From the NCBI GenBank assembly GCA_964291445.2, contig OZ219862.1, positions 1,184,669 to 1,248,668 on the forward strand: a DNA stretch of 64,000 bases, written 5' to 3'. Below the pieces are notes generated by a model that was not told the origin of the DNA, searched no databases, and saw nothing but the letters and a program-made list of their open reading frames with translations. Of this stretch, positions 1 to 64,000 are shown in pieces; the stretch's first letter is position 1, and every line of letters starts with the position of its first letter. The translations under genes and the position numbers were made by a program. Source of the stretch: Paracoccaceae bacterium (lineage in GTDB: Bacteria; Pseudomonadota; Alphaproteobacteria; Rhodobacterales; Rhodobacteraceae).

Positions 1-786
1 ATCCTCGGGGTGATGGGCGAAGCCAACAAGATGACAGATGCCGAATCGGCCGAGTTTGCAACGCACGCGCTCAAGCTGGCTGCACCGCGGCTGCCGGTGG
101 TAGTCGGCGTGACCCATACGGCATTGACCGCCCTGCGGGATTTGTCGCATTCGGTCATGGATCAGGGTGCGGCAGCAGTAATGCTGCAGCCGATTGCAGG
201 GTTGAAGGGCGATGATGCGGTCTTTCGCTATTTCGAACAGGCCTTTGAGGCAATCGGCACCGGCATTCCGGTCGTCTACCAGGATTTTCCGCAGGCCAGC
301 AACGTCCACCTGTCACCCGCGGCCTGGTCACGGATGGTCAAGGCGTTTCCCGATTTGGTGATGCTCAAGCACGAGGCCTGCCCCGGCCTGCCCAAGCTCA
401 CCAGGATCCGCGAGATGGAACAGGAGGGGAAGCATCGCCGAACCAGCATCCTGGTCGGCAATAACGGTCTGTATTTTCCGCAGGAACTGCATCGTGGTGC
501 CGATGGTGCCATGACGGGTTTTGCCTTTCCGGACGTCCTGGTCAGGGTCTATGACCATTTCATGGCTGGTGCCGTCGACGAGGCGGAAGACCTGTTCGAC
601 CAGTATCTGCCGCTGATCCGCCACGAACAGCAGATCGGCTTTGGCCTGCCGATACGCAAGGAAACCCTCCGGAGGCGCGGGGCGCTGCGCCATGGCACGG
701 CCCGCAAGCCAGCCTACGGGATGACAGCAACCGATCTTGCCGAGCTTGACCTGTTGCTGGCCCGGGTCGACGGCGATGGCGGATAG
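1..786 (+). CDS. dihydrodipicolinate synthase / class I aldolase (DapA) family protein, 5' end outside window
   Basis: Frame is open from base 1 (ILGVMGEANK...). Sequence is DapA-family-like. Stop at 784-786. Confidence 0.75.
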   Translation: MLGVMGEANKMTDAESAEFATHALKLAAPRLPVVVGVTHTALTALRDLSHSVMDQGAAAVMLQPIAGLKGDDAVFRYFEQAFEAIGTGIPVVYQDFPQASNVHLSPAAWSRMVKAFPDLVMLKHEACPGLPKLTRIREMEQEGKHRRTSILVGNNGLYFPQELHRGADGAMTGFAFPDVLVRVYDHFMAGAVDEAEDLFDQYLPLIRHEQQIGFGLPIRKETLRRRGALRHGTARKPAYGMTATDLAELDLLLARVDGDGG

Positions 787-875
787 CGCCGCCGCTCCCT
801 GCCTGCCTTGATTGGCCGGCCGGCTCTGGCAAGGCCGCCGGCCCGGCAACTCCCACCATGCTTCGGGAGGCGGCG

Positions 876-2105
876 CTACCGGGCCGGCCCGATTCCGCAG
901 ATGTCGCAGATGGTCAGGAGGTAGATGCGAATCATGTCGAGATAGTCGTCGCGGTCGACCCGTTCATCCGGCATGGTGTTGTAGCGCCCGCCAGGCCCGC
1001 ACACCACGCCCTCCATTCCGCCCTCGGCATGGAGGTGGCCGGCATCGGTGCCAAAGAAACAGGGCGGAGCGATGGTTCCGGTGGGCTGCGCCACGCCGCG
1101 TATCGCCTTATAGGCAGCATTGACCGCGGTGACGATCGGGGACCGGGTCGAAACTCTGAATGCCGGCATGTTGGGCTTGTCTTCGCGGGTTTCGGACCAC
1201 ATCCGAACCGCCAGGCCCGGCCACTCGGTCGCCAGTTGATCGAGCACAGCCCGGATGTCCTGCATGGCTTGTGCCTCGGTCTGGCCCGGCCCGTAGCGAC
1301 CCGAGCCTGACAGGTGAACAAAATCCGCAACCTGCGGCGCTCGCCAGTCATGGAACTTGCGCGACAATGCGCCCCTGATCGTTCCGACATGGACCCGGTT
1401 GATTGACCGGGTCTCGTCATCCGGAGCATCGGAAAACGTCAGCTCGGTGAGACGCGGCACCAATGCACAGGCCGCACGGATCGCATCGACCGCCTCCTCG
1501 CGTTTCGACAGGTGGCGGGTGATGCCCTCAAGCTCGATGTGGAAGACGAATGCCGCGGCGTGCATGGTCAGCGCCTGCAGGTCGGTCGGCTCCGAATTGA
1601 CGAAATAATCGGCCCGGATCCCCTGCCTGACTGCGGCGAGTGTTCCGACGCCGCCCTGCAGCTCGCCCACGACATAGGTCAGGATCACGTCACCCTTGGG
1701 CTGCATGCCGGCATCCATCAACGTGCGCACGGCACAGAGCGAGGCAGCATCTCCTGCCTTCATGTTCGACACGCCGATCCCGTAGATGAAGTCGTCATCG
1801 ACCAGGCCGCCCCAGGGATCGACCGTCCATCCCTCGGTCGCCGGATTGGTATCGAGGTGGCCGTTGAACAGCAGGCTCTTGCCGCCGCCACTGCCACGCC
1901 AGATGCCGATGGCATTGACCCGGTCGCCCTCGACCGGCTGCAGGCTGGCCTCCAGCCCCATCCCGCCCATGATTTCCACCATGCGTTCGGCCAGCGCCCG
2001 CTCACCCTCGGTCTCGGAATAGCTCTTGCAACGAACCATCTCGGTCAGCGTCGCCAGGCAAGCTGCCTCGTCGATGTTGCGGGCGGCAATCAGCGGGTCT
2101 GTCAT
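876..2105 (-). CDS. M20 family metallohydrolase (ArgE/DapE/ACY1-like deacylase)
   Basis: 409-aa ORF with M20-like stretches (LLFNGHLDTNP, GIGVSNMKAG). Its ATG overlaps the upstream stop as ATGA at 2102-2105. Confidence 0.85.
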   Translation of the reverse strand: MTDPLIAARNIDEAACLATLTEMVRCKSYSETEGERALAERMVEIMGGMGLEASLQPVEGDRVNAIGIWRGSGGGKSLLFNGHLDTNPATEGWTVDPWGGLVDDDFIYGIGVSNMKAGDAASLCAVRTLMDAGMQPKGDVILTYVVGELQGGVGTLAAVRQGIRADYFVNSEPTDLQALTMHAAAFVFHIELEGITRHLSKREEAVDAIRAACALVPRLTELTFSDAPDDETRSINRVHVGTIRGALSRKFHDWRAPQVADFVHLSGSGRYGPGQTEAQAMQDIRAVLDQLATEWPGLAVRMWSETREDKPNMPAFRVSTRSPIVTAVNAAYKAIRGVAQPTGTIAPPCFFGTDAGHLHAEGGMEGVVCGPGGRYNTMPDERVDRDDYLDMIRIYLLTICDICGIGPAR

Positions 2106-3751
2106 GCGGTCATTCCTTCCTTCACGGCCTCGACCGGCACCGGGACCGCATCGAGCAGCTGCCTGGTATAGGAGTGGCGATCGGGAGCCCCGGTCTCCGA
2201 CACCTCGAACAGATCCACAAGATCGCCATGCAGCATCACCGCGATCCGGTGGGCGAGCTGGCGGACCAGGTTGAGATCATGGGTGATGAACAGGCAGGCG
2301 GTTCCGGTCTCCTGCTGCAGGCCGACCAGCAACCGGGCAACCGATGCCTGGACCGACACGTCGAGCGAGGAGGTGATTTCGTCGCAGATCACCAGCCTTG
2401 GCTCGGCGGCAAAGGCGCGGGCAATGGCCACGCGCTGTTTTTCCCCGCCGGACAATTCGTGCGGATACCGATCGGCATATTCCTCGGGCAGGAGAACGCT
2501 GCGCAGCAATTCGTCCACCCGTCGGGCTCTCTCGGACCGGGGCACGAGGTTATAGAGTTTCAGCGGACGCGAGAGGATCTTGCCGATGGTCTGGCGAGGG
2601 TTCAGCGACGCGTCCGGGTGCTGAAAGATGATTTGCACACCCCGCCGGTAGTCACGGTCGATACGGCGTCGGCCGGCATAGGATTGCGAATCGAAGGTCA
2701 CCGAGCCCGCGAAATCCTGCAACCCGGCCAGCGCCTTGGCGATCGTGGATTTGCCGGACCCGGATTCACCGACGATTCCGAGAATCTCGCCGGCCCGCAA
2801 TTCGAAAGACACGTTGCGGGCGCCCTGGACCAGTTCCCGCTTCGGTTGCAGGAACCCAAACACGTTGCTGCCCTTGCCATAGGTGACGCTGACCCCGCCG
2901 AGCGCCAGCAGCTCCTCCTCTGTCCTCGGCCGGCCGGTCACGATGCGGTGATCGGGATGCGGGACCGCGGCAACGAGATCCCGGGTATAGCTGTCCTCCG
3001 GCTGGCCAAATACCTGCTCGCAGGGACCGAATTCGACGACCCTGCCCCGGTTGATCACCGCCACCTCCTGGGCAATGCGCGAGACCAGGCCCAAATCATG
3101 CGAGATATAGAGGGCGGTCACGCCGGTTTCGTCGTGGAGATCGTCAAAGAGTTCGAGGATTTGCCGGGCGGTGATGACATCCAGCGCCGTTGTCGGCTCG
3201 TCAAAGATGATCATCTCGGGATTGCAGGCAAAGGCGGTGGCAATCACCACCCGCTGCTTTTCGCCCCCGGACGCCTCGTGCGGGTAGCGGTTCATCATGT
3301 CGGATGGCCGGCTGATGCCGGTTCTTGCCAACCAGGCCTCGCCCGCCTCCCGGGCCTCCTTCGGCGACAGCGACCGGTGCCTGACCAGGACCTCGGCAAC
3401 CTGGTCGCCAAGGCGCAGCACCGGGTTCAGCGACGTGCCCGGATCCTGGAACACCATGCTGATCCTCCGGCCACGCAAATCCTGGATCTCGTCAAGCGAC
3501 TTTGTCAGCAGGTCCTCGCCGGCAAGCCGGATCTCGCCCGACCGCTCGATCGCATTGACCGGCAGGTAGCGCATGATTGCCCAGGCCAGAGATGTCTTGC
3601 CGGAGCCGGATTCACCGACCAGGCCCAGCGTCCGCCCGGGCTGGATCGACAGGGTGACGCCGGAAAGGGCCTCGACCGGGCCAGCCGCGGCGCCATAGGC
3701 AAGCGAGTAGTCCCGGATATCGAGCACCGGCTGGCGATTTCCGTTCATCAT
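2102..3751 (-). CDS. Dpp/Opp-type ABC transporter ATP-binding protein with two fused ATPase domains
   Basis: Two Walker A motifs (GESGSGKTS, GESGSGKST) and two LSGGE(K)QRV signatures. Start moved to the ATG at 3751, which forms an ATGA overlap with the upstream permease stop. The longer track ORF has an Arg-rich, junk-like N-terminus. Confidence 0.9.
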   Translation of the reverse strand: MMNGNRQPVLDIRDYSLAYGAAAGPVEALSGVTLSIQPGRTLGLVGESGSGKTSLAWAIMRYLPVNAIERSGEIRLAGEDLLTKSLDEIQDLRGRRISMVFQDPGTSLNPVLRLGDQVAEVLVRHRSLSPKEAREAGEAWLARTGISRPSDMMNRYPHEASGGEKQRVVIATAFACNPEMIIFDEPTTALDVITARQILELFDDLHDETGVTALYISHDLGLVSRIAQEVAVINRGRVVEFGPCEQVFGQPEDSYTRDLVAAVPHPDHRIVTGRPRTEEELLALGGVSVTYGKGSNVFGFLQPKRELVQGARNVSFELRAGEILGIVGESGSGKSTIAKALAGLQDFAGSVTFDSQSYAGRRRIDRDYRRGVQIIFQHPDASLNPRQTIGKILSRPLKLYNLVPRSERARRVDELLRSVLLPEEYADRYPHELSGGEKQRVAIARAFAAEPRLVICDEITSSLDVSVQASVARLLVGLQQETGTACLFITHDLNLVRQLAHRIAVMLHGDLVDLFEVSETGAPDRHSYTRQLLDAVPVPVEAVKEGMTA

Positions 3752-4569
3752 GACCGCCGGCTCCGCGGATCGAACATGTCGCGCAATGCATCGCCGAAAA
3801 GGTTGAAGCCGAGTGCGGCGACGGCGATGGCAATCCCCGGCACCGCGACCACCCAGGGCGAGCGGTACATGTATTGCCGTGCTTCGGCGACCATCAACCC
3901 CCACTCGGTGCTTGGTGGCTGGGCACCAAGGCCAAGGAAGCCGAGCGTTGCGCCGATCATGATCGCGAACGAGACGCGGATTGTCGCCTCGACGATGATC
4001 GGACCGATGGCATTGGGTATGACTTCGTGGAAAATGATATAGGCTTGGCTCTCATCGCGGGCGATGGCGGCCAGGATGTATTCCCTGGTCCTGATCGACA
4101 GCACCGAGGAGCGGGCAATGCGCGCCATTCCGGGGGTGAATGCCACCGACACCGCCAGCATGGCTTCGCCGATGCCGCCGCCGAGAATGGTGACGATCAG
4201 CAGCGTGAACAGCAGATCCGGAACCGCCAGCAGCCCGTCAAGCGTACGCATGATCACGCTGTCGACCCAGCCCCCGGCCACGGCCGCCGTGACCCCGATG
4301 ATGGAACCGGCCAGCACGCCGAGAGCGGTGGCGCCAACGCCGAACAGGATTGTCGGGCCGGCACCGGTCAGCAGGCGTGACAGGATGTCGCGGCCGAACT
4401 GGTCGGTGCCCAGCCAGTGTGCCATCGAGGGACCGGTCAGGCGCACCGCCGGGTGAAAAGCCTGCGGATCATAGGGCGCCACCAGCGGCCCCAGCACGAC
4501 CGCCAGGGCAATGATCGTCAGCAGTACCGTCCCGACCAGGCCAGTGGGATGCCGAACGAGTTCATTCAT
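3748..4569 (-). CDS. ABC transporter permease (DppC/OppC-like)
   Basis: Multi-TM ORF typical of the binding-protein-dependent permease family. ATG at 4569 gives an 8-nt overlap with the upstream permease; the codon at 4596 is TTG. Confidence 0.85.
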   Translation of the reverse strand: MNELVRHPTGLVGTVLLTIIALAVVLGPLVAPYDPQAFHPAVRLTGPSMAHWLGTDQFGRDILSRLLTGAGPTILFGVGATALGVLAGSIIGVTAAVAGGWVDSVIMRTLDGLLAVPDLLFTLLIVTILGGGIGEAMLAVSVAFTPGMARIARSSVLSIRTREYILAAIARDESQAYIIFHEVIPNAIGPIIVEATIRVSFAIMIGATLGFLGLGAQPPSTEWGLMVAEARQYMYRSPWVVAVPGIAIAVAALGFNLFGDALRDMFDPRSRRS

Positions 4570-5512
4570 ACCGCACCCGCGGGTCAAGCGCCGCAATCAC
4601 CAGATCCGACAACAGGTTCGACAATGCGTAGACCATGGCCAGCAGGAGGGTAATGGCCTGGATCACCGGCAGGTCACGGTTCTCAAGGGCGAGGATCAAC
4701 AATCGGCCCAACCCCGGCCAGGCAAAGATCTCCTCGACCACGATGATGCCACCCAGGAGATAGCCGATATCAAGTGAAATCACCGCCACTGCCGGTGCAA
4801 GCGAATTCGGCAGTGCATGGCCGCGCATGACCCGCCGCTCACGCAGCCCCTTGAGCCGGGCGGCCCGGATGTAGTCGCTCGCCAACACATCGGACATCTC
4901 GGAGCGAACCTGGCGGGCAATATGTGCGGTCAGGATCAGACCCAGGGCGCTGGCCGGCAGGATCACGTGGTTGAAAAAGCCGGACACGCTCTCGCCTGGC
5001 GGGATGAAGCCTCCCGCCGGCAGCAGCGGATTGCCCGGCGCGGCGAAGATCACCAGGAGCAGCGTCGCGGTCACGAATTCCGGCATGGCGGTGCCGATAT
5101 AGGCGACCAGGCTGATTCCGAGATCGGCCCTGGTGCCCCGCTTGATCGCCGCCAGCATCCCGACCGGTACCGCAACCACAGTCACCGTCACCAGAGCTGT
5201 CACCGCCAGCAATGCCGAGTTCCTGAAGGCCGATCCGACGACCTCGGCCACCGGAAGTGACAGCCGCAGGGACATTCCGAAATCCCCCTGCAGCAGGTTG
5301 AACAACCACTCGAAATACTGAATGGCTGCCGGGCGGTTGAGGCCCAGCCTTTCCTCCATCGCCGCCACCTGATCCGGGGTGGCATATTCGCCGAGGATCA
5401 TGATGGCGGCATTGCCAGGCAGAATCATGGTGATCGCGAAAACCGCGATGGTCACGATCCACAATACCAGCACCACCGCCAGCAGGCGGCGCAGCAGGTA
5501 GGCTGGGCTCAA
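4562..5512 (-). CDS. ABC transporter permease (DppB/OppB-like)
   Basis: 316-aa multi-TM ORF with a (M)SPAYLLRRLL N-terminus typical of DppB-type permeases. The apparent start is TTG at 5512, three nt after the SBP stop. Confidence 0.85.
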   Translation of the reverse strand: MSPAYLLRRLLAVVLVLWIVTIAVFAITMILPGNAAIMILGEYATPDQVAAMEERLGLNRPAAIQYFEWLFNLLQGDFGMSLRLSLPVAEVVGSAFRNSALLAVTALVTVTVVAVPVGMLAAIKRGTRADLGISLVAYIGTAMPEFVTATLLLVIFAAPGNPLLPAGGFIPPGESVSGFFNHVILPASALGLILTAHIARQVRSEMSDVLASDYIRAARLKGLRERRVMRGHALPNSLAPAVAVISLDIGYLLGGIIVVEEIFAWPGLGRLLILALENRDLPVIQAITLLLAMVYALSNLLSDLVIAALDPRVRYE

Positions 5513-5515
5513 TCG

Positions 5516-7060
5516 TCAGCTCCTGTCGAGCCAGACATCTTCCACGAAGAACACCCGGTTGAGCGGGTGGACGGTCCAGCCCTCGACCCAGTCGCGGCTG
5601 GCGGTCAGCACGTCCTGGTACATGGCGATGATATAGGGCGTGTCACGCAGTTGGATTTCCTGCGCTTCCGCATAGATCGCCGCCCTCTCGGCAGGATCGG
5701 CGGTTGACCGGCCCCGTCGCACCAACTCGTCGAACTCCTCGTTGAACCAGGCAGTGTCCTCGTAGGATGCCGTCGAGGTCAGGAGCAGGTTGAAGGTTGC
5801 ATCCTCGGTCGGCTGCATTCCCCAATAGGCCATGTAGAAATTGCCCTTGCGCCAGAAATTGGCCAGGTAGGTATCATGCGGCATGGCCTCGACCTTGATG
5901 TCGAAACCGGCTGGCCGCGCCATTTCCTTGATGGCGATTGCCACCTGCCCGCGGATCGCCGGCCGGTTGGACGCCACCATGGTCAGGCTGATGCCATCCG
6001 GATATCCCGCCTCGGCCAGCATCGCCTTTGCCGCCGCCGGGTCATAGGGAATGACCGGGGTATCAATGGCATACTGGAATTCCGGCGACAGGATGTTGTC
6101 ATAGGCCGGGCGGCCAAGCCCCTCCAGCACCAGGTCGACAAGCAGCTGCCGGTCAACCGACAATGCCAGCGCCTTCCTGACGCGAACATCGTCGAATGGC
6201 GGCTGATCCTGGCGCATGACCACGTTGACGTATCGACCGGCAGGAACCCGCAGTGCATTGCTGCCCTCGGCGGCGGCGATGCGGGCGAAATCCGCCTGCT
6301 GGACATTGAGCATCACATCGACATTGCCTGACAGGTAGTTCGCGGTTTCCGCCGCCAGGTCGGGGAACAGGTGCATTTCGACCGCGTCGAGATATGGCTG
6401 CCCTTCCTTGTAGTAGCTGTCGTTGCGAACCAGCCTGGTGATCCTGGCCGAATCGTAGCTTTCCAGCTTGAACGGACCGGTGCCGTTGGGCTTGGTCTCG
6501 AGTTCGGCCCGATCGCCGGCAAGCGCTGCCGCCGACACGATCCGCGCATTGGCATGGGCGGTGGCAATGGCCAGATCGGCATAGGGGGCGTTGAGGTTGA
6601 CCTGGACCGTATGGTCGTCGACCGCGACCACCGAATCGATCACGTCAAGCACCGACCGGGCAGGAGAGCCGAAATCCGGATCAAGGATTGCCTCTAAGGT
6701 CGCGACCACGTCGGCCGACGTGAAAGGCGAGCCGTCATGATAGGTCACGCCCTGGCGAAGGTGGAAGGTGAACTGGGTGGCGTCGTCATTGGCCTCCCAG
6801 CTGGTTGCCAGGTCGGGGCCCGCCGAGTTCCGGCCGGGCTCGATCCGGGTCAGCCCGGAATAGATCATGTCCACGCAGGGATACTCGGCCGGTCCCGACA
6901 GCTGCAGGACATTCAGCGTGGCAATCCGGGTCGAATGGCTGATTTTCAGCGTGCCGCCGTTTTTTGGCGTCCCCGATTGCGCGAAGCCGAGCGACGGCAC
7001 CGCCGATGCCGCGGCCAGCCCGATCACCACCTGCCGGCGGCTTGCTACTGGATATTTCAT
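5516..7060 (-). CDS. ABC transporter substrate-binding protein, family 5 (peptide/nickel type)
   Basis: 514 aa with an N-terminal signal peptide and family-5 SBP-like sequence. Strong SD (AAGGAGGAG) upstream of the ATG at 7060. Confidence 0.9.
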   Translation of the reverse strand: MKYPVASRRQVVIGLAAASAVPSLGFAQSGTPKNGGTLKISHSTRIATLNVLQLSGPAEYPCVDMIYSGLTRIEPGRNSAGPDLATSWEANDDATQFTFHLRQGVTYHDGSPFTSADVVATLEAILDPDFGSPARSVLDVIDSVVAVDDHTVQVNLNAPYADLAIATAHANARIVSAAALAGDRAELETKPNGTGPFKLESYDSARITRLVRNDSYYKEGQPYLDAVEMHLFPDLAAETANYLSGNVDVMLNVQQADFARIAAAEGSNALRVPAGRYVNVVMRQDQPPFDDVRVRKALALSVDRQLLVDLVLEGLGRPAYDNILSPEFQYAIDTPVIPYDPAAAKAMLAEAGYPDGISLTMVASNRPAIRGQVAIAIKEMARPAGFDIKVEAMPHDTYLANFWRKGNFYMAYWGMQPTEDATFNLLLTSTASYEDTAWFNEEFDELVRRGRSTADPAERAAIYAEAQEIQLRDTPYIIAMYQDVLTASRDWVEGWTVHPLNRVFFVEDVWLDRS

Positions 7061-7099
7061 ATCGATTCTCCTCCTTGTCGACTCGCGGCTCCTGCCGCT

Positions 7100-8317
7100 T
7101 CAGTCAATGACGGTCAACTCATCCGGCAACCCGGTCAGAACCTCGGGTGCATCCCCGGTTACCAGGAGGGTATGACCAACTCCCATTCCAAACCCGGTAT
7201 CCGAATCGCCGATCATCACATGGTAGAACAGCGTCATGCCGGGCTCGCAGACCGTCGGATTGCCCGGATAGATCATCGGTGGCACATCCATACTGGTCGG
7301 CGAAAAGGTGCAACCGACCGAATAGCCGGTTGCCCCGTAACGATGCTTCGAATAGCCGCCGGAATCAAGGCCCTTGGCATGGGCCTCGAAAATCTCGCCC
7401 AGCGTGCATCCTGGCCGGGCGATCTCGGTCATCCGCTCCAGGGTTGCCCGTGCCGTCTCGTACATGTGCAACTGTCTTGGATCGGGCCTGCCGAACAGGA
7501 TCGTCCATTCGGTCTTCACGTTGTAGCGGCGATAGGCGACCGGGTATTCGACGAGCAACTGGTCCTGGGCCTCGATCCGGCGCGGCTCCGACACGCCGCG
7601 GCCATAGGTGGCTCGTATGCCGGAATTGAACAGCGGTGCGTTCGGCGGCATGTCGGCGCCGTCGCATAATATCGACCGCAGATACTCCGCCTTGATCTCG
7701 GAATCGAGGATCCCGGGACGGGCAACGGCGATCACGGCCGACAGGGACCGGTCGAGGATCTCGGCGGCCTTGCGGGTATAGTCGATCTCGGCCGGTGATT
7801 TGACCAGGCGCAGCCTCCGCACGAGGTGATCGTCATTCTCCAGGCTGCAGAAACCGGCAAGGGCCCCCTGGACCCGCCACAAGTTCCAGCCGGTCAGGCC
7901 ATGGGTGTTGAGTTCCACGGCGACCTTCTTGCCGGCAAGGCCAAGCTCTTCGAGGATCCCCCGCAGATCGACCGCAGGGTCGGCTTCCTCCGAATCCCAC
8001 CAGATGCGGATGTCCTCGATGGTACTGGTCACCCTGGCCTGGACCAGATCGGGCCGCCGGGTCAGCAGGATGATCGGATCCTCGTCAGCGGTGATGACGG
8101 CGCACTGGAAGAAGACAAACCCGCCGGTATCGTATCCGGTAAGCCAGTAGTGACTCTCCTGGGCAAAAATCAGCATCGCGTCGAGGCCGGCTGCCCGCAA
8201 TTCACGGCGCAGGCGGGCCTGTCGGTCCAGATGCTCCTCCCGGGAAAAAGGCAATGCAGACCCCGGTTCAAATGCCATGTTCAATCCTGTCAGTCCGGTA
8301 GCCGGACTTTCCCCCAT
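7100..8317 (-). CDS. M24 family metallopeptidase (Xaa-Pro peptidase / creatinase-like)
   Basis: 405-aa ORF with a creatinase-like N-domain and a pita-bread C-domain. An alternative ATG at 8278 has an AGGA SD. Confidence 0.8.
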   Translation of the reverse strand: MGESPATGLTGLNMAFEPGSALPFSREEHLDRQARLRRELRAAGLDAMLIFAQESHYWLTGYDTGGFVFFQCAVITADEDPIILLTRRPDLVQARVTSTIEDIRIWWDSEEADPAVDLRGILEELGLAGKKVAVELNTHGLTGWNLWRVQGALAGFCSLENDDHLVRRLRLVKSPAEIDYTRKAAEILDRSLSAVIAVARPGILDSEIKAEYLRSILCDGADMPPNAPLFNSGIRATYGRGVSEPRRIEAQDQLLVEYPVAYRRYNVKTEWTILFGRPDPRQLHMYETARATLERMTEIARPGCTLGEIFEAHAKGLDSGGYSKHRYGATGYSVGCTFSPTSMDVPPMIYPGNPTVCEPGMTLFYHVMIGDSDTGFGMGVGHTLLVTGDAPEVLTGLPDELTVID

Positions 8318-8644
8318 TTCACCGATCAGGTTATAGTCGGGTTTGGATCAGGTCAGCCAGCACGATCCTGGCAGTCTCGCATGGCCACTGATCACATCAC
8401 AATGTGGCAGATGTCCGGAATGGATACAAGAACACAGGAATTCAGACCATTCCCGCCGCCTCATGGCCCATACCGCCACCGGCCGGGATTGCCCCTGCCC
8501 GGATGGTATCCGGCAACACCTCGCAGCCTGGGCCGGCACCACCGGCATGTGGTCGCTGGAATGCCGGGCGCATCCGAAGTTCTGCCGAATTCCACGGATA
8601 CCGACTGCCGCCCGACCGCCATCCTCGCAACCGGGGTCCCGGCC

Positions 8645-9921
8645 ATGACCCCCGGCGGTGGCATGCCAACTCCCGACATTGAACTGGCTGGGCGGCTGTT
8701 CGACGAGCTTGCCGCGCGAACCGGAGACGGGGACGGCATCACTCGCCAATCCTATGGCATCGGGGAGCAGATCGGCCATGACCTTCTTCGCCGCCAGGGT
8801 GAGCGGCTGGGCCTCCGGATCGAAACCGATGCGGCATGCAATCTCTACCTGACCCTGGCCGGCAGAGATGCCGGCAAGCGCATCATCATCGGCTCGCATC
8901 TCGATTCCGTCCCACGGGGAGGCAATTTTGACGGTGCGGCCGGCGTTCTGTGTGGATTGTCCATCATCGCCGGGCTGGCCGCCGCCGGCACTCGAGCCCC
9001 ATGCGACATCACGGTGATGGCCATACGTGCCGAGGAAAGCACGTGGTTTCCGGCCTCCTATATCGGCAGCCGGGCCGCATTCGGCCAGTTGGCAGGACAC
9101 GAGTTGACCGGGGTCCGGCGCAATTCGGACGGGATAACACTGGGTGAAGCCATCACCGCCGCCGGGGGCGATACCGGCCGGCTCTCCCGGGGTGAGGCCT
9201 GGCTTGAGCCCAGCAATATCCGGATGTTCATCGAGCCCCATATCGAGCAAGGTCCGTGCCTGTTCTCGGAAGGCGCGTACCAATCGGCATCGTGACCGGC
9301 ATCCGCGGGTCATTCAGGCACAGATCGGCACGCTGCCTCGGCAGCTATTCGCATTCGGGGGCGACGCCGCGCCGGCTGCGCCGCGACGCGGTAGCCGCAA
9401 CAGCGGAGTTGGTCATGGCCGCGAACCGGCTCTGGCGCAAATCGGAGCAGGATGGCGATGACCTGTCGATCACCTTCGGCAAGTTCGTGACCGACCCGGC
9501 CGAACACGCCTTCAGCAAGATTGCCGGCCAGGTGGATTTCGCCCTCGATGTCAGGAGCCAGTCCACTCGCATACTCGACCGGGTTGCCGGCGACCTTGCC
9601 GGCCTGGTCGACCAAATCGCCCGCCGGCACTCGGTACAGTTCGACCTCGGACCCAGGACCGGAAGCCGCCCGGCCTTGATGGACAAGGGCACGATTGCCT
9701 GCCTCCATGCGGCCTGCGGGGCCGAGGCAGCGCCAGCCATCACCATGCCGAGCGGGGCCGGGCATGACGCGGCAATCTTTGCCGCCAGGGGGGTCCCGAC
9801 CGGGATGTTGTTCATCCGCAACCGGAACGGCAGCCACAATCCACAGGAATCGATGGAGCTGGACGATTTCGCAGTCGCAGCGCAGATACTGATGCGTGTC
9901 TGCCTGGAGCCACCGTCATGA
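8645..9921 (+). pseudogene. N-carbamoyl-L-amino-acid hydrolase / allantoate amidohydrolase family (M20) gene interrupted by a frameshift near 9255-9265
   Basis: The N-terminal 210 aa (ATG 8645; ...IIIGSHLDSVPRGGNFDGAAG...HIEQGP) lie in one frame and end at 9295. The continuation (VPIGIVTGIRG...SGAGHDA...RNGSHNP) is in the next frame up to 9921. The two parts together give a normal family length of about 425 aa. Confidence 0.75.
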
Positions 9922-10838
9922 CCGACTGCCTGATCGTCCAGCCCATCGCCGCTGCTGGCCTCGACCTGCTGCACCACGCCGGGCTGTCGGTCGGCACACC
10001 GGACTCCACCGATCTCGCCACACTCGAACCTCACCTGGCCACCGCCCGGGCGGTTATTACCCGCAATCACGGGTTGTCGGCGGTCGAAATTGCCGCCGCT
10101 CCCGGGCTCGAAGTCATTGTCAGCCATGGCGCCGGAACCGATGCCATCGACAGGAAGGCCGCAGACGCCAGGTCGGTCCCGGTCCTGTCCACGCCAGGTG
10201 TCAACACCGTGGCGGTGGCCGAACACACGATGGGACTGATCCTCGCCTGCGCCCGGCAGATACCGCAGGCTGACCAGGCAACCCGCGGCGGCGATTTCGA
10301 CTTCCGCTACCGGCAGACCGGGATCGAGATTGCCGGCAAGACACTCGGACTGGTCGGATACGGCCGGATCGCCCGCCAGGTTGCCATCCTGGCCCAGGCC
10401 TTTGCCATGGACGTCATTGCTGCATCGCGACATGCAACGGCATCGGAGATGACACGCGACGGGGTCGAATTGGTGGGAATGGACGATTTGTGCGCCCGGT
10501 CCGATATCGTGTCCCTGCATTCCAGGCCGAACCGGCATACCTGGCTCGATGCCGGGCGCATCAAGGTGCTGCGACCCGGCGCCATCATCATCAATACCGC
10601 CCGTGCCTCGCTCCTGGACGAGGCGGCGCTCATTGCCGGCCTCCAGGATGGCAGGCTGTCGGCGGCGGCAATCGATGTCTTTTCCCCGGAGCCGCCTCCC
10701 GATGACAGTCCGCTGCTTGCCTGCCCGAACCTGATCCTCACGCCGCATGTTGGCGGGGCGGCCAGGGAGGCGCTGGAGCGCACCGCAATTGCCGCCGCCG
10801 AGAAGGTCATCGCCGCCCTCGGACTTGCATCGCCATGA
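9918..10838 (+). CDS. D-isomer-specific 2-hydroxyacid dehydrogenase family protein
   Basis: 306 aa with an NAD-binding GLVGYGRIA motif and C-terminal LTPHVGG. ATGA overlaps at both ends. Confidence 0.85.
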   Translation: MTDCLIVQPIAAAGLDLLHHAGLSVGTPDSTDLATLEPHLATARAVITRNHGLSAVEIAAAPGLEVIVSHGAGTDAIDRKAADARSVPVLSTPGVNTVAVAEHTMGLILACARQIPQADQATRGGDFDFRYRQTGIEIAGKTLGLVGYGRIARQVAILAQAFAMDVIAASRHATASEMTRDGVELVGMDDLCARSDIVSLHSRPNRHTWLDAGRIKVLRPGAIIINTARASLLDEAALIAGLQDGRLSAAAIDVFSPEPPPDDSPLLACPNLILTPHVGGAAREALERTAIAAAEKVIAALGLASP

Positions 10839-11560
10839 CCGGCCCCTGGCCCCGAATCCTGCCATGCGGCGACACGGCGATTGCCGTCGAATTCGGCGAG
10901 GCCATCGATGTGGAGGTCAACCGGAAGGTCATCGGGCTGGAGCGGATGATCGAAAACCGGGCTCTCCCCGGTGTGGTCGAAACCGTGCCGACCTATCGCT
11001 CGCTTCTCGTGCATCTTGACCCGCTGACTGCTGACCATGCAGGCCTCACCAAGACGCTGGCCAGGCTGGCCGAGGCGGCCACCCCGCAGGCAGGGTGCCG
11101 GCGCCGCTGGCGGGTTCCGGTCGTCTATGGCGGCGAATTCGGCGAGGATCTTGCCGTGCTGGCCGAGTTGCACGGGATGGGCGAGGAGCGAATTGCCGAG
11201 TTGCACAGCCGGGCGGTCTACCGGGTCCACATGGTCGGCTTCGTGCCGGGATTCACCTATCTGGGCGGGCTCGACCCGCGCTTGGCCACGCGACGCCGCA
11301 AGACGCCTCGCCGGCGTATTCCGGCCGGTTCGATCTCGATCGGCGGCCATCAGACCGCCATCGGCTCCATCGAGGCGCCAAGCGGCTGGCACCTCATCGG
11401 CGGCACGCCGGTTCGCTGCTTCCACCCCGACCGCGATCCGATCTTCCTGTTCAGGGCCGGCGACGAGGTCTGCATGGAGCCGATCCGGGCCGATGCCTGG
11501 GACGAATTGGCAGCTCTGGCCGCTGCTGGCGACATCGTTGCCGCCTGCGAAACCGCATGA
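10835..11560 (+). CDS. pxpB: 5-oxoprolinase subunit B (allophanate hydrolase subunit 1 / KipI family)
   Basis: 241 aa, KipI-like (ILPCGDTAIAVEFG..., TYRSLLVHLDP). Translationally coupled to the next gene. Confidence 0.85.
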   Translation: MTGPWPRILPCGDTAIAVEFGEAIDVEVNRKVIGLERMIENRALPGVVETVPTYRSLLVHLDPLTADHAGLTKTLARLAEAATPQAGCRRRWRVPVVYGGEFGEDLAVLAELHGMGEERIAELHSRAVYRVHMVGFVPGFTYLGGLDPRLATRRRKTPRRRIPAGSISIGGHQTAIGSIEAPSGWHLIGGTPVRCFHPDRDPIFLFRAGDEVCMEPIRADAWDELAALAAAGDIVAACETA

Positions 11561-12549
11561 CCGGGCTTCGCATCATCAATTGCGGTCCCGGCACCACGGT
11601 CCAGGACCGGGGTCGATTCGGCTGGCGCCGGTACGGTGTCTCCACCTCGGGGTACATGGACCCCGAATCGGCAGCATTGGCCAATGCCCTCGCCGGCAAC
11701 CCGCCAGACACCGCCTGCGTGGAATTCCAAATGGCGGGCGGCAGGCTGGCGGTCGAAGGCGGCAGGCTGGTCATTGCGCTCACCGGGCCCGGCACCATGC
11801 TCCGGATTGCCGGCGCCACCATCCTCGCCGGACGGTCGGCAACCGCCCGGGACGGCGACATCATCGAGATCGGACCGGTCACCGGCGGGGTCTTCGCCTA
11901 TCTGGCGATCGGCGGCGGGCTTGATCTGCCACCGGTCATGGGCAGCCTGTCCGTGCATCGACGCTCCGGCATCGGCGGCAAAGTGCTGGCAGCGGGCGAC
12001 CTGCTACCGGCGATGGCGCCCGGGCATGGCGCATGCCTGCAAACCACCCCGGCCGAGCGCCCCGCCGGTCCCATCCGGTTTGTCGCCGGGCCACAACATG
12101 ACCATTTCGCCTCCGGCGCCCTCGAATTGCTGGCCACCAGCACCTTCACCATCAGGCCCGACAGCGACCGCATGGCCTACCGGGTCTCCGGTCCGGCACT
12201 CGCCCATCGGGGCGATGGCAATATCGTCTCGGACGGGGTGCTCGCCGGCAGTATCCAGGTCCCGGGAGACGGAACACCGACCATCCTGATGCGTGATTGC
12301 CAGACCACTGGCGGCTACCCCAAGATTGCCACCATCATCAGCGCCGATATCGGTCGCATGGCCCAGATCCCACCGGGCGAGACCGTGCAGTTTGCCCGGG
12401 TCACCCTGGAAGACGCAGTCTGTATCGCCCGCCTGGCCGCCGGACGGCACCAGGAACGGCTGGCGTCAATCCGGCCGGTCACATCCCGGCCTACCACCGA
12501 ATCCCTGCTCCGGGTCAACCTCGTCGGCGGTGTGACGGCCGGCCGCTGA
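11557..12549 (+). CDS. pxpC: 5-oxoprolinase subunit C (allophanate hydrolase subunit 2 / KipA family)
   Basis: Real start taken at the ATG at 11557 (MTGLRIINCGPGTTVQDRGR...), an ATGA overlap with pxpB. The upstream part of the track ORF is out-of-frame junk over pxpB. Confidence 0.85.
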   Translation: MTGLRIINCGPGTTVQDRGRFGWRRYGVSTSGYMDPESAALANALAGNPPDTACVEFQMAGGRLAVEGGRLVIALTGPGTMLRIAGATILAGRSATARDGDIIEIGPVTGGVFAYLAIGGGLDLPPVMGSLSVHRRSGIGGKVLAAGDLLPAMAPGHGACLQTTPAERPAGPIRFVAGPQHDHFASGALELLATSTFTIRPDSDRMAYRVSGPALAHRGDGNIVSDGVLAGSIQVPGDGTPTILMRDCQTTGGYPKIATIISADIGRMAQIPPGETVQFARVTLEDAVCIARLAAGRHQERLASIRPVTSRPTTESLLRVNLVGGVTAGR

Positions 12550-13314
12550 TCAGGCCTGTGCAAAGGGCGCCAGCGTCCAGCCATCGGCCTCGAGTGCCGC
12601 ACGAATGCCGCGGGCCATGCCAATGGCGGCGGGATTGTCGCCATGCACGCAGATCGAGTCGATCTCGACCGCCAGGGTTTTGCCCGATTCGGAGACCAGT
12701 CGGCGCTCCGACACCATCTCCAGCACCCGACTACAGGCTACCTCCGGATCGTGTATCACCGTGCCAGGTCGGCTGCGGGGCGCCAGGTTGAAGCTGTCGG
12801 CATAGATCCGGTCGGCATAGACCTCTCGTGCCGGCTGCAGGCCGGCCTTGTCGGCCGCCCGCTCGGTCGGGGTCCCCGGCATCACCAGCCAGACGAGCGA
12901 GGGGTCGGCGGCGGCGATTCCCCGGGCCACTGCAGCAGCCAGCCCATCATCATCGTTGCACGCATTGCCCAGCGCACCATGGGTCTTGACGTAACTCATC
13001 CGGTAACCGGCAAGGCCACAAACCGCCTGGAAGGCACCGACCTGGTAGGCCACCAGCCTCTCGATTTCGCTGGCGGTTACTCCGGGGGATGGCCGCCGGC
13101 CGAAGCCGATCAGGTCCTGGTAGCCGGGATGCGCCCCGACCGCCACCTTCCTGGCCCTGGCCTTGCAGGCCATGCCATGCATGATGTCGGGATCGCCGGC
13201 ATGAAAACCACAGGCAACATTTGCCGAGGTCACGATGTCCAGCATCGCCTCGTCATCGCCCATCCTCCAGGGCCCGAACCCCTCACCGAGATCGGCATTA
13301 AGATCAATCTGCAT
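12550..13314 (-). CDS. pxpA: 5-oxoprolinase subunit A (LamB/YcsF family)
   Basis: MQIDLNADLGEGFGPW... N-terminus starting at the ATG at 13314. Its stop abuts the pxpC stop (TGATCA). Confidence 0.85.
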   Translation of the reverse strand: MQIDLNADLGEGFGPWRMGDDEAMLDIVTSANVACGFHAGDPDIMHGMACKARARKVAVGAHPGYQDLIGFGRRPSPGVTASEIERLVAYQVGAFQAVCGLAGYRMSYVKTHGALGNACNDDDGLAAAVARGIAAADPSLVWLVMPGTPTERAADKAGLQPAREVYADRIYADSFNLAPRSRPGTVIHDPEVACSRVLEMVSERRLVSESGKTLAVEIDSICVHGDNPAAIGMARGIRAALEADGWTLAPFAQA

Positions 13315-13414
13315 GGCAACCATCATACTACATCGCAACACCCCCAACCAAAAGCACATCGAGGCCGCGGCCACAGATGCGGTGTAGCAATTGGCTGGAA
13401 GGGGGTGACAACGG

Positions 13415-14137
13415 ATGACGGCGCGGCTTCTGTATCTCGGCAATGGGCCCAAACTGCAATCGGTTGCCCGGCTCGATGAGCGGTTTGAGGGCTGGGGCCT
13501 CGAGGTCGAGCGCCGGTGGGCCTTCGGCGGTGACTTTCCGGACAGCATTTCCTGTTATGATGGCGTGTTCCTGTCCGGCAGCCCGCATGGCGCCTACGAG
13601 GACATCGACTTCATCCACCGCGAGCATGAATTGATTGCCGAGGCTGCCGATCGCGACATTCCAATGCTGGGCGTGTGTTTTGGCAGCCAGATTCTTGCCT
13701 CTTCCCTTTGCGGACGAGACCAGGTCTTTCGCCGGAGCCGGTGCGAAATCGGCTACAAGGATCTGCCGGTCTCGGCGGCGGCGGGTGATGATGCCATTGC
13801 CTCGGAGTTGGACAAGACCGTGCACATGTTCGTCTGGCACAATGACGAGGTGCGGGCCGACCATGACGACATGACCGTCCTTGCCTGGTCGGATGAGTGT
13901 CCGAACCAGGTCTGGCGTTACCGGGACAGGCCGTTCTGGGGCATCCAGGGACACCCGGAGATCACCAGGGAGCAGGCGCCGATCTGGTTCGAGGAGAACC
14001 GGACACGGATGGAAAATGACGGCGCCGATGTCGACCAGCTCAAGGCGCAGGCCCATCCCGCCCTGCCGGCCAAGACGATGCTCGCCGGTTTTGCCGCCTT
14101 CGTGCAGGAGCGGCACCAGGCACGGGCGGGCGCATGA
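13415..14137 (+). CDS. class I glutamine amidotransferase-like protein
   Basis: GVCFGSQ nucleophile elbow and GIQGHPE motif. SD GGAAGGGGG upstream of the start. Confidence 0.8.
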   Translation: MTARLLYLGNGPKLQSVARLDERFEGWGLEVERRWAFGGDFPDSISCYDGVFLSGSPHGAYEDIDFIHREHELIAEAADRDIPMLGVCFGSQILASSLCGRDQVFRRSRCEIGYKDLPVSAAAGDDAIASELDKTVHMFVWHNDEVRADHDDMTVLAWSDECPNQVWRYRDRPFWGIQGHPEITREQAPIWFEENRTRMENDGADVDQLKAQAHPALPAKTMLAGFAAFVQERHQARAGA

Positions 14138-15267
14138 ACGGCATCGCCAGCCCGTGGTTCGACCGGGCCGAATACCTGGCGCGGCTCGAGCGGGTGCAGC
14201 AATCACTGGTCGGGCGAGGTCTTGATGGCCTGGTTGCCTTCCAGCCCGAAACCGTCACCTGGCTGACCGGGTTCTTCACCCGCGGCTATGGCAGCCTGCA
14301 ATGCGCAGTGGTCCCGGCCAGCGGGCTTCCGATCATCATCTGCCGCGATGTCGAGGAATACTACCTTGACGCCACCTGCGTGTTTCCAGACCGCGACATG
14401 TGGTCGGATGGCGAGGATTCTCTGGGAGCAGTTGCTCGTACCATCACCCGGCTGACGGGAAATTCCGCCCGCCTCGGTATCGAATTGTCGGCCTGGCCGC
14501 TGTCGGCCGGCAGGTACGGCAGGCTGAGAGAGTCCCTTCCTGGCGTGTCCTGGCTGGATGAGAGCCGGCTGGTGGCAGCCATGCGGCTGATCAAGAGCGA
14601 GGCCGAAATCGCCTATCAGCGTCGGGCGGGCAAAGCGGCCGAGGCGGGAATGCGGGCGGCAATCGATACCGCCCGGGCCGGCACCAGCGAGCGCGAGATG
14701 GCGGCTGAAATCTGCGCGGCGATGATTCGATCCGGCAGCGACCTTCCCGGCCCCGGCGTCCTGTCATCCGGCGAGAGGGCGTTTCACCTGCATGGCGGCT
14801 ATTCCGACCGGATCCTGGAAACCGGTGACCTGGTCCAGGTGGAGACAACGCCGAATGTGCGACACTACCATGCCCGCTTCATGCGTCCGGTACGGGTTGG
14901 CCAGGCTTCCGACGAGGACTACCAGGTGGTCGATACGCTGATTGCCATCCAGGACGCGGCGCTGGCCGAGGTGCGGGCCGGGGTGGCGGCTGCGGCTGCG
15001 GACCGGGTCTATCGCCAGGGCGTGCTCACTGCTGGCCTGCGAGACAGCTACACCAACAAGACCTTCTACTCGGTCGGGCTGCTGCTGCAGCCCTCGGGCG
15101 GCGAGTCCCTGGAAGCCACGCCCGGCTCCGACTGGATGTTCGAGGCCGGCATGACCTTCCACACCTATGTACTGGCCCGGGGCTTCGGGATGTCGGAGAC
15201 CATTGCCGTCACCGCCGATGGCCATGAACGGTTGACCAATTTCGACCGGCAACTTTTCGTCTCCTGA
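14134..15267 (+). CDS. M24 family metallopeptidase (creatinase/prolidase-like)
   Basis: 377 aa with M24-like domain order. ATGA coupling to the GATase gene. Confidence 0.8.
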   Translation: MNGIASPWFDRAEYLARLERVQQSLVGRGLDGLVAFQPETVTWLTGFFTRGYGSLQCAVVPASGLPIIICRDVEEYYLDATCVFPDRDMWSDGEDSLGAVARTITRLTGNSARLGIELSAWPLSAGRYGRLRESLPGVSWLDESRLVAAMRLIKSEAEIAYQRRAGKAAEAGMRAAIDTARAGTSEREMAAEICAAMIRSGSDLPGPGVLSSGERAFHLHGGYSDRILETGDLVQVETTPNVRHYHARFMRPVRVGQASDEDYQVVDTLIAIQDAALAEVRAGVAAAAADRVYRQGVLTAGLRDSYTNKTFYSVGLLLQPSGGESLEATPGSDWMFEAGMTFHTYVLARGFGMSETIAVTADGHERLTNFDRQLFVS

Positions 15268-15444
15268 TCGCCCGCCAACAGCGGATGGCACGGCCATGCG
15301 GTGTCCACGTGCCCCTTTCCAGCCGAACTTGCGGTGGACAATCGTGAATTGAGCCTTGCACACCATGCGCCGGACTCCGTAAACCGGACGCCGCCACACG
15401 CGACCCCTCGATTCGTCCGCCCCCCTGGCCGCCAAAGCATTGAT

Positions 15445-16359
15445 ATGCAGGTTTATCTTCCGATAGCAGAAGTCTCGGTCAATGCCTTCCTGCTGCTTGG
15501 CCTGGGAGGCCTGGTTGGCATCCTCTCCGGAATGTTCGGGGTTGGCGGCGGTTTCCTGATGACACCGCTGCTGTTCTTTATCGGCATCCCGCCAGCCGTG
15601 GCCGTCGCAACCGAAGCCAACCAGATCGTGGCCTCATCGATTTCCGGCGCCCTGGCCCATTACCGTCGAAAAACGGTCGATCTGCAGATGGGTGTCTATC
15701 TGCTGGCCGGCGGCGTGGTCGGTGCCGCGGTCGGCGTGCAGTTCTTTGCCCTATTGCGCGAGATCGGCCAGGTCGATCTCCTGGTCCGGCTCTGTTACGT
15801 GGTCTTTCTCGGCGTGATCGGCAGCCTGATGTTTGTCGAGAGCCTTCGCACCATCATGCGGACACGATCGCGCCGCGGCGTGCGGCGCAAGCTTCACAAG
15901 CATGGCTGGATTCATGGCCTGCCCTTCAAGGTGAAATTCCGGACCTCGGGCCTCTACATCAGCGCCATCCCGCCGCTGGTCGTTGGCGCCTTTGTCGGCA
16001 TCCTGGCGGCGATCATGGGCGTCGGCGGCGGGTTCATCATGGTCCCGGCAATGATCTACATTCTCGGCATGCCGACAAAGGTCGTGGTCGGAACGTCGCT
16101 GTTCCAGATCGTGTTTGTCACCGGGTTCACGACGATCATGCACGCCACCACCAACCAGACGGTCGACCTGGCGCTGGCGGTTCTGCTGTTCGTCGGCGGC
16201 GTGATCGGTGCCCAGGTCGGAACCAGGATTGGCATCAGGCTGCCGGCCGAGCAGTTGCGAGTCCTGCTGGCACTCATCGTGCTCGCGGTCTGCGCCAAGC
16301 TTGCACTCGACCTGGTTCTCCAGCCTTCCGAGCTCTATTCCCTGGAGCGGGTCGGATGA
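15445..16359 (+). CDS. TSUP / TauE-SafE family anion exporter
   Basis: Glycine-rich multi-TM protein with a repeated GVGGGF(L/I)M motif. Start set at the ATG at 15445 (MQVYLPIAE...). Confidence 0.8.
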   Translation: MQVYLPIAEVSVNAFLLLGLGGLVGILSGMFGVGGGFLMTPLLFFIGIPPAVAVATEANQIVASSISGALAHYRRKTVDLQMGVYLLAGGVVGAAVGVQFFALLREIGQVDLLVRLCYVVFLGVIGSLMFVESLRTIMRTRSRRGVRRKLHKHGWIHGLPFKVKFRTSGLYISAIPPLVVGAFVGILAAIMGVGGGFIMVPAMIYILGMPTKVVVGTSLFQIVFVTGFTTIMHATTNQTVDLALAVLLFVGGVIGAQVGTRIGIRLPAEQLRVLLALIVLAVCAKLALDLVLQPSELYSLERVG

Positions 16360-17120
16360 GGGTTCTCTGCTCGGTTCTGCTGGTTGCGCTGGCGGGTATC
16401 GGCAATTTGGCCGCCAGCGAATCCGTGGTGTCGGTTCTCAGCCAGAACCGCATCTCGATCACCGCCAATTTCGATGGCTCGGAGATCTTCATCTTCGGCG
16501 CCATCAAGCGTGATGCCCCGATCGAGGAAGGGCGGGACATCGATGTCATCATCACAGTCGCCGGGCCGCAGGAGCCGGTGATCGTCCGTCGAAAGAAACG
16601 GATACTCGGCGTATGGGTCAATGCCGATACCGTGGAGGTCGATTCGGCGCCGAGCTTCTACTCGGTGGCGACAACACGGCCGCTGAAGGACATTGTCAGC
16701 AATGTCGAGGACCTCGTGAAGGATATCAGCGTCAATGAACTCATCAGGTCGGTTGGCGCACCGCAACACATTCACGATTCACCGGAATTTACCAAGGCGT
16801 TGATACGAATCCGTGAACGCAGCGGCCTGTACTCGCTGCAACCGGTGCCGATCACCGTCAGGGAGGACACGCTGTTTGGGGCCCGGTTTGCCCTGCCGGC
16901 AAACCTGGTCGAAGGCGAATACCTGGCGAGGATCTTCCTGGTCAGGGACAAGAAAGTCATTTCCGAGCACAGCAACAAGATCGAGGTCCGCAAGGTCGGG
17001 CTGGAGCGTTGGATCTACTCGGAGGCCCACAACCACGCCTTTACCTATGGCTTGCTGTGCGTGCTGGTCGCTGTTGCCACCGGATGGATTGCCTCGGCGG
17101 TCTTCCGCCGGTTCGGCTGA
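16356..17120 (+). CDS. TIGR02186-type conserved alphaproteobacterial membrane protein
   Basis: Signal peptide plus a C-terminal TM segment. Coupled by ATGA to the TauE gene, the usual partner arrangement. Confidence 0.7.
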   Translation: MRVLCSVLLVALAGIGNLAASESVVSVLSQNRISITANFDGSEIFIFGAIKRDAPIEEGRDIDVIITVAGPQEPVIVRRKKRILGVWVNADTVEVDSAPSFYSVATTRPLKDIVSNVEDLVKDISVNELIRSVGAPQHIHDSPEFTKALIRIRERSGLYSLQPVPITVREDTLFGARFALPANLVEGEYLARIFLVRDKKVISEHSNKIEVRKVGLERWIYSEAHNHAFTYGLLCVLVAVATGWIASAVFRRFG

Positions 17121-17254
17121 TCCGGCACGAGGCCCGCACCCGCCCTGCGGCCGGTTTGCCAGCCAGGCGCTGGCAGCGGTGCCGGATGGGGCAAAATCTG
17201 GACAAACCGCCGGGGCGGGCCTAAAGATGTCCGGGAATTCAGACTTGCTGACAG

Positions 17255-18091
17255 GTGATGACCATGCTGAGAACAACCGGAATTGCCGCAATCGTGGCGC
17301 TGTACTCGTTGGTTCCGCTGACTGCCAACGCCCAGGGAGACTGCGCCGAGGGAAAGACCATTTCACCGGGCGTGCTGACAATTGCCACCGGCAACCCGGC
17401 CTATTTTCCGTGGGTCATCGATGACGACCCGGAAAGCGGCAACGGGTTCGAAGCCGCTGTCGCCTATGCCGTCGCTGCCGAGATGGGTTTTGCAAAAGAC
17501 GCGGTAGCCTGGGTCAGGACCGGCTTCGACGAATCGATCCAGCCGGGCGAGAAGAATTTCGACTTCAACCTGCAACAGTTCTCGATCACCGAAGATCGGG
17601 AAAAGGTGATTGATTTCTCCATGCCATACTACTCGGCCGCCATGGCCGTGCTGACCCGCCAGGACGTTGTCGATGCCGGCGCCAGCCCCGACATGGACTC
17701 GCTGCGCGGCCTCAAATGGGGTGCAGCGGCCAGCACCACGGCCGTGCCCATGCTCACGGATTTCATCAATCCGGATTCCGACTCGCTCCTCTACAATGAC
17801 AGTGCAGATGTGGTCGAGGCCATGAAGGCCAACCAGATTGATGCGGCACTCTTCGACCTGCCAACCGCCCTCTATCTTTCGGCCGTCGTGCTGGATGGCG
17901 GGACCATACTCGGGCAGTTTCCGGCGTCACGCTCCGATAATCCGGACAATTTCGGCCTGCTCATGCAGGAAGGAAACCCGCTCAGGGACTGCGTCAACGC
18001 GGCGATTTCCGCATTGTCTGCCAATGGCAGCCTGGCCGAGATCGAGGCCGTCTGGCTGTCGGAGACCACCGGGGTACCGGTCATCCAGTAA
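17255..18091 (+). CDS. amino-acid ABC transporter substrate-binding protein (family 3)
   Basis: Signal peptide and SBP_bac_3-like sequence (FDFNLQQFSITEDREKVIDFS). Confidence 0.85.
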   Translation: MMTMLRTTGIAAIVALYSLVPLTANAQGDCAEGKTISPGVLTIATGNPAYFPWVIDDDPESGNGFEAAVAYAVAAEMGFAKDAVAWVRTGFDESIQPGEKNFDFNLQQFSITEDREKVIDFSMPYYSAAMAVLTRQDVVDAGASPDMDSLRGLKWGAAASTTAVPMLTDFINPDSDSLLYNDSADVVEAMKANQIDAALFDLPTALYLSAVVLDGGTILGQFPASRSDNPDNFGLLMQEGNPLRDCVNAAISALSANGSLAEIEAVWLSETTGVPVIQ

Positions 18092-18094
18092 GCG

Positions 18095-18937
18095 TTGACC
18101 CATAATGAACAGCGATCGGCCGGCAAACGCTTCGGCCGTATCGAGTTTGAAAGAAAAACGCGCCGCAAATCGCTGACGGTTGCCAGCATCTCGACACTGG
18201 CGGTCGTGGCGGCGCTGGTCCTGCTTGTTCCCCTGGCTCCCGGCTGGGAGGCGGTGAAGAACAGTTTCTTCAACTGGGACATTTTCACCAGGACATTTCC
18301 GACCCTGCTGCAGGCATTCCTGCTGGACGTTGCCATCTTTGCCTGGTCGGCGCCGCTGATCGCCGCCTGGGCGCTGGTCATTGCCATCTGCCGGGATGTC
18401 CGCTCCCCGGCGCTGTTTCCGCTTCGCCTGTTTGCCATGATCTACACCGACATCTTCCGCGGTGTTCCGGTGGTGCTGGTCGTCTACCTGGTCGGCTTTG
18501 GCATACCGGGGCTTGGTCTCGGTCGTCCGTGGAATTCGCCCTATCTGTGGGGATCGATCGCGCTGATCCTGACCTACTCGGCCTATGTCGCCGAGATCTA
18601 CCGCTCTGGGATTGAATCGGTTCATGTCAGCCAGCGCAGCGCCGCCCTGTCGCTCGGCCTGTCACAGGCCGACGTGATGCGCTACGTCATCCTGCCGCAG
18701 GCGCTGCGCCGGGTCATACCAGCCAACATGAACATGCTGATCGCCCTGCAGAAGGACGTGGCACTCCTGTCGTTCATCGGGCCGGTCGAAATCTTCCGGC
18801 AGGCCGGAGTGTTCAAGTCGCTGCTGGCAAATTTCACGCCTTACGTGGTGGCGGCGGTGATATTCCTCGCCGTCACAGTGCCGGCCACCAGGCTGACCGA
18901 CAGCATGATCGCCCGGCAGAACCGACGGAGGAGTTGA
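18095..18937 (+). CDS. amino-acid ABC transporter permease (His/Glu/Gln/Arg/opine family)
   Basis: Permease EAA-type region (YRSGIESVHVSQRSAALSLGLS...ILPQALRRVIP). The start is uncertain: there is no in-frame ATG, and a TTG lies at 18095. Confidence 0.85.
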   Translation: MTHNEQRSAGKRFGRIEFERKTRRKSLTVASISTLAVVAALVLLVPLAPGWEAVKNSFFNWDIFTRTFPTLLQAFLLDVAIFAWSAPLIAAWALVIAICRDVRSPALFPLRLFAMIYTDIFRGVPVVLVVYLVGFGIPGLGLGRPWNSPYLWGSIALILTYSAYVAEIYRSGIESVHVSQRSAALSLGLSQADVMRYVILPQALRRVIPANMNMLIALQKDVALLSFIGPVEIFRQAGVFKSLLANFTPYVVAAVIFLAVTVPATRLTDSMIARQNRRRS

Positions 18938-19030
18938 TGTGCCCAAGCTCCGCCTGCATGGGGTCGGCATGATTGCCCGGCGGAACCGGAGGAAGGGTTG
19001 AGATGCCCAAGCTACGCCTGCATGCGGTCA
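18903..19030. repeat. imperfect 64-nt tandem duplication spanning the permease stop and the ATPase start
   Basis: 18903-18966 versus 18967-19030 align without gaps at 53/64 positions by hand. Copy 1 carries TGA plus GTGCCCAAGCTCCGCCTGCATGG. Copy 2 carries the functional ATGCCCAAGCTACGCCTGCATGC. Confidence 0.85.
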
Positions 19031-19731
19031 GCAAGAGTTTCGGCGAGCTTCGGGTCCTCGACAATATCGACCTGTCGGTGGAGAAGGGCGAATTGGTCTG
19101 CCTGATCGGATCCTCCGGTTCCGGCAAGTCCACCCTTTTGCAAGCCATCAACCTGCTGACACCGATCGATGACGGCGCCATCTGGCTTGACGATGCCGAC
19201 ATTTCCCTTCCCGGCCTGGACCCGCGCCCGGTGCGGGAACAGATCGGCATGGTGTTCCAGAGCTACAATCTGTTCCCGCACATGACGGCGCTCGACAACG
19301 TGCTCCTGGCACCACGGCGTGTCCTGAAGGAGCCTGAAGACTCCCTGCTGCCGCGGGTTGAAGCGCTTTTTGCCCGGTTCGGTCTTGCCAACCATCTCGA
19401 CCATTGGCCGGACCAGCTCTCGGGAGGCCAGCAGCAGCGGGTGGCCATCGTCCGGGCCCTGGCCATGGCACCACGCATCATGCTGTTCGATGAAATCACC
19501 TCGGCCCTCGATCCGGAACTGGTTGGCGAGGTGCTGGACGTTCTCCACCAGCTCAAGCGTGACGGCATGACCATGCTGATCGCCACGCATGAACTCTCAT
19601 TTGCCCGCGAGGCGGCCGACAAGGTGTGCTTCCTGAGCCAGGGAATCATCCTTGAACAGGGGCCCCCGGGCGAATTGTTCGAAAACCCGCAACACGACCG
19701 AACCCGCGCCTTCCTGGCACGCATGCCCTGA
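19003..19731 (+). CDS. amino-acid ABC transporter ATP-binding protein (GlnQ-type)
   Basis: Walker A GSSGSGKST, signature LSGGQQQRV, Walker B MLFDE. ATG at 19003 preceded by GGAGGAAGGG. Confidence 0.9.
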   Translation: MPKLRLHAVSKSFGELRVLDNIDLSVEKGELVCLIGSSGSGKSTLLQAINLLTPIDDGAIWLDDADISLPGLDPRPVREQIGMVFQSYNLFPHMTALDNVLLAPRRVLKEPEDSLLPRVEALFARFGLANHLDHWPDQLSGGQQQRVAIVRALAMAPRIMLFDEITSALDPELVGEVLDVLHQLKRDGMTMLIATHELSFAREAADKVCFLSQGIILEQGPPGELFENPQHDRTRAFLARMP

Positions 19732-19798
19732 TCGCACACCATGATCCGACATCGATGCAATCGAACCCGACCAGGCCACGGTACAACCCGGCCCTGAC

Positions 19799-20099
19799 TC
19801 ACCCGACCCCGAGCGACCTCTTGCTGGAAGCGTCCTCCAATGGCTTTATCCCCGACATATCAACATTGGCATGAACAACACCAAAATTCTGTTGCATGTT
19901 CAGCCAGAACTCGGGGTTGCACCGCATAAGCAGGCAAGGCGCAGGGCGACATCCACGGTCACGCCAGTCGTTTCCCTGGTCAACCTCCAAATACCGGTGC
20001 GAGGCACGTTGAGCCGCCCGGCGGTTGACCTTCGCTCATATCGAGCGGAACCAGGAACTCGTGTTTCAATAATTCACCGTGATGGCACGGGTTCTTCAT
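19799..20099 (-). pseudogene. higA: HigA-family (XRE HTH) antitoxin gene, multiply frameshifted
   Basis: HigA-like segments lie in three different frames: MKNPCHHGELLKHEFLVPLDMS, then AGRLNVPRTGIWRLTRETTGVTVDVALRLA, then PEFWLNMQQNF...IKPL. Confidence 0.7.
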
Positions 20100-20275
20100 T
20101 GACGGCATTTGCAGAGCTCCCTCCGCCGGCAGTGGTCGCCTGTAATCTCGACAGCTTCCGGACCCTGTTCGGTCCAGGTGAAACAAATGCGCCATTGGCT
20201 GTTTATTCGTACCGAGTGCTGGCCTTGATTGGCACACTCAATCCACGGTTCGCGACTGCCGATAATCCGTCCGAA
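20096..20275 (-). pseudogene. higB: HigB-family (RelE-fold killer protein) toxin gene fragment, N-terminally truncated
   Basis: Translation ...GQHSVRINSQWRICFTWTEQGPEAVEI.. matches the conserved C-terminal core of HigB-type toxins. Two in-frame stops lie immediately upstream (20276-20281). Its stop overlaps the higA ATG (ATGA). Confidence 0.6.
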
Positions 20276-20369
20276 TTATTACGGTCGACGTCATGTTGCT
20301 GCGCGGATCGACCTGGCAACTAGGGGACCGCCGAGACCTGCCGGTTGGCACATTCGATCTTCGGGCCTG

Positions 20370-21881
20370 TCAGGTGTCGGGGCCCCGTCTTGCCAACTCC
20401 TCGGCGCCGAATCGTTCAACGGCTTCCAGGGTTTCGAGCACATCATCCCAACTGGTGTCGTGGTTGATGATGCAAAGCCGAAGCGCAAAGCGGCCGCCGA
20501 CATTTGTCGACGAAATGAATGACTGGTCCTCCCAGAACATGCGGGCCAGCACGGTGCGGTTGATGTCGTCCAGCACGGTCTCGTCAATGCCGGCCGCTCC
20601 AGAGTTGACCCGGAGGCACAACACGCCAAGTGAAACAGGCGTCATGAGTTCGAGCACCGGGCTTGCCTGGACATGATCGCCGGCCCGGGAGGCCAGCGTC
20701 ATTCCGTTCGAGACCGCGTGCCGGAACGCGGCCACGCCGAAGGTCTGGATGGACATCCAGACCTTGAGGGCGCGGAAGGAGCGGCTCAATTGCAGGCTTC
20801 GGTCGGAGAAATTCGGGTGATCGGCGCCCCAGATCGTGTCCTGAAGAACATCGTGGCCGATTGCGAATGCACGCTCCAGCCGGCGCAAATCCTTCACCAG
20901 AAGGCACCCGACCTCGTATGGCTGAAAGAGCCATTTGTGCCCATCCAGCGCAATGGAATCGGCCTTCTCAATACCACGCATGAGGTGCTGGCCGGCTTCG
21001 GTCAACATGGCAAACCCGCCATATGATGCATCGACATGCAGCCAGATGGCGTTCGCGGCACAGAACTGCGCCATCTCCTCGAGTGGATCGATGGCGCCGT
21101 TTCCGGTGGCGCCGGCATTGGCGCATACCAGCATCGGGCACAGACCGGCTGCACGGTCGTCGCTCACCGCCTCGCGCAAGGCATCCATGTCCAGGCGGTG
21201 ATTGTCATCAATTTGCAGCAACCGGACGTTGTCCCGTCGGATCCCGGTGACCCTGGCGGCCCGGATTTGCGCGCTGTGGCTCTGGTTGCTCATGTAAACA
21301 GTTGCCGATTCGGGATTTCCTGCCGCCTCCCGTGCGGCAACGAAGGCATTGACGGCCGCCGCCGAACCGCCGCTGGTCAACAGCCCACCGGCGCCCTCCG
21401 GGTATCCGACCCATTTTCGAAACCACTCGAGGACGACCAGTTCAACCTGGCTTGGTCCGCTTGCGGCAAGCCAGGTGCAGGCATTGACGTTGTATGCGGC
21501 CGCCATGAAATCGGCCAGCACGCCCGGCCAGGTGGTCGAGGACGGAACAAATCCAAAGCAGCGAGGGTGATCCAATCGCATCGCACATGGCAAGATGTCA
21601 CGCAGCGCCGACTCGATGACCTCCGTCGGGGGACGCCCGTTCTCCGGCGGGTCGGCAAGGAACTGCGCCTCGAGTACTTCCCGGAAATCCCCCTCCCAGG
21701 CACCCTCTCCGGCCAGGCTTCTGGACCGGTCTACCAGCAACTCCAGGGTCTTTTGCCCGAGTTCGAGCATCAGCTCCGGCTCCATCTGCAACCCGCTGCA
21801 ATAATGGCCCGCGGGGCCGTCATGCGAGGCAGGCTGTCCAGGCAACCCCGTTGCCTTCCGATCAGTGTTGCTGCTGGTCAT
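20370..21881 (-). CDS. pyridoxal-dependent (group II, aromatic-amino-acid type) decarboxylase
   Basis: 503 aa with the DGHKWLF PLP-lysine motif and HVDASYGG. SD GAAGGAAGG upstream of the start. Confidence 0.85.
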   Translation of the reverse strand: MTSSNTDRKATGLPGQPASHDGPAGHYCSGLQMEPELMLELGQKTLELLVDRSRSLAGEGAWEGDFREVLEAQFLADPPENGRPPTEVIESALRDILPCAMRLDHPRCFGFVPSSTTWPGVLADFMAAAYNVNACTWLAASGPSQVELVVLEWFRKWVGYPEGAGGLLTSGGSAAAVNAFVAAREAAGNPESATVYMSNQSHSAQIRAARVTGIRRDNVRLLQIDDNHRLDMDALREAVSDDRAAGLCPMLVCANAGATGNGAIDPLEEMAQFCAANAIWLHVDASYGGFAMLTEAGQHLMRGIEKADSIALDGHKWLFQPYEVGCLLVKDLRRLERAFAIGHDVLQDTIWGADHPNFSDRSLQLSRSFRALKVWMSIQTFGVAAFRHAVSNGMTLASRAGDHVQASPVLELMTPVSLGVLCLRVNSGAAGIDETVLDDINRTVLARMFWEDQSFISSTNVGGRFALRLCIINHDTSWDDVLETLEAVERFGAEELARRGPDT

Positions 21882-22112
21882 GGCCTTCCTTCGATCGATA
21901 TCACGGTGTCTTGTTCGACAAGGGCATCATCGGTGTCATTGTTGCGATGTCTCGGATGATACGATCCCTCGACCGGCAATCAATGACAAAATTTGGAGCG
22001 ACTGCAATGAGGTCACGACTCGTCAGGATTGACCCATGACCGCCACATGATATCACGCCCCATGCCGCGGGCCCGGGGAGAGATGCCGATGCGCAAACAG
22101 CGAGGCCGCGTC

Positions 22113-22283
22113 ATGGCCAGGGTTCTGGCCCATGTCGGCGCCATCGTGGCACTCTATCTCGTATTCTCGTTCTCGCTGTTTCTGGGCCTTCAGGTGCGCA
22201 CGCTCTATGGCAATGTCGGTCTTGGTCTCACGGCAATCCTGGTTGCCGCCTATGTCTATTTCGGAATCATCAGGAGACGTTGA
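22113..22283 (+). CDS. small hypothetical two-TM membrane protein
   Basis: 56 aa (MARVLAHVGAIVALYLVFSFSLFLG...LTAILVAAYVYFGIIRRR). GAGG lies 8 nt upstream of the ATG. No family recognised. Confidence 0.3.
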   Translation: MARVLAHVGAIVALYLVFSFSLFLGLQVRTLYGNVGLGLTAILVAAYVYFGIIRRR

Positions 22284-22361
22284 TGCCCTGGCGGCCGAGG
22301 AGTGCATTGGCGACCCGACCACGTGTGGTGCGTCCCTGCCCTCTGCCGGGGTTGTGGTGGC

Positions 22362-23672
22362 TTACACGAAACTGGTGCCGGCTTCCCGGGCGTCCTCGAT
22401 GGTTCGCAGGCCCGGGCGTGCCGCCGATACCATCACCGCCATGTTGCCTGGCTTGTGCTGGTTTCGCATCATCTTCATGTGGGCATCGGGGATCTGCTGC
22501 CAGGGCAGGACTTCCGACATGCACGGGTCGAGCCGCCGCTCGATCATGAGCTGGTTGGCCTGGCTTGCCTGCTTGAGATTGGCAAAATGCGAGCCCTGAA
22601 TGCGTTTCTGGTGCATCCAGACATAGCGAGCATCCATGGTCAGGTTGTATCCGGACGTTCCTGCGCAGATGACCACCATGCCGCCCCTCTTCACGACAAA
22701 TGTCGACACCGGGAAGGTCGCCTCGCCGGGATGTTCGAAGACGATATCGACATTTTTGCCTTTGCCGGTAACGTTCCAGATTGCCCGTCCGAACTTGCGG
22801 ACCTCGCCGAACCACTCCCGGTATTCCGGGGAATTGACGACCGGCAGCGCGCCCCAGCAGCTGAATTCGCTGCGGTTGATGACGCCCTTCGCACCGAGGT
22901 CGAGCACGAAGTCCCGCTTCGCCTCATCGGAAATCACGCCGATCGCGTTGGCACCGGCGGTATTGATCAGCTGGATGGCAAAGGATCCAAGCCCACCGGA
23001 TGCACCCCAGACCAGCACATTCTGCCCCGGCCGCAATATGTTGGGCCGGTGGCCGAACAGCATGCGGTAAGCCGTGGCCAGGGTGAGCGTGTAGCAGGCG
23101 GATTCCTCCCAGGTCAGGTGCATCGGCCGAGGCATCAGTTGGCGCGCCTGCACCCTGGCGAATTGGGCAAATGACCCATCCGGTGTTTCGTATCCCCAGA
23201 TGCGCTGGCTGGTCGAAAACATGGGGTCGCCGCCATTGCACTCCTCGTCATCCCCGTCATCCTGGTTGCAATGGATCACCACCTCGTCGCCCACCATCCA
23301 GCGACGGACCTTGTCGCCCACAGCCCAGACGATCCCGGACGCATCGGAGCCGGCGATATGGTAGTCTGCCCGGTGCACGTCAAAGGTCGAGACCGGCTGA
23401 CCAAGCGCCGCCCAGACGCCGTTGTAGTTGACCCCGGCAGCCATCACCAGGACCAGCACTTCCTGACTATCGATCTCCGGGATTTCGACCTCCTCCTCCT
23501 GCATGGCCGTGCACGGCTCTCCCAGCCTGTCGGGACGAATGACCCAGGCCTTCATACTGGCTGGAAGATGGCCAAGGGGCGGAATTTCACCGATTTCGTA
23601 GGCGTCCTTCATTGCGCCGTCGGCGCCGGAGGATGCCCGTGACTCGGCTGCGGCAGCATGCGGGTTTTTCAT
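22362..23672 (-). CDS. ccr: crotonyl-CoA carboxylase/reductase
   Basis: Highly characteristic Ccr sequence: EIGEIPPLGHLP, VLVLVMAAGVNYNGVWA, HCNQDDGDDEECNGGDPMFS, RIWGYETPDGSFAQF. Confidence 0.9.
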   Translation of the reverse strand: MKNPHAAAAESRASSGADGAMKDAYEIGEIPPLGHLPASMKAWVIRPDRLGEPCTAMQEEEVEIPEIDSQEVLVLVMAAGVNYNGVWAALGQPVSTFDVHRADYHIAGSDASGIVWAVGDKVRRWMVGDEVVIHCNQDDGDDEECNGGDPMFSTSQRIWGYETPDGSFAQFARVQARQLMPRPMHLTWEESACYTLTLATAYRMLFGHRPNILRPGQNVLVWGASGGLGSFAIQLINTAGANAIGVISDEAKRDFVLDLGAKGVINRSEFSCWGALPVVNSPEYREWFGEVRKFGRAIWNVTGKGKNVDIVFEHPGEATFPVSTFVVKRGGMVVICAGTSGYNLTMDARYVWMHQKRIQGSHFANLKQASQANQLMIERRLDPCMSEVLPWQQIPDAHMKMMRNQHKPGNMAVMVSAARPGLRTIEDAREAGTSFV

Positions 23673-24021
23673 GATGATGTCCTGAAGCCAGGTTGAATTC
23701 TCGATACACGATCGATCATCGAATACCGGCTTCTAATCGAACCCCGCCGCCGCAATCAATCTCAATGATTCACCTGTTCAGGCCGGCGGCTGTTGTCGGA
23801 CCGGATTGCCCATTGGGACGCCTGTTGCCGGCCCGACCTGTCCTTGGGAAGATGCGCCATTCACAACCGGGTCGGAGGCGGCCTGGCAGGTTCGGGGCGA
23901 AATGCTAGGACCGGCGGGCGGTCAGACCGTCTCATTCAACCTGGTTGTTCCACAAAAATCGGGCCTTGCACTGCGGGAATGATTGCATGATCCTTCACCG
24001 GTGGAGGTTATACGGAGACCG

Positions 24022-25428
24022 ATGGTACGAATCCTGCAACCGGCCAGCGCATTCCTGGCATTCGGGGCGTCGCGGGCGCATGCCCATGCGGCCGAGCAGG
24101 GTTTCGTGCTGCTGCTTCCGACCAAACTCTACATCTCGACCGGCATTGCCGCGGTTGTGCTGACCATAGCCGTCCTGGCGCTGGCGCCGTCGCACCTGTC
24201 GCGGCGGATGTTCGTTACGCTGAAATTGCCGCAGGTCGGATGCCCGCAATTCCTGCGGACCGCCTCCAGCCTTGCATCGCTGGTGGTGCTGGCGCTGCTG
24301 GTGGTGCTCGGATTCACTGGGCCGGGCGACCCGCTGACCAACCCGCTTCCACTTGCCGTCTGGACTGTCTGGTGGATCGTCATCGTTTTCCTGCAGGGCG
24401 TGGTCGGGGATATCTGGAGCTTCGTCAACCCCTGGACCGGGCTTCACCGGGTCCTGACGGGAGGGAAGTCGAGCGGCCGGCTGGCCCCGCCGCCGCCATG
24501 GGTCGGCCACGGAATCGGCATCCTGTTTCTCCTGATCTTTCACATCGTGTCGCTGGCCGACCCGGCGCCGGACAACCCGCCGCGCCTTGCCGGTTTCGTT
24601 GCCGCATACTGGCTGGTGACGATGGCCGGCATGCTGCTTTGTGGACGCGAGGCCTGGCTCGAGCGCAGCGAGTGCTTCACAATGCTGTTCCGGCTGGTTG
24701 GCAGCCTGTCGCCGCTGCGCCTGGCCCGGGGCGGCAGCGAGGTCGGCTTGCCAGGCTGGCAGTTGGTCAGGTTGGAATGCGTTCCGGCCGGCCTAGCCCT
24801 TTTCGTGTTGATTGCACTGGGCACCGGCAGCTTTGACGGGCTGAACGAGACCTTTTGGTGGCTTGCCCTCATCGGCGTCAATCCACTCGAATTTCCCGGC
24901 CGGTCGGCGGTCATCGGTGAAACCGTGGCCGGAATCATGGCGGCATCCCTGCTGCTGATCCTGGTGTTTTCGGCCTGCACCTGGATCGGAATTCGGATCG
25001 CCGGCGCCGGCCATGGAGACGCGACCGGCTTCGGCACCGCCTTCCGGCGGTTGTCGATCTCGGTGCTGCCGATTGCCTTCGGCTACCATGCCGCCCATTA
25101 CCTGACCGCGTTCATGGTCAACATCCAGTATGCGGCGGCGGCGGCAAACGACCCGCTCGGGACCGGGGCCGACCTCCTGGGCCTGGGTCACTTCTACGTG
25201 ACCACCGGCTTCTTCAATACCAGGGAGTCGGTGCGGATCATCTGGCTGACCCAGTGTTTTGCCGTCGTTGCCGGACATGTGATCGCGGTGATGGTCGCCC
25301 ATGAAATCGCCCGCCGGATATTTCCGACCGGCAGGCAGGCGCTGCTGAGCCAGATTCCGATGTCGGTGTTCATGATCCTCTACACCCTTCTCAGCCTGTG
25401 GCTGCTGGCCTCGCCCCGCGGTGCCTGA
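24022..25428 (+). CDS. hypothetical polytopic membrane protein
   Basis: About 468 aa with more than 10 predicted TM helices. Signal-like N-terminus ending AHAHAAEQG. GGAG SD upstream of the ATG at 24022. No family recognised. Confidence 0.6.
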   Translation: MVRILQPASAFLAFGASRAHAHAAEQGFVLLLPTKLYISTGIAAVVLTIAVLALAPSHLSRRMFVTLKLPQVGCPQFLRTASSLASLVVLALLVVLGFTGPGDPLTNPLPLAVWTVWWIVIVFLQGVVGDIWSFVNPWTGLHRVLTGGKSSGRLAPPPPWVGHGIGILFLLIFHIVSLADPAPDNPPRLAGFVAAYWLVTMAGMLLCGREAWLERSECFTMLFRLVGSLSPLRLARGGSEVGLPGWQLVRLECVPAGLALFVLIALGTGSFDGLNETFWWLALIGVNPLEFPGRSAVIGETVAGIMAASLLLILVFSACTWIGIRIAGAGHGDATGFGTAFRRLSISVLPIAFGYHAAHYLTAFMVNIQYAAAAANDPLGTGADLLGLGHFYVTTGFFNTRESVRIIWLTQCFAVVAGHVIAVMVAHEIARRIFPTGRQALLSQIPMSVFMILYTLLSLWLLASPRGA

Positions 25429-25488
25429 CCTTGAGCCGGCATGTCCGGCACGATTGACCTGCCTCTGGCCTGGCCCCGCGCTGCCTGA
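25405..25488. repeat. direct repeat copying the last 24 nt (including the stop) of the membrane-protein gene 60 nt downstream
   Basis: CTGGCCTCGCCCCGCGGTGCCTGA (25405-25428) versus CTGGCCTGGCCCCGCGCTGCCTGA (25465-25488), 22/24 identical. Confidence 0.8.
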
Positions 25489-25590
25489 ACGGCCCTTGCA
25501 TTTCAAACGGCTGGACACGGCAACTCGAATGATGCACGGTTTCGCGGTCATGTGCCGCCAAGGCTGAGAACTCTAACTGGGAGATAATCG

Positions 25591-26886
25591 ATGCAACAGA
25601 ACAGCAGGATCATGAGCCGCAGGAATGCCCTGAAAACGCTTGGCGCCGGCGCCGGCGCGCTGGCTGCCAGCGGAACCCTTCCGGCATTCCTCGGATATTC
25701 GCAGCTGCACAGTTCCGAGCCGATCAGGATCGGATTCCAGGTGCACAGGACCGGCATCGGCGCCGCTTATGGCAGGTGGTACGACCGGACCACGGCCGCC
25801 GCGGTAAAACGGATCAACGATACCGGCGGGATCAATGGCCGTCCGGTGGAGATCGTGGCTGAAGATGACGGCACCGACCCCAAACGGGGAGCCGAGGTGG
25901 TCGAAAAATTCGCCACCCTCGAGAACTGCGATGTCGCCTTCGGCACCCTGTTCAGCCATGTGGTTATCGGCTCGGCGCCGCGGGCAGGCGAATTGAAGAT
26001 CCCCTATTTCGTGGTGTCGGAAGGCCATCACGTGGCCAGCGGCATTCTCAACCGCTACACGCTGCAACCCGGCATCACCGACGTGAAGAGCCAGGTCGAG
26101 GCCATGGGTCCGTTTATCGCCGACAATCTCGGCAAGAAGGTGACCATGATCTTCCCCGATTTTGCCTTCGGACATGATCATCGCGACTATTTCACCGCCG
26201 CGTTCCAGAATGCGGGCGGCTCGGTGCTGGAGCATATCGCGATTCCGCCGACCGAAACCTCCTTCACCAAGTATTTCCCGAAGATTCCACAGGATACCGA
26301 GATCCTCTACCACGTCATGGTCGGACCAGCGGTGCTGACCTTCGTCAAGGAACTCGGCGAGTTTTTCGGCTCGAGCGGGCCGGAACTGTTCGGATTCATT
26401 GACAGCCTGGAAGCGGTCGATATCGGCAGCCCCGGCCTCGAATTCCTCGAGGGTTCCTATTTCTGGGAAGGCAATCCCCGATACGCCCAGGCGGACCAGA
26501 CCAGCCACGACGCCGCATACCGCGATGCGGTCGGCGTCGATGGCAATGGCGCCTCGGTGTCGGACCCGCAGGATGTGTCGACCTATGCCCACATGTTCGG
26601 GTGCTGGGAGACCCTCAACATCATCAAGGCGGGCATGGAGGCATCGGGCTATAGCGGTCCGCAGGACCGGGCCAGCCTGATCGAGGCCGTGGAAGCGATG
26701 ACCGATCTTCCGCTCTCGGATGATCATCCGCAGGGCGCGAAGATGTTCAACGGCAAGACCCACCAGGTGTTCGGCCACCAGTACATCACCAAGGTCAATG
26801 ATGGTCGGCTCGACCTGGTTCATACAACCTCGATCGAGGACACCTTCTACCCGGACGAGGTCGACTACACCACGCAGGCTTTCTGA
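25591..26886 (+). CDS. Liv-type (type 1 periplasmic binding fold) ABC substrate-binding protein with a Tat-like signal
   Basis: 431 aa. SRRNALKTLGAGAGALAASG twin-arginine-like leader. LivK-family-like body. Confidence 0.85.
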   Translation: MQQNSRIMSRRNALKTLGAGAGALAASGTLPAFLGYSQLHSSEPIRIGFQVHRTGIGAAYGRWYDRTTAAAVKRINDTGGINGRPVEIVAEDDGTDPKRGAEVVEKFATLENCDVAFGTLFSHVVIGSAPRAGELKIPYFVVSEGHHVASGILNRYTLQPGITDVKSQVEAMGPFIADNLGKKVTMIFPDFAFGHDHRDYFTAAFQNAGGSVLEHIAIPPTETSFTKYFPKIPQDTEILYHVMVGPAVLTFVKELGEFFGSSGPELFGFIDSLEAVDIGSPGLEFLEGSYFWEGNPRYAQADQTSHDAAYRDAVGVDGNGASVSDPQDVSTYAHMFGCWETLNIIKAGMEASGYSGPQDRASLIEAVEAMTDLPLSDDHPQGAKMFNGKTHQVFGHQYITKVNDGRLDLVHTTSIEDTFYPDEVDYTTQAF

Positions 26887-26913
26887 TCGGCCTGACCCGG
26901 GCGGCGAGCCGAA

Positions 26914-27837
26914 ATGGATTTCGGTCCGCATCTTTTCCTGGCCTCGCTGGAAGGCGCGATTACCGCCGCCGTCATTTCCCTGACGGCGGTGGGTCTGAGC
27001 ATCGTGTTCGGCATCATGCGCGTGGTCAATGTCGCGCATGGCGAGTTCTTCATGCTGGGCGCGGTGACGGCATGGTGGGTGGCGACGTCGCTCGGCGGCC
27101 ACCCGGCGGTGGGGTTTGCCGCGGCGCTGATCGTGGCGCCGCTCCTGGTCGGCCTGGTGGCAACCCTGGCCGACCGGCTGGTACTGTTCCGGCTCGACTA
27201 CGATCCGGAGCGAACCATCGTTGCCACCATCGGGCTGCTCTACGTCATCCAGCAGGTCACGCTGATGACCTTCGGCCCGGATGCCCGTCCGGTCGAACCT
27301 CCTTTCAACCACCGAATTCCGATTCCCTGGTTCGAATTTGCCGAGGGCGGGGTGCAGATGACCTGGCCCTGGGGGCTGGCCACCACCACCTACAAGCTCG
27401 CCGTCATCCTTGCCGCCGCTCTCATCATCTTCGGGGTCTGGCGATTCCTGTCGCGCACCCGCTTTGGCCTGGTGATGCGGGCAACGCAGCTCGACCGTGA
27501 CATGGCGACTGCCTTCGGCATTCCGGTCGGAAAGGTCTACGCCCGCGTCTTCGGTTTCGGCGCCGGCCTGGCCGCCCTCGGCGCCGTGCTCATTGTCCCG
27601 GTCCAGCAGGCCCACTACCTGATGGGTGCCGACCCGCTGCTGCTGTCATTCATCGTCGTCATCATCGGTGGCCTTGGCAGCTTGCCCGGAACCATCATTG
27701 CCGCCGTCATCATCGGCATGAGTGACGGCATCATCTCCGTGTTCTTCTCCCCAACCCTGGCCAAGATCATCGCCACGCTACTGGTTGCCTTCGTGCTGGT
27801 GTTCAGGCCGCAAGGGCTGTTTGGCCGGACGCAATGA
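26914..27837 (+). CDS. branched-chain amino-acid-type ABC permease (LivH family)
   Basis: 307-aa multi-TM LivH-like protein. Coupled by ATGA to the next gene. Confidence 0.9.
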   Translation: MDFGPHLFLASLEGAITAAVISLTAVGLSIVFGIMRVVNVAHGEFFMLGAVTAWWVATSLGGHPAVGFAAALIVAPLLVGLVATLADRLVLFRLDYDPERTIVATIGLLYVIQQVTLMTFGPDARPVEPPFNHRIPIPWFEFAEGGVQMTWPWGLATTTYKLAVILAAALIIFGVWRFLSRTRFGLVMRATQLDRDMATAFGIPVGKVYARVFGFGAGLAALGAVLIVPVQQAHYLMGADPLLLSFIVVIIGGLGSLPGTIIAAVIIGMSDGIISVFFSPTLAKIIATLLVAFVLVFRPQGLFGRTQ

Positions 27838-28781
27838 CAGCTTCGCCGCGCAACGAACACATGCTGCATTTCGGCCTGCTGGCGGCACTGGCACTGCTGT
27901 TCTTCGTGATGTCCGACTACCATGATGGCAATCTTGCCAGGATCATGGTGCTGGCCGTCTACGCCACCGGCTACAATTTGCTTTTTGGCTATACCGGGCT
28001 TCTGAGCCTTGGCCATGCCCTGTTCTTTGCCGCCGGCATGTATGGTCTTGGCCTACCCATGCACCTCTTTGGCCTCGGTGCATTGCCGGCGATGCTGACC
28101 GGGATCCTGTCGGCGGCGATGGTCTCGGCGGTGGTCGGGTTCCTGGCGCTCAGGACCACCGGGGTGGCATTCATGATCGTCACCCTGATGTTTGCGCAGG
28201 CCGGTTTCCTGACGGTGCTGCATTTCGGCAAGTACACCCGTGGCGACGAGGGCTTCGTCATCCAGCAGGCCGACAGGATGATCGCCGGTTTCGACCTGTC
28301 GACGCCGACAAACCGGTATTTTGCCGCGTTCCTGATCTTCTCGCTGGTATTCCTGGCGGTGGCGGCCCTGCTTCGCACATCGTTTGGCAGGTGCCTGGTG
28401 GCCATCCGCGAGAACGAGGACCGGGCGCGCATGCTCGGCTATGATGTCTGGACGCACAAATTCCTGGCGGTGATTGCCTCGGGCACCATCTCGGGAATCG
28501 CCGGGGCGTCATATGCGTTGCTGTTCGGTTATGCCGGTGCCACCTTCGCATCGGTGCAGTATTCGATCCTGCCGCTGCTGTGGGTGTTGCTCGGGGGCGC
28601 CGGCACCACCATCGGCCCACTCATCGGCACCATCTTTGCATTCTACCTTGTCGACCTGGCCAGCGAGGTGACGACGGCGCATCTGCTGGTGGTGGGCCTG
28701 ATCATCGTGCTCCTGACGCTGTTTGCGCCGCAAGGTCTTGCCGGCGAGTTGCGACGTCGCGGGTTGCGGTGGCTGCCATGA
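27834..28781 (+). CDS. branched-chain amino-acid-type ABC permease (LivM family)
   Basis: 315-aa multi-TM LivM-like protein (GYTGLLSLGHALFF). Confidence 0.9.
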   Translation: MTASPRNEHMLHFGLLAALALLFFVMSDYHDGNLARIMVLAVYATGYNLLFGYTGLLSLGHALFFAAGMYGLGLPMHLFGLGALPAMLTGILSAAMVSAVVGFLALRTTGVAFMIVTLMFAQAGFLTVLHFGKYTRGDEGFVIQQADRMIAGFDLSTPTNRYFAAFLIFSLVFLAVAALLRTSFGRCLVAIRENEDRARMLGYDVWTHKFLAVIASGTISGIAGASYALLFGYAGATFASVQYSILPLLWVLLGGAGTTIGPLIGTIFAFYLVDLASEVTTAHLLVVGLIIVLLTLFAPQGLAGELRRRGLRWLP

Positions 28782-29491
28782 ACCTCCTGTCCACCAAATC
28801 CCTGTGCCGGAATTTCGGTGGGCTGCAGGCGGTGCGCAACGTGGATTTCGACCTGCCGGCCGGACAGGTCCGAGCCATCATCGGGCCGAATGGTGCCGGC
28901 AAGTCCACCTTCGTGGCCATGGTTTGCGGGCGAATTCCGGCCAGCAGCGGCGAGGTCGAGTTTGATGGCAAGCGGGTATCACCCCTGCCCGCCCACAAGC
29001 GGATCAGCATGGGCATGGCCTACACCTTCCAGATCACCTCGGTGTTTTCCAACTTGACGGTCCACGAAAATGTTGCGCTCGGGGTCAGGCGGGCCTTCGG
29101 CTCAGACCGGGAGGAGACCGGAAAGCGGGTGACGGAGGTGCTGGAGATGGTCGGCATCGCCGACCGGTCCGGGCAAACTGCCGGTGATCTGAGCTACGGC
29201 CATCAAAGGCTGCTGGAGATTGCCATGGGGCTCGGCCAGGCCCCCAAATTGTTGGTGCTCGACGAGCCGACGCAGGGGCTGGCCGAAAGCGAGGTCGAGG
29301 AATTCAAGGGGCTGGTGCGGTCGATTGCCGGCGACACCACCATCCTCTTGATCGAGCACAACATGAATGTGGTGATGGAGACCGCCGAATTCATCACGGT
29401 GATGAATTTTGGCCAGGTGCTGGCAGAAGGCACACCCGACGAGGTGCGGTCGAATGCCGAGGTCCAGCACGCCTATCTCGGTGACGGATGA
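28778..29491 (+). CDS. ABC transporter ATP-binding protein (LivG family)
   Basis: Start at the ATG at 28778 (MNLLSTKSLCRNFGGLQAV), an ATGA overlap. Walker A GPNGAGKST. Confidence 0.9.
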   Translation: MNLLSTKSLCRNFGGLQAVRNVDFDLPAGQVRAIIGPNGAGKSTFVAMVCGRIPASSGEVEFDGKRVSPLPAHKRISMGMAYTFQITSVFSNLTVHENVALGVRRAFGSDREETGKRVTEVLEMVGIADRSGQTAGDLSYGHQRLLEIAMGLGQAPKLLVLDEPTQGLAESEVEEFKGLVRSIAGDTTILLIEHNMNVVMETAEFITVMNFGQVLAEGTPDEVRSNAEVQHAYLGDG

Positions 29492-30186
29492 TGCTGGAAA
29501 TCAGTGACATCCATGTCGCCTACGGCCGAGTGCAGGTGCTGTTCGGCGTGTCAATGACGGTGCAGCCCGGCGAGATCCACTGCCTTCTCGGCCGCAACGG
29601 TGCCGGAAAGACCACCACGCTTAACGCGGTGATGGGACTGGCCCGGCTGACTGCCGGCTCGGTCCGCATGCGAGAGACCGAACTCCAGGCCCTGCCGGCG
29701 CATGAGATCCCAAGGCAGCGCATCGGGCTGGTTCCGCAGGGACGGCGGCTGTTTGCCGAACTCACGGTGGAGGAGAATCTCGAAATCGGATTGATGACAA
29801 GAGGATCCGGCCCGCAGGCCAGGCAACGGGCGCTCGATCTCTTTCCCCGTCTCGAGGAACGGATGCGTCAACCGGCGGCGACGCTGTCCGGCGGTGAACA
29901 GCAGATGCTGGCCGTGGCCAGAGCGCTGTGCCTCGAGCCCGAACTCCTGCTCCTTGACGAGCCGACCGAGGGGCTGCAGCCATCGATGATCAGCCAGATC
30001 AGGAATGTCATCTGCCAGATGCGCGATGCCGGTGTCGGCATCCTGCTGGTTGAACAGCGGGTCGACGCGGTGTTGTCAATCGCCGACCGGGTCTCCTTCA
30101 TCGAGCATGGCCGGGTGCTGGAGACGCTGCCGGCGACCAGCCTGGCCGATGACCGCAGCAAGCTGACCCGCTATCTTGGCGTCTGA
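29488..30186 (+). CDS. ABC transporter ATP-binding protein (LivF family)
   Basis: Walker A GRNGAGKTT, signature LSGGEQQML. Confidence 0.9.
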   Translation: MMLEISDIHVAYGRVQVLFGVSMTVQPGEIHCLLGRNGAGKTTTLNAVMGLARLTAGSVRMRETELQALPAHEIPRQRIGLVPQGRRLFAELTVEENLEIGLMTRGSGPQARQRALDLFPRLEERMRQPAATLSGGEQQMLAVARALCLEPELLLLDEPTEGLQPSMISQIRNVICQMRDAGVGILLVEQRVDAVLSIADRVSFIEHGRVLETLPATSLADDRSKLTRYLGV

Positions 30187-30249
30187 CCGGGACGGCAACA
30201 ATGGCAAGCTGATCCGCCATCCTGGCGTCTGACCCGGACGGCATCAATC
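30158..30249. repeat. imperfect 46-nt tandem duplication of the LivF-gene 3' end including its stop
   Basis: 30158-30203 versus 30204-30249 are 40/46 identical by hand alignment. The second copy keeps a TGA, and its end contains the stop of the convergent fpr gene. Confidence 0.85.
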
Positions 30250-31056
30250 GACGAATGCACGCTCCACCACGAAATCTGCCGGCGCACTGTTGGCCCCCTC
30301 GGCAAATCCGGTGCTCTCGAGGATTGCCCTGGTATCCTTCAGCATGTCCATCGAGCCGCAGATCATGGCCCGGTCCTCCCCCGGCGACAGCGGCGGCAGG
30401 CCCAGCTCGGCAAAGAGCTTGCCGGAATTGATCAGCTCGGTGATCCGCCCCGTCCGGCTGAATGGCTCCCGCGTCGTGGTTGGAAAATGGATGAGTTGCG
30501 TGCGGGCCTCGTCGCCGACCAGCGGGTCATCGCAAGTTTGTTCGACGAGATTCAGCCCGTATTCGAGCTCGGCGACCAGCCTGCAGGTATGGGTCAGGAC
30601 GATCTTCTCGAACTTCACGTAGGTTTCCGGATCGCGGATGATCGAGGCAAAGGGCGCAATCCCGGTGCCGGTGGCAAAGAGATAGAGTCGCTTGCCCGGG
30701 AGCAGGGCATCATGAACCAGCGTCCCTGTGGGCTTGCGGCGCATCAGGATGGTATCGCCGACCCGGATTCTCTGCAAATGCATGGTCAACGGCCCGTCCG
30801 GGACCTTGATCGAGAAGAATTCGAGTTCCTCGTCCCAGCTCGGACTGGCGATCGAATAGGCCCGGAATATCGGCCGTTCGGCATTCGGCAGGCCGATCAT
30901 GACGAATTCGCCGGAGCGGAACCGGAAGCTGCGCGGGCGGGTGATCCTGAACTCGAACATCCGGTCGGTGTAATGCTTCACCGAGGTCACCTTCTCCGAA
31001 AACACCCCTGTAGGTGCCGCAAATTCGGTCCGTGTCATGGTCGCAGACTCGTCCAT
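30244..31056 (-). CDS. fpr: ferredoxin--NADP(+) reductase (bacterial Fpr type)
   Basis: FRFRSGEFVMIGL..RAYSIASP (FAD-binding RxYS motif), LYLFATGTGIAPF NADP motif, C-terminal ERAFVD. Confidence 0.85.
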   Translation of the reverse strand: MDESATMTRTEFAAPTGVFSEKVTSVKHYTDRMFEFRITRPRSFRFRSGEFVMIGLPNAERPIFRAYSIASPSWDEELEFFSIKVPDGPLTMHLQRIRVGDTILMRRKPTGTLVHDALLPGKRLYLFATGTGIAPFASIIRDPETYVKFEKIVLTHTCRLVAELEYGLNLVEQTCDDPLVGDEARTQLIHFPTTTREPFSRTGRITELINSGKLFAELGLPPLSPGEDRAMICGSMDMLKDTRAILESTGFAEGANSAPADFVVERAFVD

Positions 31057-31150
31057 GGTCCTGTCCCTGCAATCCTGGTCCCGCGCATCGCCACATCGAC
31101 TCCTTCCGCCTGGAAATCAACGGCAATCAGCACCGGGCCGAGGCACGATC

Positions 31151-31164
31151 GTTAGTATACTAAC
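31151..31164. promoter_or_regulatory. perfect 14-bp palindrome GTTAGTATACTAAC in the fpr / enamidase divergent intergenic region (putative MarR-type operator)
   Basis: The 16-nt core GTTAGTATACTAACAA recurs at 43560-43575, upstream of the nicotinate dehydrogenase operon. Confidence 0.6.
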
Positions 31165-31327
31165 AATTAATTTCGCCACCCCCACCTGTCAAGCCCACCG
31201 GCGCAAGTCGGGGTTCGGCAGACGGGCCGATTGCGGCGCCGGATTTGCCGCCAATTCATCGGAGTTGAACGCCCATTGCGGTTTGTTAAGATCGACCGGC
31301 ACAAGGCAACCCATCCAGGAGATCAAC

Positions 31328-32653
31328 ATGGCAGACGGCGCAAACAAGCTGGTTATCCGCAATGTCGGGCTGATCCTGTCCGGCAAGATCGAATCGCCAA
31401 TCCTGGACGGTGACTGCCTGGTTGCCATTGGCGGCCGGATCAGTGATTTCGGATACGAGGCGGACATCGACACCGATGGCGCCGACATCGTGGTCGATGC
31501 CATGGGGGTAACCCTGTGTCCCGGTCTCATCGACAGCCATATTCATCCCGTCGTCGGTGACTATACCCCGCGCCAGCAGCAACTGCACTGGATCGATTCC
31601 ACGCTCCATGGCGGAGTCACCACGCTGATTTCGGCTGGCGAGGTGCACATGCCCGGACGACCGAAGGATATTGTTGGCCTGAAGGCGATGGCGATTGCCG
31701 CCCAGCGCTGGTACGAGAATTTTCGCCCGTCGGGGGTCAAGGTGCTGGCCGGTGCACCGGTCATCGAACACGGCATGGAAGAGCAGGATTTCAAGGACCT
31801 CGCCGATTCCGGGGTCACCCTGCTCGGCGAGATCGGCCTCGGTTCGGTCAAGGATGGCCCGACTGCCCACCGGATGGTGGAATGGGCGCGCAAATACGGA
31901 ATCCAGAGCACCATCCACACCGGTGGCCCCTCGATCCCGGGCTCCGGCCTCATCGACAAGGATATCGTTCTCGAGGCCGGCACCGACGTGATCGGTCATA
32001 TCAATGGCGGCCATTCGGCACTGCCGGACGACCAGATCATCTGCCTCTGCGAATCCTGCCGCAAGAGCCTTGAAGTCGTTCATAACGGCAACGAACGGGC
32101 CGCCCTGCTGACCCTCAATACGGCCCGTGAGCTCGGGCAACTCGACCGGCTGATCCTCGGCACTGACGGGCCCGCCGGCTCGGGAGTACAACCCCTTGGC
32201 ATCCTGCGAATGATCGCCATGCTGTCGAGCCTAGGCAATGTTGCGGCCGAAACCGCCTTCTGCTTCGGGACCGGCAATACTTCCCGCCAGCGTGACCTCG
32301 ATGTCGGTCTGATCGAGAACGGCTATGCCGCCGATTTCGCATTGATCGACCAGGCCCAGCATGCACCAGGACGGGACATTCTCGAATCGGTCGGCCAGGG
32401 CAACCTGCCGGGCGTCGGCATGACCATCATCGACGGCATCATCCGCAGCCGACGCAGCCGCAACACCCCGCCAGCCCAGCACCTCCCATCATCGAGGGGG
32501 AATGACGTCCGAGGATTTCCCAAAGAGATGGACAGTTCGGGTGGATGTCCCAGGCGACACGCAAGAGGGAGATCAATCGTAAACCGCACAATCTTCACAG
32601 CTCTCAGCCGGCGAATCCAGCCGAATGGCAACCGCCAACTTAACAAGCTCTAA
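31328..32653 (+). CDS. ena: enamidase-like amidohydrolase (1,4,5,6-tetrahydro-6-oxonicotinate hydrolase family) with an atypical C-terminal tail
   Basis: Starts at the ATG at 31328 (MADGANKLVIRNVG...). Amidohydrolase metal motif DSHIHP. GDYTPRQQ, HTGGPSIPGS and SRNTPPA stretches match my memory of enamidase. About 55 codons after NTPPA run into low-GC DNA. Confidence 0.7.
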   Translation: MADGANKLVIRNVGLILSGKIESPILDGDCLVAIGGRISDFGYEADIDTDGADIVVDAMGVTLCPGLIDSHIHPVVGDYTPRQQQLHWIDSTLHGGVTTLISAGEVHMPGRPKDIVGLKAMAIAAQRWYENFRPSGVKVLAGAPVIEHGMEEQDFKDLADSGVTLLGEIGLGSVKDGPTAHRMVEWARKYGIQSTIHTGGPSIPGSGLIDKDIVLEAGTDVIGHINGGHSALPDDQIICLCESCRKSLEVVHNGNERAALLTLNTARELGQLDRLILGTDGPAGSGVQPLGILRMIAMLSSLGNVAAETAFCFGTGNTSRQRDLDVGLIENGYAADFALIDQAQHAPGRDILESVGQGNLPGVGMTIIDGIIRSRRSRNTPPAQHLPSSRGNDVRGFPKEMDSSGGCPRRHARGRSIVNRTIFTALSRRIQPNGNRQLNKL

Positions 32654-32980
32654 TGTCTTCTGTTTCCGGTCTTCACGAGCTTCGGGCCATCCGACTACGT
32701 TCGCATGCCCCGGCGGGTCATCGTCTCGATCGATTGCCAACCCCACGTCCCTAACATCTTGGCAGGTCAGTTCTCCCCATCCGTACAACCGCTTCCCTAA
32801 CGGCTGGCCAACTCGATCAATTCCCAGTTCACACTTGCGTCTAGTCGAAAGTCCAATCACATCGAATACAGAGAGCGCTCCCCCAACGTTGGGTTCAAAC
32901 AATTTCGGTTTTGTGCGGCCCCCTGCAAGTCGTCCGCTTTCGACCGAAAATCTAGCAAACAAGCAATCTCGTTCAGCCAC
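32573..32980 (-). CDS. hypothetical protein (island ORF A, 135 aa)
   Basis: ORF in a low-GC segment with natural-looking composition (..LYGWGELTCQDVRDVGLAIDRDDDPPGHANVVGWPE..). GTG start 22 nt after the ORF B stop. No family recognised. Confidence 0.5.
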   Translation of the reverse strand: MAERDCLFARFSVESGRLAGGRTKPKLFEPNVGGALSVFDVIGLSTRRKCELGIDRVGQPLGKRLYGWGELTCQDVRDVGLAIDRDDDPPGHANVVGWPEAREDRKQKTLELVKLAVAIRLDSPAESCEDCAVYD

Positions 32981-33002
32981 AACTTACCTGCCAAAAAACA
33001 AA

Positions 33003-33425
33003 CTATCCGAACTTTTGCAGGCAGCATCCAACCGGGCATGGTAACTCGCCCTTCCAGACGGCGGTCCCTCGGCAAGTGAAATCGTCGAACAGCGAGGCCC
33101 ACGCCAGCTTTCCTTCCGGGCAGATGCTTAGCGTAAACATCGAATCGCGTCCTGCAATCCAATCAAGATCAATCTCGCCATGTGGCGTAGCCGCAACCTC
33201 TGGATCTCCTGTGTTACTAGGCAGCAGGTCCACCAACTCTTGAGCCACGTCTACGGACTTTCTCGTTACGGCAATCGCTCCCTCTCCGTCCCAGTTGGCC
33301 GACCCGGCTGTTTCTAGGAGGCCCTCGATTTGTTTCTTAAGGTCAGACCGAATCGGCTGGTCGGCAGCAACGTACAATTGCCGCAGCCTGAGAGATTCCA
33401 GCGGAGATTTCCCAATACACGCCAA
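33003..33425 (-). CDS. hypothetical protein (island ORF B, about 140 aa; start unresolved)
   Basis: ORF in the low-GC segment (..SANWDGEGAIAVTRKSVDVAQELVDLLP..PHGEIDLDW..). Only a TTG is available as a start. An ATG ORF in the -1 frame begins at 33505. Confidence 0.45.
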   Translation of the reverse strand: MACIGKSPLESLRLRQLYVAADQPIRSDLKKQIEGLLETAGSANWDGEGAIAVTRKSVDVAQELVDLLPSNTGDPEVAATPHGEIDLDWIAGRDSMFTLSICPEGKLAWASLFDDFTCRGTAVWKGELPCPVGCCLQKFG

Positions 33426-33630
33426 CCTTGGCTCAACCGTTGCCTTTCAGCCTGCTCAGTCTCCGGGCTCTCGGAGGACAGTGCTGCCAACAGTCCTGCC
33501 CACATTGCGTCCCGAATTGACGTCAGATCGTAGGAATCAGCCCCCTCCGTTCTGCAATAACAGTGCGGTGAAGATTTAATGTATTTTCGCTGCGATCAGG
33601 AATTGTAGTCGAAATAAAATTCATGGCCCT

Positions 33631-34299
33631 TCAACTTTCTGTATCTGAAACAATTCGCTCGCGGATGCCCTTGACACATCTTCGGAAATCGCCGACCTGC
33701 TGGAGTTTTCCGACCATTGTTTCTTCACCCTCAAATTGTTGGTGGCTGTTTACTGCTACAAACAGATGTTCTCCGCTTGATTCTGCATGTGGCTCTATCC
33801 GCACGGTGTATCGGATTGATTTCTCGACAAAGGAAATTCTGGAACTAAGATTGAATTCTGATGCGCCGGTCAACTGTGCAACCGCTTCCGAAGCCAATCT
33901 TGCACAGTATTCGGAGCCATTCAATCCAACATGACTCCGCCGAATTGCCCCATCGCAATTCATGCCAAGCGCCGTCGTGCTAACCGCGTTTTTCACGTCA
34001 TCCAGCTTTTCAGCGATGATCATGGCTGCTTCGGCCAACTCGCCTGAAATGATGGTGTCTGTTTCGTTGGCCCTTAGGTCGATTCGGTCGGGCGTCATTC
34101 TCAGCTCAAATTTTCCTGAGACATAGCTGCAATGAGTAATGGGGTTAACCCGCACAATGCTAGCAAAGTCGATGCTTCCCCCAAACAGTTCGCGCTCATC
34201 CAGGAGTCCGTGAGGGAACGTCCCTACAAACACAAAGCTGTTAAGCTGCTGAATTAGCACGGTAAATTCTCCCATGGCCTTACACTCAAGCGCGAGCAT
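33631..34299 (-). CDS. hypothetical protein (island ORF C, about 214-231 aa)
   Basis: Longest ORF of the low-GC segment. First ATG at 34299; alternatives are TTG at 34326 and ATG at 34275. No family recognised. Confidence 0.55.
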   Translation of the reverse strand: MLALECKAMGEFTVLIQQLNSFVFVGTFPHGLLDERELFGGSIDFASIVRVNPITHCSYVSGKFELRMTPDRIDLRANETDTIISGELAEAAMIIAEKLDDVKNAVSTTALGMNCDGAIRRSHVGLNGSEYCARLASEAVAQLTGASEFNLSSRISFVEKSIRYTVRIEPHAESSGEHLFVAVNSHQQFEGEETMVGKLQQVGDFRRCVKGIRERIVSDTES

Positions 34300-34509
34300 A
34301 GTAATTTGCAGTTCAAGGCACAACAATATCCTTGGAGCCGGGAGGCAGTCGGTCTGGCGGTCAATCTATGGCCAATCCGGCGAGTCCAAGACACCAACGC
34401 CTTCACTTTTTCGTGCCTCGGCCTGTCTCGCTTAGCACTCCTGCCTGACATAAACGCAAGAAACCGGGCACGCCTTCTTGAGACTGTCCCCTCGCATGCC
34501 AAGGCAGGC

Positions 34510-35826
34510 CTATCCGGAAGGTTCTTCCGTAGCCTCGCTGCCGGTCGGGCCCTCCGGCTGGCCGAGGCCGAGCAGGCCGGAGGCCTGGCCGGCGTCGGGT
34601 AGCTGCTCGACATCCCGCAGGGTCCGGTCCATGGCCCGGCGCCTGGTATCGGTGGTCTCGAGGGTGCGGGAGACGGTGCCGACCTGTTGCTTGACCTTGT
34701 CGAGGACCTTGCCGAATTTGCCGAATTCCAGCTTGACCGCCGACAGCACTTTCCAGACCTCGCTTGAGCGCTTTTCGATCGCCAGGGTGCGGAAGCCCAT
34801 CTGCAGGGAGTTGAGAATCGCCGCCAACGTGGTTGGTCCGGCAACCACGATCCGGTGTTGGCGCTGCAGCTTGTCAAGCATCTCCGGCGAGCGGACCACC
34901 TCGGCATAGAGCCCCTCGGTCGGGAGATAGAGGATGGCAAAATCGGTGGTGAATGGCGGGTTGACATATTTCGACCGGATTTCCCTGGCAAATCCCTCGA
35001 CTGCCCGAAGAAGGCTGCCGGAGGCCTGCTGCACCTTCTGGCTGTCGCCCTCCTCGGCTGCCTCCAGCAGGCGGTTGTAGTCTTCCATCGGGAACTTGGC
35101 GTCGATCGGCAACAGCACCTCCGACTCGCCGTCATCGGCACCCGGCAATTTGATGGCAAATTCGACGATGTCGTTGGTCTCCGGGTTGGGCTTGGCGTTG
35201 CGGTAGAACTGGACCGGCGCCAGGATCTGTTCGAGCAGGGTGCCGAGCTGGATCTCGCCCCAGCCGCCCCTGGTCTTGACGTTGGATAGCACCGCCTTGA
35301 GGTCGCCAACGCCGGTGGCCAGCTTCTGCATCTCGCCAAGCCCCTGGTGGACCGCCTCGAGCCGGTCGCTGACCAGCTTGAATGACTCGCCCAGCCGTTT
35401 CTCCAGCGTCCCCTGCAGCTTCTCGTCAACGGTCTGGCGCATCTTCTCCAGCCTGTCCTCGTTGCTCTTCTGCAACGAACCAAGCTGGTCGCCGACCTTT
35501 TCGGTGAGAGTTTCGAGCCGTTTCTCGTTGCGATCGGACAGGTTCCTGATCTCGCCCCGCATCTCCAGAAGCTGCGAGCTGCGCGCCTCATCGAGTTTCC
35601 TGATGGTTCCGGTCAGTGCCTCGGTGTTGCGCTGGCTGGACTGGTCCAGCTCCTCCCGCAGCTTGCGGGCTGCGCTGGCGCTCTCCTCCCGGGATTCCCG
35701 GAACTGACCCCGCAGGGCCTCGTCCGACAGACCGGAGCCACCCCGCGTTCGGCCGATGAACAGCGCCGCCACGAGAACCAGGTTGGCGGCGGCCAGACCC
35801 AATATGATCATCAATTCCAGCGACAT
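34510..35826 (-). CDS. rmuC: DNA recombination protein RmuC
   Basis: N-terminal TM segment, a long coiled-coil and a conserved C-terminal region (LPIDAKFP..., FAILYLPTEGLYAE, IVVAGPTTLAAILNSLQMGF). Start at the ATG at 35826. Confidence 0.85.
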   Translation of the reverse strand: MSLELMIILGLAAANLVLVAALFIGRTRGGSGLSDEALRGQFRESREESASAARKLREELDQSSQRNTEALTGTIRKLDEARSSQLLEMRGEIRNLSDRNEKRLETLTEKVGDQLGSLQKSNEDRLEKMRQTVDEKLQGTLEKRLGESFKLVSDRLEAVHQGLGEMQKLATGVGDLKAVLSNVKTRGGWGEIQLGTLLEQILAPVQFYRNAKPNPETNDIVEFAIKLPGADDGESEVLLPIDAKFPMEDYNRLLEAAEEGDSQKVQQASGSLLRAVEGFAREIRSKYVNPPFTTDFAILYLPTEGLYAEVVRSPEMLDKLQRQHRIVVAGPTTLAAILNSLQMGFRTLAIEKRSSEVWKVLSAVKLEFGKFGKVLDKVKQQVGTVSRTLETTDTRRRAMDRTLRDVEQLPDAGQASGLLGLGQPEGPTGSEATEEPSG

Positions 35827-35950
35827 GACCTGCTCCGACGGACCCGGCTTCCCGATAACCGGTGCCCGGAAACAGTGCAATGGCACCCGGCCGGGACGAA
35901 TTTCGCCAGCGGCAGTGCCTGATCCGGAACAGCTGGCGGCGCGGCCTGCT

Positions 35951-36397
35951 TCAGGTCAGCTTGGCCACCAGTTGCAGGAAGACCTCGCGTTCGCCATCGG
36001 TGAGCGGCTCGAGTGTCGAGCGGGTAATGCCATTGCCCTGGCGGTGAAGTTCCGGGATGGCCGCCTTGCCGGCGCGTGACAGGATGATCAGCTTGCGCCT
36101 CCGGTCATTCGGATCATCGGTAAACTCGACCAGCCCCTTCTCGAAGATCCGGTCGACCACCCCCTTGGCCGTGGCGACATCCATCTTGATCCGGCGGCCG
36201 AGGTCATTCTGGGAGCACTCGCCGATCTCGGCAATCTTGACCAGGGCGGCAAACTGGGTCGGGGTCAATCCGCACGGTGCCTGCGTCTGGAAGATGGCGA
36301 CATGTCGCTGGTTGGCCAGCCTGAGCAGAAACCCGACCTGTTCCTCGAGAAGGTAGGCTTCCGGCTCGCTGCCTTCGCTCGCTGCAGTCCTGGTCAT
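35951..36397 (-). CDS. MarR family transcriptional regulator (candidate nicotinate-cluster repressor)
   Basis: 148 aa, winged-HTH MarR-like (LTPTQFAALVKIAEIGECSQNDLGRRI...DRRRKLI). Last gene of the nicotinate operon. Confidence 0.8.
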   Translation of the reverse strand: MTRTAASEGSEPEAYLLEEQVGFLLRLANQRHVAIFQTQAPCGLTPTQFAALVKIAEIGECSQNDLGRRIKMDVATAKGVVDRIFEKGLVEFTDDPNDRRRKLIILSRAGKAAIPELHRQGNGITRSTLEPLTDGEREVFLQLVAKLT

Positions 36398-36401
36398 GGG
36401 C

Positions 36402-36986
36402 TCAGCGAAGCCCGTCCTTGCCCTCGGCCTCGGCGGCAGCGAGCCCACCAACCCTGGGCAGCGGGCGTCCGCTGTCGGTAACTGCCACCGCCACCATGAT
36501 TTCGCCGGAACGCGGCGCGTCATTCAACCTGACCTCGATTCCATCAAAGTGCGACCTGACATAGGCGGCATCCTTGTGCCCGAGCGGAACATCCAGCGGA
36601 TGGCCCATGCCGCCGGCCTTCTTCGAAGACGGAACCAGGGCCGCACCCTTGCCAACCGCCTTTCGCAGCGGTGCTCCGAGCTTCGGATGCAGGATGGCGG
36701 CGGCATGCTCAAGCTCGCCGCCCTCGCCAACCAAGGCCGCCTTGCCATAGCTTTCAGCCTCGTCCGGCCGGATCCCCAGCGCACCCACACACATATCGCC
36801 GAGCAGCCCGCCCAGTTCGGCGCCGATATCCATCAGCAGCGACAAATCCTCGACAAACTCTCCGGCATATGGATTGGCAATCACTGCCACTGCCACTGCC
36901 TTGCGGGTCGGCGGCTCAATCTCCTTCCCGGCTTCCTGGCAGGTCTCCTCGACGCTCACCAGTGTTTTGCGAATTTGTGCCTTCAT
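36402..36986 (-). CDS. amino acid synthesis family protein (DUF1185), paralog 2
   Basis: 194 aa. Clearly paralogous to the upstream gene (shared ..YVRSHFD.IE..L.DAP.. and the C-terminal G.DGLR). Confidence 0.7.
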   Translation of the reverse strand: MKAQIRKTLVSVEETCQEAGKEIEPPTRKAVAVAVIANPYAGEFVEDLSLLMDIGAELGGLLGDMCVGALGIRPDEAESYGKAALVGEGGELEHAAAILHPKLGAPLRKAVGKGAALVPSSKKAGGMGHPLDVPLGHKDAAYVRSHFDGIEVRLNDAPRSGEIMVAVAVTDSGRPLPRVGGLAAAEAEGKDGLR

Positions 36987-37567
36987 CTCAATCCATCCTC
37001 TCCCTTGATCCTGTCTGCCCGCAACCCGCCAGCCCGGTTGTGAATCCTGGCACCGGACGTCATGGCAAGTATCAGGCAGATTTCATGTCGCTGCGGCGCA
37101 TCGGCAAGCCCGATCTCGATGGAGTCGAAGTGACTTCGCACATAGGAGGCGTTGATGTGGGTGACCGGAATGTCGATGCGGGTGCCAGGACCGCCAACCT
37201 TCTTGGCCGACGGCACGATGGCCATCGTGCCCCCCAGAACCTCCCGCATGCCGTAGCCTCCCGGCGCATGCCACAATGCGCCATGTTCGATCTCGCCATC
37301 CTCGCCGACGATGGCGCCCTTGCCATATCCTTCCACCACCGCCGGGTCCGGTCCAATCAACCGGCTCAGCCGCCCGGCCAAATCGACCCCCAGTTTCACC
37401 AGGCCGGCAGATGCCGATTCGATCTCCTCGACGTAGCGTCCGGCATGCGGGTTGACGATAACCGCCATGATCGCCGCCTTGCGCAACGGTTTGTCCGGGG
37501 CCGGGCCGCCCTCGTGGCGGATCTCCTCGACCCAGCTGGCAATCTTCCTGATCTCGGGTTCAAACAT
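36983..37567 (-). CDS. amino acid synthesis family protein (DUF1185), paralog 1
   Basis: 194 aa. ATGA overlap with paralog 2 and an 8-nt overlap with the upstream gene. Confidence 0.7.
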   Translation of the reverse strand: MFEPEIRKIASWVEEIRHEGGPAPDKPLRKAAIMAVIVNPHAGRYVEEIESASAGLVKLGVDLAGRLSRLIGPDPAVVEGYGKGAIVGEDGEIEHGALWHAPGGYGMREVLGGTMAIVPSAKKVGGPGTRIDIPVTHINASYVRSHFDSIEIGLADAPQRHEICLILAMTSGARIHNRAGGLRADRIKGEDGLR

Positions 37568-38438
37568 GTCGCTCCATTCCGTATCCGGTGCCGGGAATTC
37601 CTTCCGGCCTGCTCACGATCCGGGCCCGGCCCCGCAGCAGAAGGGCCGCCGATTCGATCAGCCCTGCCGCCAGCATGTCCTGGGCCGCCTCCCGGCCACG
37701 GTCGAGAGCGGTGTCGATCTCGCCATGCTGCAATTCGCCAATCCGCGTCACCACCAGCCGGTCACCGAGGTCGCTGTCGGGGCTGAGTTTGCGGGCCGGG
37801 CGGCGCTCGATTGCCGGGTGGCCGGGCAAATTCACCGCATTGGCAACCAGCGTGGCCGCCGCATCGGCCGATGCCGCCGAGGCGGCAATCACGGTCACCG
37901 AATCGGCAATTCCCAGCGAATGACTGCGGCCGCCCTGCCCGCTGGTGGCAACTCCCCCGGCTTCCGACCGGTGATCAACATCGATCCGCCCATGCTCGGC
38001 CCCCTGCAGATCACTGATGGCGATCCTGAAGCGTTGGCCGGAACCGAGATGAAAGGCGATGTCGCCGCCATTGTTCACATAGGCCCGGTCAAGACGGGCT
38101 GCCGACATCATGACCGCCAGGATCTCGTCGGCCACGGAACCGGCCACCGCGGCCATCGGCGTCACGAAGCCGTGCAGACCATGCGGTGCCACCGCCCGGC
38201 CCATTCGCCTGGCAACCGGCCCCTTCAGCCTGGCTGTTCCCCGGCCGGTCTGCCGCCGCAGACATGGCAATTCGTCAACGAGTTCCTGCAGAAGACCCCT
38301 GAAACGGTCGGCGGCGGCCCGGAATGCCCGCTCCCTCGCTCCCGTCTCCGGCGATTCGGCAGCGATGACGAGGTCGATCGGCCCCTCCTGCAGCCGCAAC
38401 CGCTGCTCCGACAACATCATTGCCTGCATGCCGCTCAT
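37560..38438 (-). CDS. UPF0280 / ApbE-like family protein
   Basis: Motifs TPMAAVAGSVAD, NNGGDIA, GVATSG..GRS.SLGIADSVTVIA..AA.ADAAATL. Start set at the ATG at 38438, 13 nt after the upstream stop. Confidence 0.7.
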   Translation of the reverse strand: MSGMQAMMLSEQRLRLQEGPIDLVIAAESPETGARERAFRAAADRFRGLLQELVDELPCLRRQTGRGTARLKGPVARRMGRAVAPHGLHGFVTPMAAVAGSVADEILAVMMSAARLDRAYVNNGGDIAFHLGSGQRFRIAISDLQGAEHGRIDVDHRSEAGGVATSGQGGRSHSLGIADSVTVIAASAASADAAATLVANAVNLPGHPAIERRPARKLSPDSDLGDRLVVTRIGELQHGEIDTALDRGREAAQDMLAAGLIESAALLLRGRARIVSRPEGIPGTGYGMERHV

Positions 38439-38451
38439 CGCGCCCGTCCAC

Positions 38452-39909
38452 TCAACCCGAGTCGTCCCGCTTGTGCCGGCGGACCGGGTCGACCCAGCCA
38501 CCTTCCACGCCCACCCTCCTGATACCCGGGGTGATGACATCCTCGAGTTGCCTGATCTCCTGCATGTGGCCACCGAGTCGCTCGTAGTCGTGCCGCTTGA
38601 GGGTGAATTCCACCGGCGCCACCAGCGCCGGCGTCGGGACATAGCCGAAGGAGTTGACGGGCATCTGCGTCACGTCGACCATGAAGGTGATGCCACCGCC
38701 CGGCCAGATATAGACTTCGGCACCGCCACAGGTGACCGAGGTCAGCGAATCCCGAACCGAATTGGTCAACCGGACCGGATTCTCGGTCACCCCGGCCCGT
38801 AGCGAACCACCGGCACCACCCATGAACAGGACCGAGCAGATCGAGGGTTCGCAATTCTCGGCAATCAGTTCGGCCGATTGCTGCAATGGCGGCGGGATGT
38901 CGGCAGTCACCGGTTCGAGATTTCCGTCCAACTCGAAATAGGCCCATTGCTCGCCGGTGGTGGACACCATCAGCAGCCGCAACCCCGGCCAGGCGGTCTT
39001 GCGGTCGATGGTCCGGATGATGTCCAGCGGGTTTTCGATGCTGGTCCCTCCCCAGCCGCTACCCGGCCCAGCCGATTTGAAATACCGGCCGGGGGTGGAA
39101 CGCCTGCCCGTAACCCGAATTCCGGCCGGCCGCATGCCGAGTTGCTTGCCGGCCTCGTGTTCGGTCAGCACACCGGTGATGTGATCATCAACCACCACCA
39201 CCTCGTCGACATGCGGCTCCCACTGCCTGGCAAACATGCCAATGGTTGCCGACCCACAACCCACCCGCATGAGGTTTTCCCTGGCGCCGTCAATCACCGG
39301 TGCCTTGCCGGCCTCGATCGTCAGTTCGGCGCCGTCATCCACGGCAAGCTCCACCGGTTGGCAATTGCACAACTCCAGCAGCGCATCGCAGGTTGCCCGC
39401 CCTTCGGCCTTGCTGCCTCCGGTCAGGTGTTCAACCCCGCCGAGGGCGAGCATTTTCGATCCGTATTCACTGGTGGTTACATGTCCGACCGCCTCGCCCC
39501 GGCTGCGAATGACGGCCATCTCCTGGCCGATGAAACGGTCGGTGTCGATCTTGACCTTGGCACCGCAGTAGCTGAAGATTCCTTCGGTCACCACGGTGAC
39601 CATGTCCACGCCGTCAGCAGCCTGGCTGACGATGAAGGGGGCAGGCTTGTAGTCGGGATAGGTGGTTCCAGCGCCGACGGCAGTCACGAAAGGCCGACCG
39701 GACCGCACGAGATCGCCATCCCAGTCATCGTCGAGATCCAGGAACCGCACCGCCTTGCCGCCCCTGTCTTCGGTCGCCTCGATCACCGTCAGCGGGTCAA
39801 GCCTGACCAGCTTTCCGTCATGGTTGGCATAACGGTCGCACGCCCCGGCTCGCCCTTCGGCAATGTAGCACATGACGGGACAGGCATCGCAGCGAATCTT
39901 CTCGGTCAT
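38452..39909 (-). CDS. hnr: 6-hydroxynicotinate reductase-like iron-sulfur protein
   Basis: Starts MTEKIRCDACPVMCYIAEGRAGACDRYAN (Cys cluster). About 485 aa. ATGA overlap with the upstream molybdoenzyme gene. The call rests on remembered annotation of this family plus context with the enamidase and the Mo-hydroxylase. Confidence 0.6.
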   Translation of the reverse strand: MTEKIRCDACPVMCYIAEGRAGACDRYANHDGKLVRLDPLTVIEATEDRGGKAVRFLDLDDDWDGDLVRSGRPFVTAVGAGTTYPDYKPAPFIVSQAADGVDMVTVVTEGIFSYCGAKVKIDTDRFIGQEMAVIRSRGEAVGHVTTSEYGSKMLALGGVEHLTGGSKAEGRATCDALLELCNCQPVELAVDDGAELTIEAGKAPVIDGARENLMRVGCGSATIGMFARQWEPHVDEVVVVDDHITGVLTEHEAGKQLGMRPAGIRVTGRRSTPGRYFKSAGPGSGWGGTSIENPLDIIRTIDRKTAWPGLRLLMVSTTGEQWAYFELDGNLEPVTADIPPPLQQSAELIAENCEPSICSVLFMGGAGGSLRAGVTENPVRLTNSVRDSLTSVTCGGAEVYIWPGGGITFMVDVTQMPVNSFGYVPTPALVAPVEFTLKRHDYERLGGHMQEIRQLEDVITPGIRRVGVEGGWVDPVRRHKRDDSG

Positions 39910-42677
39910 GCAGATGTCCCTCCGATCTCGTCCCTGGCCCGCCGGATTGCGGTCAACAGCCGTGACGGCGTGACCGGAACCTCGTTGAGCGTGGCGCCGC
40001 AAGCGCGGCGGATTGCATTCAGGATTGCCGGTGCGGTCGGGATCAGGGCATGTTCGCCGAGCCCCTTGGCCCCGAACGGGCCGTGCTCATCAGCCTCCTC
40101 GATGATGATGGTATCGATCGGCGGAATGTCGCCGATGGTCGGAATCAGGTAGTCATGCAGGTTTTCGGTGCGCCCCGGCACATATTCCTCCATCAACGCC
40201 ATGCCGATTCCCTGGGCAATGCCGCCATGAACCTGGCCCTCGACCAGCATCGGGTTGATCGCCTTCCCGACATCATGGGCGGCCAGGATCCGGTCGAGCC
40301 GGACCGTGCCGAGGCTGGTATCGACCATCAGCGTCACCATCTGCGCAGCAAACCCAAACTGTGCATAAGGAATGCCCTGCCCGTCATCGTCAAGCGGCCG
40401 GGTCGGCGGATCATAGGTCTCGACGGCCTGCAGCACGTAGCCGTCATCATCAACCTCCAGCCGGCCCGGATCAATGCCATGACCGGAAGACTTGTCCCTG
40501 GCAGCCATCGACCCATTGCCAAGCTCCAGCTCCGCATCCTCCGAAGCATTGCACAGGCGCAGGATCATCGATCGTAGCGATTCCCCGGCCAGGCGGGCGG
40601 CATTGCCGGAGACAAATGTCTGGCGGGACGCCGAAGTCTTGCCGGCATCGGGTGTCACGTCGGTATCTGCGCCAACCAGATCGATCGACGATACCGGGAC
40701 GCCCAGCGATTCGGCAAAGATCTGGGCAATCACCGTGTTCGCCCCCTGGCCGATATCCACCGCCCCCTGGTGCAGCACAACGGTTCCGTCGGGCCGGATG
40801 CCCGCCTTGATGGTTGACGGGTTGGCGAGCGACGTATTGCCGCATCCATACCATCCGGCAGCCACGCCGACCCCCATTCTTCCAGCCTCGCCGCTGCACG
40901 CGGCACGACGGTTGTAGTCGGCAGCCCGGAGATTGGCTTCCGACCACCCGTCACGCAGGGCCTCCAGGCACGACCTGATTCCGACGCCTTGGCTGAAGAC
41001 CTGGCCGGTCACGGTCGGGGCACCGTTTTCGAGGGCGTTGACAATCCGGAATTCCAGCGGGTCCATGCCGAGCTTGTTGGCCAGCCGGTCAAAAAGCGTT
41101 TCCTGGGCAATGGCGCTCTGCGGAACACCGAAGCCGCGAAAGGCCCCGGCGGGCGGTGCGTTGGTATGCACACCGGCGCTGACGGCGACATAGTCATCAA
41201 CCTTGTACGGACCCGATGCATGCACTGGCACCCGGTTGACCACGGTCGGGCCCCAGGACGCATAGGCGCCAGTATTGAACCTGCCCTCGTAGTTGATGCC
41301 GCACAGGCGACCATCCCGCGTGGCGCCGATCTTCATGCGAAGGCAGGACGGGTGGCGCTTGGTGGTCGATTGCATCGATTCGCTGCGTGAATATGCGAGG
41401 CGGACCGGCCGGCCGGTCTTGAGGGCGGCGAGCGCCAGGTAGGGTTGCACCGACAAGTCCAGCTTCGAGCCGAACCCACCACCGGCGGCAACCGGCACGA
41501 TCCGCACATCCCCGGTATCCATGCCGAGGATTGCCGACAGGCTCTCGAGATCCATGACCGGGGCCTGGGTGCCGGCATGGACCTCGACCCTGCCATTCTG
41601 GATCATGGCAATTCCGGCCTCCGGTTCGATATAGGCATGCTCGACGAAACCGGTCGAAAACCGGCCTTCAACGAAAAACTCGGCCTCGGCCAGCGCCCGG
41701 TCGGCATCGCCCCGCCGGACAACACCGCTGCACATCACGTTCCGCTCGCGATCGGGATGGATGAGCGGGGCGCCTAAAACCAGCGCTTCTCCAGGATCGG
41801 CAAGATGCGGCAACTCTGTCCACCTGATCGGAAAATCGGCAGTGTCGAATTCCTGCACGATTCCTCGATACCCGACCAGCGCCGCCACCGCCTCACCGCG
41901 AAAACGGACCTCCTTCTCGGCAAAAACCGGTTGGTCGACAAAGCCGGGAATGACTCCGAACCGGTTCACCCCGGCGATATCGTCCGCGGTCAGGACGGCC
42001 TCGATGCCGCCGGCTGCCGAAACAAAGCCCTCGAGGTCGCCGAATTCGAATGCGGCCCGGTGATGGGGAGAGCGGACTACCCGAACCACCAACCAGTCAG
42101 GCTCGCCGGCGTCATCGCCGAACACCTCCCTCCCGGCCACCTTGGCAGCGCCATCGACCCGCCGGATGGCGACACCGACCCCGGTCGGGTTGGTCGGCAG
42201 ACGGCCCTCGCCCCTGGCGGCAGCCATCACCGCGGCAATGATTCGGCGATAGCCGGTGCAACGGCACAACACGCCGCCGAGGGCATCCGTCAATTCCTCG
42301 TCCGACGGCGAGCGGTTGCTGCGCAGCAGCGCCACCGCCGCCACGATCATGCCTGGCGTGCAAATCCCGCACTGGGCGGCACCATATTCCTGGAAGGCCT
42401 CGGCCAACGCCTGGGCACGCGGCTCGTCGGCAAGGAGGCCCGACAAGGTTTCAACCGGCCTCCCGCCAACCTGGCGACTAGGCGTCAGGCAGGCGCATAC
42501 CGGTTGACCCTCGACCAGCACGGTGCAGGCGCCACAATCTCCGGCATCGCATCCGACCTTCACATCCCGGCAACCCAGCCGCTCGCGCAAGGTCTCGGTC
42601 AGGCGCTCGCCCGGCAGCGGGTGACAATCTGACTGGCGGCCATTGACCATCATGGACATGCCGGCGGCCTTCTGCAT
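39906..42677 (-). CDS. xanthine-dehydrogenase-family molybdopterin hydroxylase with a fused N-terminal [2Fe-2S] domain (probable nicotinate dehydrogenase)
   Basis: CDAGDCGACTV and CGICTPG / CRCTGY 2Fe-2S motifs followed by an aldehyde oxidase/XDH large-subunit-like sequence. Substrate is inferred from context only. Confidence 0.75.
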   Translation of the reverse strand: MQKAAGMSMMVNGRQSDCHPLPGERLTETLRERLGCRDVKVGCDAGDCGACTVLVEGQPVCACLTPSRQVGGRPVETLSGLLADEPRAQALAEAFQEYGAAQCGICTPGMIVAAVALLRSNRSPSDEELTDALGGVLCRCTGYRRIIAAVMAAARGEGRLPTNPTGVGVAIRRVDGAAKVAGREVFGDDAGEPDWLVVRVVRSPHHRAAFEFGDLEGFVSAAGGIEAVLTADDIAGVNRFGVIPGFVDQPVFAEKEVRFRGEAVAALVGYRGIVQEFDTADFPIRWTELPHLADPGEALVLGAPLIHPDRERNVMCSGVVRRGDADRALAEAEFFVEGRFSTGFVEHAYIEPEAGIAMIQNGRVEVHAGTQAPVMDLESLSAILGMDTGDVRIVPVAAGGGFGSKLDLSVQPYLALAALKTGRPVRLAYSRSESMQSTTKRHPSCLRMKIGATRDGRLCGINYEGRFNTGAYASWGPTVVNRVPVHASGPYKVDDYVAVSAGVHTNAPPAGAFRGFGVPQSAIAQETLFDRLANKLGMDPLEFRIVNALENGAPTVTGQVFSQGVGIRSCLEALRDGWSEANLRAADYNRRAACSGEAGRMGVGVAAGWYGCGNTSLANPSTIKAGIRPDGTVVLHQGAVDIGQGANTVIAQIFAESLGVPVSSIDLVGADTDVTPDAGKTSASRQTFVSGNAARLAGESLRSMILRLCNASEDAELELGNGSMAARDKSSGHGIDPGRLEVDDDGYVLQAVETYDPPTRPLDDDGQGIPYAQFGFAAQMVTLMVDTSLGTVRLDRILAAHDVGKAINPMLVEGQVHGGIAQGIGMALMEEYVPGRTENLHDYLIPTIGDIPPIDTIIIEEADEHGPFGAKGLGEHALIPTAPAILNAIRRACGATLNEVPVTPSRLLTAIRRARDEIGGTSA

Positions 42678-42678
42678 T

Positions 42679-43536
42679 TCAGGTGCCCGGCTCCGATCCG
42701 GCGTTCACCGCCAACTCCAGGGTCCGCCGGCAGAGTTCCGCCGAGGCCAGGATGCGATACTCGGCGCTGCCCCTGACATCATCCAGCGGCGAAAGCGGGG
42801 ACAGGAATTTCCTCTCGATCCAGTCGGTCGATTTCAGCCCGTTCAGGTCTCGCCCGATCGAAGCCCGCTCGAGTTCCGGCAATCTCCTGGCCACTGGAGA
42901 ACAGGCGCCGACGGCGATCCGGGCCGAGCTGATCGTGCCATCCACCTCCAGGTCGACATTGGCCGCGACCATGGCAATCGAAATCACCAGATATCTGCGG
43001 GAGCCCAGTTTCAGGAACGCGCCGTAGCCGGCACCGCGCTTCGATGGAACATGAACGGCGATGACGATTTCGCCGGCAGCGAGCCGGGTCTGACGGGGTC
43101 CGACGACGAATTCCTCCAGGGGCAACCGCTTCGCACCACTTGACGATACGGTCTCAACCTCGGCTTCCAGTGCCAGCAATGGCGGAACCCCGTCAGCGGC
43201 CGGTGACGCATTACAGATATTGCCGGCAACGGTTCCGGCATTCTGAATCTGCGCCGACCCGACCTCGCGCGCCGCCGATCTGAGCCCGTCAAAGGACGAT
43301 GGAAACGGCCAGTTGGCGACTTCGGACCAGGTCGCCGCACCACCGATCCTCCAGCCTTCCTCCGACCTGGTGATGCCCCCGAGTTCCGGAACCCCGGTGA
43401 CATCAAGCAGCGAGTCACCCGCCCCTCCGCCGGCCCTTGACGGATAGAAATCGGTGCCGCCGGCGATGATCGTTACCTGTCCCTGCTCAAGTATCTTCAG
43501 TGCCTCCGGCAGGGAGTCGGGGGAATGATAGGGCAC
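42679..43536 (-). CDS. FAD-binding subunit of the molybdopterin hydroxylase (CoxM/XdhB-like)
   Basis: 285 aa (IIAGGTDFYP, GNICNASPAADG). GTG start with an AGGAG SD. Confidence 0.8.
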   Translation of the reverse strand: MPYHSPDSLPEALKILEQGQVTIIAGGTDFYPSRAGGGAGDSLLDVTGVPELGGITRSEEGWRIGGAATWSEVANWPFPSSFDGLRSAAREVGSAQIQNAGTVAGNICNASPAADGVPPLLALEAEVETVSSSGAKRLPLEEFVVGPRQTRLAAGEIVIAVHVPSKRGAGYGAFLKLGSRRYLVISIAMVAANVDLEVDGTISSARIAVGACSPVARRLPELERASIGRDLNGLKSTDWIERKFLSPLSPLDDVRGSAEYRILASAELCRRTLELAVNAGSEPGT

Positions 43537-43557
43537 GTGAAACGGCTCCTGGCAATA

Positions 43558-43575
43558 TTGTTAGTATACTAACAA
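43558..43575. promoter_or_regulatory. perfect 18-bp palindrome TTGTTAGTATACTAACAA 22 nt upstream of the nicotinate operon start (putative MarR-type operator)
   Basis: Self-complementary over all 18 nt. Shares the 16-nt core with the site at 31151-31166. Confidence 0.6.
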
Positions 43576-43874
43576 CTTCACCGAAGCCGGTCAATTTGTA
43601 CCGAACCGGCGGGCACAAGAATCACGGTGCGGCCGCAGATGATGTCCTGCGGGTCAATTCGGGTGTTTTCGGGATGGGGTCATCCGAAACTTACCGGGCC
43701 GAGCCATGCTCATGGCGCCTGTCGGGCGGGGAACAATCCGGGTGACGACCGCCCGGCTTGTCCGATCGCGTATCGGCGGTAGCCGGGCGTCAACACCTTA
43801 CGGAATCTCGTGATTGCGCCGTCAGCGTCAAACCCGGCCGTTGCACGGCACCTTGTCGCTGACGGCGGGGTGCT

Positions 43875-43898
43875 CGCCTCCAACCGGAGTTGGAGGCG
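43875..43898 (-). terminator. putative terminator hairpin downstream of cspA
   Basis: CGCCTCCAAC-CGGA-GTTGGAGGCG: a perfect 10-bp stem 17 nt after the cspA stop, with no U-tract. A second inverted repeat with 10-bp arms lies at 43818-43866. Confidence 0.45.
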
Positions 43899-43914
43899 GA
43901 ATTCAGCGCGGCCT

Positions 43915-44121
43915 TCAGAGGATGGACAGGTTCTCAGCTGACGATTTGCCGTCGCGTCCCGGTTGCAGCTCGAAGGAGACCTTCTGTCCATCATTGAGCG
44001 ATGTCAGTCCGGCGCGCTCCACGGCCGAAATGTGGACGAAGGCGTCCCTTGAGCCGTCATCCGGCTGGATGAAGCCAAAACCCTTGGCCGTATTGAACCA
44101 CTTGACGGTTCCAGTAGTCAT
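43915..44121 (-). CDS. cspA: cold-shock protein (CspA family)
   Basis: MTTGTVKWFNTAKGFGFIQPDDG..DAFVHISA with RNP1/RNP2 motifs. The ATG at 44121 has better SD spacing than the ATG at 44127. Confidence 0.9.
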   Translation of the reverse strand: MTTGTVKWFNTAKGFGFIQPDDGSRDAFVHISAVERAGLTSLNDGQKVSFELQPGRDGKSSAENLSIL

Positions 44122-44954
44122 AGTCATTTCCTTTCAAAGGAGTTCAGGTTTCGCGCGCCGCACCTTGCGGCGACGCGGGTTGGTCAACGCTCACATTGTC
44201 AGGGGTAACGAAGCTAATCGGCAGTGCGGTTATCTAGGTAGCACAAATCAAACGCAGAACGTGTCCGCAGCATGTAGGGCGTTTTCCGGCAAGGTCAATG
44301 GCCAGCATGACATTACACGGTCTGCACCCAAGCCCATTCAAGAGTCGGCAGCCATGACCAGATCCAGCTTCCGGTTCCGGAATCCAGCCGTCATCCGGCG
44401 AACATGTCGGGGTCGTCTGCAGACGAGTGATGCCGGCCGGTGGCGTTTCCTGCCCGGATCCTGCACCGAAGACGTGCCGGGCCCTTGGCTCCGCAGGCCC
44501 CGCCGCGTGGTCGGGCGGGCTGGAACAATGTTGAGCGTGGGGCGGCAATCAGGATCCATGTTGCGCGCAACATTTCACGGTGAGAATCCAGCGTCACTCA
44601 GGATGAGAAGGAGGCTGGGGCGGCAGTGCGGCACGCAGGTAGTCTGGAAGTTGGACCGGCCGCGACGACGCCTGCCACAGTTGGTGGTGACGGTCAGGCA
44701 GTTCGAGGACGGGTGTTCATTTGCTGCACGGGTCAATGGGTTTGCAAGAAGCTCAGTTGATAGCCGAAACCCTCCAAGGCGACGATACCGCCGAGCGCCC
44801 ACCGCTCGGTGAGCGTGGGTGGATTGCCATTATCGGGCATGAATGGTTTCGAGACAGAACAATTGCTCGCCTCCCTCGCGTTGATCAGGCTGAAGCAGAT
44901 ACTCTTGCCGGCGGCCTTTCAACGATCCCCGATCGGCCGCCGTTATCCCTGGGT

Positions 44955-46526
44955 TCAGAAATGATACTCGATAGAGGCAAACAGCCGGTCATTGTCGTCG
45001 ATATTGCGGAACGGGGTCCGGTTGCCGTCCCGGTAGAGGGCGATGCCGGCGCTCAGCTGGACCGCATCGCTCAATTCGTGGTCCAGTTGAATTCGCTGCA
45101 TGGCTCCTTCCTTGCCGGTCGGACCGAATGTCAGGGCAAGAAACGATACATCGAACGCGTCATTGCGGAGGCTGCGCGTGACTCGCAACGCCGTTGCCAT
45201 TTCGTTGCGACGCCGGTCATCCGGCAACTCGCGCAGGCGCTCGTCGAATTCACGGATGTGACCATTTGTCGCCTCGAAGGCGATGGCGGTGTTCTCGATG
45301 CCGGAATATTCGACACCGGCCAGGACGGAGAGCCGGGTGAATTCGCGATCCGTCACATTACTGAAGCGCAGACCGGTGTAGGCGGCGGCCTCGGCCTTGA
45401 TCAACCAGTTGCCACTGACAACATTGCCCGCCACCCCCATCATCGAAATCCGGTTGTGTCGAAGCCGCGCCTCGCCGCCTTCGGTCATGCGCAGGTGCGG
45501 GCGGTCATCGAAAACCCGTGCCACATGGAAGGAAATGTCCCAACCAGGAAAGGTGCCGGTCAGTGATGCCGCCAGTTCGGGGGCGCCAAACCGGCTGCCA
45601 GGCATGTCGCGGGGCGGGGCGGGCATGGCTCCGGCATGGAAGTCGCTGCCAGATGCTGGCCTCATGTCGAAACGCCGCTCCGGTATTGCCATCATGCCAA
45701 TGGTCCAGGGATCGGAATAGTGGTCGAGGCGCACGGCCAACACCGGGAGCCGGAGATCCTCGATATCGGTCAGGCCCGGGAGCCGGCTATCCACCGGATT
45801 GAGAATGTCGGTCACCCGGAACATGTCCGACCGGCCCCAGACCATGATCTGCCGACCGATGGTGAGATCGAGGCGGTCCGAAAGCGGGCCTTGGACCAGG
45901 AACTCGCCGATCTCGGCGCCCCTCACATGTGTATCACGATACGACCGGGGGCGGCCGAGGCGATCGGCAACGTGATCGGCGGCGCCATCGAACCAGCCAT
46001 GCCCCTCGAAAATGGCACGCCAGTCGGGACCGAGATCGGCTTCCACCTCCAGGTCCAGCCGTGTCCGGAATGATGACAGGCCCCGATGATCAACCCCCGC
46101 TGGCAAGGGTGCACGATGGGCGAAATTGTAGATCAGCCGTTGGCTGATCCTTCCACCAATCCGAACCGCCTCCGATGACAGGGCAGGGTCATGCCGCCCG
46201 GTCTGCACCGGACCGGCGTCGTCGCCAAATCCGGCAAGAACGCCGTCGATGTCGTCATGCGACCCGGTCGGTGGCGGCTCGGTCTCATCGCCAAATCCGG
46301 CGAGGATGGAATCGATGTCGTCATGCGACGCTTGCTGTACTGATCGAGCCTCGTCGCCAAATCCGGCGAGGATGGAATCGATGTCGTCGATTCTCCCGTT
46401 TTCGGCAGTGCCGGTGAAGTCGATTGATGGCGCATCGCTGAAGCCGTCCAGCACTTGATCAAGCTCTGTCTGCCCAAAGGTCGGCTGTGCGGTCAACAAC
46501 AGGACAAGGAGGGCCCACAACGCCAT
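44955..46526 (-). CDS. putative outer-membrane beta-barrel protein of the RND/LolA-like export cluster
   Basis: Signal peptide, an acidic repeat region, and a long alternating beta-strand-like body ending ...ASIEYHF (aromatic C-terminus typical of OMPs). Confidence 0.65.
   Translation of the reverse strand: MALWALLVLLLTAQPTFGQTELDQVLDGFSDAPSIDFTGTAENGRIDDIDSILAGFGDEARSVQQASHDDIDSILAGFGDETEPPPTGSHDDIDGVLAGFGDDAGPVQTGRHDPALSSEAVRIGGRISQRLIYNFAHRAPLPAGVDHRGLSSFRTRLDLEVEADLGPDWRAIFEGHGWFDGAADHVADRLGRPRSYRDTHVRGAEIGEFLVQGPLSDRLDLTIGRQIMVWGRSDMFRVTDILNPVDSRLPGLTDIEDLRLPVLAVRLDHYSDPWTIGMMAIPERRFDMRPASGSDFHAGAMPAPPRDMPGSRFGAPELAASLTGTFPGWDISFHVARVFDDRPHLRMTEGGEARLRHNRISMMGVAGNVVSGNWLIKAEAAAYTGLRFSNVTDREFTRLSVLAGVEYSGIENTAIAFEATNGHIREFDERLRELPDDRRRNEMATALRVTRSLRNDAFDVSFLALTFGPTGKEGAMQRIQLDHELSDAVQLSAGIALYRDGNRTPFRNIDDNDRLFASIEYHF
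46218..46463 (-). repeat. in-frame tandem repeats (66 nt / 22 aa, three copies plus one degenerate) encoding (H)DDIDSILAGFGDE
   Basis: Period-22 repeats at aa 47, 69 and 91 of the OMP, plus a degenerate LDQVLDGFSD copy at aa 22. Confidence 0.85.
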
Positions 46527-46534
46527 GGCAACGA

Positions 46535-47332
46535 TCAGATCCCTTTTTCTAGTCGTCGGAGTGTAAACAGATCCTCGCCAAGACCCTGACCGTAACGGAC
46601 GTCCTCGAGACGAAACACCGTGCGATGTTCCGTCTTCTCGTTCCTGACCGTCCGCATGTCGATCTCGATTGCCGTCCAGATTCCGTCGATGCGCTGAATG
46701 TCAACTATGTCCAGGTATTTCAACCGCTTGCCATCCGACATCCAGTGGACGGCACGTACGACCATGTCGATATCCTTGCGAACGAACAGGACAGATTTTT
46801 CGTAGCCGTATCGCTGTTCGATGGTCTTCGAGGCCGGAATGGCCTCGACCAGCCAGGCAGGTTTGCCGCGCACCTCCCGCTCGCCCAGCAAGCGGTATGT
46901 CCACTCCTCCAGCACCCGGCGTGTCATGTCCGCATAGGAAAAATCCGTACCCATGAATGATTGTGACTTGCTCGAACTTGCAATGCGTTTTGTCTTGCGC
47001 AATTCGGGAAGGTAGAGCCATTGGTCGTCATCTCGCTCCGGCTCACGATAATCATGGGTCAGGAACCCGGTATTGCGGACACTGGACGGTCCGAGGAAAA
47101 ACATCAGGTTGCGCGTATCCGGCCCCTGGTCCTTGAGAAAGGTTTGCAGGGCCCTGGTCCGGGTCTTGCCGTTGCGGTCGACAAGCACCATGGTGAGTTT
47201 CGCCGTCCGGTTGTCACCATCGTCACGAGCATCAACCTTTCGCATGATGTCCAGAGCTGCGCGGTCCTCCGAATGCAATGCTGTCGGCAACATCGCCATC
47301 AGCATGGCAGCAGCAATGACGGTCTTCCTCAT
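46535..47332 (-). CDS. outer-membrane lipoprotein-sorting (LolA-like) protein
   Basis: Signal peptide, DDQWLYLPELRKTKRIASSSKSQSFMGTDFSYADM motif block. ATGA coupling to the RND gene. Confidence 0.75.
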   Translation of the reverse strand: MRKTVIAAAMLMAMLPTALHSEDRAALDIMRKVDARDDGDNRTAKLTMVLVDRNGKTRTRALQTFLKDQGPDTRNLMFFLGPSSVRNTGFLTHDYREPERDDDQWLYLPELRKTKRIASSSKSQSFMGTDFSYADMTRRVLEEWTYRLLGEREVRGKPAWLVEAIPASKTIEQRYGYEKSVLFVRKDIDMVVRAVHWMSDGKRLKYLDIVDIQRIDGIWTAIEIDMRTVRNEKTEHRTVFRLEDVRYGQGLGEDLFTLRRLEKGI

Positions 47333-49767
47333 TGAACGCCTCCTTTTCGGGATTGATCATCCATGTCCACCAGGTGTCGATATCGAAGCGCCATCAATGC
47401 CGGTGCAACGATGAAATCGGCGGCAAGCGCGGTCAAGATGGTCAAGCCGGTCAGCAGGCCGAAATCGATCAGGTTCTTCATGTCGGCCAGGCAGAAGATG
47501 AAGAAGCCTGCGGACAGCACGATCGAGGTCACCAGCATGGCCCGACCGGATGTCTGCAGTGTTCGGCGAACGGATTCCTCTACCGAGCCGGTCCGATCCA
47601 GGTATCTGTGAAAGTGATGCATGAAATGCACCGTGTCATCGACGGCCAACCCGATGGCGATCGAGCCAACCAGCATGGTGAACAGGTTCAGCGGAATGCC
47701 GGCCACCTGCATCAGGGCAAGGGCAAGAGCGATGGGCGCCAGGTTGGGGATCATGCTGATCAGCCCGGTTCCGATGCGGCCAATCAGCGCAATCATCATC
47801 AGTGTGATGACACCGAAGGCAATGACGTAACTCCTTGCCGCCGACCGGATTGCCGCATCGAGCGTCCTGCTCAACAGGCTCATGATGCCGGTGACCGTCA
47901 CCTCGTCATCGGCGCCGAAGGCGGCGGCGAACCGGTTCTCGACATCGACGATGAATGGCGGATATTCCAGCGTGTCCCGCCAGGGAACACGCATCGAGAA
48001 CCTGGCAATGCTGAATTGCGTATCCACCAGATCTTCAAGATCGTCCGACCCCGAATTCTCGAACAGCAGGAACTCCTGCGGGATCAGGGCGGGATTCTCC
48101 GGTATGCGGTGAAACTCCAGCCGGTTTTCGTTCAGGGCCCTGTGGATTTCCTTCAACAAATCCGCCACCGACAGCACGGCTCCGACCGAGACCGGCGTTC
48201 CTGCCGATGCAGCCTTGATGTCGTCTCCAAGGGTTTCGAGGCTGATCAGCAAGTCCCGGTCGTGAAGGCCATTTTCGACTCCCGTGTCCAGCACCACCTC
48301 GAGCGACACCGACCCTCCGAGATCGTTGTCGATGGAACGCGTTGCCCGGTGCACCGGCCAGTCATCGGGCAGCCATGCCAGGATGTCGTGTGAAAATCGG
48401 AGCTGTGATGCAAGGCCCGTGCTCACCACGATCACAACCAGCGATGCCCCGGCGATCGGCCGGGCATTGCGCACGCTCCAGCCAGCGAGAGCAGCCAGCA
48501 CGCGGTCAAGCAACTGCCCGGCCTTTCCGGAATGCCGAACACCCGGCAGTCGCAACTGCGGAAGAAGGGCCAGGCCAGCCGGCAACACGATCAGGGTGTA
48601 GACCAGCGCCAGCATCACGCCGATGGCCGCGTAACCGCCCAGCTCGCCTATCGGGGCGACCTCGGCGAACCAGAAGGACCCGATTCCGGCGGCGGTGGTC
48701 AGGCTGGTCAGCAGGATCGGCAGGCCGGCATGGCTCACCGCACCGACGATCGCCGAATGCCGATCAAGCCCGGCCGCGACATTCCTGAAATGGATGGCCA
48801 GGAGATGGACCGCCGAGCCGACGCCGACTGCCAGCAGAAAGGAAGGCAGTATCACCGTCGGCAGTTTCAAGGAGGTTCCGACATGGCCCATGATGCCAAG
48901 CGTGCTCAACAGGGCCATCACCACGACGCTGATCGGAAGCAGCACCGCCACCGGTGAGCGGAACATGATGAGCAGCAGGATGGCGATCACGGCTATGGCA
49001 AGCCCGATCGAGCGCTTCATGTCATCCTGAAGCGCAATCTTGAGCGTGTCGGTCACCGCCGGTGTCCCGGCAATCCGCAGCTCGAAATTCTCATCCCGGT
49101 GGTCAGCAACGATTTCCCTGGCCGCTGTCAGCGCCTGGTGCGTGTCTTCGTCGGACAGGATCTCCGGCTCGCCCCCAACCGGCGGCGCCTCGTCGAACAG
49201 GGCAAGCGCCGAATCGACGGAAATCCTGGAGGCATCGGCCGTCCGGGCCAGTTCGAGCACAACCGTGGTCACCCTGCCATCGGCCGATACCAGCAGGTTG
49301 CGATAAAGCGGGTTGGACAGAACCCGGTCACGCAGCGCTGCCAAGTCATCCCCGGTTTGCGGCCATGCATCGAGGAGATCCTCGACCACAAGGCGATCGC
49401 CCTCGCCTCGCGTGTTCCGGGCATTGATCATCGACGTGATGCTGTCCAGATGTGGCACACCGGAAGCCAAATCCTCGTGCAACGCCTTCAGGCGAAGAAG
49501 GGTGGTTTCGGAAAAGAGTTCGCCCGGCTCCACGGCAATGACGATGATGTCATCGCGGCCAAACTGGACCCGGAATTCCTCGTAGCGCACCAGTACCGGA
49601 TCGTCCGGATAGAGAAACGACTCGGTGGAGGTGTCGATCACGATGTTGCGCAGGCCGGATGCCGCCACGGCCGTGATCAGCAACACCGCAAGAATCGCCA
49701 GGACGCGGTTGCGGCACACCAGCTCCGCAAAGCTCCCGAACAATGTCTCGATTCGTTGCCTGATCAT
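47329..49767 (-). CDS. RND superfamily exporter (MMPL/HpnN-like, COG1033 type)
   Basis: About 812 aa with two six-TM bundles and two periplasmic loops. Start set at the ATG at 49767 (MIRQRIETLFG...). Confidence 0.85.
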   Translation of the reverse strand: MIRQRIETLFGSFAELVCRNRVLAILAVLLITAVAASGLRNIVIDTSTESFLYPDDPVLVRYEEFRVQFGRDDIIVIAVEPGELFSETTLLRLKALHEDLASGVPHLDSITSMINARNTRGEGDRLVVEDLLDAWPQTGDDLAALRDRVLSNPLYRNLLVSADGRVTTVVLELARTADASRISVDSALALFDEAPPVGGEPEILSDEDTHQALTAAREIVADHRDENFELRIAGTPAVTDTLKIALQDDMKRSIGLAIAVIAILLLIMFRSPVAVLLPISVVVMALLSTLGIMGHVGTSLKLPTVILPSFLLAVGVGSAVHLLAIHFRNVAAGLDRHSAIVGAVSHAGLPILLTSLTTAAGIGSFWFAEVAPIGELGGYAAIGVMLALVYTLIVLPAGLALLPQLRLPGVRHSGKAGQLLDRVLAALAGWSVRNARPIAGASLVVIVVSTGLASQLRFSHDILAWLPDDWPVHRATRSIDNDLGGSVSLEVVLDTGVENGLHDRDLLISLETLGDDIKAASAGTPVSVGAVLSVADLLKEIHRALNENRLEFHRIPENPALIPQEFLLFENSGSDDLEDLVDTQFSIARFSMRVPWRDTLEYPPFIVDVENRFAAAFGADDEVTVTGIMSLLSRTLDAAIRSAARSYVIAFGVITLMMIALIGRIGTGLISMIPNLAPIALALALMQVAGIPLNLFTMLVGSIAIGLAVDDTVHFMHHFHRYLDRTGSVEESVRRTLQTSGRAMLVTSIVLSAGFFIFCLADMKNLIDFGLLTGLTILTALAADFIVAPALMALRYRHLVDMDDQSRKGGVQ

Positions 49768-50068
49768 GGCTCGATCTGCCTCTTCGTGATCTCCATCGCC
49801 GACATCGCGATACCGACCCCTCTCCACGGGCGGCCCGAGCCTCTGCAATACACCCGGCATGTCGGCCGGAACCGATCAAGGCGGCGTGTGTGTCTCCGAA
49901 AGCCTACACCAGCGCCGAATCATTGTCACCGCCACGAGGAAATCGCTATCCACCAGGGGGAAATCACTCCCATTCCCGTTGAAATCCCGGGGTTGTCGGG
50001 CAGAAACCGCTACACTCGCCGGGACTGTGCGGCTAAGTGTCGGGAACGTTTTCCGCCCTGGAGGACAC

Positions 50069-52033
50069 ATGACCAGACGCCCGGACCGGCCCTGGCTCTT
50101 CCGGACCTATTCCGGCCATTCCACCGCCACGACATCCAATTCTCTCTACCGGACCAATCTCGCCAGGGGGCAGACCGGGTTGTCGGTGGCCTTCGATCTG
50201 CCGACCCAGACCGGCTATGACAGCGATCATCGGCTGGCCAAGGGCGAGGTCGGCAAGGTCGGCGTTCCGGTCTGCCATCTTGGTGACATGAGATCCCTCT
50301 TTGAAGGGATCCCGCTGGACCGGATGAACACCTCGATGACGATCAACGCCACCGCACCCTGGCTGCTTGCCCTCTACGTGGCGCTGGCCGAGGAGCAGGG
50401 CATTGCGCGGGAAGGATTGCGCGGCACCGTGCAAAACGACATCATCAAGGAATATCTCAGCCGCGGCACCTATATCTGCCCGCCGGCGCCGTCACTGCGA
50501 ATGACGGTCGATATTGCCGAATTCTGCGTCCGCCACATGCCGAAATGGAACCCGATCAATGTCTGCTCCTACCATCTGCAGGAGGCGGGGGCAGAGCCGA
50601 TGCAGGAAATCGCCTATGCGCTGTCCACCGCCATCGCAGTGCTGGATGCGCTGCAGTCGCGAATACCGGCTGGCGAGTTTCCGGCCGCAGTCGGCCGGAT
50701 TTCGTTCTTCGTGAATGCCGGCATCCGCTTCGTGACCGAGATGTGCAAGCTGCGGGCGTTTTCGGAGATGTGGGACGAGATCTGCCGGGACCGGTACGGG
50801 GTCGAGAAGGAAGAGTTGCGACGATTCCGCTACGGTGTGCAGGTCAACAGCCTCGGCCTGACCGAGCAGCAGCCGGAGAACAATGTCCACCGGATCCTGC
50901 TCGAAATGCTGGCTGTCACCCTGTCCAGGAATGCGCGGGCTCGGGCCGTGCAGCTACCGGCCTGGAACGAGGCCTTCGGATTACCGACCCCCTGGGACCA
51001 GCAATGGTCGCTGCGCATGCAGCAGATCCTGGCCTACGAGACCGACCTCCTCGAATTCGATGATCTGTTCGATGGCAATCCGGCCATCGAGGAGCGGGTG
51101 TCGGTGCTGAAATCACTCGCCCTCGGCGAGATGCGGCAAGTGGAGGCGATGGGCGGCGCCATCAACGCCATCGAGTTCATGAAAAGGCGGCTGGTCGAGA
51201 GCAATTCCGAGCGGATCCGGCGAATCGAGACCGGCGATCAGGTGGTGGTTGGCGTCAACAGGTTTGTCGAGTGCGAAGCCTCGCCGCTGGCGATCGGAGG
51301 GGACAGCATTGTCCATGTCGGTGACGATACCGAGGCGGAGCAGAAGCAGCGCCTTGCCGCCTGGCGCCGTGACCGCGATCCGCGCGCGGTTGAACGGGCG
51401 TTCGGCGAATTGCGCGCGGCGGCACAGGATGGCAGCAACATCATGCCGCCTTCCATTGAGGCGGCGAAGGCCGGCATGACCACCGGCGAGTGGGGGCAGG
51501 TGATGCGGGAGGCGTTCGGCGAATTCCGTGCCCCGACCGGTGTCAGCGCATCACCGTCGAACCGCATCGACGACCTGGCCGAGATCAGGGTGGCGGTAGA
51601 CCAGGCTTCGAGCCGGCTTGGGCACAGGCTCAGGCTGCTGGTCGGCAAGCCCGGCCTTGACGGTCACTCCAACGGTGCCGAGCAGATCGTCTGCCGTGCC
51701 CGCGATTGCGGCATGGAGATCGTCTATTCCGGCATTCGTCACACGCCGGAGGAGATCGCCGACGCCGCATTGCACGAGGAAGCCGATATCGTCGGCTTGT
51801 CGATCCTCTCCGGAACCCACGGCCACCTGGCAAGGCAGGTGATGAGACTGATGGCCGAGCGTGGAATTGACCACGTCCCGCTGATCGTTGGTGGCATCAT
51901 TCCCGATGATGACGTGCAGCTGTTGCGCGATGCAGGGGTGGCCGCCATCTACACCCCGAGGGATTTCGACCTGAACCGGATCATGCATGACATTGTCGAC
52001 ATGGCCGCCCCGAACGAGGCCGGGATCGGCTGA
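50069..52033 (+). CDS. ecm: ethylmalonyl-CoA mutase (MeaA/Ecm; fused catalytic plus B12-binding domains)
   Basis: RPWLFRTYSGHSTATTSNSLYRTNLARGQTGLSVAFDLPTQTGYDSDH...GKVGVPVCHLGDM, plus a C-terminal B12 domain (GLDGHSNGAEQI). GGAGGA SD 5 nt upstream of the ATG at 50069. Confidence 0.85.
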   Translation: MTRRPDRPWLFRTYSGHSTATTSNSLYRTNLARGQTGLSVAFDLPTQTGYDSDHRLAKGEVGKVGVPVCHLGDMRSLFEGIPLDRMNTSMTINATAPWLLALYVALAEEQGIAREGLRGTVQNDIIKEYLSRGTYICPPAPSLRMTVDIAEFCVRHMPKWNPINVCSYHLQEAGAEPMQEIAYALSTAIAVLDALQSRIPAGEFPAAVGRISFFVNAGIRFVTEMCKLRAFSEMWDEICRDRYGVEKEELRRFRYGVQVNSLGLTEQQPENNVHRILLEMLAVTLSRNARARAVQLPAWNEAFGLPTPWDQQWSLRMQQILAYETDLLEFDDLFDGNPAIEERVSVLKSLALGEMRQVEAMGGAINAIEFMKRRLVESNSERIRRIETGDQVVVGVNRFVECEASPLAIGGDSIVHVGDDTEAEQKQRLAAWRRDRDPRAVERAFGELRAAAQDGSNIMPPSIEAAKAGMTTGEWGQVMREAFGEFRAPTGVSASPSNRIDDLAEIRVAVDQASSRLGHRLRLLVGKPGLDGHSNGAEQIVCRARDCGMEIVYSGIRHTPEEIADAALHEEADIVGLSILSGTHGHLARQVMRLMAERGIDHVPLIVGGIIPDDDVQLLRDAGVAAIYTPRDFDLNRIMHDIVDMAAPNEAGIG

Positions 52034-52515
52034 AAGGTTCGGGGGATCGCTCACGGGAAGAGCTTGCAGGGCGGGGCACCGATCCTGCATCCTCATGGCG
52101 ACCGGCATGCGGGCCTGCCTGCATGCCGGATACCAGCGGCATTGCCTCCCGGACAGCCAGGAATGACCGGATTGACCCGGTCAGGTGGTTGGCATGCTTG
52201 GCATTGCGATGCAGGCAGATTTCCAGTTCAACCTCCCAGGCCGGATCACCGGCCCTGGTCAGGAGTCCGTATTTCAGGTTCGGAGCAACGAGCCTGCCTG
52301 GCAGCCAGGCCGTCCTCGCACCGTCTCGGGCCTGGATACGCAAGGCGCCGGCCATCGAATTCTCGTAGGCGGTGTACATTCGCAAGGAGAGATTGCTCGA
52401 ATTCAGCAGCGGCTCCGGGTGCCGGCTGATGGGGGCATCATCACCAAATCTCGGATACGGCGCCCTCTGCCCTGCTCGGCAAGGAAGGCGATACGGCACC
52501 GCGCCTGCGCCGTGC

Positions 52516-53565
52516 TCAGCTTCGGCGCCGGCCGAGCAGCCAGATGAAGAACACGCCACCGACCAGGCCGGTCACGATGCCGATCGGCATGTCCTCGGGC
52601 GCGGCGATGGTGCGGGCCAGGATGTCGGCCCATAACAGGAAGATGGCCCCGGCAAGGGCCGATGCCGGGATGACGCGGGCGCAGTCGCCGCCCACCAGCA
52701 TCCTGGCAATATGGGGAATCATCAGGCCGACGAAGCCGATGATGCCCGAATAGGCCACCATGATGCCGGTCAGCAGCGCCCCGGCCACGAATACCGTCAG
52801 CCGAAACCGCGATACCTGGATGCCGAGGGTGGATGCCGTTTCATCGCCGAGACTCAGCGCGTTGAGGTCGGCCGATTTCAGCATGAACAGTGCGGTGCAG
52901 GCCACCAGGCCGATCAGCGGAACCGGCAACTGGGACCACTGGGCCAGCCCCAGCCCGCCGAGCATCCAGTAGATTGCAGTATGGGCTGCCCGCGGATCAC
53001 CGAGAAAGATCAGCGCATTGGCGCATGACATGATGGCAAATGACACCGCGACACCGGCCAGCACCAGCCGCGTGGCGGTCATGGCGGCAGCCAGCCTCGA
53101 GACCAGGAGAACAATCGACGTGGCCCCCAGGGCGCCCAGGAAGGACAGCAACGGCACCGTCAGGCCACCAAGAAACATTCCGGTATGCAACAGGGCGAGA
53201 ATCGCTCCGAAGGCCCCGCCGGATGATATGCCCAGGAGGTGCGGATCGGCCAGCGGGTTGCGAGTCACCGATTGCAGGGCCACCCCGACCACCCCCAAAC
53301 CGGCACCGACCAGGCAGGCAAGCAGAGCCCGCGGCAACCTGATGCTCCAGACAATCGCCGCCTGGCCAGCCGGCCACGTCCCGTCTGCCGTCCCCGGGAA
53401 CAGCTTGTCGGCAATCACCCCCCAGACCACCGGAAATGGAACCTCGACCGCCCCGATGCTGGCTGCCGACGAGATCGACACGATCAGCAACAGCATTCCG
53501 GACAGCAGGAAAAAACCGGCGTGGAGTCTGCCGCGCAGGCCGGTCAGTTGCGATGCCGGTTTCAC
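52516..53565 (-). CDS. FecCD-family ABC permease (cobalamin/iron-chelate type)
   Basis: 349-aa multi-TM FecCD-like protein (RLPRALLA, GIIGFVGLMIPHIAR). Confidence 0.85.
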   Translation of the reverse strand: MKPASQLTGLRGRLHAGFFLLSGMLLLIVSISSAASIGAVEVPFPVVWGVIADKLFPGTADGTWPAGQAAIVWSIRLPRALLACLVGAGLGVVGVALQSVTRNPLADPHLLGISSGGAFGAILALLHTGMFLGGLTVPLLSFLGALGATSIVLLVSRLAAAMTATRLVLAGVAVSFAIMSCANALIFLGDPRAAHTAIYWMLGGLGLAQWSQLPVPLIGLVACTALFMLKSADLNALSLGDETASTLGIQVSRFRLTVFVAGALLTGIMVAYSGIIGFVGLMIPHIARMLVGGDCARVIPASALAGAIFLLWADILARTIAAPEDMPIGIVTGLVGGVFFIWLLGRRRS

Positions 53566-53658
53566 GGCAGGCGGAAGACCGAAGCCCGAACGGACCGGAC
53601 CAGCGACCTGTGTGCAAGCGACCGGGCCACCTTCCCGGTGACATTTGCCGGGTTGGCA

Positions 53659-54597
53659 CTACCTGGCATGAAATCCCTCGGCCAGTTTCCTGACGGCGGC
53701 GATGTTGCGCGGTCCCGGTGTTGCTTCGACATATTCGAGCACGACAAACCGGTCGTTCCGTACCGCATCGATGTCAGCAAAGGCCGGGTTGGCGAGCATG
53801 AATTCCATCTTCTGTTCGGCGGTAACGCTGCCATAATTGACGATGATGATGATCTCGGGATTGCGCTCGACTACCGATTCCCACCCGATCGTCGCCCAGC
53901 TTTTGTCAAGGTCGTCCATGATGTTTCTGCCGCCGGCCGCCTCGATCAGCGCCGTCGGCATGGCATGACGGCCGGCCGTGAAGGGCGCATCCTCGCCGCT
54001 GTCATAGACAAACACCCGCGGCGGTGGCGAGTCCATCGTCAGCGTGCCGGCGATCTCCCGCATCTGTGACCGGTAGCCAGCAACCAGGCTCTCGGCCCGA
54101 TCGCCCTCCCCGAAAATTGCGCCGACATTGAGCAGGTCTCGATACATGGTTTCCATGCTGATCCCGGGCATGTCGCCAAGATGGACGCAGGACTCGGTCA
54201 GCTCGTAGACATCGATTCCGAGCGGCGCCAAGGTCGCCGGCGTGACCTCGCCCCCGACCCGCATGCCGTAATTCCAGCCGGCGAAGAGGAAATCGGCCCC
54301 GGCCCCGGCCAGTACCTCCCTGGTCGGATATCCCGGCGAGAGCTCCGGCAGGGATCCGAGCCCGGCCCGCAGTGACTCGTCGAGCGTTTTCCAGTTGCTG
54401 ATTCCGGTAAAACCCACCATCCGGTCGGCCAGCCCCAGCACCAGCATGATCTCGGTCATGTTGACATCATGCGAGACCGCCGCTTCCGGCGGCGCCTCGA
54501 AGGTCAGGACCCGGTCACAACTTTGGACGGTCACCGGCTCGGCAAGACCCGCCTGGCCAAACCCGGCCATTATGATGATGATGGCAACGCCTCGCAT
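53659..54597 (-). CDS. periplasmic binding protein (BtuF/FhuD-like, ABC type)
   Basis: Signal peptide and class III SBP-like sequence. Confidence 0.8.
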   Translation of the reverse strand: MRGVAIIIIMAGFGQAGLAEPVTVQSCDRVLTFEAPPEAAVSHDVNMTEIMLVLGLADRMVGFTGISNWKTLDESLRAGLGSLPELSPGYPTREVLAGAGADFLFAGWNYGMRVGGEVTPATLAPLGIDVYELTESCVHLGDMPGISMETMYRDLLNVGAIFGEGDRAESLVAGYRSQMREIAGTLTMDSPPPRVFVYDSGEDAPFTAGRHAMPTALIEAAGGRNIMDDLDKSWATIGWESVVERNPEIIIIVNYGSVTAEQKMEFMLANPAFADIDAVRNDRFVVLEYVEATPGPRNIAAVRKLAEGFHAR

Positions 54598-54617
54598 TGC
54601 GACGCCCTCCCGTTCTT

Positions 54618-55463
54618 CTACAACTCGAACGAAAATCTTTGGCGTCCATTGGCATCCGCCCGGTCCATCCGGGCGGTGACCGAAAACGCCGCCGAAATCA
54701 GCTCCGGGGACAGCACCTCGCCAGGCGTGCCGCAGGCCAGCATTCTGCCACCTGCGAGGACAAGAATCCTGTCGGCATGGTCGCTTGCCATGTTGATGTC
54801 ATGCAGGCTGCAGATCACGGTCAGCCCCAACTCCTTCAGCAATTCCAGCGTCTCGAGTTGATGGCGGATATCGAGATGATTGGTTGGCTCGTCCAGGACC
54901 AGAACCCCGGGGTCCTGGGCCAGTGCGCGGGCGATGGCAACCCGCTGAACTTCGCCGCCAGACAGGGTTCCGAGCAGCCGGTCGCGCAAGTCCGACACAC
55001 CCAGCCTGGCCATTGACCGCTCGACAATCCAGCCATTTGCCTGCCGGTCTCTCCCTGACTGCCCCCGGTGCGGCAGGCGACCGAGCGCCACCACTTCACC
55101 GACGGTCAGGGCAAATTCGGTCGGCCTTTCCTGGAGAACCACCGCCATCTCCCGGGCGACCCGCGGCGACGGCAATGTCCAGATGTCCTGGCCGTCCAGC
55201 AGGATCTGGCCGTCAAGCGGCCTGTAGTAGCGATAGACCAGCCGCAGCAATGTCGACTTGCCGGCGCCATTGGCCCCGACCACCGCCAGGATCGAGCCTG
55301 GCTCGATTTCGAAGCTGACATCGGTCAGGATGCTGGCCGCACCCGCCGGGCGCCATGACAGGTTGTGCGCCTCGAGCCGCGCCGGCCGGCGGCGTCGGCG
55401 CGGCTGCCCATTGATGACAGGCGGCGTGTCGTGGTCAGCCCGTGTAAATCCTGTCCCGTCCAT
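54618..55463 (-). CDS. ABC transporter ATP-binding protein (BtuD/FecE-like)
   Basis: Walker A GANGAGKST, signature LSGGEVQRV, Walker B LVLDEPT. Start uncertain: ATG at 55463 or TTG at 55538. Confidence 0.85.
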   Translation of the reverse strand: MDGTGFTRADHDTPPVINGQPRRRRRPARLEAHNLSWRPAGAASILTDVSFEIEPGSILAVVGANGAGKSTLLRLVYRYYRPLDGQILLDGQDIWTLPSPRVAREMAVVLQERPTEFALTVGEVVALGRLPHRGQSGRDRQANGWIVERSMARLGVSDLRDRLLGTLSGGEVQRVAIARALAQDPGVLVLDEPTNHLDIRHQLETLELLKELGLTVICSLHDINMASDHADRILVLAGGRMLACGTPGEVLSPELISAAFSVTARMDRADANGRQRFSFEL

Positions 55464-55576
55464 GATCCATTCCGGCCGGGACGGGGCAGTTGCGCAATTC
55501 ACGCTGCTTGTCTGGAAAGGTATGTCTGACCAATGCAAGCCTTCTTCCGGATCACCCCGTCCGGCATGAGAGTTTC

Positions 55577-55774
55577 GCCGACGGCAGGTCTCCTGACTTG
55601 CGGGTCGCTGCTCTCCCCGGCCCTTCCCAGCCGCGATCGGCCAGTGGTCATATCCGGGGCAACTCTCCGCTTACAGTTGCGGGGGCAGTCACGGTCTTGG
55701 CGCCTGTCTGGCTACTCCTCACCGTATTCCCTTTTCATCCCGACCGCGTATTCGGCGGGCGGAAAACCGTCGTC
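55577..55774 (-). promoter_or_regulatory. cobalamin (B12) riboswitch
   Basis: On the minus strand: GAAAAGGGAATACGGTGAGGAGTAGCC, ACTGCCCCCGCAACTGTAAGCGG, CCACTGGCC...GGGAAGG and the B12 box AGTCAGGAGACCTGCC. A P1-like pairing links GACGACGG and CCGTCGGC. It lies directly upstream of the ABC operon. Confidence 0.85.
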
Positions 55775-56017
55775 CCCCGGTTATTGCAATATCCGGAAAT
55801 GGTCAAAGAAAATTCGAGGCGTTGAGAACGGATTCACATCAACCCGAGGAAATGGCGCGCACCGTCACGGCAAGATCCAGTCCGTTTGCCGCTGCGTCAG
55901 TGGCCGGAGGGAGTCGCCGCTTCCGGGGGCGACCGGATCCAGTGTCACGACCGGGCCATGCCGGCCGGCGATGGTCGGGTATATCCTGGAGACGGGACGG
56001 CCTTGATGACCGGATGG

Positions 56018-56093
<76 letters not shown>

Positions 56094-56149
56094 ATTATCC
56101 GGTACAGGCCCGCCTCATTGCGTGAATTCACGCTGCGAGGCAAGCAAAA

Positions 56150-56485
56150 TCACGGTTCGTCATCGGAGGCGACATTTGCGATGTCGTCAAGCGGGACAGT
56201 ATCCTCATCAGATTCGTCCAGCATGTCGTCGTCGAGTTCAACACCATCCTCCACGTCATCCAGCAGACCGTCTTCATCCGACTGCGCCTCGGGGGCATCC
56301 TTCTTGGCGTCCTTTTCCTTCTTCGGAGCCTCGAAGTCACTGACTGGCCGTTCGGCCGGAGTCTCCACGAAGAATTCCTTGCCGCAAACGGGGCAATTTA
56401 TCGGATTCCTTTTCAAATCATAAAACCGTGCACCACAGCCCGGATCCTGACAAATTCGCTTGACGCCCCATTCTTCCCTGGCCAT
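56150..56485 (-). CDS. TIGR02300 (FYDLN_acid) family zinc-ribbon protein with an acidic tail
   Basis: MAREEWGVKRICQDPGCGARFYDLKRNPINCPVCGKEF followed by a D/E-rich tail. AAGGGA SD upstream of the ATG at 56485. Confidence 0.8.
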   Translation of the reverse strand: MAREEWGVKRICQDPGCGARFYDLKRNPINCPVCGKEFFVETPAERPVSDFEAPKKEKDAKKDAPEAQSDEDGLLDDVEDGVELDDDMLDESDEDTVPLDDIANVASDDEP

Positions 56486-56766
56486 CGAATTCCCTTCTTT
56501 GCTGTGTTTGTTGCTCGAATCCGGCACCCACTGCCACAAAGAAACCGGTAATGTCAAAGCCGGTAGGATGCCGGTGGTTCTACCCGCCGCCACCGGGATT
56601 GCAAACAGCCGGCAGCAGGATTTGGCCGCCCCGATGATGCCGGTGGCGAGTGGCAGGAATTGCGGTCGGTCATGGGCCCGATTACACGCCTGCATGCGCC
56701 AGGCACCCGGCTGCCGCCAGCCCGTCGCAGAGCCGCCTGGCCACCACCATCTCGAGAGGAAAGCCC

Positions 56767-57462
56767 GTGCCGATAACCGACATCCTGCTGATCGGAGAGC
56801 CGCCGATCCCGATCGTGGTGAAGAGAATTGCGAACGGGCGAAGGATATCGCTGCGGATCGACCGGATCAGCGGCCGGGTCTCCCTGACGGTTCCCGATCA
56901 TCTCCGGATGGATGAGGCTCGCCGGTTCGTGCGTGACAGGCAGGGCTGGATCACCCGCAAACTCCAGGACGCCGTGCAGCGCCGGGTCCCCACCTTTGGT
57001 GATTCGTTTCCGCTTGAAGGACGTTCATTGGAGATCCGCAAGGCGGGCGGAAGCCGGATCCGGTGCCACGGCAGCCTGTTGCTGGCACCCTGCACCGACG
57101 CGAAACTGCCAGCTGCGCTCGGCGAGTTCTGCAGGTCCCTGGCCCGGGAAAGGCTGCTGGCCAGGACCCGCCACCATGCCGACATGCTCTCCCGTCCGCA
57201 TCCGGCCATACGCCTGCGAGATACCCGGTCCCGGTGGGGGTCCTGTTCGTCCGACAACCGGCTGATGTTCTCCTGGCGCCTGGTCATGGCCCCACCCGAG
57301 GTGCTGGACTATGTTGCCGCCCACGAGGTGTCGCACCTCGCCGAACTCAATCACTCCAAGCGATTCTGGCAGATCGTCGAGCGACTCTGTCCCGATTACC
57401 TGCAACATCGGCAATGGCTGCGCCAGAACGGAGTCCTGCTCCACCAACATATCCTCGACTGA
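56767..57462 (+). CDS. M48-like metal-dependent hydrolase (YgjP/DUF45 family)
   Basis: HEVSHLAELNHSKRFW zinc motif. GTG at 56767 is preceded by GAGAGGAAAG. The track ORF allows starts up to 56650. Confidence 0.75.
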   Translation: MPITDILLIGEPPIPIVVKRIANGRRISLRIDRISGRVSLTVPDHLRMDEARRFVRDRQGWITRKLQDAVQRRVPTFGDSFPLEGRSLEIRKAGGSRIRCHGSLLLAPCTDAKLPAALGEFCRSLARERLLARTRHHADMLSRPHPAIRLRDTRSRWGSCSSDNRLMFSWRLVMAPPEVLDYVAAHEVSHLAELNHSKRFWQIVERLCPDYLQHRQWLRQNGVLLHQHILD

Positions 57463-57545
57463 CCGGCGGCTGCACCTCCGCATCCCGCAAACTGGCTCCA
57501 GACCGGCCAGGCCAGTCATGCGCGGTCGCTGCGGGCCCGGTCAGG

Positions 57546-58934
57546 TTAGGCGTGTATTGCGCCGTCGCCGCAAGCCAGGGCGGCCTCCCTGACCGCCTCG
57601 GAGAGGGTTGGATGGGCGTGGCAGGTCCTGGCGACATCTTCGGCCGCGGCGCCGAATTCCATGGCCACGCAAATCTCCTGAATCAGCTCGCCGGCACTCG
57701 GACCGATGATGTGACATCCGAGGATGCGATCGCTGGACTGGTCGGCCAGCATCTTGACAAACCCGTCAGCCGCCAGCGCCGATTTGGCCCGGCCATTGCC
57801 CATGAATGGAAACTTGCCGACCCGGTATTGCCGACCCTCCTCCTTCAGCTGTTCCTCGGTCGCTCCGACCGCCGCCACTTCCGGGTGGGTGTAGATGACC
57901 GACGGAATCACACCGTAATTGACATGACCCAACCGGCCGGCAATGGTTTCGGCAACCGCCGTTCCTTCATCTTCCGCCTTGTGCGCCAGCATCGGGCCAG
58001 CCACCACGTCGCCAATCGCATAAATCCCGGCAACATTGGTCTGCAGCCTGTCGTCGGTGGCCACCTGGCCCGCCTGCGTCATCTCGATTCCGGCCTCGAC
58101 CAGGCCAAGACCGCCGGTATAGGGACGGCGCCCGGTGGCAACGAGGACAATGTCGGCCTCGTGGTCGTGATCGCTTTCCTTCTTGCGAAGCCGGTATTTG
58201 ACCGCCAGCCCGCCCTTGCCCTTGTCGACGCCGGTGACCTGCGCACCGAGCACGATGTCCAGGCCCTGCTTCTTGAGCAGCCGGTTCAGGTTCTTGCAGA
58301 CCTCGCCATCCATGCCCGGGGTGACCTGGTCAAGAAACTCCAGCACCGTCACCTTCGATCCCAGACGGGCATAGACGGAGCCGATCTCGAGGCCGATCAC
58401 CCCGGCCCCGATGACGGTGAGCCGCTCGGGAATCGCCTCGAGTTCCAGCGCCCCGGTCGATGACACGATGCGGTCCTCGTCAATCTCGACGCCCGGAATG
58501 CTGGTCGACTCCGAACCGGTTGCGAGCACGATGTTGCCAGCCTCATGGGTCTCGTCTCCAACCTGCACCTTGCCGGGGCCGGCAATGCTCCCCCACCCCT
58601 TCAGCCAGTCGATCCCGTTCTTCTTGAACAGGAACTCGATGCCCCTGGTATTGGCCAGGATCGACTCGTCCTTGTAGGCAAGCATCCGCTTCCAGTCGAC
58701 TTTCACGGCCGGCGAGCCCAGGCCCATCTTGGCAAAATTCGCATGGGTCTCGTGCAGCATGTGACTGGCATGCAGCAGGGCCTTCGACGGAATGCAGCCG
58801 ACATTGAGGCAGGTTCCGCCGAGCGACTCCCTGCCTTCCACGCACGCCGCCTTCAACCCCAACTGTGCGGCCCTGATGGCGCAGACATAGCCGCCCGGAC
58901 CCCCACCAACCACAATGACATCATAGCTTGCCAT
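57546..58934 (-). CDS. lpdA: dihydrolipoyl dehydrogenase (E3)
   Basis: [16 protein letters not shown], redox-active [14 protein letters not shown]-terminal [15 protein letters not shown] upstream of the ATG at 58934. Confidence 0.9.
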
Positions 58935-59017
58935 GAAGGCCTCCATTTCCCGACAGGTTCATGTTCCGAAATTCCGCCCCGACACCGGCCATCCTGGCCG
59001 AGATTCAACCAGGTCGC

Positions 59018-60223
59018 TCAAATCCCCATCAGCAGCCGGTGCGGCTCCTCGATCAGCTCCTTGACCCTGACCAGGAAGGTGACGGCGCCCTTGCCATCGA
59101 CGATCCGGTGATCATAGGACAGCGCCAGATACATCATCGGTCGGATCACCACCTCGCCATTCAGCGCGATCGGCCTCTCCTGGATCTTGTGCATCCCGAG
59201 AATGCCGGATTGCGGCGGGTTGAGTATCGGCGATGACATCAGCGAGCCATAGACTCCGCCATTGGAGATCGAGAAGGTGCCTCCCTGCATCTCGGCGATC
59301 GACAGCTGGCCATCCCTGGCGCGGGCACCGGCATTGGCGATTGCCAGTTCGATCTCGGCAAAGCCAAGCCGGTGGGCATTCCGGATCACCGGAACCACGA
59401 GCCCGGTCGGCGTGCCGACCGCAATGCCCATATGGACAAATTTCTTGTAGACGATCTCGTTGCCGTCGATTTCGGCATTGACCTCGGGAACGTCGACAAG
59501 CGCCTCGCAACAGGCCTTGACAAAAAACGACATGAAGCCGAGGCGGGCGCCGTATTTCTTCTCGAACACATCCTTGAACTCGGACCTGATCTGCATCACC
59601 CGCGACATGTCCACCTCGTTGTAGGTGGTCAGTATGGCGGCGGTGTTCTGTGCATCCTTCAGCCGGCTGGCGATGGTCTGACGCAGCCGCGACATCCGCA
59701 GCCGCTCCTCGCCATCCTCGGCTGGCCGCGCCTGCGGCTCTGGCTCGGGTGCCGGCGCCTGCCCTGCCGACGCGATCGCCGCCAGCACGTCTTCCTTCAT
59801 CACCCGGCCGTCACGACCCGAACCCGTGACCGCATCCTGCGAGATCCCGTGTTCCGCCATCATCACCTGCGCCGATGGCGCATGTTCCGGGTCGCGCCCG
59901 GGCTTGCTGTCCGGTTGCGGTGAGGGAGGTGCCGCCTCCACCGGGGACTCCGCCTTCGGTGCCGGATCTTCTGCCACCACCCCGGTGCCCTCGCCAATCA
60001 TCGCCAGCAAGGCGCCGACCTCGACCTCGGCGCCCTGGGCAGCGACGATCTCCGCCAGGATGCCGGCTTCGGGCGACGGTACCTCGACAGTCACCTTGTC
60101 GGTTTCCAACTCGCAGACCACCTCGTCGGCAGCAACGGCCTCACCCTGCTTCCTGAACCACGTGCCGACCGTCGCTTCGGTAATGCTCTCCCCGAGAGTC
60201 GGAACTCGAATTTCTGCTGTCAT
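59018..60223 (-). CDS. sucB: dihydrolipoyllysine-residue succinyltransferase (E2 of 2-oxoglutarate dehydrogenase)
   Basis: Lipoyl domain ([14 protein letters not shown]), Ala/Pro linker, catalytic domain ([12 protein letters not shown]). Confidence 0.9.
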
Positions 60224-60227
60224 GCTG

Positions 60228-63185
60228 TCAATCTCCACCTAAGGTCAGAGCCTCATCCACAATCTGTGCCTGCTGTCTCTGGTGTTCCCTGAACAGCCCG
60301 GCCGCCGGCGACGCCGAAGCCTGGCGGCCGACATATTCCACCCGTCCGGATTTTGCTTTTATCTTCTGCAGAACCCATTGGAGGTTGGGTTCGATGAACT
60401 GCCACGCACCCTGGTTTCTTGGCTCCTCCTGGACCCAGATCATTTCCGCATTCCTGAACCTCGAAAGCTCCTTGATCAGGGCCATTGCCGGAAACGGGTA
60501 ATACTGCTCGACCCGCATCAGGTAGACGTCGTCGATGCCGCGGGCGTCCCGTTCCTCGAGAAGGTCGAAATAGACCTTGCCGGAGGTGATGACCACCCTG
60601 CGGATATCCTTGTCATCCACCAGCTTGGTATCGGAGTTGCCGTGCTGGGCATCATCCCACAATACCCGGTGGAATGTCGTTCCCGACGCCATCTCGTCGA
60701 GTCTCGATACTGCCAGCCGGTGGCGCAGCAGCGACTTTGGCGTCATCAATACCAGCGGCTTGCGAAAATCACGGTGCATCTGCCGACGAAGGATGTGGAA
60801 ATAGTTGGCCGGGGTGGTGCAATTGGCGACAATCCAGTTATCCTCGGCGCATAATTGCAGGAACCGCTCAAGCCTGGCGCTGGAATGTTCCGGCCCCTGA
60901 CCTTCGAAACCATGCGGCAGCAGCAGCACCAGGCCCGACATCCGCAGCCATTTGCGCTCACCGGTGGCAATGAACTGGTCGATCATGATCTGTGCGCCAT
61001 TGGCGAAATCGCCGAATTGCGCCTCCCACATCACCAGCGTGTTCGGCTCGCTCAGCGAATAGCCATATTCGAAGCCGAGCACGGCGAATTCCGAGAGCAT
61101 CGAGTCGATGACCTGGAACTTGGCCTGGCCCTGATCAATATGATTGAGGGAGACGAATTTCTCCTCGGTATCCTGGTCGATGAAGGCGCAATGCCGCTGG
61201 CTGAAGGTTCCCCTGGTGGAATCCTGTCCCGACAGCCTGACGCCATACCCTTCAAGGAGCAGGCTTCCGAAGGCCAGCGCCTCGCCCATTGCCCAGTTGC
61301 AGCCCTCGCCGGAATCGAAGACCTTTTCCCTGGAGCGTAGAAGCCGCTTCAATGTCGGGTGCAGGCTGAATCCCTCCGGGACATGCACCAGCGCCTTGCC
61401 GACGCGCTTCAGAACCTCGCCCCTGACGCCGGTCCGTCCCCGCTGGTCGTCATCAATCTGCGACTGGAGATGCGACCAGCGGCCGTCAAGCCAGTCGGCA
61501 TCATTCGGCTTGTAACTCTTTGCCACCTCGAATTCATCGTCAAGCCGCTGGCGAAATTCCGACTTGCGCCGGGCGACTTCGCCTTCCGGAACCAGCCCTT
61601 CTGCCACCAGCTTCTTCGAATACAGTTCCAGCGTGGTCTCGTGGTTCTTGATGATCCGGTACATTTCCGGCTGGGTGAACATGGGCTCATCGCCCTCATT
61701 ATGGCCAAACCGCCGGTAGCAGAACACGTCGACCACCACATCCTTGCGGAATTTCTGCCGAAACTCCGTTGCCACCCTGGCGGCATGCACCACCGCCTCC
61801 GGATCATCGCCGTTCACGTGGAAGATCGGTGATTCGGTGATCATGGAAATGTCGGTCGGATATGGCGAGGACCTGGAATAATGCGGCGCCGTGGTAAATC
61901 CGATCTGGTTGTTCACGATCAGGTGGATGGTGCCGCCGGTTGCATGCCCGACCAGCCCGGAAAGGCCGAAGCATTCGGCAACGATTCCCTGCCCGGCAAA
62001 GGCGGCATCGCCATGCAGAAGCACCGGCAACACCTGCGTGCGCTGCTCATCCCCCAATTGCTCCTGCTTTGCCCTGGCCTTGCCAATGACAACGGCATTC
62101 ACCGCCTCCAGGTGCGACGGGTTGGCAGTCAGCGACAGGTGGACATTGTTGCCGTCGAACTCGCGGTCGGATGATGCGCCCAGATGGTATTTCACATCGC
62201 CGGAGCCGGACACATCCTCCGGTTTGAAGCTGCCGCCACCGAATTCGTTCAGGATGGCCCGGTACGGCTTGCTCATGACATTGGCCAGGATATTGAGGCG
62301 GCCACGATGCGGCATGCCGATGACGATCTCGGTCACCCCGAGCGCACCGCCACGCTTGATGATCTGCTCCATCGCCGGGATGATCGACTCGGCGCCATCG
62401 AGACCAAATCGCTTGGTCCCGGTATACTTGGCCTGCAGGAACTTCTCGAAGCCTTCCGCCTCGATCAGCTTGTTCAGGATGGCCCGGCGGCCCTCCTGGG
62501 TGAATGCGATCTCCTTGCCATAGCCCTCGATACGCTCCTTCAGCCAGCTGCTCTGCTCCGGATCAGAGATATGCATGTATTGCAGGGCAAAGGTGCCACA
62601 ATAGGTCCGCTTGACCATGGCCAGTATCTCGCGCATGGTCGCTGTCTCGAGGCCAAGCACCCTGTCAATGAAGATCGGCCGGTCCATGTCGGCCTCCGAG
62701 AAACCGTAGGATGCCGGATCGAGCTCGGCATGGCCGGTGTGATGGGTCAGGCCGAGCGGATCAAGCCTGGCAATCCGGTGCCCCCTGATCCGATAGGCCC
62801 TGATCAGCATCAGCGCCCGGATTGAATCGACGGTCCGCTGCTGGACCTCCCGTTCCGGAATGTCGATGCCGCCGGCGGCCGCCAGCCCCCTGATTCTCGA
62901 TTCGAGAAGGCGGCCGTCAATCGAATCGGTCTCGGCCCATTGACCATCGAATGCCGCGACCAGCTCGCCATTGTCGAGCATCGGCCAGTTTGCCAATTTC
63001 CAGCTCGGCGGCACCGACGGACCCGCCCCGTCATCGCTGAGAGCCTCGAAATACCGCCGCCACGATTCGTCGACCGATGACGGGCTCGACATGTAGCGGG
63101 TGCGCAGCTGCTCGATATATTCGGCATTCTGCCCCTGCAGGAAACTCGATGTATGAAAATACCGGTTCGGGCTCTGCTCTTGCAT
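60228..63185 (-). CDS. sucA: 2-oxoglutarate dehydrogenase E1 component
   Basis: About 985 aa, SucA-typical sequence throughout (e.g. [20 protein letters not shown]). Confidence 0.9.
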
Positions 63186-63208
63186 GTCTTTCCCCACCCG
63201 TCGATCGA

Positions 63209-64000
63209 TCAGTTGTTGATGGCCTTCAGCACCGCTTCCCCCAGCGTTGCCGGGCTGTCGGCAAATTCGATTCCGGCCGATCGCATGGCCTCGATCTTGT
63301 CATCGGCGCCGCCCTTTCCACCGGAAATCACCGCGCCGGCATGGCCCATTCGCCGGCCCGGCGGTGCCGTTCTGCCGGCGATGAAGCCGGCAATCGGCTT
63401 GGCCCGCCCATGGCGGGCTTCCGCCACGATGAATTCGGCCGCCTCTTCCTCGGCGCTTCCGCCGATTTCGCCGATCATGATGATGGATTCGGTCTCGTCA
63501 TCGGCAAGGAACATCTCGAGCACATCGACGAATTCGGTCCCCTTGACCGGATCGCCGCCGATGCCGACACAGGTTGACTGGCCAAGACCGACATCGCTGG
63601 TCTGCTTGACCGCCTCGTAGGTCAGGGTCCCGGAACGGGAGACCACGCCGACGCTTCCCCGGCGGTGGATATGTCCGGGCATGATGCCGATCTTGCATGC
63701 GTCCGGTGTGATGACGCCCGGGCAATTCGGACCCACGAGCCGCGATCCGGAATTGTCCAGCGCCCGCCGGGCGGTGATCATGTCGCGGACCGGGATCCCC
63801 TCGGTCACGCAGACGATCAGCTCGATTCCGGCAGCACACGCCTCCATGATCGCATCGGCGGCAAAGGCGGGCGGAACGTAGATGGCGGTGGCATTGGCAC
63901 CGGTCGCGTCCATGGCCTGCCTGACGGTATCGAACACCGGCAGGCCGAGATGCGTGCTGCCACCCTTGCCGGGCGTTACCCCTCCAACCATCACCGTTCC
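63209..64000 (-). CDS. sucD: succinate--CoA ligase subunit alpha, 5' end outside window
   Basis: In frame to the window edge. ...GVTPGKGG..., [23 protein letters not shown] motifs. Confidence 0.9.

Follow-up and report, generated by a model that had tools for sequence, protein, structure and literature searches.

The window, by which we mean the whole 64-kb stretch of DNA analysed here, holds between an enamidase gene and rmuC a low-GC segment of about 2 kb (32480..34509, to which no strand is assigned), delimited by its GC profile and by the point at which enamidase homology ends. Three co-oriented genes, all on the minus strand, lie in the segment and would be transcribed in the order C (33631..34275), B (33003..33425) and A (32573..32980). 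In windows of 300 nt the G+C content was 0.46-0.56 at 32,550-34,450 against 0.59-0.69 on either side, and the lowest 1.9-kb window of the 64 kb began at 32,501 with a G+C of 0.525, about 4 standard deviations under the mean of such windows (mean 0.627, sd 0.024; the second-lowest elsewhere being 0.575). The GC3 values of A (0.49), B (0.60) and C (0.51) were likewise lower than those of rmuC (0.84) and the enamidase gene (0.76). The earlier note on this DNA had described a drop in base composition at roughly 32.5-34.5 kb and had called the segment foreign: nowhere else in the window is GC indeed so low (0.52 versus 0.63), and both the GC and the GC3 profile support its foreign composition.

Homology of the enamidase to the solved 2VUN and to the Sulfitobacter and Rhizobium orthologues ends at about residue 389 (nt ~32,478-32,491), and the Sulfitobacter orthologue terminates 6 residues past the last shared residue. 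The open reading frame of the window instead continues through a non-native extension of 53 codons (32492..32653, plus strand, identified by alignment to 2VUN and the Sulfitobacter orthologue), which runs to 32,653, antisense over the 3' end of gene A. Because the homology stops at about residue 389 and is followed by 53 extra codons reaching into the insert, the overwriting of the native 3' end claimed by the earlier note is real, the insert having taken the place of the final ~5 enamidase codons. In the Sulfitobacter and Rhizobium replicons the enamidase and marR genes are directly convergent, without the C-B-A genes, and this conserved enamidase-marR junction is the insertion point. Mapping of the borders against these relatives succeeded on the left, where nucleotide and protein homology to the Sulfitobacter and Rhizobium replicons both stop at 32,478-32,491, while the right border could be bracketed only within 34,330-34,509. 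In this genome the nicotinate-degradation cluster is interrupted and the enamidase protein bears a 53-residue non-native tail. We ruled out rmuC as a component of the system, as its GC3 is native and no rmuC occurs near any other locus; its adjacency to the cassette, to which the earlier note had attached meaning, is coincidental.

As had been noted before, no integrase or transposase ORF was found in the 64-kb window, its single tRNA lies away from the insert, at 56 kb, and no convincing direct or inverted repeats, terminators or promoters were found around the insert; an Rfam scan gave one sub-threshold chance match and nothing else. The non-coding stretch 5' of C, between the rmuC stop and the C start (34276..34509, minus strand), contained no ORF with homologues, and a simple sigma-70 scan returned no site on the minus strand; this stretch is presumed to be the promoter region of the cassette.

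Recurrence of the trio and selection on its genes

The C-B-A trio is found again, with order and strand unchanged, in at least 13 other loci (L001-L007, L011-L013, L096, L099 and L101), whose sources include Paracoccaceae, other Alphaproteobacteria, Dehalococcoidia, Binatia and Arenicellales, and the co-occurrence in unrelated genomes that the earlier note had proposed looking for was in this way found in several phyla. The trio-class module lies about 10 GC points under its flanks in 11 of 13 loci, and in the close homologues L096 and L099 the genes overlap. Values of dN/dS ranged between 0.07 and 0.31 for C, the B domain and A, indicating purifying selection on all three genes; with the confident AF2 models obtained for A and C, they establish the three co-oriented ORFs as real genes. 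Decay is nevertheless visible elsewhere, at L008, at L011 (an IS insertion in C) and in P0032 (a B-A fusion with a deletion), and such frequent decay, which apparently extends to the B gene of the window, would be expected of dispensable conflict genes.

These data bear upon the simplest alternative, namely that nothing was acquired and that the three are native core genes of odd composition or chance ORFs. The insertion is unmarked by an integrase, a tRNA or flanking repeats, as this alternative would have it, yet the enamidase of relatives directly abuts marR without these genes, the enamidase stop codon has been replaced, homologues in distant phyla keep the same order under low dN/dS, and the models of A and C are confident. 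This evidence contradicts the alternative, which we hold to be extremely improbable.

The three genes of the cassette

The probable start of gene C is the ATG at 34275, from which it encodes 214 aa (database protein P0001), its ORF being open to a TTG at 34326. Sixteen homologues were found, and the motifs of the gene are FDERELFGG, PDRIDL, GMNCD, RIEPH and NGHQ. The AF2 model (pLDDT 88, pTM 0.85) predicts two tandem beta-alpha-beta4-alpha repeats, and the best Foldseek matches against PDB were the TATA-binding protein (TBP) and the AdoMetDC prozyme (E 1e-4 to 1e-3, probability ~1.0, TM 0.33-0.39), with weaker matches to CYTH and triphosphate-tunnel enzymes. The order of secondary-structure elements in the model fits the duplicated beta-alpha-beta4-alpha fold of TBP-domain proteins, from which C differs in that the TM score is only 0.33-0.39, identity is about 10% and many polar residues of C are invariant.

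Gene A encodes 135 aa from a GTG start and is the putative effector or toxin. Its motifs are LARF, KPKLFEP, LSVF, LYGW and DDxPPxHANxxGWP; Ser37, His92 and Trp98 are nearly invariant, and all invariant residues are present in both the A and the C protein of the window. Its AF2 model (pLDDT 90.7) predicts a small alpha/beta protein, for which Foldseek found no match in PDB or BFVD (best E 0.4-0.5). A word search retrieved 15 homologues, and an exhaustive HMM search with a profile from the window A and its close homologues retrieved at least 2,170 cluster representatives (clusters at 50% identity) spanning many phyla; a scan of metagenomes for the motif HANI[VI]GWP, based on a 14-sequence subset of the A-family alignment, gave 317 confirmed loci.

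Neither C nor the A of the window matched any Pfam, NCBIfam, PHROG or PADLOC family, and the earlier statement that none of the three ORFs can be assigned to a family holds for Pfam, NCBIfam and PHROG. Among 150 A-family and 48 B-family members, no recognised toxin-superfamily or HTH/RHH/AbrB/PHD domain was detected with Pfam, NCBIfam, PHROG and PADLOC, and A, B and C carry no recognised toxin, nuclease, NTPase or DNA-binding antitoxin domain. In profile searches none of the families A, B, C and TIGR04255 had relatives among PDB sequences.

Gene B, the putative neutraliser or adaptor, encodes at most 140 aa from a TTG start. Its conserved C-terminal NWDGEGA domain (at about 33003-33365) is intact throughout, and the protein shares 57-72% identity with the last 120 aa of B in L001, L002 and L096. 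Upstream lies a spacer of ~205 nt (33426..33630, minus strand), matching in position the hypervariable N-terminal half of homologous B proteins: homologues encode there a B N-terminal region of about 100 aa that starts right after the C stop, whereas here all three frames contain stops, as seen on translating them and on running tblastn with B from L001, L002 and L096. The spacer has the lowest GC of the insert (0.46) and contains a 33-codon ORF starting 8 nt past the C stop, along with part of a 63-codon ORF (33314-33505). Judged from these features it is probably decayed coding sequence, and because of its stops B appears to be a short or decayed form of the gene, so that the local copy of the cassette may not be fully functional. 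The earlier description of B as a gene of about 140 aa stands insofar as the ORF is real and its domain conserved, but its N-terminal region looks lost and its start is a TTG.

One may go further and suppose that the cassette, once acquired, is here a decaying remnant, the N-terminal half of B having been lost to frameshifts or stops and the module no longer working as a system, in which case C and A could be surviving relics, or A could have become inactive or tolerated already. Besides the spacer and the decay seen at other loci, the need for B to start at a TTG speaks for this, as does the absence of the window's own A and B sequences from a collection of 15 billion proteins in which C is present. 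Against it, no invariant residue of A or C has been lost, the conserved domain of B is complete, short B gene calls are recorded in L014 (131 aa) and L013 (147 aa), though longer ORFs are open upstream in both, and the N-terminal half of B, diverging about six times faster than the B domain, A and C, is unconserved across the family and hence may be dispensable. We consider a decaying remnant rather unlikely.

The TIGR04255-B-A operons

Searching with an HMM built from trio-class B domains, that of the window included, we found a B-domain gene immediately 5' of A in 74 of 80 metagenome loci (E 1e-13 to 1e-25). A TIGR04255 gene lay 5' of B in 54 of the 56 loci with sufficient upstream sequence, and its end overlapped the B start by 4 nt in 52 of those 54; the TIGR04255 proteins of five loci (L017, L024, L027, L041 and L045) scored 123-147 bits against a cutoff of 30. 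TIGR04255 (CHP04255, IPR026349) is an NCBIfam family described as sporadically distributed, on which no papers were found in the literature searched. A and B are therefore members of a large family without a name, typically encoded in tightly overlapping TIGR04255-B-A operons, a kinship not recognised before. The description of the cassette as all-hypothetical and undescribed is right in that no Pfam, NCBIfam or PHROG family covers it; it is no orphan, however, A and B being members of a very large family.

The equivalence between C and TIGR04255 is positional only. C as a divergent TIGR04255 protein found no sequence support with enlarged profiles (hhalign probability 0.2) and no NCBIfam hit at E<=1. 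DUF3780, which precedes the B-A pair in L014, was rejected as a homologue of C as well (hhalign probability 0.1).

Genomic context, proposed role and known systems

Restriction-modification (RM) or toxin-antitoxin genes surround or adjoin about 6 of ~19 loci, most of the others being placed among housekeeping genes, which are the predominant neighbours at eight trio loci. In L014 the B-A pair sits within a DUF499/DUF3780/DUF1156/PLD-SNF2 system adjoining HepT-MNT; the trio lies beside a type I RM system with AbiEi and AAA_21/DUF4276 in L012, beside VapBC and a type I RM system in L099, beside GmrSD_N with DruA nearby in L101 and beside HNH_2 in L096, and on the flanks of L001 lie IS elements, integrases and a group II intron. 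Single-sequence tblastn with the window A and one TIGR04255-type A gave no match in 72,556 plasmids or 50,697 phages, and B matched nothing in these collections, where three TIGR04255-type matches were obtained. A scan for the motif HANI[VI]GW gave two viral contigs, and a search of viral contigs for C gave no match. Such near-absence of A from plasmids and phages is unusual for classical toxin-antitoxin modules.

Taking these results together, we favour, at about even confidence, the view that horizontal transfer brought in the segment as a self-contained conflict module of three genes, a candidate for a toxin-antitoxin-like or abortive-infection-type defence system. A would be the effector, and B would restrain A or link it to a trigger through the conserved C-terminal NWDGxGA domain, its fast-evolving N-terminal half being a possible source of specificity. 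C, with its predicted TBP fold, might be a protein that binds a ligand or nucleic acid and serves the B-A pair as sensor or regulator. The toxicity of A, its neutralisation, the sensing step and any anti-phage role are inferences within this scheme. A role of the toxin-antitoxin or defence type, as the earlier note had suggested, is accordingly the best available reading, the link being circumstantial, with only some of the loci near RM or toxin-antitoxin genes.

At many invariant positions C has Asp, Glu, His, Cys or Asn, and these count against a conflict module, since an enzyme would fit them too. So do the lack of recognised toxin or antitoxin domains, the weakness of the PDC-M32 similarity, the scarcity of the family in plasmids and phages and the mostly housekeeping neighbours at eight trio loci. 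The trio could be a mobile accessory function unrelated to conflict, such as a small complex of enzymes or a regulatory unit whose target is a nucleotide, a nucleic acid or a metabolite: the invariant residues suggest an active or ligand site, CYTH and triphosphate-tunnel enzymes are among the weaker Foldseek matches of C, A has its nearly invariant Ser and His, and housekeeping neighbours predominate with little presence in phages or plasmids. We nonetheless judge a non-conflict function unlikely, because no metabolic neighbourhood is conserved, the neighbours varying from genome to genome, GC is consistently under that of the host, the distribution is sporadic across phyla, decay is frequent, several loci lie in or beside RM and toxin-antitoxin genes and there is similarity to PDC-M32.

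Extending the conflict module to the whole family, we tentatively advance as a possible, if doubtful, proposal that C/TIGR04255-B-A operons form an unrecognised and very widespread tripartite conflict class comprising a TBP-fold sensor, a B that gates the response by way of its fast-evolving N-terminal region and an A effector whose fold is absent from solved structures, the sensor of the window having been swapped to the C family, unrelated in sequence. The TBP-fold first component would then sense invader nucleic acid or a cellular cue. If this is true, the insert leads to a large operon family with no Pfam entry or solved structure, one that had no match in the literature searched and whose only links are the TIGR04255 label and the weak PDC-M32 similarity. 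The field of bacterial immunity and toxin-antitoxin systems would gain an effector for which PDB and BFVD offer no structural counterpart, and the TBP-fold first gene would be exchangeable between operons, being TIGR04255 or C, with A-B or a zeta toxin downstream: on the Vibrio plasmid CP063527 a TIGR04255 gene heads an operon with a hypothetical gene and, last, a zeta toxin. The family supplies many natural variants.

Among known systems, PDC-M32 is a two-gene 'phage defence candidate' of PADLOC-DB v2, predicted through guilt-by-embedding by Payne et al. (10.1101/2024.01.29.577857), who define PDCs as candidates whose genes occur inside BREX, DISARM or type I RM systems; in the literature searched, a prophage survey was the sole source to mention PDC-M32. 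In the PDC-M32A profile (375 residues) the B domain covers positions ~240-348, 11 different B proteins matching its C-terminal part (E 1e-4 to 8e-3), and the B of the window gives a weak match (E 0.0084) covering 258-328 of the 375 positions. One A-family member (L027) aligns to 18-114 of the 123-residue PDC-M32B (E 0.0076), while the A of the window had no match at E<=1 in PADLOC, PDC-M32B included, and neither TIGR04255 proteins nor C matched PDC-M32A. The two share the logic of a small-gene operon, and the B-A pair of L014 is embedded in a multi-gene RM-like system; they differ in having two genes against three, and the reciprocal similarities are weak and partial (E 1e-4 to 8e-3). The cassette of the window, with the enamidase gene and rmuC as neighbours, is not in or beside BREX, DISARM or type I RM, a context present in the relatives L014, L012 and L099.

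The omega-epsilon-zeta tripartite toxin-antitoxin system resembles the trio in its three small genes, a putative regulator followed by a neutraliser and then an effector, and in the operon of Vibrio plasmid CP063527 the third place belongs to a known toxin, but A is not a zeta and B not an epsilon (no HMM similarity), nor is C a ribbon-helix-helix repressor.

The closest comparison is with the TIGR04255-B (~165 aa)-A (~130 aa) operons. From these the trio departs in its first gene, C (214 aa) having no match to the NCBIfam TIGR04255 model, in the long hypervariable N-terminal half of trio-class B, theirs being helical and of ~60 aa, and in the gaps of the window, 205 nt between C and B and 22 nt between B and A, where the 4-nt overlaps are lacking. 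Yet their second and third genes are homologous to B and A of the window (HMM E 1e-13 to 1e-25 for B and up to 1e-57 for A) in equal order and strand, the genes are small, their distribution is sporadic and their GC frequently under that of the host. The window shows two of their features, a second gene with the NWDG(Y/E)GA domain and a third with PPxHANxxGWP, and the best explanation is that its trio is a rare variant of the widespread TIGR04255-B-A operon, with C in the place of TIGR04255.

Composition and borders of the cassette

Across roughly 32,550-34,450 the G+C content, measured in 300-nt windows, falls to 0.46-0.56 as compared with 0.59-0.69 outside, and it is back up within 150 nt of the rmuC stop codon. 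The 1-kb bin at 33-34 kb is the lowest of the window (0.524, the remaining bins ranging between 0.583 and 0.691), and the minimum 1.9-kb window begins at 32,501 and has a G+C of 0.525, against a mean of 0.627 with a standard deviation of 0.024. Third-position GC is 0.49, 0.60 and 0.51 in genes A, B and C, respectively, and 0.84 in rmuC and 0.76 in the enamidase gene. With both measures below the flanks, the low-GC segment described in the earlier note is confirmed, and its three minus-strand genes are where that note had placed them: A at 32573-32980 (135 aa, GTG start), B at 33003-33425 (140 aa, TTG start) and C at 33631-34326, for which the ATG at 34275 is the start used in the database protein P0001 (214 aa). 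Searching the window, we likewise found no integrase, nearby tRNA or convincing flanking repeat. On one side lies rmuC (34510-35886; Pfam RmuC match, E 7e-71) and on the other a gene that is an amidohydrolase by Pfam and aligns with the solved enamidase 2VUN over residues 2-381 of 386.

The nicotinate-degradation genes of the window are also present on Sulfitobacter plasmids and Rhizobium replicons, in which the enamidase gene and marR are directly convergent, overlapping in Sulfitobacter. In the window, 3.4 kb separates these two genes, made up of the cassette and rmuC. Similarity of the enamidase gene stops at nucleotide ~32,478 and that of its protein at residue 389 (nt 32,491), the Sulfitobacter enzyme terminating six residues past the last residue shared with the window, and the plus-strand reading frame of the window runs on through 32492-32653 for 53 extra codons into foreign DNA. 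This run-on is antisense to the 3' end of A, the two genes overlapping by 81 nt on opposite strands. The end of similarity together with the 53-codon extension maps the left border of the insert and indicates that the native stop codon was lost, in agreement with the previous proposal that the 3' end of the gene had been overwritten; the enzyme probably carries a non-native C-terminal tail. The right border is bracketed between ~34,330 and 34,509.

On the Sulfitobacter plasmid NZ_CP081115 (locus L102), a VapC toxin gene with a small upstream gene (2271-2944) directly adjoins two members of the syntenic nicotinate cluster, the genes for ferredoxin-NADP reductase and enamidase; the edges of this cluster may be sites at which small cassettes of the toxin-antitoxin type land repeatedly. 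Because rmuC also lies between the enamidase gene and marR (35951-36523) in the window, the nicotinate cluster is interrupted there by more than the low-GC cassette. Its native composition and its absence near the trio at every other locus make rmuC a bystander rather than a part of the module, and the meaning formerly attached to its adjacency does not hold.

Conservation and decay of the three genes

A word-based search yielded 16 homologous clusters for C (31-59% identity), 15 for A and only two for B. The trio C-B-A was found on one strand and in this order at comparison loci L001, L002, L003-L007, L012, L013, L096, L099 and L101, with a degraded copy at L011, its hosts including Paracoccaceae, other Alphaproteobacteria, Dehalococcoidia, Binatia and Arenicellales. 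Partial arrangements consist of a truncated C with B and no A (L008), a homologue of C with divergent genes resembling B and A after it (L009 and L010) and a B-A pair without C (L014). The earlier note had taken failure to co-occur elsewhere, matches to metabolic families and native composition in relatives as signs against an acquired module. A, B and C do co-occur in order, no metabolic family match was obtained for any of them, and the module lies about 10 GC points under its flanks in 11 of the 13 trio-class loci. Pairwise dN/dS values ranged between 0.13 and 0.31 for C and between 0.07 and 0.18 for the B domain, and the value for A was 0.25. The cassette has been acquired, its linkage is conserved and its genes are under purifying selection. 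We also considered whether these were native genes or artefact ORFs, and this was excluded.

Whether the window copy is whole bears on a second reading, in which the cassette is a decayed remnant in this genome. A and C keep all family-invariant residues, and the conserved domain of B is intact, being 69% identical to that of L096. The 205-nt spacer that separates C from B has stops in every frame, and at L096, L001 and L002 gene B begins at or just after the C stop and encodes about 100 additional residues. This spacer holds a 33-codon ORF starting 8 nt past the C stop and, in a different frame, one of 63 codons, and it looks like a frameshifted N-terminal half of B, so that partial decay of B is a real possibility. 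That half diverges about six times faster than the C-terminal domain (dN of 0.82 versus 0.13 for the same pair). B has been called as a short gene at L013 and L014, and the conserved domain alone may therefore be sufficient, yet in both a longer reading frame is open further upstream. Decay of the module is common elsewhere, as in L008, L011 and P0032. At L011, gene C is broken in two by an insertion of 1.7 kb (10381-12097) with a 442-aa ORF that, judged by eye, looks like an IS transposase, and gene A is frameshifted; the database protein P0032 (225 aa, on a 425-kb contig) is a single-ORF fusion of B and A from which the middle part of A is deleted, probably a decayed module that also shows the linkage of B with A. 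We consider a remnant somewhat unlikely for the window copy, and compatible with a role of the module in conflict.

The window sequences of A and B were not found in a collection of 15 billion proteins, in which C (P0001) is present, suggesting that gene callers may have missed both in the source record. Alongside this absence, the two genes have non-ATG starts and atypical composition.

A wider operon family

An exhaustive HMM search with the A alignment recovered 2,170 cluster representatives of the A family at a threshold of E<=1e-3, of which 823 also reached E<=1e-10; most are proteins of 120-150 aa. Scanning metagenomes with the A motif gave 317 confirmed loci, and in 74 of the 80 examined for gene context a gene of about 165 aa with the B domain was immediately upstream of A, which in the other six lay near a contig edge. 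Upstream of B, 54 of the 56 loci having room for one carried a gene of about 247 aa, whose stop overlapped the B start by 4 nt in 52 of the 54 cases and whose product belongs to the NCBIfam family TIGR04255, scoring 123-147 bits where the cutoff is 30. Since B and then the TIGR04255 gene precede A almost throughout, the common unit is TIGR04255-B-A. Our main new result is that A and B of the window, as judged by sequence, belong to this large operon family, of which the cassette is a rare variant with C in first position. C and TIGR04255 are equivalent by position only, as no similarity between their sequences was detectable even with enlarged profiles (hhalign probability 0.2). Loci L028 and L051 are the only two of the 56 with enough upstream sequence and no TIGR04255-like gene before B-A. 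Two predicted viral contigs from IMG/VR carry TIGR04255-B-A (L097) and a divergent B-A pair (L098). In the literature searched we found no paper mentioning TIGR04255 by name.

Protein models, neighbours and possible role

As the earlier note had stated, A, B and C could not be assigned to a family: Pfam, NCBIfam and PHROGs gave no match for them, for 150 A relatives or for 48 B relatives, and profiles of the three families retrieved nothing among PDB sequences. The AF2 model of C (pLDDT 88, pTM 0.85) consists of two tandem beta-alpha-beta4-alpha repeats and is closest in the PDB to TBP and the AdoMetDC prozyme (E 1e-4 to 1e-3, Foldseek probability ~1.0, TM only 0.33-0.39), which leads us to predict, with moderate confidence, a TBP-like duplicated fold. 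Its invariant polar residues are numerous (FDERELFGG, PDRIDL, GMNCD, RIEPH, NGHQ). The model of A, with a pLDDT of 90.7 above that of C, had no significant neighbour in the PDB (best E 0.5) or BFVD (best E 0.44). Invariant or nearly invariant residues of A include Arg10, Lys24, Lys26, Glu29, Ser37, Asp86, His92, Asn94 and Trp98, and among 150 distant members Pro30, Ser37, Gly53, Gly67, Leu81, Pro89, His92, Trp98 and Leu112 are nearly invariant. B comprises a conserved C-terminal domain of about 120 aa (NWDGEGA...P.V.ATPHGE.D.DW) and a non-conserved N-terminal half.

The toxin-antitoxin or defence role suggested in the earlier note stands in part. Restriction and toxin-antitoxin genes neighbour several loci: L014, where the B-A pair (9609-10402), without C or TIGR04255, is co-oriented between DUF3780 and DUF1156 genes in a DUF499/DUF1156/AlbA_2/PLD-SNF2 restriction-like system with a HepT-MNT pair upstream nearby; L012, beside a type I RM system with AbiEi and AAA_21/DUF4276; L099, beside VapBC and a type I RM system; and L101, beside GmrSD_N with DruA 9 kb off. 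L096 adjoins an HNH_2 protein, and L001 is flanked by IS elements, a group II intron and three integrases. Unlike these, L003-L011 have chiefly housekeeping neighbours. Such neighbours at many loci, the near absence of the family from phage and plasmid collections and the fact that no toxin or antitoxin domain could be recognised speak against a role in conflict. A rival module of enzymatic or regulatory function outside conflict we regard as unlikely. A horizontally acquired tripartite conflict module, the reading with the most support and one to which we give about an even chance, would have A as candidate effector, B as its putative neutraliser or adaptor and C as a putative TBP-fold sensor or regulator. 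We infer these roles, and any toxicity or anti-phage effect, from the architecture, distribution and context of the genes, a zeta-toxin paralogue operon and similarity to the two-gene PADLOC candidate PDC-M32. What the analysis chiefly brings to light is a large and so far unstudied family of operons with a putative effector unmatched in the PDB or BFVD.

The cassette belongs to no characterised system. The TIGR04255-type operon shares two of its three genes, B and A, and differs in the first, which in the window is C. TIGR04255 genes of plasmids also stand first in other small operons, followed by a transcriptional regulator in Rhodococcus and, on the Vibrio parahaemolyticus plasmid CP063527 (L105, 158-2105), by a gene for a 179-aa hypothetical protein and an overlapping zeta-toxin gene, a layout that looks omega-epsilon-zeta-like with TIGR04255 in first position and whose other members show no homology to either B or A. 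The likeness to PDC-M32 rests on weak PADLOC matches, in which the B domain of 11 different B proteins matches the C-terminal third of PDC-M32A (E 1e-4 to 8e-3) and one typical A matches almost all of PDC-M32B (E 8e-3), and which are consistent and reciprocal. The PDC systems, 145 in number, are untested candidates that were predicted from their embedding in BREX, DISARM or type I RM loci (10.1101/2024.01.29.577857). In its presumed working, the cassette would resemble a tripartite toxin-antitoxin or defence candidate.
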